A stretch of 63,261 bases of DNA, filler included, from Rhabdomonas costata (taxonomy: Eukaryota): NCBI GenBank assembly GCA_019059605.1. It is 34 parts of 34 records of this genome, joined end to end, with 100 filler letters (N's around TTAATTAATTAA, not from the genome) between each part and the next. Parts side by side here need not be neighbours in the genome. Positions count along the whole stretch, not along the records: positions 16,779 to 18,542 come from JAHMHO010009393.1; 33 more parts are not named here. One strand, given 5' to 3'. Shown here one piece after another: positions 1-63,261 of this stretch. The position numbers and the translations under genes are program-made. Below the pieces are notes generated by a model. The model was given only the letters and a program-made list of their open reading frames with translations, made no database searches and was not told where the DNA came from. Numbering within the stretch: position 1 is the stretch's first letter; every line of letters starts with the position of its first letter.

Positions 1-11988: not shown

Positions 11989-12078
11989 CTCCGCAGGAGT
12001 TCCAGAGCTCAAAAATCCGACAACCCTATCAAGCTGGCTAACGTCCAGGGATGTTTCGAAGTTCAATATGGCTTCCAT
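11989..12078 (-). CDS. XPO1: Exportin-1 (CRM1), first coding exon
   Basis: MEAILNFETSLDVSQLDRVVGFLSSGTPAE then GT donor; matches the CRM1 N-terminus, particularly the trypanosomatid-like form. Confidence 0.82.
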
Positions 12079-13445
12079 CGCACCTTTTCCCCAGGGGTAG
12101 AAGTCATCGCACACGTTGGAAATAAAATCCGACCGCACTGGTTTGTACAGTAGACGTGTGCGTTGCAATTATTTGTTTTCCAGGGTCATACATTTTCTAC
12201 TCTCAATTTGAAAGATTATGATGGAAGATCAAAAAGCAGATTCAGCGCGCGGGAGTAGTTCCTCGCTCTGCTGTGCGACTAGAATCAGCAGAGGCTGAAG
12301 GCGGGCGATCTGAGGCTTCGGGTCCCGCGTAGCCATTGGTTTGCACGTGTTGGTACATCTTTTTGATTGAAATGTTTCAAAGCACGCAAGTTTGTCATAT
12401 TCAGTGGTGCAACTGATGGTCGTCCCGGAGGTGGGTATGGAACCATAACCGTCTAGTTCTTATCAATCACTCATAATGCTGAGGTGAGGTCATGCCACCT
12501 TGTCCAAACTGTGGGGTGATGATATAACTCACTTCGCTCTGCCCTGGCGTGTATGGTTTGAGTCAGTGACACACGCATAAGATTCTGTCAGATGGGCTTC
12601 ATTCTCCGACAAACCGCCTTATGTCCAGCAACAGCATCTGCATCAGTGACACACACCCAAGTTCCGATCTCCGATGAACCAAGCGCAAACAGATGCCCTG
12701 ATGCAGCGCAGAACCCAACACAGAACCCCATAGCCTACAGATACACCTCCTACTACTTATCCCCCGTACACACAGCTCAAACCCAAGCGATGCACAAAAC
12801 CCAGACATGCACAACTACATGCACCAACATACACCAAATGCGCACACGTGCCCCACCTATCCATGACCACGAGAAACCATCAGATCGGCAAACCAGATAC
12901 GCGAACCCAAGCCGAACAGATCAGGGAGGTCCGTTTCGTCCCAAACCACANNNNNNNNNNNNNNNNNNNNNNNNNNNNNNNNNNNNNNNNNNNNTTAATT
13001 AATTAANNNNNNNNNNNNNNNNNNNNNNNNNNNNNNNNNNNNNNNNNNNNCTCTCGTTTGTCGCGAGATGCTAAAGGGCATCAGGATATTCATTGGGACT
13101 TACAGGGGGTTTGCGGATGCTTATGAAAAATGTCTTCCATTGTACCATGTCAGCGTAATTTCTTGTTGTGGATTCGAAGCTAACGCAGCTCATCTTTTTT
13201 TGTGATATTTAGAACTTTCCGGAGGTGTGGGTGACAACACCTGCTCGTTTTTCACTTCTCACTTTTGACATGAGAGACGATATGCAACTCCTTCCCGCGC
13301 GCCTGCATCGCTCCACTTTGTCACACTGTCAGAGCGCGGTCTCCCCATTCGCTTCTTCTTCATTGAGATCGAGTCGGAATGTTGGTGCAGTCGTCTTTTT
13401 TTTCTGGGGAAGGGGGGATGCGATTTCTGCGGCTCCTGCGGGCAG

Positions 13446-14790
13446 GTCACCGTGATGAAGGCTCTGGTATCGTCCACGCAGCACCTGGGTGGGGTGAAGC
13501 CCTCGCCTGATGCCACCGCAGGCTCGGGCTCTCCCTCCGCCCGCGCCCGGCTCACCGGGGCGATCAGCACCATCAAGGCAATGAACAGGATGCTCGCCGC
13601 CCTTCCAGAGGGCAGCCGAGGAGAGCTGCGACCGGACTTCCAGATCCTCACAGGCAAGCGCACGCCCCGCTCCCTTCTTCTCTGATCCCACCAGCTCCAT
13701 CACCTGTCCCACGTATCTGTTTCTTCCGCTTCTCCGTCTTTCGTCGTGTCCGGCGTGTTCTGCTGACACAGCCTTCATGGGCAACTCCTTTTTTCTCCAC
13801 TTTTTTTTGCTTGTCTCCTTTTTGTCTTGAATACTCTACACGACTTCGCATGTTGTGTGGCAAAATCCTGTTACCCCCCGAATTCTTCCATCCAGAAGAG
13901 TCCTCTCTGTAACAGATAAAGACTAATCGCCTTCAGCTAGGCGAAAGGAGGTATGTTGTCAAAACGGCAACCGTTTATGCGAGTTTGTTTTTTCGGCGCA
14001 GGCCATATGCAAGGTGGAGTCGAGCTTCGCAACGTGGATACTGGAGTGGTGAAAGGTCTCGTGCAACCTGCGATCATTATTTGAATGCCAAATGCAACAC
14101 TCCGGCATCTTCTGCAACTGCTCTTACGCAGAGTTTCGTCTCCTGAAGTGAACTCCTGAGTTGTGGGTCTCATACCGCAGAAAAATATCCGCTCCAAAAG
14201 TTTCTTCAGTGAACCGCGTCGGGATGACGCTTTTTTAAAAATCTTCTCAAGCTTCCCATGATTTTTTTTTTGCGTTTTTGCGTTCCACTCATTTCTCTTT
14301 CACTGAGATGGGCATCACTGAGTGTAATCATTTTTTCGGTTTGGTATCCTGACGAAGCTTTGCTATTGTTCTGCTTTTTCTTGGGTGGTGTGAAAGCCGT
14401 CTAAGAAAAGGAAACCTGTCTCTCAATTCTGCCGAAAAGTAACCAGCACCCAGGCTGAAGGATGAAAGCTGAGAGCGCACAGGGGTAGCCCTCAGTTTTC
14501 CTTTTCCTGTCTGTGTATGTGTTGTATGTCGCCACCGCGGCCGTGTACCGTTGGATTACTTCCACGCCCCGTGCCGCTCACCGCGTGGAGGTTGTTGCTT
14601 TCGCTAACCCTCAAAATCCCATGGGTGAGTGCTTGAGGGAGCGCCCTACAGTTCAGGTTGTTGTGGAGACCAAACGGGGTGTCCACAGGTCGGGCGGTGT
14701 TCGCGCACAAGGTGCGCCACCTTGTTGCCAGCAACAGCTACGTCTTCATTCTCATCGAGACAAACTCCAAGCTGAACAAAGACAACTGTG
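13446..14790 (+). CDS. WD40-like repeat protein, internal exons (13446-13653, 14002-~14054, further exon(s) to ~14790)
   Basis: Splicing 13653 to 14002 gives QILTG|HMQGGVELRNVDTGVVK, a WD40-type blade; later exon RAVFAHKVRHLVASNSYVFILIE is beta-propeller-like. Confidence 0.55.
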
Positions 14791-15123
14791 GTACTCGTTT
14801 CCCGCCACCACCACNNNNNNNNNNNNNNNNNNNNNNNNNNNNNNNNNNNNNNNNNNNNTTAATTAATTAANNNNNNNNNNNNNNNNNNNNNNNNNNNNNN
14901 NNNNNNNNNNNNNNTTTTGTGTGTGACAGTCGTGAACAAGGCGGTAAATTGCCAAGCTTTCACCATAAGCTGAGTGGCGAACTGGACTTTAGCGGCAGCT
15001 TTGTGCTGGGTCTTGCTTTCCCCAGTGGGTTTCCTTTCTATTCACAAAACTCTTGCTGGTGATGCCACGGGAGCTTTTGCCATGCGAAAAGGACAGCACA
15101 TTTTCCCACCTCCATTGTTACAG

Positions 15124-15848
15124 TACGCCGGACTGGACTGCAGGCTGGAGTGCCCTGTCTCTGCGGTGATGAACCTGACCTGTGGCACGGGCAGCTGCAA
15201 TATGGCCACGGCAACCTGCGTTTGCTCCGGGTGTGCGGGGCTCCCACGGCCTCCCTTTCTACCGTAACTCTGCTGACGGCTAGTTGGGAACGAGTGGTTG
15301 CCATAGTGACCATCCACACACACACATCTGTCTGGCCCCGGCGTTTAACGAGAAAGTGAAGCGCTGTTTAGGAGAAACCGAAGTCTGACCCCAAGCCCCG
15401 CCTCTTCAAGAGCTAAATGCGTGTATGTGACGGCCTGTGATGGCCTGTTGTGGTGCAGGAACTGGGCAGGCCCAACCTGCGACCGCTGCCAGCCTGGCTA
15501 CGCTGGGCCCAAGTGCGCAACGGCGTGTCCGACTGCAGTGCAGGGCCTACCCTGCTCTGGGGTGTGTTTTGATTGTTTTGAATGGCGATCACCCTCCCGC
15601 TTGACACCGAAGAGGGCTGCACTTGCAGGAAGTCCTGCCACCTTTCTCATGAATATCTCACAGCACAGGCCAGAAAGCAGACAACATATTTGGTTGGTGA
15701 TTCCGCAAATGTCGCAACCTCAATCAACCTCGTGTGTGATTCTGCGCTCTGTCCCACCTCAGAATGGGTACTGCAGCGACGGGCTCTCTGGAGACGGCCA
15801 CTGCACCTGCACCGCAGCCTACCGTGGCTCGGACTGCGGGACGAAATG
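15124..15848 (+). CDS. EGF/laminin-EGF repeat protein, three exons (15124-15230, 15459-15561, 15763-15848)
   Basis: Phase-compatible GT-AG introns; YAGLDC..ECP...CGTGSC....TCVC.GNWAGPTCDRCQPGYAGPKC...CSG|NGYCSDGLSGDGHCTC..YRGSDC. Confidence 0.9.
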
Positions 15849-16807
15849 GTGCGGGAATTGTTGGGGAGGGGCATCCTGCACAGTCGCGTTTTCACATTGA
15901 CCGATATGCGAAGCGAGGAGCGGGTGGATGAATAAAACAGCGGCTTCGTTACACAAGTGCTGGTGGACTTGGCGTTGGCAACTCGGTGAGTGGCTGCCTT
16001 TAGCACAGTTCTGTCTGTCACGTGTGCATTTTCTCTCTTCCAATTCAGCTGTCAATCGCGCGTCCAAGCGTGTCCAAGCGTGGATGGGTTCCCTCTCTCT
16101 GAGTAAGTAGGTACCTTAAGACTGCTGTGAAGTCCTCGTTGGACACCTCCTGGCCTTTGTGTTTACTGGTGTATTTGGGTGTACTTGTACAGTTTCCATT
16201 CACTCTCTCCCTGTTTTCGACAGCCCTGGGGATCCGCTGAGCCCCTGCGGAGGTACACGCGTCGTTGTGTGGGGTTTGATGGTCGTTGAGGGAAGGGCTG
16301 CTGGTGAATGAGAGTACAATCTGCCGGAGACTTGTATACAGAAGCTGCCCGTAATTTCTACCTAGTTGTCACTTTGACAGGTCAACAACAGAACACTGCA
16401 GAGCATGCTTGGTTGTTCAGGTTCAGTCTGCCGGCAGGAAAAGGTCGTTCCTGCTGAATGCCCTGTTTTTCGCACTTCATTTCCCTTCATTTCCCAAATT
16501 CTCACTTTTGGTATGGCGTGAATGGCATACTAACAAATGTCTGATTCAAACCTCTCACAGTCAGCCAGCCTAGTCATGCAGCTCACTCCCCGTCCAGGGA
16601 ACTGGATGCTGTGATGTGTGTGAGACGGCCGTGGAATGCCCTCAAAGCAATAAAAACAACCCCCAAACACACCCACACNNNNNNNNNNNNNNNNNNNNNN
16701 NNNNNNNNNNNNNNNNNNNNNNTTAATTAATTAANNNNNNNNNNNNNNNNNNNNNNNNNNNNNNNNNNNNNNNNNNNNGTGGTGTGTGTGTGGGGGGGGT
16801 GTCCCAG

Positions 16808-17603
16808 CCCTTTGGAGCGCGGTGAGGCTGGTGATCCGGTACCCGTTCCCGTGCTTCGACTCCGACGGGCTGGTCCGCCAGCATCCCCACCTCCTGAAGG
16901 AGATCGCCCATCGCAACTGTGTGGCCTTCCTGGGCGCCGGGTTCTGCGCCCCCGCCAAGGGGCCCTCCTGGGCTGAGCTCCTGGACGCCGCTGCGGACGC
17001 CATCTGGTGATCTGCTTGGGCACTTATTCTGTTTTTCTTTTGCTCGCAACCAACAAACCTGCTCTTGTTTGGTTCCTGTTCGGAGTAGCCTCTGAATTGG
17101 GCGAAAGGTTGCTGTCTCGGTCAGCTTCTCTCCCCGCAGAAAGGTGGCTGTCTCGGTCGGCTTCTCTCCCCGCTGTCTTTGAGATGGGCTATTTTTGGTG
17201 CTTTTTAATATCGGTATAATAACGGTCGATTTTGCGGGCCTGAATGGCTGAATGGCACATATATTTGTGTACTCCGGTGCTAGAACTTAGAGCTTATTGC
17301 TTGGGTTTTGTTGCGTTGTGTTTTCATTGCGCGGCATGCCTCAGCTGGCAATTTCAATGGAAACATGTTATAAGAATATTAGATGGTCCGATTAGGACAT
17401 CGCTCGCAACTCGGTGTGCAGCTCAGCCTGTTTTCTTTGCTCCATTCACAAAGCTCCATTTGCTACCTAGTTGGGCATGCCCACTAAGCTCGAAACACTC
17501 GTGACACAGGCCTACTTCCACCAGTCGGACCAAGGACACGGTCAAGGACCTTCTGAAGAAGAGTAACCATGCGGATCTTGAGCTGGCCGCTCAACTGATG
17601 CAG
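16808..17603 (+). CDS. SIR2-like (SIR2_2) domain protein, two exons (16808-17006, 17510-17603)
   Basis: LLKEIAHRNCVAFLGAGFCAPAKGPSWAELL = hhFhGAGhS...G.P.W..L start of SIR2_2 domains; spliced continuation W|PTSTSRTKDTVKDLLKKSNHADLELAAQLMQ; GT-AG intron, phase 2. Confidence 0.8.
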
Positions 17604-18226
17604 GTGAGCGGATGCAGTCGAAGCGCCGCATGTCCCTTTACCACATCGCCGCAGCATATGCACTGTACTGTGCGGGTGGAACGGGATTCACCTCCCAACT
17701 TTCGTTGCCATTGGGAATGTCGAGGTGGAGCCGAACATCGCCTTACTCCTGCCCTTTCTTTCGCGGAAAACTGACTGGAGCTCAAGCTCAATACAGTACC
17801 CGTTCTAAGTGGAACAGGTGCGGCTGTGGGCCCTGGTATGTACCGCTCAAGGGTATGGGGCACTTTTTGATACCCTCCCCTGGTGCCCCAGACCGCCTCC
17901 TCCTCCTTCTCCCTCTCTACCTTTTCACTCTCCTTTTCCTTCTTAGCCGGCTCCGCTTCCTCGGGAGTAACCACCTGCACGCTGGGGACCCCATGGGCCG
18001 CGCAACCCTCCGCTCCCTGATCAGGCGGCTCCGGGTCGTCTCTGGAGAGGAAGGTCTCCTTGGCGACCTGCTCTTCCATGGTGAGCTGGCGGATCTTTTC
18101 GGCCTCTTCGTTGAGGATCTCCTCGCGGAGCATGAGGTACTCGGAGCCCCGAAGGATCTTCTTATTCAGCTCGTCGCAAATGATGTGCTCCAGGCCCCTC
18201 CCTCCCTCCTTGAGCTGCCGCTTGTC
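17591..18226 (-). CDS. Exon of an uncharacterised Glu/Lys-rich protein, antisense to the SIR2-like gene
   Basis: Acceptor CTTTGTAG then a 212-codon open frame DKRQLKEGGRGLEHIICDELNKKILRGSEYLMLREEILNEEAEKIRQL...; 3' extent uncertain. Confidence 0.6.
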   Translation of the reverse strand, partial: DKRQLKEGGRGLEHIICDELNKKILRGSEYLMLREEILNEEAEKIRQLTMEEQVAKETFLSRDDPEPPDQGAEGCAAHGVPSVQVVTPEEAEPAKKEKESEKVEREKEEEAVWGTRGGYQKVPHTLERYIPGPTAAPVPLRTGTVLSLSSSQFSAKERAGVRRCSAPPRHSQWQRKLGGESRSTRTVQCICCGDVVKGHAALRLHPLTCIS

Positions 18227-18542
18227 CTACAAAGCGTTCGATCAGAACAAGAGAAACCTCACCAGCTTTGAAGGGGAACAGAAATGAGTTTACCGCATAG
18301 CAATAAGCTCATCCCTGGTATGAAACCAAGCAATGCCAAGCAGAGGTCCTTCTCTGCAGAAAGAATGCAAACATGCTTGGAAAACCGCATGGATTGCAAA
18401 GGAGCACGAGAGGAAGCGGTCTGGGGCACCAGGGGAGGGTATCAAAAAGTGCCCCATACCCTTGAGCGGTACATACCAGGGCCCACACCCGCACCTGTTC
18501 CACTTAGAACGGGTACTGTATTGAGCTTGAGCTCCAGTCAGT
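17770..18542. repeat. 133-bp inverted repeat (17770-17902 / 18410-18542)
   Basis: Reverse-complement match with two mismatches; right arm runs to the contig end. Confidence 0.92.
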
Positions 18543-19115
18543 NNNNNNNNNNNNNNNNNNNNNNNNNNNNNNNNNNNNNNNNNNNNTTAATTAATTAANN
18601 NNNNNNNNNNNNNNNNNNNNNNNNNNNNNNNNNNNNNNNNNNTGTTTTTGTTTCCCGTTTTCATTTGTGATTTATGATTGTTTCCTCCTTTTCCCCCAGT
18701 GCAAATTTCTTCATTCGTCCTTTCTCTTTCCTCCTTTCCCTCACTGCTCAACCGAAACAGCGGGAAACTGTAACCAGCAGTCAGAACCGTCTTCACTTGG
18801 GGGACGGAAATCTTTCGCCTGATCGGTAAAATCGAAAGTCATACTTTTTTCGCTCCTTGATCGAATCTGTTATTATGCGGACACAAAAAGTACTGAAAGT
18901 ATTCATGAAGGAACAGCGCATATAGTGAATCAACGGATAACCGCTGAAGCTGATCCATTCCGTGATGATCCAACAAATTCTATCTCTGTCTGCCCATAGG
19001 TGGCCCTTCTTGAGCCATTTGGATAATCCGAAGAAGAAAAAGCGGAGGTGATCCATCATTAATCCAATCCAATGTTACCTCCACGGTGTTTGTGTATGCG
19101 TATTTGCGGCGGCAG

Positions 19116-19274
19116 ATGAAAGCCTATGGTATTGAGCTGGGTTCGGAGATGTGCCGCAAGATAATCGCCAAGGGGCACACCCACCTCCACTTCTACTGCC
19201 TTAACTCCGACGTCAGCACCTTTGCGATCATGAACAACCTGGGGCTGCGAACGGCAGACCCCACTGTCACCTGA
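19116..19274 (+). CDS. MTHFR: Methylenetetrahydrofolate reductase, final exon
   Basis: MKAYGIELGSEMCRKIIAKGHTHLHFYCLN...IMNNLGL matches the GIE...EMC..L......LHFYTLN end of the catalytic barrel; follows a CAG acceptor. Confidence 0.88.
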   Translation: MKAYGIELGSEMCRKIIAKGHTHLHFYCLNSDVSTFAIMNNLGLRTADPTVT

Positions 19275-20507
19275 AACCCCTTCGTAGGAGCAGAGTTCTC
19301 TTTGAGGGGGTGACTGTCTGGCTATTGTTAAGTGTTACCTGCTTTACCTGCTTACCCGCTTTTATGCCTCGTCTGGGCACGCGTCGGTTTTATACCCCCA
19401 AAAAAGGTGACAGCCAGTGCCCTGGACTCTTTTCTGAGTTTGCTGGAAATTGCAGCTCCCCTGTGGCACTTTTTGAGTGTCTGAGAGCTTCCGCCGGTTG
19501 CCTGTTTTGCATTGCTGTGGGCACAGCGAGTGTGAAGTGACCTTACACTTGTTCACTTTTGTTCAGCTCTTGCTGGGAACCAGAAAAACCTGAAAAACCC
19601 GAAATATCGGATGACAAGAAACGAACGTCCCAAATGCATCGTGCATCGTACATCGTGCGTCGCATGTGGGTCGCGCAGGGAGCTCGGGACTCCGGATTAT
19701 CTACTCTCAAGCCTGCGTTGCAGATTCCACAGGCACATGAAACGCTGACGTGCGGAATAAATTTTGCTGATTGCGCCCTTGTGTGCAGACTTTTTATAGA
19801 CAGACGTTGCGCTGAGCCCTTTCTGCTCCCATTGCTTCCCAGTGCTAATGAATTCTGCCTTTCATGTTTTTATACTGTTCTATTCATCGAACGTAATCCA
19901 TGAAACGTTTCCAAAGCATGCTATCTGCACTTAACCCAAGTAGGTTCCAAATCAAATATCCATTCATTGAGGAGCACTTAATTGCCAGGCAGGCAGGGTT
20001 ATGATTTATTGTGAGTCATGGTGATTAAATCAGCCTCAGGAAAACTGCTGGGTAAAAAAGACCCCCAGGCAACTTCACGGCTGCTGCGACGCGAGGGGCT
20101 GTTGGGCCAGGCTCGCAATAGACAATGGCCACTTTTTAATCATTTTTTAAAAAATGAAGAAAAATCGATTTAAAAAATCGAAAAATCTTTCGCATTTTTG
20201 AATTAATCCACCCCTTTATCCGGCCTCCTTCTCCTCCGCGGTCCGGCACCGAAACAGATTAAAATAATGCGTTTTGATTAGGGCACAAGTGAAGGGTGGG
20301 GGAAATTTCAAAATGGTTGACGAAAACATTGCCGATATTTTTACGGAGGACGGAGGGTACCTCCCTGTTCTGCGTAAAAATATCGGCAATGTTTTCGCCA
20401 ACCACCCNNNNNNNNNNNNNNNNNNNNNNNNNNNNNNNNNNNNNNNNNNNNTTAATTAATTAANNNNNNNNNNNNNNNNNNNNNNNNNNNNNNNNNNNNN
20501 NNNNNNN

Positions 20508-21657
20508 AGGCTCCCCCCAGGCTTCAGGAAGCTGCGCGCGGCGTGGGCGCTCAGCGAGGCGCTAGAGAAGCAGTCCCACCGCAGCCTTCCCTTGTTCTCC
20601 TCCAGAGGCACCTCGAAGTTGGTCCCACGGTACAGCACGTCCTGCTCCGGGTCCACCTTCGGCACCGGACCGGCCTCAAGGTACTCCTGAATCCCTTCGA
20701 TAATCGGCGCCAGGGCCCGCAGCACACCATGGGCGGGGTGCCTCGGGTCCAACCCAGAGCTGCTCGCCGCGGATCGCTGCGCGGTGGTCAGCACAGCGTA
20801 CAGCTGGTCAGGCTTCTTGGGCATGGGCTGCTGAGGGGTGGCCTCGGGGGTGGGAATCTCCTCGCTGTAAAGGACCAGCGCCGCGAACTGCGCCGGGCTG
20901 ACCTGGAACACCTGCAGCGCCAACCGGGCCCGCTGCAACTCGACTTCGGTGATCTCTGCCTCGGGGCAGAGCCTGCCCTGCAGCAGGGCAACCACGCGAA
21001 CCCTCAGCCTCCTCAGAGATTCCGCCGTGAAGCTAGGATCCTCCTTCGCGGTGGGGTTGAAGATCATTCTGGAGTTCTCTAGGGCCTTGCCGGGGGTCCT
21101 CAGGACAAGCAGGCACCGCAGCACCTGAGAAGAAGGGCAAAGGTAAACTGCAACTGCAAGTCCAACACCTATCGTTCAGCAGTGCAAATTTAGTTTCGCA
21201 GAGGCAAACAACTACATCAGCACTGAGCATGTTGGCTCGCGGATTTCCAGGGACGCCACGGAATAAAGCAATGTCAGCATCAGTTTCTCCAATGCTCAGG
21301 CGCCCCTGTTAGGCTGCGGAGTGCTTGTGCGCTGAGTGGACTTCACTCATTCAGTCATGGAACCGCTCTACAAAGGGCACATCAAACGACGAGCAACCAC
21401 AATCTGTGGGCCCCAGCAAAGGAGAAGGGGGAATGGTGGGCAGTTGGAGTGAAAGCTGCGCGTTGCCGTGCCCTTTCCAGTGCAACTTGCACTCAAAACA
21501 AAAACGGGGTGAGGAAGGGAAAGGGAAGGTCGTGGAGGGTGCGAAAGGGGAAGAAAGAGCGCAGCTGAGGTTGTACCTGGCAGAGCTTGCACCCCTCGGC
21601 CCCACGGCCGCAGCACTCGGGGCAGGCCGCCTCCAGTGCCTCCTCGGCACTCGGCGT
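20508..21657 (-). CDS. Mono-ADP-ribosyltransferase (R-S-E/ARTC-like) with upstream CxxC-CxxC finger; exons 21657-21577 and 21124-20508, truncated by contig end
   Basis: AALVLYS...LYAVL...VLYRGT...WDCFSSASLSAHAARSF carries the YRG and F-S-S-x-S motifs; upstream exon ACPECCGRGAEGCKLCQ splices in phase 0. Confidence 0.8.
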
Positions 21658-24600
21658 CTGGGCCATACACACACACAGAGCTGGGTGTGAAGGGAGAACA
21701 CTGATACGGATACTGTCAAGCACCGAGGTCGGCTCAAATCCATATCATGGTCTAAAACGCTGATCTCGATTTGGCATTAGCATGAAGGCTCTGGCCCTTG
21801 CTGCCCCATGGGGGCCAGCAGGTTGAGCACCTAAGTTACCTGGAGATGACGGAGTCTCCAGCAGTCGCGGGACTTAAGACTTGAGATGATAACTGAGAAA
21901 GGTCTATCTCTCAAACACGGGGCAGTCGCCCCTTTCCAGGGCTCCTTTTCGCCTCTTTTGCATTTGAACACCATGCCCCTCGTTTGGGTGTTGTTTCCTC
22001 ACCTACTAAAGGGGCCGGCACTCGGGCTGCTGTGGGGTGATCCCCCCAAGACCCCCTCGCTGCCGTTTGGGAGTTCTTCTAGCGTGGAGGCGTGGAGCGG
22101 TCGTTACTCAAAGAATCTTATCGTGGTCATCGTGGTCGATGGTGGGCGTGCACAAACATTGCGTATTGCTCCCTGTCCAAGAATTACATCAGCGCCGACA
22201 GGCTGATGTCCATATTTTGGACAGGGAGCAATACGCAATGTTTGTGCACGCCCACCATCGACCACAACAACNNNNNNNNNNNNNNNNNNNNNNNNNNNNN
22301 NNNNNNNNNNNNNNNTTAATTAATTAANNNNNNNNNNNNNNNNNNNNNNNNNNNNNNNNNNNNNNNNNNNNTTTGTTGTGGCAAAGGGACGGCGTCATTG
22401 CATCTTCGGGGCTTCACAGTTCAGTGAGTGAAGTGGCTAAAGGGTCAGTGGAGTCTTTTCCCTCCTGATTGTGGTGTTGAACTCATTGTATCATGCTCTT
22501 AGCCTCTTCACCCTTCTTTTTCTCGGTTGTTTCTTCATTTGCGTGTTGCCCAGCGGACGGACTCCCCCCACGCAGAGTGGATTTCAGAATCGCAGAATGG
22601 GGAGCTGTTTCGCGCCCCTACGCCCCAACGGAAGCCCGACTGAGACTCACATTGGCTAAAACGGGTCTTCAGTCATAAAGTCAAAGTCAACCTGCTTCGG
22701 CTATTTTGGTATTTTGGTAAAGAAACCCAGAACCACCATAGAAAGGATAGAAACTTCAAATTTTAAAATTGTGGCTAAAATTCTGCACCAAATTGCGGTA
22801 TTTTTGAATGTAAAACATACGGCATTGAAGGGTCGCAAAGTAGGATATGCTACATTTCGTCAGTAAAGCAGTTGGTGAAGCTTCATATTCAATAAACACC
22901 ACCACGAAAACACAGAAAACATAATCAGTGATATGTGTGATATTTTATCGATAAATTCGGTTTGTCTTTGCTCATGAATGGGGTGCCTTTCTGCTGGATA
23001 TCTGGAGTGGAGATATCTGGAGCAGGGGTGGGAGGGGTATTTCCGCGGACTTCCAGAGCTACGCATTTTACGCATTTCCAACACGAACCAAAACCAGAAA
23101 TAGTGAATGTATGTGTGTTTGTTACATTGTGTCTAAATTGACCCCTATTCCTGCTGTTTGCTCCCTTCAGCAATTTCCAAGGGATTCAAGCAGGATGACA
23201 CTTTTGTTTTGCTGTCATGGTTTTTCGAAATGGTGCATGTTTCCATTCAAGTCAAAAATAGAGCTGCGAGAGACTCGTCTTCGAAGGTGGTTTGCAAAGT
23301 GAATGGGGGAAGCGCCACTGGCTGCACTTTTACTTTGCTCCCCTTTTCTCTTGCTCTGAAGGAAATGCAATACTTGCTGTGTTTGGTCAAAATGTTGCCT
23401 GTTGCATGGTCTCGATCGTGAGACTATTCTAAAATGCCACTGACAGGGCTGTATGTTTGCGCTCGTGGTGTGGACCCGGGAGCGCATTGGGATCCCAATG
23501 AGCTAGCCACAGGTGCGTCATTCAGGATATCTTGGTGGGGTTGAATGACCTTTTTTGAGCTTTCTTTTTTCCATACTGCTTATGCGGTTAAACTGCAGTT
23601 CGAGCACACTTCTCGCTATCTGAAACGACTGGTGCTACTTTAAGTAATGAACGAGAATGAAGACAGTGACACTTATGCACCCACTCACCAAAACAAGAGA
23701 ATGAAGACAGTGACACTCTTTTGCTTCTACTGTTGTTAGCGCTCTATCCCTTGCTTTCCACCGAAAACGCATATTTTCGGTCTCATCACCATTCCCCTCG
23801 CCAACCCTTCGGTCCCACGGCGTACGACCAAGGGCAAAGGATTGTTCTCCTGTTTGTCGGTTTCTCATCTCAGAATTTTTCCAACTTCACCGACGTGACT
23901 GTTTTTTCTTGCAGGGCATGAAGTGCAGCGACGTGCACAGAATCGATCCAACTTCTTTACATCCTCCGGCTTCCAGCTCCGTCGAGCAACTGCCTTGAAG
24001 AAGCATGAGGAGTTTGGTTTGGTTCCGCATCTTCGTGAGACACCTTTCTGGCATGCTTGCGTGACGGGTGTGGGTTTTTAAAATCAAAGACGATGGCAGG
24101 CTGTGCGAATTTGATTTTAAAAACCCACACCCACCNNNNNNNNNNNNNNNNNNNNNNNNNNNNNNNNNNNNNNNNNNNNTTAATTAATTAANNNNNNNNN
24201 NNNNNNNNNNNNNNNNNNNNNNNNNNNNNNNNNNNGGGGGTTTGTACGCCCTGGTGTTCAGGCAATGTAGGAACGTGGGTGGGCTGTATCTTTTTGTGAA
24301 CGGAAGGTGGGTGCAGTTGTGCCTTTCTCGTGCTGTCGAATGCGCGCGCGCGTGCGTACACCAAACACGCTACCTCCTCTGCATCTGGGGGCGATTCTTT
24401 TTTTTGGGGAGGGGTGTGTGTGTGAAACATCCGTTTTAAGTTTAGCAGCGTTAAACGATCGATTTTTGAATTTAAGAAATCGTTACCTTGGAGGGCTCTG
24501 GAGCAGGATACCTTCCTCACCCTTCCCCCTTTCGCAAAATATTGCTATCCAACGGGTAGCCCTCCCCTCCCCGGTTCATCCGGCCGCGCCGCGGAATGGC

Positions 24601-24697
24601 TTCCGCACGTATAATAATGCTGCCCCAATCGCTCCACAAAGCCCCAAACTGTTGGTATGTTCCGGAGGATCGGGTTTGTGCTGTGCCGTTTCTACAG

Positions 24698-25450
24698 GTG
24701 CAGTGGTTGCTGCGTGTGCTGCGGGGTGCAGTGACGTGTCCCGAGGTGGTGGCGCAGGTGTGCGGGTCCCTGCGGAAGCTTCTGGGGCAGCCCGGCACCC
24801 TGGGGGCACGGGCAGCGCAGCTCAGCGCAGAAGGGTTGGAGGTGCTCGGCGACGCTTTCCGGGGGATGCACGAGGGAACCACCCGCCGTGGGGAGGCTTG
24901 CAAGGGTCGCTTGATAGCATACCAATTTTTATTTGTTTTCCACACCGCTCGTTGTTTTCTTAAAAATCAAACCCTTCGTTTGATCTGGTTTTCATTATTT
25001 TCAGAAATGGGAGATTCATCAATGGATGATATCTTTATTCTTTTTTCTCTATCCGATAGAATGTTGTTGCTCAACAGTGTTTAGGGCGGGTTTGCCAGCA
25101 TGACTCATTCCCATTCCCTTGTAAACCGCAAAAATCCGAAGTCCCCTCCCCATTCCGCAGGGGAAACCAGCTGGGCTACTTCCACGGGAGCCTATCCAAG
25201 GTGCCCTCACATTTTCACAGATGAGATGGTGGTTTCGGAGCACGCCCGAGCCCGCGCCGCGGTGGTGGAGGTGCTGGAACTACTACTCCGGCGGGAGCAC
25301 GTGCGTGCACAGGTTCTGGCCTCCCACGAGCAGTCCGGCAGTGTGGGGAGCCTGCTGCTGGCCCTCGCCGCGGAGCCTCAGCCACTCAGGGCCTTCGCTC
25401 TGGGCCACATTGCAGCTCTTCTGACCACGCCCCCTCCGGCCCCTATGGGG
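24698..25450 (+). CDS. ARM/HEAT-like helical repeat protein, two exons (24698-24887, 25221-~25450)
   Basis: Phase-1 GT-AG intron; Leu/Ala-rich amphipathic helices (AQVCGSLRKLL; AAVVEVLELLL; AFALGHIAALL); GC-rich codons. Confidence 0.6.
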
Positions 25451-28358
25451 CTACGCACCTTTGTCGGTGTGTGTTGTTGGAATCGGAATCGGGGTTTTTG
25501 GCTCATATGAGCCCTAAAGGTTGCCATGGAGGGCAGCTGGGCACCCCCCCTCCTCCCACACACAGCACGCACCAGGTGCTTCAGGCAGGTGAGCTGGTTG
25601 CCCCAACCATTACAGGCGCAGTGCAGCCCTCCAGCTCTTCAGGCAGGTGGCAAAAAAGATGAACGCGGCCATGCAAGTGGGCTGAATTATCAGAACGACA
25701 GCAGCAAAGATCACAGCTCGCCCACAGCGTCCAAAGGGGCACAGTGCACAAAGCGACATTCCGGCAGATGAGAAGAGGCACACAAAAAATAGAACCAGAA
25801 CACGACCAGCCAGTCAGCATCCCCAGTCGTGACCCCAAGAGCTTCGTGACCCCAAGAGCTTACCTACCAGTTCTGTGTTTCCTTGCCATCTTTAAATCGC
25901 ACAAACGTACACCGCGAACAGACAACCACAGCTGTTCCGAAGTCAAACCTATGCTTGCCTCAGGTCGTCTGTTTGAGCTGCTATCCACCACCCACANNNN
26001 NNNNNNNNNNNNNNNNNNNNNNNNNNNNNNNNNNNNNNNNTTAATTAATTAANNNNNNNNNNNNNNNNNNNNNNNNNNNNNNNNNNNNNNNNNNNNTGTT
26101 TGTGGTGTCCTAGCCCGTGCATTGCCTCCTCCCCTCCTTCCAGGCCCCCGGTCAACATCCAACTCGTACACCGCCTTTGATCCAACTACTGGAATCCTGC
26201 GTGGGGAAAACCTCAAAATGCCGGAAATGCACACGTTTGCGCAGTGATAGTGTGAAATGTAAGGCCACCAATGCTGCGCTGTCCGCTCAGCACCTTACAC
26301 TCTCAAATCCATGCAGCAGAAACTTGCCTGAAATTCACGCTTTACCATGGGCTTCTGCCAAATGCTCAAGCCAACGAGCCAACGTGCCGCAACAAAGCGA
26401 AAGAGCCCAACAGAAGATTACCAGGGTCTCAAAGAATCGCCGGAGGTAGACGTGAGAGTTGGCAGGTGGGTTGTTGGTGTGGATGTTGTGGTACTCCAGC
26501 GCTTCGGGATCTGCCACGGCGAGATGCATGCAACGCAGAAAAGCACAGCGAGAGAGTGTGCGACAACGAGGGTGCCAAAATACATATGGGCAATATGTGA
26601 TATACATATGGGCAAGCAAAACTTAGCAAAGCCCGACCTGGCCGAGTTAAGAAAGTTAAGAAAAAGGAGGGCAAAGAAAACAAAAATAAACAGAAGAGAC
26701 GCATCTACCCTGCACTGCACAGTAGCTGAGGAAGATGTCCAGCGCCTGGGGAAACTTCTGCAGCGTCCTTGAGAAAGAAAGAGAAGAAAGAGGAGCTGCC
26801 TAAACTCTAAATGGGTGTCCAAGGTTCAGTGTTTCACTCCCACTGTTACCCCCCCCCCCATGGACTTGCCGTCTTGTTTTGTTACTGATGATTGGGATCG
26901 TATGCGATGCGCCCCTCCGTACTTGGTGGGACATGTGAAGTCACCAGCCGAAAGATACATTAACAGAAACTTGTAACGATGGTATGACAGCTGCAGCAGT
27001 TAGTGAGTGAGCGATGGATGATGGATTGGGTGAGTTGGTAGCCACGCCCCCAAACTTCCGGGAAGTCTCAAAGAAAAGGACTTCCAGTGGAATGTTTTTC
27101 TGTGGGGGAGGTGGGGTCAAAAGTATGCGAGTCACAAAGGGTTTCCTGGGGCCTCGGAATGGAAGACTACAGCAGACTACTTCAGTACGAAGCCTGCGAG
27201 GGCAAGGGCAGTCTTTCCATAAGTCGTAATATATCAGGATGCAGATGCCCTCCAAACCGGTGGCTTGGTATTCTGCCCAGAGCACCAGCGACCATAGGGC
27301 ATTCAAATACGTGGGATTACCACAAGAGCGATCGTGCATGAATCCATCCCCCCCCTGCTCTCCACCAAACCTGCGAAAATGGTTGGGGTCCACCTTTCTC
27401 TTGATGTTAATGAGGACCAGGTGGACTGTGCAATCGCAAACAGTGCAAGGAACTAGATTCCATTTCACTCACGGCGCAGTACATGACAGCTGCTCCTTAT
27501 GCATCAGTTTTTGATCATACCATCATCACCGTACTTCGCTTGATTTCGGCCGAATTTCTTGCGGTTGCTGAGCAAAGCAAAATTCTCCCTTTCCCCAAGG
27601 GGTCCGATGCATTCTTTGGAGGGGAGGGGTGCTAAACGGTCACGACGGTTAAAACGTTTAACAACGTCAAACCGTTTAACCCCCCCCCCAAAAAAACACG
27701 AATCCAGTCTACCAAAAAAAAGCGGTAGTGGGGGCTTGTGCCAAAGAATCATTCCGAATGAAGTTTGTCAGCTGTTTAAATGCATCACGGTTGTAACAGT
27801 ACCCCTACATCACAAGATGACATTTTAGCGCTCCAGCAAAAACCATTCACACCCAACACANNNNNNNNNNNNNNNNNNNNNNNNNNNNNNNNNNNNNNNN
27901 NNNNTTAATTAATTAANNNNNNNNNNNNNNNNNNNNNNNNNNNNNNNNNNNNNNNNNNNNGGGTTGTTGTGGATTAAAAGGGATAACCGGTCATCATCAT
28001 CAGAACGCCGGTGCCCAGGAAAGCGAGTTTTACAAACGCAAGGTTTACGCCTACATTGTCGCCATGACTGCGCCCTACATCCCCCACGGCGGGCTGAACT
28101 CTGTCCGCTGCAAGTAACCCAGAAGAAGGGCAAAAAACAGGTATAGCATGGAGCCCTGTAATCTGTGCTGGGCACCAAAACCAATTTGCGTTTTAGGCCC
28201 TCCTCACCCATCCCCACAACCAACGACTTAGGCACCAAAAGAAAGCAAAGACCAAAAAAACGTAAGTGACACAAATCGATCACGCCACTGCCACCCATCA
28301 TCGTCAAGGCCGCGAACAAGGCTTGTTGTGCGCCACCGGCACGGCACACAGTGCACAC

Positions 28359-29042
28359 CAAGCTGTGATAAGGTCCCTCGTCCACGCCCAGGCCCCCATC
28401 CTCGGCATCTGCGGGGCCGTGGACAAGGCGCCGGTTTCGGGGGGCTGACACTGCGGCTGCTGCGGCGGGGCTTTCACTGCAAATAAACACCCACCGCACT
28501 CGCTCAACCGCAACCCGCAGTTAAGCGGCTCCATCGCTCCTTTCTTCTTCCAGCGCTTGGCCGGGTCGAACATCGGCTCTCGGAACATAAAATTTATCCA
28601 TTCCAATACAACTTAACAGAAAAGCAACCCGACTAAAAGTTTTTCCTTGTGCAAGTGGTTCCAGGGGCAAGAGGTCACTCAAATTGGTGATTCAAATGCA
28701 GCCCAAGTTTTCAGAACCCAGTTCTACTGGGCACCACCACTCATTGACGTTGCCAGCAACAATTTTGAAGCGAGACGGAACGCATCCAATTCCAGAGAAT
28801 GCGTGTCTCTCCCCCCATGCCGAACGACATAAAAATACTTCGAAATTGTTCGAGAACTTCGAAAAGTTTGAGAAACGAGTGGGTTCACTGCCATCCCCTC
28901 CCAAAGTTCTGTACCGGCCGCGATGTACAGTGTCCCAAGGGCTCCATTGTGTCCCGAGGCCGTTTGTCCACTGAGGGAGGCCTGTGAGGTGCTCCATGGC
29001 GGCCGGGTTGAACGTGCTGCGATTGTGGGCTGAGGATGGTCG
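28359..29042 (-). CDS. Uncharacterised protein, two exons (29042-28915, 28476-28359)
   Basis: Phase-2 GT-AG join ...QWSPWDTVHRGR|ESPAAAAAVS...; no recognisable family. Confidence 0.45.
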
Positions 29043-30221
29043 CTGAACCACAGGCATGCAGGCAATAATAGGTAATAACGACAAACAGAAAGCTATCAAC
29101 ATCAAAACACCAAACCCGAGGTCTGTCTGGTTGGAGGAAAATGAGGACAAATATTCTCGCCGAATTCGGGAGAAGGGAAACGTGGCTGTGTAATGTTCGG
29201 GTCTTGCCAAAGAATGGCTTCGAATCTCAACCGGCTTTGAAATAGCCGCTGACTCTTCTGCCCGTCAGCAATGTAAAAGGAAATGGAGGGGAGGTGCGCG
29301 GAGACGCGGACCTCTCTTCTTCGAACCCGAATTCCTGCGGTGCCCGTCATTGCCCCACCCTGAGCGTGATCATCTGAGAGCATTGGCATAAAATGCACCA
29401 TACGAAAATTAATGCGAACTAAACCAAACCAAAACCAATAATTCACTCTCGAATGAATCGCTAGGGTCTCAGCAAAAACAAGCAAAAACAGCCCTTGGCG
29501 AGGCCGAAATACTGAGAACAACAGAAAGCGGCCTCATCAAAAGTAGTACAGTTCTTATCGACATAAATGCACATGAAACCCAGCCGTTACTCACATAGGT
29601 GCTTCGTTTTTAAACTTCGGAAATGGGGGCCCTGAATCTGTCAACTGGTCAGTAAAAGAGAAGAGACAATGCTTATAGTTGTGTGTATATGTTGGCGTTT
29701 AACGTGTGGAGAGGGGGGGAGCCNNNNNNNNNNNNNNNNNNNNNNNNNNNNNNNNNNNNNNNNNNNNTTAATTAATTAANNNNNNNNNNNNNNNNNNNNN
29801 NNNNNNNNNNNNNNNNNNNNNNNTATTCGTGGGTTGGGCGGGGAGGGTGGTGGGTGGGGACCTGAGGGTAGAGATCGTCTCTGCGACGTTGCGGTCCGCA
29901 GGGCCGATGTTGGCCACCATAACTGAGCAACAGAAGAAAGGCTTTGGGGATTAACAGAGATGTTCACATCAATTAATGCCTTCAGAATGCACAGAACGGC
30001 CCGACTTCCGACTATGGGCCTGGCAATTCTGGCAAGATTCCTTCGCATACGTAGATCGGCACACCCTGCCAATTGTCGTGATGGTCCATACTTTGTGACC
30101 TTTGAAATCACAGTTTCATAGTAGGTTCCAAACGGGTCAACTGATGAGGCTAAACCGCTAGACCGCTAAACCTGAATCGAACCGAAAACACCACATAAAA
30201 ATACAGACTGATAAATAAATA

Positions 30222-30301
30222 AACCATATGTATGGAATCTCGTCGCTCATTCGCCATGGTTAACCATATGTATGGAATCTCGTCGCTCATTCGTCATGGT
30301 T
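30222..30301 (+). repeat. 40-bp tandem duplication (intronic)
   Basis: AACCATATGTATGGAATCTCGTCGCTCATTCG(C/T)CATGGTT x2. Confidence 0.92.
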
Positions 30302-30350
30302 TTGCCTACGCGGTTGACGACGACACCAAAGCCGTCAAAAGGGAGGATGC

Positions 30351-30807
30351 CTGTCTTGGAGTTCCCCCCCAGGGAATCCTTCAGCAGCATGGTGAGCGGG
30401 TTGCTGCGGTACGGAATGTGTTCCTTTCCTGTGACGATACTGTCAATGACAGTGCCCAGGGCAGACAGGGAGAGGTTGATATTGCAGCCCTCCTTCAGCG
30501 CATCTCCCTGAACATACACAATAGCGGGACGGCCTACGGTGCCGCTGGGACCTGACGAGACAGACGGCCGATCGGGCGAATGCGCCAACCTCTTCTGCCA
30601 GCGGGGAAGTTCAGCCGAAGGCAAAACCTGAAGTGGCTCTTTTCGAAAAAACCGAAATGCCTGGCTGCTCGGCTTCTTCGTTTCCATTGCATGTTGGCAC
30701 GTTGGAGTGGAGGATAGAAGGAAGAAACGGGGGCATACGACTGCGCCAGTCTTCGACTGTCGCTCCGAGCCAGCAAGGTCGACCAGGTTAAGCTTGGAGA
30801 CCATGTG
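30351..30807 (-). CDS. Kinesin motor domain (kinesin-2/OSM3-like), exons 30807-30739 and 30507-30351
   Basis: [42 protein letters not shown]...[23 protein letters not shown]: switch II and HIPYR motifs. Confidence 0.95.
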
Positions 30808-32388
30808 CTGGGAAAAAGAGTTTAAACCAGGTGAAATAGTATTTACCCTTTTTGTCCCAACAACAACATGAACAACTAGCTATCATGAACAACAGCATTT
30901 TATCTCTTTCTGAATGACTATTTGATCACAGCAGCCATGCAGGGTCGCAGTGAGGCGAGAAAAAAAAGAATGAGAAAAGGTAGAGAAAAAGCGACTGGGG
31001 AGAGTTACGCGACCATGTTTTGAAAAGGGCAAAGCATAAGCAGGCCTAAGGTCTTTTATATACACAAGGCCTCCCGAAACGCTGCAGGACCTGTCCTTGG
31101 GGTCGTGAACTTTCACTCTCGGTGCCCCTTGCGGGGGGGACCAGCCCTACACGATGATGTCAAGGGTCATGGAGAGAAAGGGAAAGATGGAGCGCTCGCA
31201 CGCTCGAAAAGAAAAGCTGCCCCTAACCTAAGTGCCCTAAAGCACTGTTGTCAGACGTGGGGTGCCGACTAACCAGAAAACACACCAGGTCAAGACCCTC
31301 CGCCTGCCCCACGTGTCCCAGGCTTACGTTCAAAAACGCGCGAAAGAAACTCTGTGTATTCCCTCACCCAACAATGGGGCGAAAAACCCTCGTAGGGGCA
31401 TAATGCATTTGACACGCCAACTCCACTCCCACCACAGAATGCGAGGAAGAAGTGCATAGAACTGCCTCCTGGGGCGGAACACGCACAACTCACCCCTGGG
31501 CACCACTCAGGCGCCACGAGAACCGTCACACCTCAACCCAGAGCCGAGGACGCCAAGCCCTGGCATGCAACTCACCCAAACCAAACCNNNNNNNNNNNNN
31601 NNNNNNNNNNNNNNNNNNNNNNNNNNNNNNNTTAATTAATTAANNNNNNNNNNNNNNNNNNNNNNNNNNNNNNNNNNNNNNNNNNNNGGTTTGGACACTC
31701 CGGCTGAGGGAGCTTCCTGCCGGCCGAGGGTGACGTGCACATCTTCGACCAAGTCGCAGGTTTTGATTTTCTAGACACCACAAAGTTTGCAAGGAGCAGG
31801 GGGGGGGGCGTGCAAAAATATCGCTGTGAACACCGGGATTTCATCCAATTTTGGATGCATGGGTTTTGTGACAAAACGCGAACACTTTGTGACATTGGAA
31901 AGGTTTTTGGGAGAAAAGTACTCCTCCCGGATGTAATCACCCACTTGATAGTTACGTATACAAGGTAGGGTTTACAAGAAACTTTTGGAAATGCTTTGTT
32001 GACCCCAAGGGCCATGTGCAGACAATATGAAGCACTGCAAAAGTCTAAAATGAGGTACTTCAACGGGATTTTATGTCTTTGGGCTCCTTTCCAGTGAAGC
32101 CACGGCTGTTGGAAACGTTGGCAAGCGACGATTATTGACCATTTCCTGGTTGGGTGAACTAAACGTGTCCATGGCGATAGATGGAACGTTCTTGTTGTGG
32201 CGAAAATAGCCTCTTAAGAAAGGGAAGCGTTTGCATTGTTGCCCGGCCTTAGTGTGCGCCACTGTGGCGTGCTGTTTTGTTTTTGCCCTGATTCAGGCTC
32301 ATGTGCCATCAGCACTCACACCAAAAACAATTTACAGTTTTTGTCCCTGCCCGCTTTTCTTTTTAAACCAAAACAGTTCTTTGAGCAG

Positions 32389-33440
32389 AACATTGGGCTG
32401 GCCGAGGTCCCATTGAGCTGCCAAGTGCCTACCGCAGACCACCTCGCAGCACACCGCCTCACAATGTACACCTCGGTGTTCACCGTCAGCAGTTTCTTGA
32501 GAGGCCTGCTGAGTGGGCCCAAGCAGAGGCTCTTCGCGTTCTTCCGGACCCCTGCGGGGACGCTGATTGGGGCCTCGCATGGGAAGTTCTTCTCACACAG
32601 CGACGTGGATTTCAGCCAGAGCAACCCCTTCACCAACCCTGCGCCGATGTCGCAGTTCAAAAGGTGGGCAGTTGCTGTGTCTGTGTTCCCATTATCAGAT
32701 TATTCCCAGCACTTGCATTTTGAATCCATGACATGTGCTCACGGTATTCCATGGTTGTGGTTTGCTTTGTTTTCGGGATTCTAAACGCCCTGGGCAAGGC
32801 TGGAGTCTGTTTAGAGTAGTTGTTGTCTAAACTTGCTGTTCGGTATTCTGGCACACTGGGGTGCCCCCCCACCTAATAAGGACTGGGGATTGATAAAAAG
32901 AGTTACCCTTTCGGGGCAAAACTTGGAAGCCGAAGACTTCCGGATCTTCCGAGTGGAAGAGGTTTATGCCGAAAAAATGATTACACTCAGTAATGTAAGC
33001 CTGGGGTACGGCAGGGACCCCGGTGGGGAGCTATGGTGGAGGGGGTTTGTTGGCCCGGCAAACCATGTGGCTGTGTAACACGGTAGCCGCTTGCTGCCAT
33101 GTCAGTGGATTCACAGGATAACCGGGCGGATGGTTCCCTGTGCCCACCTCCACCTTACGGTTACAGATACACTCCCGTGAACTCCACCGACCCTACCATC
33201 CCTGCTTCGGCAGTGACAGTGACAGTGACAATGACACTGACAAACTTCCCAAGCATAGCCACTGCCGTTGTATCCCTTCCATCACAGGTACACCCCTATG
33301 AACTCCACGGACCCCACCATCATGGCCTCGGCAGTATGGCTGCAGTCCTCCTACTCCTCGTGGGACTCCATCCCCGAGCTGGACGTCGTGCAGGCGTTCA
33401 ACGGGGAGGAGTACTGGATGAACACCGCGGCGATTTCCCA
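32389..33440 (+). CDS. Probable extracellular Cache-like sensor region of a membrane receptor, exons 32389-32663 and 33288-~33440
   Basis: VSSFLRGL...LFAFFRTPAGTLIGASHG...R|YTPMNSTDPTIMASAVWL...FNGEEYW resembles dCache regions of protist receptor cyclases; phase-2 GT-AG intron. Confidence 0.55.
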
Positions 33441-33874
33441 CACACCCCACNNNNNNNNNNNNNNNNNNNNNNNNNNNNNNNNNNNNNNNNNNNNTTAATT
33501 AATTAANNNNNNNNNNNNNNNNNNNNNNNNNNNNNNNNNNNNNNNNNNNNAGAGGCTAGATAGGCGCACCTGGTAGAACCCCCGGAACAGCGATAAGAGA
33601 AATACAGTAACTCGCAAAACTGTTTTACGGTGAAGGGCACAGGATGCACCACGCACAGACCCGACCTTTTAAGAGTTAAAGGGCTCTTGCAGATTGGTAC
33701 ACACACAGCCCGGGGATAGGCTGGAGAAGAGCATACTCAAGAAAAGGAAGGCAGGAAAATTAACTCACATCAATTCCTCATAAAGAAAGTCGGGATTCAG
33801 CGTAACGCATAAAATACGGGAAAACAATGGAACAGCGGACCAGGCATGGGGGTTGGGTGGGCAAGACAGCCAAC

Positions 33875-34597
33875 CTGGCCTCGGGGCCGAAGAGGTCTTG
33901 AAGAACCGCCAAATGGGTATCGTGCCTGCAGATAAAAGGGCAAACCTTGGAACAAAGACAACACAAACACAGTGAAATTGGAAAAGTCAAATGGAGCGTG
34001 CAACGAGCACTAGTGAAAAAATGGGAAAACGGGAGGACGTCTGAAGCGAAACTATCCTGCCCACCACAAAAGCATTCAGTTTCCGTTCCTTGCCCCCACA
34101 CACAGGAAGAAGAATTAAAAAGAATGCGAAGAAACCTTCAGGAGGCGATAGGGCTGCCTAGGGCACCAGTGATATTGTCTTATGGTCCACCGCAACCGTC
34201 CACCGCATAATGCAATGTAGTGATGGGAAAGGTTGTGTGGTGGTGCCCTGCGGCTAACAACAGGACTATGGGGATCTCCATGTGAGCACATAGGGAGCGC
34301 GCGTGGTTCTCTAGGGACTTATTTCGTTCATCCATCTTTTAGGTCCCTGCTTTCTTCCTTTCTTCCTTTCAACCCCCTCTCTCCCCCCAAGCCTAAAAGC
34401 TCCCCGCAACGGCCACCAATCCGAGTTGGCTAACCCTTCCATAACTCATATAAAGACTTATACTACCACCAAAATAGGGAAAGCAAAGCAGTTCTAAACC
34501 GCGCACGGGGTCAGCAGGTCCATCACGCGGTCGTTGTAGATCTCATAGAAGGAGGCAAAGATGGAGTACTTCGGGCCATCGGGCGCGGACAGCACCT
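33875..34597 (-). CDS. Second kinesin motor domain fragment, exons 34597-34507 and 33925-33875
   Basis: KYSIFASFYEIYNDRVMDLLTP|HDTHLAVLQD: S(F/Y)xEIYNxxxxDLL motif. Confidence 0.88.
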
Positions 34598-35487
34598 CTA
34601 CGAAGGGGCACGTTTGCGAAGCAAAAAACAGGTGAGTGGAAAATGGGTAAGTGATACGGGTACAACAAAAACGTGCAGAAGTAGCAGAATGGTAGTCATA
34701 TAAGGCTTGAACCCTTAGAAAATCCTGTGCTACACCTTCAGCGAAGAGTCGTAATACGTTCAGAGCAAGCCAGCCTGAGTTGGGTGAGTTGAGTGGGGTT
34801 AGGGTGAGAGTTGGGGTTAGGGTTGGTTTAGGATCCCACAGAGTCGTGATTGGGAACAACACAGAGGCAGTTCCAGAGAAATATAAGGCAATAGTAAGCA
34901 AAAGTAGTGCTGTGTGAATGACCCGTCCCAAATAATTGAATCACTCTGGGGGAGTCAGGGGAAAACAGAACGGGTCCACTGCTCGGGGCAAGCGTTGGCC
35001 ATGGGTTAAGGTTTGTTTCGGCTCAGCACTGCATCCCCCCTAGCTTACTCGCTCACCATAAGTGTGGTCCAAAGCCAGTCAGCGAGTTGTTAATGGAAAA
35101 GGCTTGCCAGAAGCAGATGCTGTTGGCTACTATTACCGTAGCCACCGCATTAAGTGACAGTCCTAGCTGTCACGTTCAGCACCGCTTGATACCCCCCCCC
35201 CGTAGCAACGGCCTGCAGCAGTTTGAGTAATCCATGGGAACTTATAATCGCAAATTTGGTATCTGAGGACAGCGGTTCCAGGTTCGCTTACGGCTGTGTA
35301 CACACCTGTACACANNNNNNNNNNNNNNNNNNNNNNNNNNNNNNNNNNNNNNNNNNNNTTAATTAATTAANNNNNNNNNNNNNNNNNNNNNNNNNNNNNN
35401 NNNNNNNNNNNNNNTTTTTTGTTGAAACCTCGTATGCCACGGCTCACCAAAAGCACGCCGTGGAACATAACTTTCAGCTGCACTTAC

Positions 35488-36536
35488 CTTCTGCAGAACG
35501 TGGCAAGTACCAACAGTTCCAGCATGAAGGTCCTCGGTGGAACTTTTGAGTTTACACGTTTCAGTGGATTTCCACAAATCTGTTGCAGAAAAGTACCGCG
35601 AGGTCACTGTTCTACAGCATCCACTGCCAGCAGGAAGCGGCAAATACACTTGTGGTGGCGGTGCATAGATATTGCCCTTTCGTGAGGTGCCACGTTGGCA
35701 CAGACTTGCACTCTCATTTTAATGTGAGAGCAACAACACAATGAGTAGGTCCTTTGCCACATTATTTCAGCGGCAATAAGAACGCAATTATCTGACAGTA
35801 TTGGCAACATGCTCTTGGTATCGGTCCCAAGGTGGATCGTTTTTCCAGCAGACAGGTTCATCAGCCGCTACGCTCTTTTTATACTGACACTAATGACCGA
35901 CCGGAAGAAAGCTACAATGTCTTCAACTATTCCCACCAAATCCTCTGAGACAATCCGACCTGGTCCTTTCTGGATCAAGTGTTTGCGAAAATTTTCGCTG
36001 AAAAAAGTCGCGTGCTTCTGGCCCACCGCACTGGGTGGTGCCGCTCGGTACACAAAGCTCGAAAGACTGGACAGAATTACAGTACTGGAAGAAGCTGTTT
36101 GTTTTGGACAAAAACGGCACGTTGAGACGGAGACCCATTTGGCCGAAGGTATTCTCGTGGATTAATCTGTCTGTACAAGACTGAGGTGGCTTTCAATCCA
36201 CCACCTCTTCTGATAAGGTAATCTGGTGTTTAACAGCCACACTTCCTGTTGGGCAATCTGCTGTTAAATTTCCACTACATGGGGGCAATACCGTTTACTG
36301 CCACCACCTGGCATCTGCAGTTTACTTTCAATCCGGGTAAGTTCCTAGCAATTGGTTCATTTTGATTAATCAATTGATTTTTCAGCTAGAATTTGCAGCA
36401 GGGGTGTTGTGGGAAACATCGGAAGAAGCACACACCCAGCACGATTACCAAACCTTTCACTCACCAAGTCTTCCTGGGTAGCCGGTTCTGTCCCCAAACG
36501 ACCTTTGAGGACGTACTCCCGCAGCAGAAGTAGCAT
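35488..36536 (-). CDS. Probable exons of an uncharacterised protein
   Basis: AG/GT-bounded open segments MLLLLREYVLKGRLGTEPATQEDL and KHATFFSENFRKHLIQKG...IVEDIVAFF; family unknown. Confidence 0.4.
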
Positions 36537-36918
36537 CTGAACCACAGCAGCGCAAAGCAGCCACAGACGCCCCACACACTCGCTAACGCCACCAAGGCGG
36601 AGCCCGAATGGTATCGCCTAATGGTCGATGTCCATTTATTAGATTTCCTCAATTGACCCTATTTCGAACATAATTTTGGCAGTGTCACTAAAAACCAGGA
36701 AGACTTAGTACGTTTTTCCAGAGTAAATTCTTGGTGTTGGAGGTTGTCACAAACCGGTTTGGCTGCGGCCATCGGTGTGCCCATGGCCACCACTTGGGTC
36801 CGATCAGGGCTGGTGGCATCGAGTGCCCGTTGCGCCCGTTCAAATTCGATCCCAAGCCAAGGCTGCAGCAGCAGAAAAGACTTTACGACCCCAGAGTTTG
36901 GAATTGAGAGTTTTTAGC

Positions 36919-37170
36919 TTTTGTCTTGCGGGACCCTTTGCTGTGGATTTTTCTGGTGCAGACCCCGTTTATTTTTACGCATCCGCATTATTCTTTCTTT
37001 TTTTACAGTTTACAGTCCAAAGGATGACAGCTATCAGCACGGACATACCGGTATATGGCGACCAGGCTTTGGACTGTAAACTGTAAAAAAAGAAAGAATA
37101 ATGCGGATGCGTAAAAATAAACGGGGTCTGCACCAGAAAAATCCACAGCAAAGGGTCCCGCAAGACAAAA
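36919..37170. repeat. Contig-terminal fold-back (~100-bp stem), example of about ten such ends
   Basis: 36919-37020 is the reverse complement of 37069-37170; similar at 20314-20404, 22132-22265, 24066-24132, 37283-37476, 50329-50495, 54053-54142, 59644-59833, 63116-63254. Confidence 0.92.
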
Positions 37171-37299
37171 CCCAAAAANNNNNNNNNNNNNNNNNNNNNN
37201 NNNNNNNNNNNNNNNNNNNNNNTTAATTAATTAANNNNNNNNNNNNNNNNNNNNNNNNNNNNNNNNNNNNNNNNNNNNGTGGTGTTTTTCGCATCATCT

Positions 37300-38645
37300 T
37301 CATGTAGAAGAATACGACAAGGACGGCGGCCAGCGGGATGCCCAGCCCGTACCCCAGCGCAAAAATCACGGAGAGCATGCGGTACAAGTAGTACCTTTCC
37401 GTGCACTCGACCCTGCCCAAAGAGAGACCCCACCCGCGAATGTTACGATACATGCACATGAAGATGATGCGAAAAACATAGAAATACGCAAATACCAGTG
37501 CCCGGGATTCACTCCCCTCTTCATGAGCACAAAAGAGTATCGCTTGTGCACAATCAAAAGGTGGCAGGGCGTGACACAAAGGGAAATTTTCTTTGGTATG
37601 TTTCTCCCAATGTCGGCTCCTTCTTCCTGCAGTCCTTTTTCCTTTTTCGTGCGTAAGAGAGGGGGGGGATTATATGGCCTGACTCAACTAAGCAGTAAGA
37701 AAAGAAGGAAATAGTTTGAAAAGCAAGCCCACCCGCCGTGTGGTGGGAGCCCAGCTTTTTCACCACCCGTTTCACCTACCAGGTTCTTGTAGTCCGAAAA
37801 CGCCTGATTTAGTGCAGAGTTGTGACTTTTTCGAGGTGTGACTTTGATGGAAATCTCCGCAATGGTGATCAAGGATTGGACTGGTTTACGTTGTTTTCTT
37901 TCACTCCGCACTGCCCTCCGTAACACCGCCCCGCCCTGTGGGCCTGAAAATAAGTCATGATGAAGGGCCTCTACAATCTCAAACAAAGCCACATAATCAG
38001 GGTAACCGCGTCAAAACGCCCTCGCGAAAATGTGATCTCTCTGGGTGTCACCTCAAAGGTTAAAAAGATACTAACTACAAAAAAAACAGACGCTAATCTT
38101 GGGCAGTAGGAGCCTAGTTTTTTTTCACCATCCGTCTTAGCTTCTCGGTCCAAAAAAGTGAAATGTAGTGCATACTTTTTTGAGTCCAGGTTTTTTCGAG
38201 GTGACGCGGAAACAATATTCCGAGCCAACTTTCGTGGAACTGCGCAACTTGGATGAATTGTCTGCAATCGATGATCAAGAATTGGACTGGATTGGACTGT
38301 ATCGTTGATCACTTTTTTCGTTCTACACTGCCGTCCCTCGGAATGAAGCGCATCTAATACTCAAACAGCAACAGGGCACACAATTCGGGCAACCGCGCCA
38401 AAACGCGAGGAAATGTACCCGATCTCTCCGGCACATATGAATGAGCACATTCGATGTGTGCTGTGAAGAGAGGCAGCCGGGAGGCGAGGAAGTGAGGGGC
38501 AGTGCCCCCGAAGGAGAAGGACCTCATATCTACAGTGAGGTAGGACCGGACATCGCCCTTGGCCACCTCGATGTCCTGGCACTTGAACATGTTGGCACAG
38601 GTCTGCAGCAGCGTCGGGTAGATCATAAACAGCACGATCACCAGG
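37300..38645 (-). CDS. Multi-pass membrane protein (common protist C-terminal multi-TM module), exons 38645-38523 and 37412-~37300
   Basis: VLFMIYPTLLQTCANMFKC...SYLTVDMR|VECTERYY..RMLSVIFALGYGLGIPL: YP...F.C...YL..D..V.C...Y..GIP pattern. Confidence 0.75.
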
Positions 38646-39040
38646 CTGGCGATCAGGATCTAAGGTGCCAAGGCCCCACCCAACCCCAACACACCCACCA
38701 CCACAACAACAAAAACCACTCACAACCACACAGGTTTTAACGCGAAGGTCCATCGGTAGTTTAATCTCAGAGCTGCACCCCCACAGCCTAAATATGCCGC
38801 CTCTTCCAGCCCGTCTGAACAAAATAACACTCATAATCCACTCACGAAGCAATTCACCACCACTTCGCTCAACTCAACGTGCTATTCTTGCTCCTTGCGA
38901 GACCCCACCCGCGAATGTTAACGAAATATGCACATGAAGATGATGCGAAATGCAAAGAAATATGCAAATACCAGTGCCCGGGATTCACTCCCCTCTTCAT
39001 GAGCACAAAAGAGTATCGCTTGTGCACAATCAAAAGGTGG
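37424..39040 (+). repeat. ~140-bp diverged direct repeat (37424-37564 / 38899-39040)
   Basis: GAGACCCCACCCGCGAATGTTA...CACAATCAAAAGGTGG twice, substitutions and an indel confined to the first half. Confidence 0.92.
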
Positions 39041-40039
39041 NNNNNNNNNNNNNNNNNNNNNNNNNNNNNNNNNNNNNNNNNNNNTTAATTAATTAANNNN
39101 NNNNNNNNNNNNNNNNNNNNNNNNNNNNNNNNNNNNNNNNGGTGGTGGTTTGCGACCCTGCTTATCTGAAAGTCGCAGCCACCGGCGCCGTGATGCCTTA
39201 TTTATGCCTTATTTATGGGCACAACGGTAGTGGTATACGGTCTTGCGGGTTTTCAACGTGACCTAATCTCGTTGCACGGTTCCCTTGCTTTTTTGTGATC
39301 ACCTGGATGTCATCCGTGGCATTGGCCTAGTCCCTCCATTTTTTCCGGGGCAAGTTGGGCTGAGGCGAGGGAGGCTCGTTTGTGGAGGAGAAGGTAACGC
39401 TTCGCTGGGTTTTCGTTTTGTTTGAAAAAGCTGCAGTGGAGAACGGGTGTTGCCATGTTCAAATGGTCACGCTGTCCACCCGCGGAAACTCTGTTCCGCT
39501 CCGTGTCACACGCAGCTCAGGTTGCATGCTATCTCATCATAGCACAGATCGACTGACCTCCCCTTGCACCTGCTCTGTCCTTTGCTTCCTTTCGCTCTTT
39601 CTTCGTTTTGGTCTTTTGCAACTTCGGCACCTGACCTTGCCTCTGGCCACGCTTCCACCAGTGGTTTTGCGCCACGAGCACCACCAGGGCATCCGATGGG
39701 CAAGCACCGCGTTATCCCCCCTCCACTCCCGCAGTTTCTCCCTTCTGGTTACCACTTGCCCGCCCATTCTACCTCAACCATACCCCCCCACACACTTTGT
39801 GTTTTGGTGAAGTTCTCTCTGTCCGACGGTGGTTCTGCTCTATCCGACATTGTCGGTATGAATACTGGCGGACCTTTTGTCGATCGATCGAAACGATCGA
39901 AACGATCGAGAGAGAGAGTGCTGGAAAGATAATGCTGGGTTTGTTTTGCACTTGCAGCTTACAAACTGACTACTCCTTTGTTTGTTTGTGCTTTTTTTTT
40001 TGCACAAACAAAATGTGCTGGACTTGCAAGGCAAAAAGC

Positions 40040-40891
40040 TCCCGAGGCTTCGGTAGGATTGGGGGAAAGCGGTGGGAGGTTGTGTTGATCTCTGCCATCA
40101 AAGTGTTCCACGCCTGGGGGACAGTCTGCTGGTATGGGTGGATCATCCTCCGCCTCCGCCTCCGGAGCTGAAAAACAGAACACCGGTGCAAGTAGATGGG
40201 AAAGGCAGTGAGAAAATAAGAATAGAAGCGTAAACCTACTGCATGAAACGGAATTAGGTAGCAATGTTCAGCGAAGGGAAAAAAGTAAGGGAGAGAGGAG
40301 AGGGGGTTGGAGGACTGATGAAACTCCTTCGAAGGAGAGCTGGACATCAAGTCCTTGGCAATAAAAGGGTTGGTCAAACATCGACATCAACTTGGATTGT
40401 GGAGCTTGTTTGCTGAAACATGAGAAGACATGGCCCCACCTCCGACCGACTTGGAGGACGTTAGGGTGAGAGAGGTTTACCCCAGCACACAAATTTTGCG
40501 GCAAGCAATAAATTAACTCGATAAGATGGCGAACGAGAAGACAGTCCAGCTACACCTATGGGGTTCTTCAGAGGCACGACCACCTCCGAGAGCTCCAGAT
40601 CCCGCGGAGTCTGGGGCCCCGGGTCGTGCTCCAGCAGCCCGTACCCCAGCGTCCACCGGGCCAGGCTCTGCAGCAGGGTGACCACCATGATCATCGCAAT
40701 GGCCCGGCTGCGCACCCGGGCCATCGTGTCCGGGGGGGTGACCCCAGCACGCCCCAGGAGAGCCCAGTTAGTGAGCATCAGGGACTCCGTGATGGCTAGC
40801 GGGATGGAAGTAGTGTTGGGCAGCGCCAGGCAGGCCATCGCCAGCCTGCGCTGCGCCCGGCTCAGCCGAAGCACCACTCCCAAAAGGCTCC
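40040..40891 (-). CDS. Auxin efflux carrier family (PILS-like, Mem_trans) transporter, exon 40891-40556 plus probable loop exon near 40168-40040
   Basis: AMACLALPNTTSIPLAITESL...RAIAMIMVVTLLQSLARWTLGYGLL matches the N...(L/I)PL and WTxGY motifs. Confidence 0.78.
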
Positions 40892-41391
40892 CTGGAACAC
40901 ACCCNNNNNNNNNNNNNNNNNNNNNNNNNNNNNNNNNNNNNNNNNNNNTTAATTAATTAANNNNNNNNNNNNNNNNNNNNNNNNNNNNNNNNNNNNNNNN
41001 NNNNACCGCACCTATTCATTTGGGTGGGATGGGGTGGATAACTGAAGGAAGTCCTGCACGCTACAATCGGCCGACGTCTCACAGAATCCCGTCCATTGCG
41101 ATCGATATACCTTCTTCATTTTACGGTGCCTTTCTTTTGTACGCTGCACACACAGGTTCGAATTCGTTACGAACAAATGTTGGTTTGGAGGCCCTCTTCC
41201 CTATTGCGTTTGCGTTTATGTTTTGTGTTTGTGTATATTGTGTTTGAGTGAGCGTGCTCGTGCGTGCGAATGTTGAGAGCATAGCAGGCTGGCGGCTGCA
41301 CGGCTGCCACAGTATATCCACCGCTCCTTGCTCCCAGTGCCAGGGACGCCCACACTGTCCAAGCAGTTACCACCCAAGTACGCCCGCGCAC

Positions 41392-42389
41392 CCCAATCAT
41401 GGCCTCCCTGGCGTCCTCCACCAGCAGGCACATCTGGCTAGCCGGGATCCGGCCCATACGAAGCAACGACATAGCCACGTTGACCGTGTCCGAGCTCTTG
41501 ACGTGGTACACCAGGTACGCCGACCTCGGGCTCGCCTCACTGCTGTCCACCACCTTTGTGGTTCAGAGTGTTGTTGGAATAGCTTTTCCCGCACATACCG
41601 CGACCCGTACATTTCTTTCCGCGCGTTCTGTTTCAAGCATCACAAGTATCATAAGTACTTTTGGGCACAAAATCCTGCACAACACATAACAGCACATCAT
41701 GGCGGGTTAAACCTCACCAAAGACATAGTATACGTTGCTGGACATGTAAACAGGGCAGTCCCGAAAAAATGGAAAGGGCAGCGGTTGTATCCCAGAGGGT
41801 TTTTTTTTTAGTATACAGGTATTATGCAAGGGTGCTATGCTTTCTGCCTGCTCACCTTCGTCACTTGCTCCCAAGAGAAAGTCCAAAAGGAATCAAGCAA
41901 ACCGGTGCAATTGACGTTGTTTTGGGGGCAACGGTCCTCCTGCTAACACGGGAACAGGTCTCCTAACCCCCTTACCGTAATATACAGTCACTTCGAGGGT
42001 GCTTGCATTAGCTACCTTTTGCAAGTAAAAAAGAACAATTGTGATACGGTTTCTCTAACCACTGCCACTAGCCCCCAACTTCAATTGGGCCTGCGAAACC
42101 CCCAAGCAAACGAGGAGCGAGGGGACCAAGACGAACCACGAACCCGAGATAACAGCCGGCGCCAATCAAAATGAATCCCTGAGGATCCTGGCATTCATTG
42201 TAAGTGTAGAGTGGTGACTGGCCAATAAGCTGCCAAAAACCTCAGGAGCGGGGTCACTGCGCACACCTCGATGTTGTGACTGTGGAAAATCTTCTTGGCG
42301 CCCGCGAACAGACCCTGGTCCGTGGTATCCACAGCGAGCTCTGTGATGCCGGGCTGGCTGCGGCGGAGACTCCTCCACCAACAAAGCAC
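41392..42389 (-). CDS. Uncharacterised protein (alpha/beta, possibly RCK-like), exons 42389-42267 and 41553-41392
   Basis: In-frame GT-AG join AKKIFHSHNIE|VVDSSEASPRSAYLVYHVKSSDTVNVAMSLL...MCLLVED. Confidence 0.45.
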
Positions 42390-42907
42390 CTGGCAGCAGG
42401 GAAAAGGCGCAATGTGTCTGCGTGCGCCCGGTAAGGGCGTGTGAGAGAGCGGGTAGAAATCACATCATCACTCATCGGCACTTGGAGCATTCCATGACCA
42501 TCTCTGGAAAGGTAGTCCCCCTCACTCCCAGCGAAGCGACCCCACGAAAAGCTGAAGCAAGACCTCTCTAAGATGGTGGAAGAAGACTCAGACTCAGACT
42601 CGTAGCTTACAGTTAGAGCTTGGAATGGGGACCCAACCTCAGCCCCATCGGTCTGCATCGTCCCCATCGGTGTGGGGTGACCACATTTCTCCACCGGCAG
42701 ATGAAACGTTTCTGAGACCAAGCCACACAAAAAGCGAACCAAAGACGTAAGGAGCGGAAACAACCACCNNNNNNNNNNNNNNNNNNNNNNNNNNNNNNNN
42801 NNNNNNNNNNNNTTAATTAATTAANNNNNNNNNNNNNNNNNNNNNNNNNNNNNNNNNNNNNNNNNNNNTTTGTTTGGGTACCAGGATGTGAGGGGGTGTT
42901 CATGCAG

Positions 42908-43085
42908 TGTGCCTTGAGCTGCTGAAGGATTTCCTGGGGCCTGGAACTCGGTCTCTGGACGTTGGCAGTGGATCAGGTTACCTCACGGCGTGCATGGCAG
43001 AGATGGGGAGCGAGGTGTACGGCATCGAGTACGTACCCGAGCTGGTGCCCATCTCGCTGAAAAACCTCGAGGCAGACGGAAAGGG
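42908..43085 (+). CDS. PCMT1: Protein-L-isoaspartate O-methyltransferase, internal exon
   Basis: [33 protein letters not shown]...[29 protein letters not shown] motif in PIMT context. Confidence 0.9.
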
Positions 43086-43164
43086 GTATTATGTAGAGCG
43101 CGAAACATTTTGGGGTTTTGAGCTTTTTTCTCAGAAACGCAAATAAGAATGGGGGGCGAAGCCG

Positions 43165-43745
43165 AAGCAGGCCTGGGGTCTTTTGTATATACAGCATGTC
43201 TCCCGAAACGCTGGAGATTCAAGACCTTTCACCATCGGCCGGTTGTAGTGCCTCTTGGCAGCTCTTTCCCAACCCTTTTGCACCGCTTCGTGCCCCACGC
43301 ACCGGAGGATTTACGACAGCACAACGTACTTTACAACGAACCACCCGCGCCGTAAGGGGCTCGGCACTGGCTCTTGGCCGCCCACAAAAATCGCTGCATC
43401 ACTGTCACCCCATGTTTACCGGCGAGTCCACCTGCCTGGCCCGCGCCAGCTGCCGCGCCACAGCACGCCACAGCGCATGGGCCACATGCACCCATGCCTC
43501 CGTATTCACCTCACGAAACCCCTCCCCAGTTTTCAGGGCCCGCTTCCGCGCCAGCTGCCGCACGAAGCGCTGCCCCGATTGGCACCACGCCCCAGTTGTC
43601 TCCATGACAACAGCCCAGACGTCCCAACCCCGCTCCTTGCAGAGCTCGCCGTACTGCTTGACCTTCTCCGCGCGAGCTTCAGCCGCCGCCCCAGCCGTCA
43701 CCGCCGCTTGCGCTGGGCGCGAAGGGTGCAGCGGGTAGGTCCAGG
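43165..43745 (-). mobile_element. 5'-truncated non-LTR retrotransposon (CRE/SLACS-like): restriction-like endonuclease C-terminus (to stop at 43405) plus 3' UTR
   Basis: PL...AGAAAEARAEKVKQYGELCKERGWDVWAVVMETTGAW...FVRQLA...ALWRAVARQL = K..KY...C...ET.G.W signature of RLE-type elements; 3' motif recurs at 31038-31084. Confidence 0.78.
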
Positions 43746-44015
43746 TCCCTGAGCACACGCGGTTGAATCTCGATTAGACAACATTTGACAGACTTTTTTT
43801 TTTGCATGTTTGTGTTTCAGGTTTTTTGTTCTCTTACACGTGGCGTTTTTGCGGCCATTTACTCGTTTTCGGTGCTTACAAGTTCTTTGGCTTCTGAGGG
43901 AAACTCAGCAACAGTCTTCGGTCTGATGAAAGCCTTCCGCGACTGGTGCTGCGATTGGCATCGCTGCTAGTCTTTAAAACGGCGTATTGAGAGCCAGCGC
44001 AAGATTCTTGTAGCC

Positions 44016-44625
44016 TTGCTGCTTCCCATGCTCTTGCTCTGGGCTTTGGGAATCAGAGGTTTGCTTGGTTTCAAGCTTGTTCGAACCCTGGAAGGCAACC
44101 GTATTTTGGTTATTTTCGCATTTCCGTTTTGTCCACTGTCTTGCATTTTCAGAAGTTGTCAACCAAACTGTGACACTGGGGTCAATGCAGCAGGTTGACT
44201 CTTTCGTTTCTCTGGCAACAGTCATGAGCGCGGCCATGGATGATCTCCAGTTGGAACGGGGTTACAGCTTCGTTTTTGTCACCTCTGGAGGTCTGTACTG
44301 CCTGAATCCCCAACCATTCTTTTGTTTCCGGTGGGAGTGTTTGGCTTGAAACCTTTATTATTGAACTTTTGTTGTTGAATGGTTGCTGTGTAATCTGAGA
44401 GAGTCCTACCAGCACTTTCTGTTTGCTATATTTGTCTTCTGGAAAGGTCTGAGCTTTGCTGCGGAAGTACTTCAGCAACAACGTCTATCAGGCGTGACAG
44501 TGGGTCAGCTGGCGGACAGGCTGGTCGCTGGGTTCTTGCCTGCGGCTGTTACTTCTCTACCAAACTTGCGGTCTCTGTTTGTTTCCCTCGAGACCTTGTC
44601 TGAGTTGCAAACGAGGGTTCAAACA
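44016..44625 (+). CDS. Membrane receptor with NIT (nitrate/nitrite-sensing) domain; exons ~44016-44100, 44153-44290, 44447-contig end
   Basis: Hydrophobic LLLPMLLLWALGI then SAAMDDLQLERGYSFVFVTSG|GLSFAAEVLQQQR, matching NIT consensus HELQ.ERG.S..F..S.G..F...L..QR. Confidence 0.7.
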
Positions 44626-45609
44626 ACCAACANNNNNNNNNNNNNNNNNNNNNNNNNNNNNNNNNNNNNNNNNNNNTTAATTAATTAANNNNNNNNNNNN
44701 NNNNNNNNNNNNNNNNNNNNNNNNNNNNNNNNTTTTTGGTTTCTGGGTATTTTCAGTTTTTGTGTGTTGGCAACGTTCTTCACTGTGCGCCCCCCATTCT
44801 CTCTCTTACTCTTACTTTCACTCTCTCTGTTTGGGTGAGGAATATGAAATGAGTGGTGGCGCAGAAGGCGCTAAAGCCGGATCCTTGATGTTGACACTCT
44901 CTCCAGGGGGAGAGAGAGGATCCCCTCTTCGGCTCGAAGAGCTCTTCCTCCCTTTCCTCCTCTTTTCAATGCTTCTTTTTGCACTATGAGCTTTCGGACT
45001 GGACGCTATGGCGATGACGTTGTGTTTGTGTTTGAAGGCTGGTATTGAAGAGGCTGCGCCGAAGCAGATCAGGGTTTTTTGCATGCACAACAGGCCTCCC
45101 GACGCTGCGTGGCCATGTTCTTGGGGTCAGAGTAAGAATTCGTTGGCGTGTTCACTCATGCCCTTGTGTGTTTCATGAATCTCGCTTTTAGAAGTTGAAA
45201 ATGTCTCCCCAATTCCTTTATAAATGTATATTGCCCACTGTGTATCACCAGCCTTGCTGCTGTGATTCTCCTTTTACACAAGATGCCCCATCCAGTGGCA
45301 TCCCTTGGTCGCTTATTCGTTCTTTGTTGTCGCCAGTCCTGAGCGAAAGGGCGAGAGTAGCACAGGCAATAAATTACAGCAAGAAGAGGGGGTGTAGTGG
45401 GTGGGGAAGTGGCCCGTAGATCGCGAGCCTCCCAACAGTCTGCTTTTGAGAAGGGTGGGTCATAATTGCTCAGACTGTTGTTTTCTCGTTAACGATGCGA
45501 CAGGAATCTCTTTCCTGACAATAAAAAATCGCAATTATATTTGCATTCAGTTCCAACCTTTCTTCACCCCAGATTGATGAACAAGATAAGAAAAAGCAAG
45601 AGACAAGAC

Positions 45610-45694
45610 CTGGCTCGGTGATTATCAGCTGGACATCTGACTTCAATTTACCCCATAGGTCCTGGAAGTCGCAGGTTGAAGTGCGCAGGGACAT
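45610..45694 (-). CDS. Probable cullin, first coding exon
   Basis: MSLRTSTCDFQDLWGKLKSDVQLII resembles the cullin N-terminus (MSL....DF...W.KL...I..VV); GT donor follows. Confidence 0.5.
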
Positions 45695-46260
45695 TGGGAA
45701 CGAATTGTAACTACATGTTGTAAGTTGCGTCAAAAACGCGATAATACCTTTGGTTTTTATTTAACGAGGTGGAATTTACCGATAGTATACTAATAGCAAA
45801 GACAGCAGGGAGAAGGCTTAGACCTTTAGGCAAAAAGGAAATAACGTACGCTGCGAGCGAGGAAGGAAAGTGTGGGGTCAAGTGATCATTGTAAGAAAAT
45901 GTGAAGAAAGAAACGCAGCACACGCACCGCCGACGTAGTCTGATTCAAAAGGACAAAGGCAACGATATTCCCAGAAGAAAGGAGAGAGCTCGCAGGTTTT
46001 CGTAGGCCGTAGGTCGTTCGCGGCATGCAGGGGCCCCCAGCGGCACGGTTTCGGCAGGCGTGGCAAAAACAGTGGGGAACAAATCAGAATACCCCCAAAA
46101 GCTCAAATTTCCCCCAAATGCAGACAGGCTGTGAACTCAATGTTGAACAATATTCAAATCGGGACAGGCAAGGATAAACACGCGGCTCAGCTCAATTCAA
46201 GAAATTATTGAAATGTATATTGTATATTGCTTGTCACGGACAATTTTATGAATTTTTCAA

Positions 46261-46496
46261 ATGGCTTTTATTCGTGAAGAAAAAAATAAAATTGAAATTA
46301 AAAAATGGTCTGATGCAATAGATATAAGGCGGAACATGTATTATATCAAGCCTGCGAGTAATAAAAACAAATGTCTAAGTTACATATATAATGAACTTCT
46401 CACCAGACTACATGAAATTTCGACTTGGGAAAATAAGCTACCAGAACTTGTAAAGGATGACAAATATAAATGGATCACAAAGAATCACAAAAAAAC
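46261..46496 (+). CDS. AT-rich open reading frame, truncated by contig end, origin unknown
   Basis: 78 open codons MAFIREEKNKIEIKKWSDAID... in DNA markedly more AT-rich than other exons. Confidence 0.35.
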
Positions 46497-46683
46497 NNNN
46501 NNNNNNNNNNNNNNNNNNNNNNNNNNNNNNNNNNNNNNNNTTAATTAATTAANNNNNNNNNNNNNNNNNNNNNNNNNNNNNNNNNNNNNNNNNNNNTGTT
46601 GGTTTGCATGTACATCCTTACCACTCTGGATGGTTTACTCGTTAAGGTCTGCGTATGTGCGAATCATCGCTGCCTTTTCCCAG

Positions 46684-46939
46684 GCCTCTTGTGGTGGAGC
46701 AGATCACTCGAGTCACACGGCGGCTGGTGCAAACCTCTGGGCTTTTCCAGTATCTCGACAGCTGGGCGCTGACCTTCCCCTTGCACTGGGACGACACCTA
46801 CTCCGATGGTCACCATTACTCCGCCTCTCGAAACAAGATGGGGGAGTATATGCAGCTGCAGATAATGCTGAATCACCTGTGCACGCCGCCTTCTGCGGCG
46901 AATAATACCGCTGTCGCCTCCGGAAACCCCCAAGGTTAG
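46684..46939 (+). CDS. SGNH/PC-esterase-like acyl-esterase, final exon
   Basis: YLDSWALT...SDGHHY...QLQIMLNHLC = D.W..T...DxxH...QI.LN.LC C-terminal pattern. Confidence 0.65.
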
Positions 46940-48771
46940 ACCGTCCTCCTTTGCTTCAGTGCAGCTCCGTCGCTGCCGTGGGCAGCGCTACACAGGGAAC
47001 CCAGATTAGGGATTCCGAGGTCGAGGTAGTTCTCGAAACCATGCGAGAGCGAGGGGATCCACTCTGGCGTCCGCTGTTGTCGATGTGTCTGGACGACCAC
47101 GATTAGAAACCCGGTTTTGTTGATGATTCTTCATAGCTGATTGTACTTTGGGCCATGCCACGATCCTTGGACCTTATGGTGATGCCGACCCTCACCTCTA
47201 GCTGGCCGTGTCGCCAAGCCGCAGCTAGTCTTTCTTCATGGGTGCTGGCCATTCCTTGCCTGATCAGAGCAATTTTGGTTGTGCAATCCCATTACTGTGC
47301 AACTCGTGACCCGCGACCCTGTTCTTGGCTGCTGGGCTGGACAAAACTCAATTGAGTGTGTCAAATTGGGCTTTTTTCGGGGTGGGGGTGTGGGGGTACG
47401 AAAGAAGGTACTCAATACAAAAAGAGTGAATGCATAACACGATAAAGGAGGAACCATGACTACAAAACGATCGCAATCAAATGCGAGGCTCGGGGTGGAA
47501 GCTGAACATTGGCCAGATCGAATATCAAAACTACAAACAGCAGCGAAATGATTGCTGATAACTTGTTGAAATGGCGGCGGCGGCGATGCACCGAGACGTC
47601 TGCCGCTTGACCGACCTTGTTTTCGTTGGCTGATTGAAGCCTGAATTTTGGCATGAATTGTATAAATGGGTTGCGTGCGTGAGGCATATGATCCAAAGCC
47701 GGTGAGCTGAAGTAAGCCACGCCTGATCGCTATCGGTATTCAGTGTCGGCATCTTCTCCCTCCCCTCCCTCTTTGAAGTTTTTACTTGTTCAGGTGAAAG
47801 CGTGTTGCGTGTTTTGTTTTCTGCACATTCTCTTCCTGTATTTTTTCCACTGTCCCGTGCTTCACGGGCACAGATTTGGCTGTTTCAGCCGCCCACAAAC
47901 ACAATGAGAAAAGGGCGCCGGAATGTGCCCGTTAAGGTCCAGCTCTGATTCGCCGTGGGCCCTTTTTTCTGAGGCGAGGAATAGATCCGGGATAGAAGGC
48001 ATAGGGTCTTGTTCCCAAATTGAAGACATTTCCATGTCCGTTTGCATGTCTTGTTTGGCGTGCCCTTCACTTTCAATTTCTCGAATCGCTGTGCTTAGAG
48101 TTAGGTCCGTCTTTCCAGCCACTTTCTCGCATTTTGCGCACAAACTGATCCTTTTATGGTGCCCCACTTTCTGTGCAGACCTCCGACAGCTCTACTGCTG
48201 ACGTACCGTCGTTGAGGTTGCGCACTTTCTTCGCTTCTTTTATTCGTTTATTTTTTTTCATGGCCTGGGCAGTGAACACTCTGGTGCGCAAACTGTGTTC
48301 GTTTCACGAAATTCCCCGGTTCAAGCATCATGCCAACTCCGGCAACACTTCGCCGACCCNNNNNNNNNNNNNNNNNNNNNNNNNNNNNNNNNNNNNNNNN
48401 NNNTTAATTAATTAANNNNNNNNNNNNNNNNNNNNNNNNNNNNNNNNNNNNNNNNNNNNCACAAACAAGATCTTTGCATTCTGCGATGCGAGGCTGTGTT
48501 CTGTTTTTTTTTTCGCTTGACTATGGGTTATTTGCGAACCTTTGCTTTTATTCTTGCCATCCCGGTAACTGCTAATGAACTCATTTTTATACAAAATGGC
48601 CTCCATATCATATATTTTTTCTTTAGTCGTTTCCCCCGGCATTCCTGTCCCAGCTTTCTGTCTTCTTCTTGATCCTCTTGATCGCAAATAAGTGAAGACG
48701 AAAGTACAGCTGAAAGGTTTGCTTATGTTGGCATTGCCATGCACAATGCAGTCATCGTTCTTCTTTTTCAG

Positions 48772-49542
48772 AGTGTGGGGGTCGGCCGCGAACCCCGGCT
48801 ACCGATACGGCCAGACCGCCACGGTGGCCTGTGAGACCTTGATGATCCTGAGCCACGGCTACGTCATGCACGGCATGATGGAGCGCCGAGACTTCCAAGC
48901 CATTTGGCTGAACGACACCTGGGCCTTCGAGACGATCAGCGGGCGGTGGTACCCCCTGCCCTTCGCGGGCGCCCTGCCCGCGGTATCCCCTCTGCTGCTG
49001 AAGTCGGCTGGAGTGGTGGGCTGGAGTGGTGTAAATCCAAAAGACTCTTGTTCCACCTCTGCCGAGGTTTTTGGGTTGCAGCCTTTCGCTCACGGGCAAG
49101 TGACGATTTCTTGACCTCACCATGTTCGGTTCTAGGCTTGAAGCGGAGAATCGGCGCGCCTCGTGGCGCGCCTCATCGCCATGCAAATCAGCACGGGGGA
49201 ACCGAGGGTGAGAAAGACTTGTGGCGACGAGGTGTCCGAGGTGTCCCGCAACATCAAAGGTCAGGTCAGCGAAAGGCTCGCGGGCGCTGAGTGCCCTTAT
49301 GCACTCAAAAATGTGGCGGTCGAAACGGTTGCAGGCACTCGCAAAGAAAGCAGGCGGGAGCAAAGAAAGCTGGCGGGACAGCACCCGCCCCCTAGAGGAT
49401 CACTTGTCGTTCCCGAATGCTTTTTGATCTGTAGCCTGTGTGTGTGTGCGTGCGTGCAGGGGCGAATGGGCGCCTCTCTGGTGAACTGGAACGGAGCGCT
49501 GTACCTGTTCGGGGGTGACGATGGAGGCCACCAGAACTCCAC
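48772..49542 (+). CDS. Kelch-repeat protein, exons 48772-48982 and 49460-49542
   Basis: PGYRYGQTA...WLNDTWAF...RWY...LPA|GRMGASLVNWNGALYLFGG. Confidence 0.88.
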
Positions 49543-50760
49543 GTACCTCGCCCCCACCGTCGCCCTCTCCCTACCCACGTCCATTTCTTTCCATTCGAGC
49601 TGCCGTCCCATCCAGAAGATTGCCAGAAGACAACGTGGGCCAGCTGCGTTTGTCCACTTGCTTAACAAAGAGACCGATGTCTTTGGAAACTTCCGGAAAC
49701 ATTATACACATTTTGGTGATCTTCAAGTATCGGGAGAATTTTTCCTCGCCCAAACATATAACTCTCCACTGCAGCGACTCAGCGTGTCGTGTGCCCCCTT
49801 TAAGTCGCACGTCCCCCTTCTTCAACAGTCTGCAACAGGCCTCGTCTTCGACCAGCCCAGACGCCTGCGCTTTTGATGGTTGATGCAGCACATACGCCAA
49901 CCTTCTGGGCAGACAATTCTTTAGGGGTTTCCTTGTTCCAAATTGTAAAACTGTGAACGAAACTGTAAGAAATTGTCATCAGAGTTTCAGGTCCGTCCTT
50001 CTGAAGGTACTCAAGGAAAATTTTTGGTTTCTGACTTCACTGCCATGCGATACTTTTCATTTCAACGCCTTTATCGGTTTGCGCAGACGGTCGCTGACAA
50101 ACTCTTCACTGAGACAGTTGACCAAAACAGACCAATTCGGACTTCATAATTTTAGGAATGTCGAAAAACGTTGAAAATACATTGGACCGAAAAATGGGAC
50201 TTCTTTTCCAACCCCCCCACANNNNNNNNNNNNNNNNNNNNNNNNNNNNNNNNNNNNNNNNNNNNTTAATTAATTAANNNNNNNNNNNNNNNNNNNNNNN
50301 NNNNNNNNNNNNNNNNNNNNNGGTTGGTTGGCCAATGCTCAGCCGCCGCTCACGATCGAACTATTGCCCTCCGCACTCGTTGCAATACGTTATCAACCGC
50401 TTTTCTTTTCTAAACTGTCCAGTCGATGTTCTGTAGCATTGCCTGCAGAGGGCGGAGGGCAATAGTTCGATCGTGATCGGCGGCTGAGCATTGGCCAGCC
50501 ATCATCCTTTCCGCTGCTTGATTTTATGGTGTGTTTTTTTGGGGGGGGGAGGATTCGCTATCCGATGTTTATCTTGTGTTTGTCATGGTCTTCCAATTGG
50601 GTTTGTTTTTCTAAAGAGAAGTGAACAACAAATTCGGATTGCAGAAGTCACATATTTGCGCCGAATAAGATTCCTTCCTCATATCAAAGTAGGTGGCAGA
50701 GAGTTACATTGCTTGCTGGGGAACCCTCTATGACCACAACACTGTAATGCATGTGTTTAG

Positions 50761-50979
50761 GCCCGGCGATTGGGCATGGAGGAGGGCATCATCTGCGGCA
50801 TCAGCTGCGGCGCTGCGGTGCACGCTGCGGTAAAGCTGGCTAAGGAGCCGCGGTTCCAGGGCAAGACCATTGTTGTGATCCTTCCCGACGCCGGGGAGCG
50901 CTATCTCTCCTCTGCTCTATTCGAGGCCCCAGTGTTCAAGCAGCTGGAGACGGCGGGAGCGAACAGCGGCATGCTGTGA
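50761..50979 (+). CDS. cysK: Cysteine synthase (O-acetylserine thiol-lyase), final exon
   Basis: [23 protein letters not shown]...[21 protein letters not shown]. Confidence 0.92.
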
Positions 50980-52380
50980 CCACTGTGTGATGTCGAGTGC
51001 CGGCCCCCCGCATCTCAGGGCCGCGGGAAAGGCGAGGTAAGGTGATTGTGCACGACGTCTTGTGGTTGTTCGGGCAGCTAGCGCGCCCGCTTCCCTAAAA
51101 AAAGCCACAGACAACTTTTCACCCCCCCCTCTCACTTCTTGTACTTTGTTTAGAAAGTTCTTTTATGGATTATTTCCTCGATTGCTTCAGTGATTTTTAA
51201 CTTCTTCTGTCGTGCCGCATCGGCTGATATCCATTTCGGGCTCCCAGTGGAAGGTGGTCTTTCTGGGGAGTACTCGGTTACCCAAGGGCTGATTGGCGAG
51301 GTTTCTAAAGACTTGCCAGGTGTATCTCGTGCGTCGTGGGCGGGCGGACCCGCGACCTTCCGACAAAAGAATGATCAGAAGAAAGACGCATTGAAGTGAA
51401 GGTCACATGTAACAGTTCATTTTTAGCATTTCGGACCGCACAGTGGACAAATGTCCGCCATCAAAACAACAGTACACGAGCGCGCGTTCAACAACTTCCC
51501 ATAGACCCTCGTTCGATACCAGAATTTCCCGAATCGAACGGGGCAAAAAGAACGCAAACAAACGCACGGTTGGGCGGCGGTTGTTTGTTTGGTGGTTTTA
51601 TTTGGTTCGAGCCGTTGAGCGTCGACGTTTTGGTTAGCAGGGACGCGTCCAAGGATGCGGTGTTTTGCTGATCGCTCGGGGTGGGCTGGCCTTTTCAGCG
51701 CTTGTTAACCGCGGGCGGGTGCAACGCACAAAACAAAAAGCGCAAGCAGAAACTCTAGCACACCGAAAGTTTGCGCACCCAGAAACGGCGGAAAGGCGGA
51801 TTGAAAGGAAGGCTAGATCTTCCGTTGGGAAGAATGAGGGTCCATATCACAAGTCGACTTGACATCAATGCGCGCGTCGGCAGCTGCGTGCTTATCATTT
51901 TTCGCGCCCTTTTGCCGCCCAATCATGCGTTTTTCACCCCCAAAACTGCCCATAGTTTTCGCCCCGGGTTTTCGAAGATTTTTTCCCTTTTTTTTCTCCG
52001 TGGAAAACGGGGGAAATGGAGAAATATTGTGCTTCCAAAAGTTTAGTGCTTATTTTCTAGGCTTCCCTTGAAGAAAACAACCACNNNNNNNNNNNNNNNN
52101 NNNNNNNNNNNNNNNNNNNNNNNNNNNNTTAATTAATTAANNNNNNNNNNNNNNNNNNNNNNNNNNNNNNNNNNNNNNNNNNNNGGGGGGGTGGGCACAC
52201 TTACTGGTCGGGCTTACCATTAACTGCAGTTAAGGCGGAATGCAGGGGATTTGCCTTGCCTTCGTCTTGGCTTTGCGGCTTTGCAGCTTTGCGGCGAGGA
52301 AGAAAACTCAGAAAATGGGCACCATAGATTTCAAAGGTCTTGCGAAAATTCGAGGCTCCTGTGCGGAACGTCAGGGCTGC

Positions 52381-53835
52381 ACCTGGGTCTGCTGGTGCAC
52401 TGGCGAGGTGCTTGAAGGTGGTATACAAATCAAACGGAGTCACTCGGCGGCGCAGGTTCGCAGACAGCGCGGGACCCCACGAAGGGAATTCCGCCAGCAC
52501 GGCCCTGGGAATGGCCAGCACAAGGAAGGGGTTACGGTGCTCCAGCTTCCCCTCGGGAGTCTTGAACCTAAGAGGGAGTTTCGCGGAGGGGATGTAAAGG
52601 TCTCCGGCAAAGATGAAGGTGCGTGGGTGCTGCGTGGGCTCTTCCACGGGACAGAAAACAACTTCTCTTCTCTCTTCTTCAGGAGAGAGGGGATAAAATT
52701 TGCGATTCGGAGAGTTAGAAGCACATGCGAAAAGTAGAGTGGTGCACGGAGATGAAGCAGGGTCAGGGAAAATGAACGAAAGGTGGAGGGCGATGTTCCT
52801 TTGGGATTCCCAGCAAAAACAGCACACACAGCTCAGGCTCTCTCCAGCTCTGGTTTTCTCCTCCCCTGTTACGAAGTCAAAAAAGCAGTTTAAGCAAAGT
52901 GAAAATTTCTTTTGAAAACTTCGAGCTTTGCTTTCCTTGGAAAACTTCGAGCACTGCTTTCCTTTGAAAACGTCATTCGGAAAAATACACTGGGATCGAA
53001 AAGTTTTTCATTGAATTTCAATGCATTTCACTGTTTTCACTAGATGGTCACGAATGCACGGCCAACACCATCGGTGGGGATGTCTTTAAAAACGGAATTC
53101 TGGATAGCATTGCATCCGATAGACCTTTTGCAGACGGGTTCTATGGCGAGGTACGTGCCCTGCTTGGGCAGAGGGGCAGAGTGCTGGGGAGGAGGTGGGA
53201 GGACGGCAGTAAGGCAGAGACCATGAGCTGTACATGTGCCCATGGTCCGACCACAGCACCAGCACAGTCCGAGCCAAGAGGCCCTTTTCCCAGAGCTGCT
53301 CCAGAGCCGTGGCCAAGGGGCGGTCGATGTGGGGCAGAAAGGCCTGCAGCTCGTGGTGACCCGCCTCGGAGTATCCTTAAACAAAAACGTGGCTTTGCGT
53401 TCCTATCACCACCGTTGCCCACGGAATGATCAGACTAAATCACTCCAGAAGAACCAACATGTGGTGACCCACCTCGAAGATCGTGAGGAGACCAATGCTG
53501 CTTCCTTGACGCCGCCTTGCATTTCTCTATGTGCACGATTTTTGTTATGGTGTGGCAAAGCCAGTTCTCGGATTGGTCCAATTAGGGGCACGGGTGAACG
53601 AGCGGAAAGGGGAAAGTAAAAAAGAAGGGAAGAAGCTGCCCCACCGAAAGCGGCAATCCTACGGCTGCGGCCGTAGGCCTCGAAGGTCTGCTGCACGTGA
53701 CGGAGGGAAAGATGGTCGAAGTAGCTGTCCCCGCGGCACAGGCCGGACATCCCGGGAAAGGCCCGGGGGTCCGTGTAGTGCCGCGAAAGCACCAGGCTGT
53801 GGTCGGCGTAGGCGGGAAGCTGGGCCCACAATCAG
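52381..53835 (-). CDS. DUF229-family (alkaline phosphatase/sulfatase superfamily) protein, several exons
   Basis: GLCRGDS; IDRPLATALEQL..KGLLARTVLVLWSDHG; TPEGKLEHRNPFL.L.IP...NLRRRVTPFDLYTTFKHL. Confidence 0.8.
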
Positions 53836-56507
53836 CGTAAAGTAAGGCCATAGAACGGCAGATGCATATTGCGCCAGTATGAGCAATTCATCAGTGCATC
53901 CTTCCCGCCAATCCTGCAGCTTCTTCTAACTGACAAAACCAACCACANNNNNNNNNNNNNNNNNNNNNNNNNNNNNNNNNNNNNNNNNNNNTTAATTAAT
54001 TAANNNNNNNNNNNNNNNNNNNNNNNNNNNNNNNNNNNNNNNNNNNNGTTGGTGGTGAACAACGTGATGACACGGGCAGGGGTCGAATTTCAAGCCGTTA
54101 TATTGAAATTCGACCCCTGCCCGTGTCATCACGTTGTTCACCAGTTTTACCCAAGTCTTCAGCAGGCCTCCGGAAAGGCAATTGCACCAATTGAACGGAT
54201 CGTGATCCGAAGCGATGACAAATCGCTCGCCTTGCAGGCAACCTTCGGGTCATTCCCACGAACAGCTCGCTGGCGCAAAGCATTTTCCGTGTCTTCCGAA
54301 TGATAATTGCTCGAAGTTCCGAGTGCCTCCCTAGCATCCGTGAGTATCAAGCACTTTCTCTTGCAAGTATCTGCGCGATTGGGCAGGTACCTATGAGAAG
54401 GGCACCCCTTGCGCTGGGTGGGCTGAAGGAGGTGGAAGCGATTCGGGTTGGGGAGGCATATCTTGGGGTTCTGGCATTTTAGCTTACAGCAGTCTTTTTT
54501 ATCCTTCCACCTCTGGTATTTGCCCGACGCTTCTGACTTCACAAAAGATGACCGCCCTGGTCCACTCGCCATACTCCTTCGAAGGTTCTTCCGAACTTCC
54601 CTTACCTCCTACATCGCCCCAGTTTTTTACCAGGACCGAAAGCAAAGCTGCTGGAAGCCCGAAATCCCTCCCTCTGCAAACCCCCACAAACGGAGCGCAG
54701 TTGACTTCCATGACTTCTGCCCCAGAAGGGCGATGAACGGTTTATAGCAGATTGCAGTACAAAAGGGATTGGATTATTTGTGTTGTGGGGGCCAGTCCGC
54801 GGTGTGGGCCGAAGCGAGGGTGGGAAGTGCGCCCTGGCTTCATTGCCGGTGGACCCCAGTTTTTGATTCACGCACGTGAACCAGGCGATGGTTCACAGTA
54901 CATTTGTGTGGGGAGGGGGGGGGGTCGATTTTTAGTTTAAATACCGTCCTCCGTCCTGTTCTCTCTCTCTCTTTCCCGTTCTTTCACCCTCTCTCCATCG
55001 TTTTTCGCCACGCTTTCTCCCTGCCTCCCCCCTCTCTTTTGTTTACTCGTTCTGGTCCTTTCCAATCCTCCAATCCAAACCTCTCCTTTACATGCCTCTG
55101 CCCATGCTTACATGCCTGAAACTAGTGGGCATCGTGATTTGTTGTCAATCCTGCGTGGCACTCTATGATCATATCCATCACTCCACCTGCCCGCAGGGAT
55201 GGTTGCAGCCGTTGGGCCGCCGCTACAGCTCACACCGCTGCCTGCCGCTGCACTTCTTGCACCTTCTCGTGAGGTCCAGAGGTGTGGGTCCACCCAACAG
55301 CATATGCTAGCTCCTGTCGTGGGGCATGTCTTTTACGTGCTGGAAGGGATGATGTGGCCTGCTCCAAGGTCAAACGGGAGCATGACTTAACTCTCATGGA
55401 TTCCCTACTCGCCCGTCTTTTTTCTCTCGCGAACAAACATATACAAACTTATACAAACTTATACACAGTCCCAGTCACGTAAACCATAAGGAGAGCTTTT
55501 TTCATTTCATCTTTACTTGCGCCTTCGCGAACAGTGCTGGGTTCTCCGACAGCTGAAAAAACGTATGAAAAGAAAGCAAAATGGAGAAGTGTGACAAATG
55601 CGGTAAGCACACACAAGCGCTAACATGATGATAGAGTATGCACTCATATCGAAATCCATGCTCTGTACTGTGCTTCTCGTTCTTGGAAATAGATTTCCCC
55701 CGGAGAACCGTCCCAGGTCTGTGCAGACCCCTGCCACCCGCCATGAGACCCGCGGAAAAGGCGGCAGGGATGCGGCGCTCACCGCCTTTCCGGGACATTC
55801 CCCCACACCANNNNNNNNNNNNNNNNNNNNNNNNNNNNNNNNNNNNNNNNNNNNTTAATTAATTAANNNNNNNNNNNNNNNNNNNNNNNNNNNNNNNNNN
55901 NNNNNNNNNNTGTTGGTGTGTTTGGTGGGGTGTGGGGAAGCAGCCGGCAGGATGGGGAAAAGGAAAGGAGATAAGAGGCGATCAATGAGCACCACGAGGT
56001 CGTAGAGGTGTATGGCCCGTTTTACATGCAAAGCAAGAGTTCCAGAAATCCAACGATAGAAACATGGGAAGCGTCAATGCAACGAAGTGGGCAGCGTGAA
56101 AAGTAAAAGAGGACATCTTAGTTTGGTTTTTCACCTTTCAGCACCTTTTTCACTTTAGAGTCCGAAATGCTCTCATTTAATGGACAGCTCTCACATTTGA
56201 AGTGAAAAAAAGCGGACAATATCACCCCCTGCTTTGGATGAGCACGGACAAAGAAGTATAACACCGAGGGGTTGCAGTTTGAACCTTAGCTGACCAAATA
56301 CGAGAAGCAAGAATGTGAACCCCAGTCCCCTCCCCAGCGAACATTTGGGGTGATTATACAGATAAGGGGCACCCTCGCGAGTGCCGTCTCAGTTCACTCG
56401 GGCGCACATCTTTACCTCTCGGTACAAAAAAACGACAGGCAACCACAGAAAAGCAGGCGGAAGAGGAGGATCGGGGTGGACCAAAATCAGAGTAGGGGAG
56501 GGGATTG

Positions 56508-57420
56508 CCGCCACAAGCCTGAGAGGAGAACACGAACAGGGTGACGGTCTGCTGCTGCCGGCGGCTGCGCTTCTCCTCCCTCTGGTGCCTGGCGCATCCC
56601 AGGGCGCTGGCGGAGAGGGTGGCAGTGAGGGGCACGCTGCCGCCGATCCCCAGCCCCATCACTAGCCGGGACAGCACCAGCATGGGCATGGCCGTGGTGA
56701 GGCCTCCCATGGCGCACCCCACTGCGGTGAGGATCAGGGTCAGTGTGAAGCTCAGGCTGTACCCCACAGAGGCGGAGTCGGCCTGCACGGGAATGTGGTG
56801 CGGGTGCAAGGCATACATATGCTCTAACAGGGGTTGGGATTGCTTGCGCGGGCGATTTGGTAGATGCTTAAAGAAAGACGCACCGCTGGCTCCGAATTGC
56901 ACGAGCTTTGTTTTTGACCTTTCTCCCTCCAAAAAAACATAAAGGAGTAGCGGGAATTCAAAACGTCAAACAGCTGAACGAAAGCAAACACAAGCAACGC
57001 ACAGGAGCGGTTGTCGCGCACCAGATCAGACCAATTTTCATTATGGTTTGCATTTATATTTTGCGAAGCGCTGCACAAAACAAAACGCACAAACGTTCAT
57101 GCAGACAGCGACGCAAATGCTTGCCAGACACACACGGAACGGGGCCACTGGACCAGTGGAAACAGTTCCGGTCGTCAGGTAATTCGAAACACAGGCACAG
57201 GAGGGTACGGGAGGGTGGCATGGAAGTGCAGCACCATCTTCCCAAAGATGACCTCCCCCACAACAATCCCAGCCAGAGCCGCGGAGGAAAATGCGGACTT
57301 CTGCGCCGGGCTGAGCGAGATGACTTGGCCCAGGATCAGCATCTGCGGGTTCACCGCAAACATGCAGTAGTTCGAAGTGAAGAACGCCAGGAACAGCAGC
57401 CCTATCAGGAGGCACGGGCA
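56508..57420 (-). CDS. MFS transporter (Pho84/PHT1-like or related), exons 57420-57235 and 56782-~56508
   Basis: GIVVGEVIFGKM|AD...SRLVMGLGIGGSVPLTATLS...FVFSSQ. Confidence 0.82.
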
Positions 57421-57924
57421 CTGCCATCGGCACACCCAGCAGCACATTTAGGGCTCCAACCACCCTCCAGCAGCGCTCCCCAAAAAGGCTCTTGGGTGCA
57501 CCCACAACGGGGGCAAGGGAAGGAGTGCAGCGCTCTCAACTGAAAGAGGAGAGCGGGTCACATTGCTCATGGCGCACAACGGGAAAGGGAAAATAGAGAA
57601 GGAGAGAGAGGCTGAACTCACAACTTACTGCTGCGAGGAAATTGCCAGCCAAACAGATGCTCAAAACCACACANNNNNNNNNNNNNNNNNNNNNNNNNNN
57701 NNNNNNNNNNNNNNNNNTTAATTAATTAANNNNNNNNNNNNNNNNNNNNNNNNNNNNNNNNNNNNNNNNNNNNTGGGGTTTCTGCTTTCTTTGGCCCCTT
57801 GACCTAGGGGTTCCAAAAGGCCAAAGAAAGCAGAAACTTCAGCAGCGATAACCAGCCCAGGAAAGAGGAACAGTTGTGGGGTGGGCCAGAAGGGGTTGGG
57901 TTGTTGCGTTGGATGCACAGGAGT

Positions 57925-59042
57925 CACCTGCTTTTTCGGCCACATCCGATCGCTCTACGGCTTTTCGGAGTGCCGCCATTGGGGCAAGGGTTACCAGCTT
58001 GCGGTGCATCAGCAGAAAACGCAAACACAAGAATCACGCAGGAAAACAGGAAAAGAGGAAAAAGAGCAATCCTGGGCGGGGTTGAACAACATTTCCAAGG
58101 ACCCGTAACAAGGAAACCTGTGAGCCGTTTGAACCTAAGAATTCAGAGGCTTGCAGTCTTTGTGGTAACCAGAAGCCCCGCTCTGCTCCAGTGCTTCATG
58201 GTGTGTCTACTGGTGTGTCTTCATTTGCCACAACCCACGCACCGGGAAATTTTCGGAGCCGGTTGGCGAGAATGCCATAATCGGAAACAAGTGCTCATTC
58301 ACTGAAGTCAGCAATAGGCCGCCCTTACTTGACGCCTCTGGCGACAAAAAATTCTGTTGATGGCCGACAAAACAAGCGAACGAACAAACAAACTAACGAT
58401 CTCCACCTGTTTTGGATTTTTGGATTTGGGGGACAGCTGATGAAGGGACAACGCGGTACTGGCAACGACGTCTTTTGTCCCCCACGCTGCGATCAATTAC
58501 CGAAAGTGAATTTGAGGGCACACTCTGCCAAGAAGGCGACATCCAACACAGGTGCAGTGTACAGCACTCATCACACTGTAATCAATTAAGGGGAAAAGAG
58601 GGCCAAAATGCCACTCTTAACGACACCCCGAAAACGCTACAGCCTTTGGCTAGGCATATGTCTCATAACTGCACGTTGAACACGCACATACGCACAAACA
58701 ACATTGACAAACTATGCATTCAGGCAAAGCTCTAACAAGCACACAATCCTGACGAAAACCCCACACCGTCAAAACTGTTCAGAAGCGCAACAGCGGGGGA
58801 CACCACTGCCCTCACCGCCACATGGGCTTACGCGGCGCTTTCTCCACAGCACCCTTCGTAGTAGTAGGGTTCTTGCAAGTCCTTCGGGGAGCGCCAGCCT
58901 CAAAGCTAATCCCACGCGGGGAACCACCCGTCGCCTCCCGAGCATCTCGCAGGGTGCACCGAAGCGCACTAAGCCGTTGGCGGTCCGAGACACGAAGCTT
59001 CTCAAGGATATGGCCCCCACTGAGCTGAACTGGTCGCATTTG
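57925..59042 (-). CDS. Possible exons of an uncharacterised protein
   Basis: AG/GT-bounded open segments QMRPVQLSGGHILEKLRVSDRQRLSAL and LVTLAPMAALRKAVERSDVAEKA; no family recognised. Confidence 0.3.
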
Positions 59043-62000
59043 CTGGAAAGGGACAAATGAAGTCGTATCGCACATCATAACAACATACGGGCATTTGTTC
59101 AAGAAACACTGAGAGTAGGAGAACTCGCTACCACCGTTTCCAGGAGGTAGCCACCCGTGACGGAATGAAGGGTTGGTGCGGTTTCTATTGAACGCTCGTA
59201 GAATCCTAAGCCGCTGGACAAAATATCACAGGATAAGTGCATCACAACCTGAAACGGCCACAGCGAAAAAGGGCTGCAAAGAGAGGTGGAAATTGGTTCG
59301 TTAAAATCCGGAACTTATCCGAAAAACGGAAAGCAGCAACAACGAACGAGGAAACAACCATAGTGCTGGACTGCTGAAGCGTAAATTCTGCCTTCAGTCC
59401 CGCGCCTTTCGCTTGCCCGGTGGCACTGCCGAAACATAAAAGGATTCAAGCACGACAACAAAAGCACTCATGCACACACAAAACGAACGAGAAAAATACA
59501 AGCACGAGACAGAACGCCAACTATTTCCCAACAACANNNNNNNNNNNNNNNNNNNNNNNNNNNNNNNNNNNNNNNNNNNNTTAATTAATTAANNNNNNNN
59601 NNNNNNNNNNNNNNNNNNNNNNNNNNNNNNNNNNNNGGTGGGGGTGATAAACCTCCAACATCCACTTCTTCTTAATCAGGAAACATAGATTCTTTTATAA
59701 AAAAGTAATAAGAAAGCGCTTAAAATTGCAAAACTGCCAAAAAAAAAACTGTGAAAAATTACGGGCAAGAAATAATATAAAAAAGAATCTATGTTTCCTG
59801 ATTAAGAAGAAGTGGATGTTGGAGGTTTATCACTCACTATACCGTCTATGAAAACAAACAAAAGTGGTCAATTCTCATCCTGTCCAAGTTACACCTCTCT
59901 ATGACTGGCACGGGTCTGGGGGGCTGCCCTGTTTTGTCCATGTTTTGCACTTTTGCTGCGCTGCATAATGGTCTCGTTCTGTTGCTCTGCAGGAGGTTTG
60001 GTCTTCGTGGCAGTGTTCTTGTGGAACAATCCTTTCTTTGAACCCGTGCAGGTTTGAATGGAGTGGAGGAATTCCCGGCTTATTTCCAGGCCCGGGCCGA
60101 AACCCCGTTCTTTTTTCCCGGTTGATGCGGAATGGGTGGGGTGTGGCACGGTCGCCGTCCCTGTTCCAGGGGATGCCAAGACGAACGGCAAGGGGCCTAC
60201 GTGCCTCGCGGTCGCCTTGGATGAGGAGTTGCAGCTCAGTCTATTTCGTCTCGATCCGGACGCAAAGTCTTGCGAATGCTTGTGTGTCGCCGGATGGTGT
60301 GTGGATGTGTGCGACGGAAGGGTCCCATTTGGGGCAACACGCAGCCTGAGAACTTTTCATTTCTTCGCTAAACGAAAAACGCCAGCCATATGCCCATAAA
60401 TTTATGTGCATCCCCACCACGTCAAGCGGGTCCACGGCGTGTCAGCTATTTTCAATTTCTCTGTATTTCAGGTTTGCATGACCTTGACCTACTTTGGCCT
60501 TTGATTGCTCTGAGAAATCATCTTAGAAAGCAAAGCTGACCAACCATGAAATCTGTTAGCATGTCACAAGGGACGCGCATACAAGTGTTTCCAGCTTGAT
60601 GCACGGGGCAGTGAGCTGAGAGATCATTCTTTTGAGTTCCGGGCCTGGTGCTTTTTTCAGCAGCACGATAGATGGGTGGGCCGATGGGCTTCGGCACGGG
60701 CACCGGCTGTCTATGCTCTGCCTCGACGACTGGTTGATCGTGCTCTATGACTGCGTCGACGTGCAGGCGAACAGTGCCTTGCTTGTCGACTTTGCGCCTC
60801 CCTCTGATCGTCAGAACTGCCCTTCGCCTGAGCTTCGGTGGATTCGCCGCAGATTCAATGCTTGGGAGACCATCAAGATTGTTGCTGCTGGGAGAAGCGC
60901 CGACTCGGATTCCATTTTGCTAGTTGACGAGGTGCACGTCGGGCACCAGGTTGAGCTCAAACTCTCTCGAGACCGTACCCGTACCGGATGGATGCGGAGG
61001 TCTGGGAGAGTGAGAGAGCAAACAGAGAGTGGGTCGAGGACCATGAAACTGCCATTAATGATGGATTTGTACGAAATAGTGGATCAGTGGATCAGCATCA
61101 AATTTTATCCATGATTGGATGATCACTATTTCTCATCTTTCAAAGATGACAGGAATGTTCTTTTGGTGATCCATCGATTTCTTCACGAAAAAATCCAGAG
61201 CTGACCCATCATTAATCCTTTCCATTAATATCTTTGCGGTAATTGAGTGCTTCGACCTTTCCTCTGGGACCACCAGATCACCTCTGGGAGCTGAAGAGGG
61301 GGGGAGAGGGCTCTTCCCCTAAATGAGCATTTCCACACCCCTCACTCTAAAGAACGTTAGAAGAGGTGACAAAACTCGAAATAAAAAGGGGCTTAAAANN
61401 NNNNNNNNNNNNNNNNNNNNNNNNNNNNNNNNNNNNNNNNNNTTAATTAATTAANNNNNNNNNNNNNNNNNNNNNNNNNNNNNNNNNNNNNNNNNNNNGG
61501 GGTGTGTGAGCATACGCGAGAACCGTTCACTTCATTTTCGTCAAAAACACGGAAAGAGAAACTGGAAGATCTCTCGGTCTCTCCCGGAAAACGAAGTGAA
61601 AGAGAATGAAGGTGTCAAGAGAAAGAGGAGCCTTTTTCTATTGAACCTTAATCTTCTGTGGATGTACTTTTACATATTTACATTGATTATCAATTAGCCA
61701 GTAACATCCTGCCATACGTCTAGTATTTTTCTTTTTATCTCGCTATCGTTTGTAAGAACAAAAATGGAACCCCACCTCTCTTCAGGGCACTGATCTGCGA
61801 AGACCAGAAAATGTGTGTATGTGTGTAAATATTAACACGGATAGCAGAACAATCAAACTTTGGCAATAAAACGCGACATTGATTCGGAACTGTTTGAGCC
61901 GTGGAGTGAGCTTGTATTCCGAGGATAATATCGGTGTGCAGGTCGTTTTGACCACGGCGTGGGGTTTCTCGGTTTCTTCGTTTTTCAGGCTGAGCGAAGC

Positions 62001-62334
62001 ATTTGCCCCGAACTGATGTATGCTGCGTTGCGTCGTGGTGCTCTTTTTCTCTGCGGAGCCAGCACCAAACCTCCCCATGCTTTCTTTTGTTCGAACCGGT
62101 GACTGAAGCACTTGGATGAAGGTGCGCGTGCGAGTTGCTGTCGGCGTTGTACCGCTGCACTTGCACTGTAAATTTTGTATAAAAAATTTGCGCGTGCACC
62201 AAAAATCTCAGACAACCCTCAAGTTTAACTGAGCCCTCAAAAGTAGTCTGTATTCCTGCCTGCATGGTTGAGAATGAACGCCACTGCACCCAAATCCACA
62301 AACTTGCATGTCGCTTTTGGTTGCTTTGTTCCAG

Positions 62335-63008
62335 GGCTTGTATGCTACAAGTGGTGAGCCAAGACAACGAGGAGGTTGCCTGCTTGGGCATTCGAAAGGC
62401 GATCCAGCTTCACAAGGTGCCTGGAGCCTTCGAAGCACTGCGGACACACTTTGTCATGATGTTCGCTGCTGTTCGCTCGCAATCTGCTAATTTTGAACTC
62501 AATGAAATCCTTATACGAGGAGGTTCGTTGCCTTCACCGACACCCACGGAACAGCTGATTAACTGAATACAAAGCAAATACAAAGTTGAGCGAAGTGATA
62601 GGACCGTTGATCTGGGGTGTGGACTAATTGCAGAAAGGCGCAGAAATTCCCAGATGCCAATACTTAGTCAGCTTGTCCCCTCCAGAGGGCATCTGCTCCG
62701 TTGCCGTTCACATTCATTGCTTCAGTGCGGCACGAAGGATCTTTTGAATGCCTTAACCCACGTTCATAACAACGACTTGCCCCGATCCACAGCTCTCCCA
62801 CACTTGCCGTTGATGTGGTTTTACTTCGCAGACCCACAGGGAGCACGACCTTGCCGAGGCCAACGCCAGGGAGATGCTCGTGCTTTTCCGCCAGCTCTAC
62901 CGCAGGCTGCCCCACGTGCTACGGCACTGCCGGGAGAGTACTGGCTATCCCCTGGGCAGCAACGCCTGCCCGGAGTGTGGCGCCCCTCTTGGGCTGGCTC
63001 CGACCGAG
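62335..63008 (+). CDS. TRRAP: TRRAP/Tra1-like protein, N-terminal HEAT region, exons 62335-62416 and 62832-63008
   Basis: MLQVVSQDNEEVACLGIRKAIQLHK|THRE...EMLVLFRQLYRRLPHVL matches TRRAP (D/E)NEEN..LC.RIII.LHK...FL.FV.QIY..LP.V. Confidence 0.68.
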
Positions 63009-63261
63009 GTTCCTCGCACAGCCTCACCCTTTCCCCCCAGACCAGTCCGTACCCACAACAGTGCAGTTGTTTTCGACGTAGGTTGTCGTCGTTCACGGAT
63101 CCATCCTGCTGGTGTCTGACTGGAACAGTTTGAACAGTTTAAGTGAGACAAATGTGTCACGGTAATGATGAAAGAAAAAGGGTGCCAGGATATTTCTTTC
63201 ATCATTACCGTGACACATTTGTCTCACTTAAACTGTTCAAACTGTTCCAGTCACACACCAC

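Follow-up and report, generated by a model that had tools for sequence, protein, structure and literature searches.

The DNA analysed here (the window, 63,261 nucleotides from the assembly GCA_019059605.1 of Rhabdomonas costata) contains a piece of a SIR2-type gene on the plus strand. The window consists of 34 unrelated contigs of ~1.76 kb, which are joined via N/TTAATTAATTAA linkers. The gene piece is confined to the contig at 16779-18542, where the gene is truncated at either contig end and only 293 bases of coding sequence are visible. Because the window concatenates 34 short contigs, the rest of it gives no genomic context for the SIR2 gene. An Rfam scan of the window found no family, and a search of it for a spliced-leader-type motif gave 0 matches; neither result bears on an assignment to Euglenozoa. 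The features of the contig are as follows.

16779-16807, plus strand: 3' part of the upstream intron, low in complexity and rich in GT/G, with the acceptor AG at 16806-16807 (read from the sequence)
16808-17006, plus strand: exon A (phmmer, tblastn, family HMM and PADLOC matches)
16921-16983, plus strand: GAG-loop motif VAFLGAGFCAPAKGPSWAELL, a SIR2_2-type GxG loop with a P.W..LL helix (from the translation)
17007-17509, plus strand: intron 1, 503 nt, GT..AG, with an in-frame TGA at 17008-17010
17510-17603, plus strand: exon B (family HMM and tblastn matches), ending in phase 0 at CAG/GTGAGC
17604-18542, plus strand: start of intron 2 with the donor GTGAGC, extending to the contig end
17770-17902, no strand assigned: left arm (133 nt) of an inverted repeat inside intron 2 (pair I1)
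18410-18542, no strand assigned: right arm of the same repeat, stopping exactly at the contig end

Exon boundaries and the origin of the gene

Where do the two exons begin and end? The frame that opens at 16780 runs to HPHLLKEIAHRNCVAFLGAGFCAPAKGPSWAELLDAAADAIW and is then closed by the TGA. Similarity to relatives begins at 16810 in tblastn, and 16808 is a sensible start for exon A because an acceptor AG directly precedes it. The donor GT of exon A was read at 17007-17008; by eye, the stretch from the last homologous codon to the stop contains no further GT. Since the TGA comes directly after this donor, splicing is required. The frame from 17511 encodes PTSTSRTKDTVKDLLKKSNHADLELAAQLMQ up to 17603 and is followed by GTGAGC, and the acceptor AG of exon B was read at 17508-17509. 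The frame is preserved over the two exons ((200+94) mod 3 = 0, with the codon start at 16807), and the codon split by intron 1 is TG/G, encoding Trp. There is a second in-frame acceptor AG at 17523-17524; therefore, the exact 3' splice site of intron 1 is a predicted one.

Reading through past exon B yields 56 residues dissimilar to the family and then a stop (ORF 17505..17774), and no further SIR2 exon was found by tblastn or HMM in the remainder of the contig or in the other 33 contigs. Base composition fits the exon assignment, with a GC content of 0.70 in exon A (GC3 0.91), 0.475 in intron 1, and 0.55 in exon B. Intron 1 holds a tandem 35/36-nt repeat at 17103-17173 and matched nothing in the window except itself in blastn. 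The arms of the inverted repeat in intron 2 are 98% complementary and lie 507 nt apart according to the repeat search (~143 nt at 96.5% in blastn). The right arm ends where the contig ends, which probably explains why the assembly stopped there.

Could this be a bacterial contaminant gene that was read across a chance gap? Stand-alone bacterial relatives do exist: P0028-like genes, 73-75% identical to the relative P0028, are found in two Nannocystaceae genomes. However, the stop stands right after the donor, the collinear homologous segments are set apart by 503 nt of non-coding DNA that is richer in AT, and the nearest relatives (71% identity) are derived from eukaryotic transcriptomes and carry WWE and ankyrin domains. 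The source labels of the relatives, eukprot and mmetsp, denote eukaryotic transcriptome collections. Contamination is thus effectively refuted. The two Nannocystaceae loci have no recognisable defence neighbourhood, the neighbours being an M19 dipeptidase, an extensin-like protein, and a TonB receptor.

It is also improbable that the contig carries a decayed paralogue, the two exons being pseudogene remnants in a genome that is fragmented and rich in repeats. The shortness of the visible coding sequence, the break of the assembly at the inverted repeat, and the many diverged copies and short fragments of the family would be expected under such decay. By contrast, exons A and B are both open, every position that the family conserves in the GAG loop and in ELAAQL is intact, the splice signals are canonical, and the GC3 of exon A stands well apart from the GC content of the intron. 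The first-pass annotation had described two GT-AG exons of an intron-containing eukaryotic gene; its quoted peptides are present, and both the translation, splice signals, and HMM matches on the one hand and the TGA after the donor and the eukaryotic source of the closest relatives on the other bear it out.

Homology of the two exons and the predicted fold

With phmmer, exon A had 29 matches at E<=1e-3 among 1.84 billion representatives. The best relative is P0002, a protein of 1858 aa with 71% identity (E 1.2e-19; 6.9e-21 in tblastn). Exon B matched P0003 (E 0.009) and P0002 (E 0.041) in tblastn. Two of the 29 matches, P0008 and P0026, were rejected as spurious: they are repetitive, exon A matching 8 and 13 stretches in them, and have odd Pfam matches. 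A word-indexed search of longer proteins with exon A scored 0 of 224 candidates, and an exhaustive search was needed.

Further support comes from an HMM of the family, for which 12 relatives but no window sequence were used. It was searched against all six-frame ORFs of the window, 1962 in total. The ORF of exon A matched HMM positions 64-125 (E 6e-25) and that of exon B positions 139-165 (E 7.6e-4). The two matches are on one strand, collinear, and separated by 503 nt; nothing else among the 1962 ORFs was found, the next best having an E of 2.9. Homology of this strength far exceeds chance expectation.

To which kind of SIR2 protein do the exons belong? The PADLOC models that matched exon A are ThsA1 (E 2.9e-4), LmuA (8.6e-4), and again ThsA1 (2.4e-3), over profile positions 8-51. 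Among PDB sequences, all five matches of exon A (E 0.06-1.9) are SIR2 NADases of the KomC or ThsA type; by their entry titles, 9v12/9v0g are KomBC and 7uxt is SeThsA. Neither exon has a match in Pfam or NCBIfam, and PF13289 (SIR2_2) gave none at E<=10. This silence carries no information and does not count against the assignment, since the coverage of PF13289 begins at the TTN motif: in the relative P0021, profile position 2 corresponds to residue 139, while the GAG loop is at residue 46, some ~95 residues earlier.

Deacetylase sirtuins carry the motif GAGIS..GIPDFR. A classical deacetylase sirtuin (Pfam SIR2, PF02146) would share the general GAG Rossmann-type loop, and the depositors of 9v12/9v0g named the protein 'NAD-dependent protein deacetylase'. 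However, the titles of these entries describe KomBC NADase filaments, the motif in the window is GAGFCAPAKGPSW, and PF02146 matches neither exon and none of 30 relatives scanned. With the structural comparison described below, this explanation is likewise effectively refuted.

By homology, exons A and B cover the opening ~95 residues of a SIR2_2 ("SIRim") domain. The secondary structure of exon A was assigned via residues 142-200 of the relative P0017 (AF2 model, pLDDT >90). Exon A thus appears to encode the tail of a WWE domain and a linker ending in LWSAVRLVIRYPFPCFDSDGLVRQ, a pre-beta1 helix (HPHLLKEIAHRN), beta1 with a predicted glycine-rich NAD-binding loop (CVAFLGAGFCAPAKGP), and helix alpha1 (SWAELLDAAADAI). 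Exon B encodes helices from the SIR2 helical insertion, ending in KDTVKDLLKKSNHADLELAAQLMQ, and aligns with ..V..L....ELAAQLLED of relatives. The subfamily feature, beta1 with an F.GAG[FIL][SC] loop and a P.W..LL helix, is found at 16921-16983, and the motif there aligns with F[LIV]GAGF[SC].PA..P.W..LL in all relatives of the displayed alignment. Of the WWE domain, the window holds the last strand and tail only, LWSAVRLVIR, which aligns with the ends of the WWE matches in P0002, P0019, P0007, P0011, and P0017. The exons encoding the rest would be expected upstream but are absent because the contig begins at 16779. Membership of the WWE-SIR2_2 (SIRim) family is almost certain.

The assignment to the SIR2_2 type rather than to the deacetylases, made in the first-pass annotation, therefore stands, on the PADLOC and PDB matches and on SIR2_2 matches in the relatives. 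In the HMM comparison of SIR2_2 with SIR2 that it had suggested, SIR2_2 matched 8 of 13 relatives and PF02146 0 of 30, and the exons themselves matched neither profile. The extra N-terminal sequence that it had noted is present, and we now read it as the tail of a WWE domain followed by a linker. The Cys after GAGF, noted there in place of the usual Ser, is a trait of the subfamily and not unique to this gene, occurring in 6 of the 38 relatives that have a GAG-type motif.

The AF2 model of P0017 has a mean pLDDT of 75.5, exceeding 90 over residues 150-300; its WWE part is of low confidence (pLDDT 43-83). VIA-align placed this model on KomC (Z 23.2, rmsd 2.8, 254/264 residues aligned), BcThsA (Z 22.7, rmsd 4.1, 289 aligned), DSR2 (Z 21.6, rmsd 3.0, 257 aligned), and FAM118B (Z 20.0, rmsd 3.5, 275 aligned, 14-15% structural identity). 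SIR2-type titles account for 49 of the 50 entries listed, namely KomC, ThsA, DSR2, FAM118B, SPARSA, Avs5/AVAST5, and SIR2-HerA; the remaining entry, 8yhx_Q, is titled trimeric HerA, and none of the 50 bears the title of a deacetylase sirtuin. As modelled, P0017 shares the fold of KomC, ThsA, DSR2, and FAM118B.

Domains and active-site motifs of the relatives

What lies on either side of the matching stretch in the relatives? Pfam SIR2_2 was detected downstream of it in 8 of 13 relatives scanned (E 1e-21 to 1.7e-12; 48-78 bits). A WWE domain above the Pfam cut-off lies immediately upstream of SIR2 in P0002, P0007, P0011, P0017, P0019, and P0090. P0090 is outside the exon A phmmer matches, and the distance from WWE to the exon A match was counted for the other five of these six proteins; in all five, the best WWE stretch ends at most 4 residues from the start of the match. 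No SLOG or Macro domain was reported by Pfam in the relatives. In PADLOC they match LmuA and ThsA1 best (E 1e-15 to 1e-23), with Dsr1 models reaching only 1e-4 to 1e-5. Against PDB, P0017 matched ThsA in phmmer (3.3e-7) and, weakly, the WWE domain of RNF146 (E 0.2-0.8).

The family has many diverged copies, with 29 representative clusters at E<=1e-3 and many fragments of 59-265 aa. Many matches of P0017 with 3-12% coverage hit just its end, which we take to resemble a translated sequencing adapter, and were left aside.

In the window gene, the positions of the catalytic Asn (TTNY) and His (HG) fall beyond the contig, which ends in intron 2. The catalytic half, the WWE domain, and the gene ends are therefore assumed from relatives that are at most 71-75% identical (P0002, P0019). 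Using a pattern that allows N, D, or S, a TTN-type motif was found in 25 of 48 relatives. Asn is present in 25/25, and the residue two positions after it is Asp in 15, Ser in 4, Asn in 4, and Thr in 2. The HG motif (IQ[IL]HG or LKLHG) is present in all eight full-length relatives aligned and also in P0090. The four giant relatives with the motif, P0002, P0003, P0011, and P0090, have TTNYS instead of TTNYD and thus lack the Asp of the xxNxD motif; their activity could be altered or lost. Giant relatives also have a CxC...CxxC cluster between TTNY and HG.

WWE domains are known in PAR-dependent ubiquitylation and in PARPs. Does the SIR2 domain of this family consume NAD at all, or does it, with the same fold and family, transfer ADP-ribosyl groups or bind NAD/ADP-ribose without catalysis in a giant scaffold for poly(ADP-ribose) signalling, such as in DNA damage or chromatin? 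The fusion of SIR2 to WWE, the TTNYS motif of the four giants, and the ankyrin repeats in relatives would all suit such a role, as would a possible MavL-like, ADP-ribosylhydrolase-like N-terminal block in the giant relatives. This block, carried by proteins that all exceed 1200 residues, is a lead only: its atlas scores are 0.95/0.92/0.86, and neither Pfam (E<=1), NCBIfam, nor a PF16062 search of one bacterial and 14 control genomes supported it. A profile of five giant relatives did not inform on the N-terminal block, since the best 60 rows against PDB were all ankyrin-repeat or designed repeat proteins. Protein ADP-ribosylation by some sirtuins is mentioned in PMC12700824. By contrast, Asn and His are retained wherever the motif is readable in relatives, and the solved structures and profiles nearest to the family are without exception NADase-type SIR2 domains. 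A transferase or binding module is therefore an unlikely reading, and NAD consumption by the SIR2 domain is somewhat favoured.

Comparison with known systems and proposed function

The bacterial protein ThsA (Thoeris; PDB 6lhx, 8bto/8btp, 7uxt, 8wc0) shares the SIR2_2-type fold, the N-terminal GAG loop, and the W..LL helix; exon A was aligned to its residues 15-50, and to positions 13-49 of the PADLOC ThsA1 profile. The counterparts of N112 and H152 (Asn, His) are kept in relatives; in ThsA, the N112A and H152A mutations are reported to abolish NADase activity (PMC7272460). In ThsA a ligand-sensor domain, and in the relatives a putative one, is fused to a SIR2 effector domain. There are clear differences, however. 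The sensor of ThsA is a C-terminal SLOG or Macro domain and the putative sensor of the relatives an N-terminal WWE; the relatives are often 1.8-2.8k aa long with ankyrin repeats, and the giants have TTNYS; the window gene is eukaryotic, spliced, and monocistronic, with no ThsB/TIR partner known; and sequence identity is only ~15-18%. Comparing these architectures, the window gene is not a member of ThsA, its relatives being without SLOG or Macro, but may work in a ThsA-like manner.

KomC (KomBC) and DSR2 (PDB 9xvc, 8zsf, 9v0g, 8ygc, 8wyc) are also close. KomC is the best structural match, and KomC-type chains are the best PDB sequence matches of exon A too (E 0.06). Both systems differ in being bacterial, KomC acting with its partner KomB and DSR2 sensing the tail tube by its C-terminal domain. 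Among eukaryotic proteins, human FAM118A/B (PDB 9r3e, 9r0p) are represented by the match of FAM118B to the P0017 model (Z 20.0); with a score of 0.83, the FAM118B cluster of the atlas stays under the counting level. According to PMC12700824, FAM118 forms a clade confined to vertebrates, whose members share at least 41% identity with the human protein.

A survey of SIRim proteins found them in 19.2% of eukaryotic genomes and distinguishes five eukaryotic clades (10.1101/2024.09.18.613514). These proteins are also of the SIR2_2 subfamily, have a proposed NADase and immune role, and are often fused to NACHT or NB-ARC, TPR, or Macro domains; the Asp of xxNxD was an inclusion criterion of the survey (10.1101/2024.09.18.613514). 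The first-pass annotation had seen in the gene the strongest lead for an undescribed system, a claim that this earlier report overturns; taken as a whole, its reading is partly supported. As eukaryotic SIRims are already published, the gene represents a variant and not a new system.

The WWE-SIR2_2 pairing seems little described. Relatives carry a Pfam match to the RNF146-type WWE (PF02825) directly before SIR2, of which the window has the last strand only. By title among the matches listed, WWE adjoining SIR2_2 was not found in the literature searched, and 'WWE' and words starting with 'Euglen' are absent from the texts of 10.1101/2024.09.18.613514 and PMC12700824.

How might such a protein work? 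The two exons on the contig at 16779-18542 are internal ones and belong to a spliced eukaryotic WWE-SIR2_2 gene, whose product we infer to be, more likely than not, a WWE-gated NAD-consuming effector. A WWE domain would be followed directly by an immune-type SIR2 domain within one protein, and the full protein would be large, as are P0002 and P0019 (1.5-2.8k aa, with ankyrin repeats). The SIR2 domain would consume NAD+ by glycohydrolase or, possibly, ADP-ribosyl transferase activity, and the adjoining WWE would act as the sensor of a ligand containing ADP-ribose. This would follow the same logic as the SLOG/Macro sensor and SIR2 effector of ThsA and might be used in stress or anti-parasite signalling. 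A role in defence is possible, if doubtful.

A broader reading is tentative and rather unlikely: a diversified family of giant single-chain proteins of microbial eukaryotes that would convert an ADP-ribose signal into NAD destruction. In these proteins, the WWE domain, perhaps with a MavL-like macro-type domain at the N-terminus, would sense an alarm signal derived from ADP-ribose, or poly(ADP-ribose), and the sensed signal would turn on a SIR2 NADase like those of ThsA and KomC. Such proteins would be a fused eukaryotic counterpart of the Thoeris logic in which WWE replaces SLOG/Macro, and they would use a modified active-site motif, TTNYS, and a cysteine cluster that is not described for SIRims.

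The value of the window alone is modest: it adds a single family member, represented by 95 residues on a contig of 1.76 kb, and SIRims of eukaryotes have been reported before. Immune-type SIR2 NADases tie bacterial anti-phage defence to animal innate immunity via FAM118B (SIRanc). A protist SIR2_2 domain directly behind a WWE reader of ADP-ribose suggests a testable sensor-effector pair. If the proposal is true, the TTNYS motif would show how far the xxNxD motif is dispensable, and a new sensor domain, as well as giant proteins of eukaryotes, would come under the rule of a nucleotide-signal sensor joined to an NADase.

Exons, splicing and surroundings

The window consists of 34 pieces of about 1.76 kb each, joined by 33 copies of TTAATTAATTAA flanked by 66 runs of exactly 44 N; since these are separate contigs, adjacency in the window is uninformative on genomic context. 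Exons A and B both lie on the piece at 16779-18542 (1764 bases), and the rest of the window is unrelated sequence. On translation, the plus-strand frame from 16780 gives ..PALWSAVRLVIRYPFPCFDSDGLVRQHPHLLKEIAHRNCVAFLGAGFCAPAKGPSWAELLDAAADAIW and then TGA at 17008-17010, and the frame at 17511 gives PTSTSRTKDTVKDLLKKSNHADLELAAQLMQ as far as 17603. The features, with splice signals read from the sequence, are as follows:

16806-16807, plus strand, acceptor AG upstream of exon A
16808-17006, plus strand, exon A
17007-17008, plus strand, donor GT of exon A
17508-17509, plus strand, acceptor AG of exon B
17510-17603, plus strand, exon B
17604, plus strand, start of donor GTGAGC of exon B

By eye, there is no second GT from the last conserved codon to the TGA. 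Exons A and B join in frame, restoring a Trp codon from TG/G. An alternative in-frame acceptor AG lies 15 nt further downstream, at 17523-17524, so we infer the exact 3' splice site of intron 1. Read-through past the exon B donor yields 56 residues resembling no relative, then a stop. The base composition fits the exon/intron assignment (GC 0.70 and GC3 0.91 in exon A, GC 0.475 in intron 1, GC 0.55 in exon B).

Are these exons real? Pfam and NCBIfam gave no match for either, even at E<=10, and a word-indexed search with exon A found nothing, whereas an exhaustive phmmer search of 1.84 billion representatives with exon A (67 aa) did recover relatives: 29 proteins reached E<=1e-3, and four of these E<=1e-10. 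The top match, P0002 (1858 aa), has an E of 1.2e-19 with 71% identity at residues 1363-1421; two of the 29, the repetitive proteins P0008 and P0026, were regarded as spurious. A family HMM built from 12 relatives, with the window sequence excluded, was run over 1962 stop-to-stop ORFs in six frames across the whole window. Two ORFs stood out, that of exon A at E 6e-25 over HMM positions 64-125 and that of exon B at E 7.6e-4 over positions 139-165; the next-ranking ORF had E 2.9, and tblastn with the relatives agrees on both exons. Because these matches are collinear on one strand, 503 nt apart, and exon B aligns to the family block ..V..L......ELAAQLLED, sequence comparison shows that the exons and their need for splicing are real.

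Intron 2, which extends from 17604 to the contig end, contains a 133-nt inverted repeat (arms 17770-17902 and 18410-18542, 98% complementary, 507-nt spacer) whose right arm finishes at the contig end and which has no further copy within the window. The repeat could be a foldback or TIR-type element, or what made the assembly break. A Lys/Glu-rich open frame of 211 aa (17591-18226, minus strand, GC3 0.66) is antisense to intron 2 and extends into the left repeat arm; it has no family match, its sole Pfam hit being DUF6550 at E 0.25. Intron 1 holds a tandem 35/36-nt direct repeat (17103-17173, 94% identical). On the neighbouring contig, an open frame at 19014-19274 (plus strand) has the end ..HLHFYCLNSDVSTFAIMNNLGLRTADPTVT, in which the C-terminal part of a methylenetetrahydrofolate reductase may, by eye, be recognised.

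Membership of the immune-type SIR2 family

The exons encode part of an immune-type SIR2 domain: a pre-beta1 helix, beta1, the glycine-rich loop, alpha1 and, within the helical insertion, two helices. Exon A scores with three PADLOC profiles, in each case within the N-terminal positions 8-51: ThsA1 (E 2.9e-4), LmuA (8.6e-4) and another ThsA1 model (2.4e-3). Its five PDB sequence matches, at E 0.06-1.9, comprise SeThsA and two chains each of KomBC and Bacillus ThsA. The Pfam SIR2_2 model begins at the LTTN motif (in the relative P0021, profile position 2 is residue 139 and the GAG loop is at 46), and thus the window fragment cannot score with it. It is the relatives that settle the family, by profile matches, as immune-type SIR2 (SIR2_2). 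In eight of 13 scanned relatives the exon A-matching stretch is followed downstream by Pfam SIR2_2, at 48-78 bits against a cut-off of 24.5; the other five are two short fragments, the spurious P0008 and P0026, and P0019, whose sequence breaks off 30 residues into the exon A match. The remaining 16 phmmer matches, fragments of 59-265 aa, had no Pfam hit. For all eight relatives run through PADLOC, LmuA and ThsA1 come top (E 1e-15 to 1e-23), with the Dsr1 and generic SIR2 models far behind. The classical sirtuin family, PF02146, is absent from every scan of exons and relatives.

A PDB search with the relative P0017 (521 aa) finds ThsA at E 3.3e-7. The structure of P0017, predicted from a 22-sequence alignment, has a mean pLDDT of 75.5 and a pTM of 0.73, with pLDDT >90 over residues 150-300, a stretch that takes in the region homologous to the window exons. 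In comparisons by Foldseek and VIA-align, 49 of the 50 structural matches listed have SIR2-type titles, one is titled trimeric HerA (8yhx_Q), and none of the 50 is titled as a deacetylase sirtuin.

Structural matches to the P0017 model
KomC: Z 23.2, rmsd 2.8, 254 aligned
BcThsA: Z 22.7, rmsd 4.1, 289 aligned
DSR2: Z 21.6, rmsd 3.0, 257 aligned
human FAM118B: Z 20.0, rmsd 3.5, 275 aligned
SPARSA: Z 18.1
Avs5/AVAST5 SIR2: Z 16-18
SIR2-HerA entries: Z 12-15

The source labels of the relatives, eukprot for P0002, P0011, P0017 and P0090 and mmetsp for some weaker ones, identify them as eukaryotic transcripts. The first-pass annotation, which had described an intron-containing SIR2_2-type gene of eukaryotic rather than bacterial origin, is confirmed as an observation (peptides, splice signals, HMM support) and is right on family, introns and eukaryotic nature.

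A probable WWE tail and giant relatives

The extra sequence noted earlier on the N-terminal side of the SIR2 domain is present, and from alignment to relatives it is most probably where a WWE domain ends. The Pfam WWE model scores above cut-off in P0002, P0007, P0011, P0017, P0019 and P0090. In all of these except P0090, which was left out of the spacing count as it is not among the exon A phmmer matches, the best WWE stretch ends <=4 residues from the start of the exon A match. The window and P0019 have ..SAVRLV.R.P.PCFD.D..VR.HPHLL.EI in common.

The nearest relatives are giants of 1535 (incomplete), 1858, 1870, 2322 and 2831 aa, with a common layout of a large conserved N-terminal region, ankyrin repeats, WWE, SIR2_2 and a C-terminal extension. 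A conserved N-terminal block (P0002 residues 180-600) also occurs in P0003, P0011, P0019 and P0090. By language-model features only, it scores 0.95 to unnamed clusters (Nucleocytoviricota, Rotifera) and 0.92 and 0.86 to MavL or MavL-like ADP-ribosylhydrolase clusters, a likeness without support from Pfam or NCBIfam. The last residues of P0017 resemble translated sequencing adapter; if that is what they are, this C-terminal end would be the source of about 40 short, high-identity, unrelated matches in the P0017 search.

Stand-alone SIR2_2 genes, 73-75% identical to the relative P0028, are found in two Nannocystaceae (Myxococcota) genomes (locus L001, 5001-6317; locus L002, 5001-6302). Neither neighbourhood has the look of a defence island; that of L002 includes an M19 dipeptidase, an extensin-like protein and a TonB-dependent receptor.

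Catalytic motifs and possible function

HMM and tblastn searches found no third SIR2 exon in the remaining 939 bases of the contig or elsewhere in the window, and the catalytic motifs of this gene would lie beyond the contig end. It is possible that exons A and B are part of a decayed paralogue. What do the relatives retain? A pattern search of 48 found Asn kept in 25 of 25 TTN-type motifs, followed at +2 by Asp (15), Ser (4; P0002, P0003, P0011, P0090), Asn (4) or Thr (2), and His is kept as IQ[IL]HG or LKLHG in all eight aligned full-length relatives. The Cys in place of the usual Ser after GAGF, pointed out in the first-pass annotation, is a genuine departure from the majority but not unique: among 38 relatives with a GAG-type motif, 28 have Ser and six Cys, including the close relatives P0002, P0003 and P0004. 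P0002, P0003, P0011, P0090, P0015 and P0010 carry a CxC...CxxC cluster as an insertion that separates the TTNY motif from the HG motif; it may be a metal site, placed differently from the sirtuin zinc module.

The gene belongs to a known kind, the eukaryotic SIRims, and calling it an undescribed system was an overstatement. A preprint, as far as its available text goes, reports SIRim proteins in 189 species (19.2% of eukaryotic genomes queried), in five clades, with NACHT or NB-ARC, TPR and Macro domains as fusion partners; that text contains neither "WWE" nor any word starting "Euglen", "Discoba" or "Excavat", although its Table S4 may list the family (10.1101/2024.09.18.613514). The consulted portion of the FAM118 paper, which describes a vertebrate-specific clade of SIR2_2, likewise does not mention WWE (PMC12700824). 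The WWE-SIR2_2 arrangement appears undescribed in the literature searched, part of which was judged by the titles listed.

In sirtuin-fold enzymes the glycine-rich loop contributes to holding NAD, and WWE domains recognise ligands that contain ADP-ribose, for example iso-ADP-ribose. In ThsA, both NAD cleavage and phage defence depend on a downstream Asn and His (PMC7272460). By analogy with the sensor-effector logic of ThsA, the complete protein would consume NAD+ under the control of its own WWE domain; given the TTNYS variant, no link to infection and catalytic exons that lie off the contig, the chances that it is such a WWE-controlled NAD+ consumer are about even. The main rival reading places it in ordinary poly(ADP-ribose) signalling, where it would act as an ADP-ribosyl transferase or do no more than bind a ligand.
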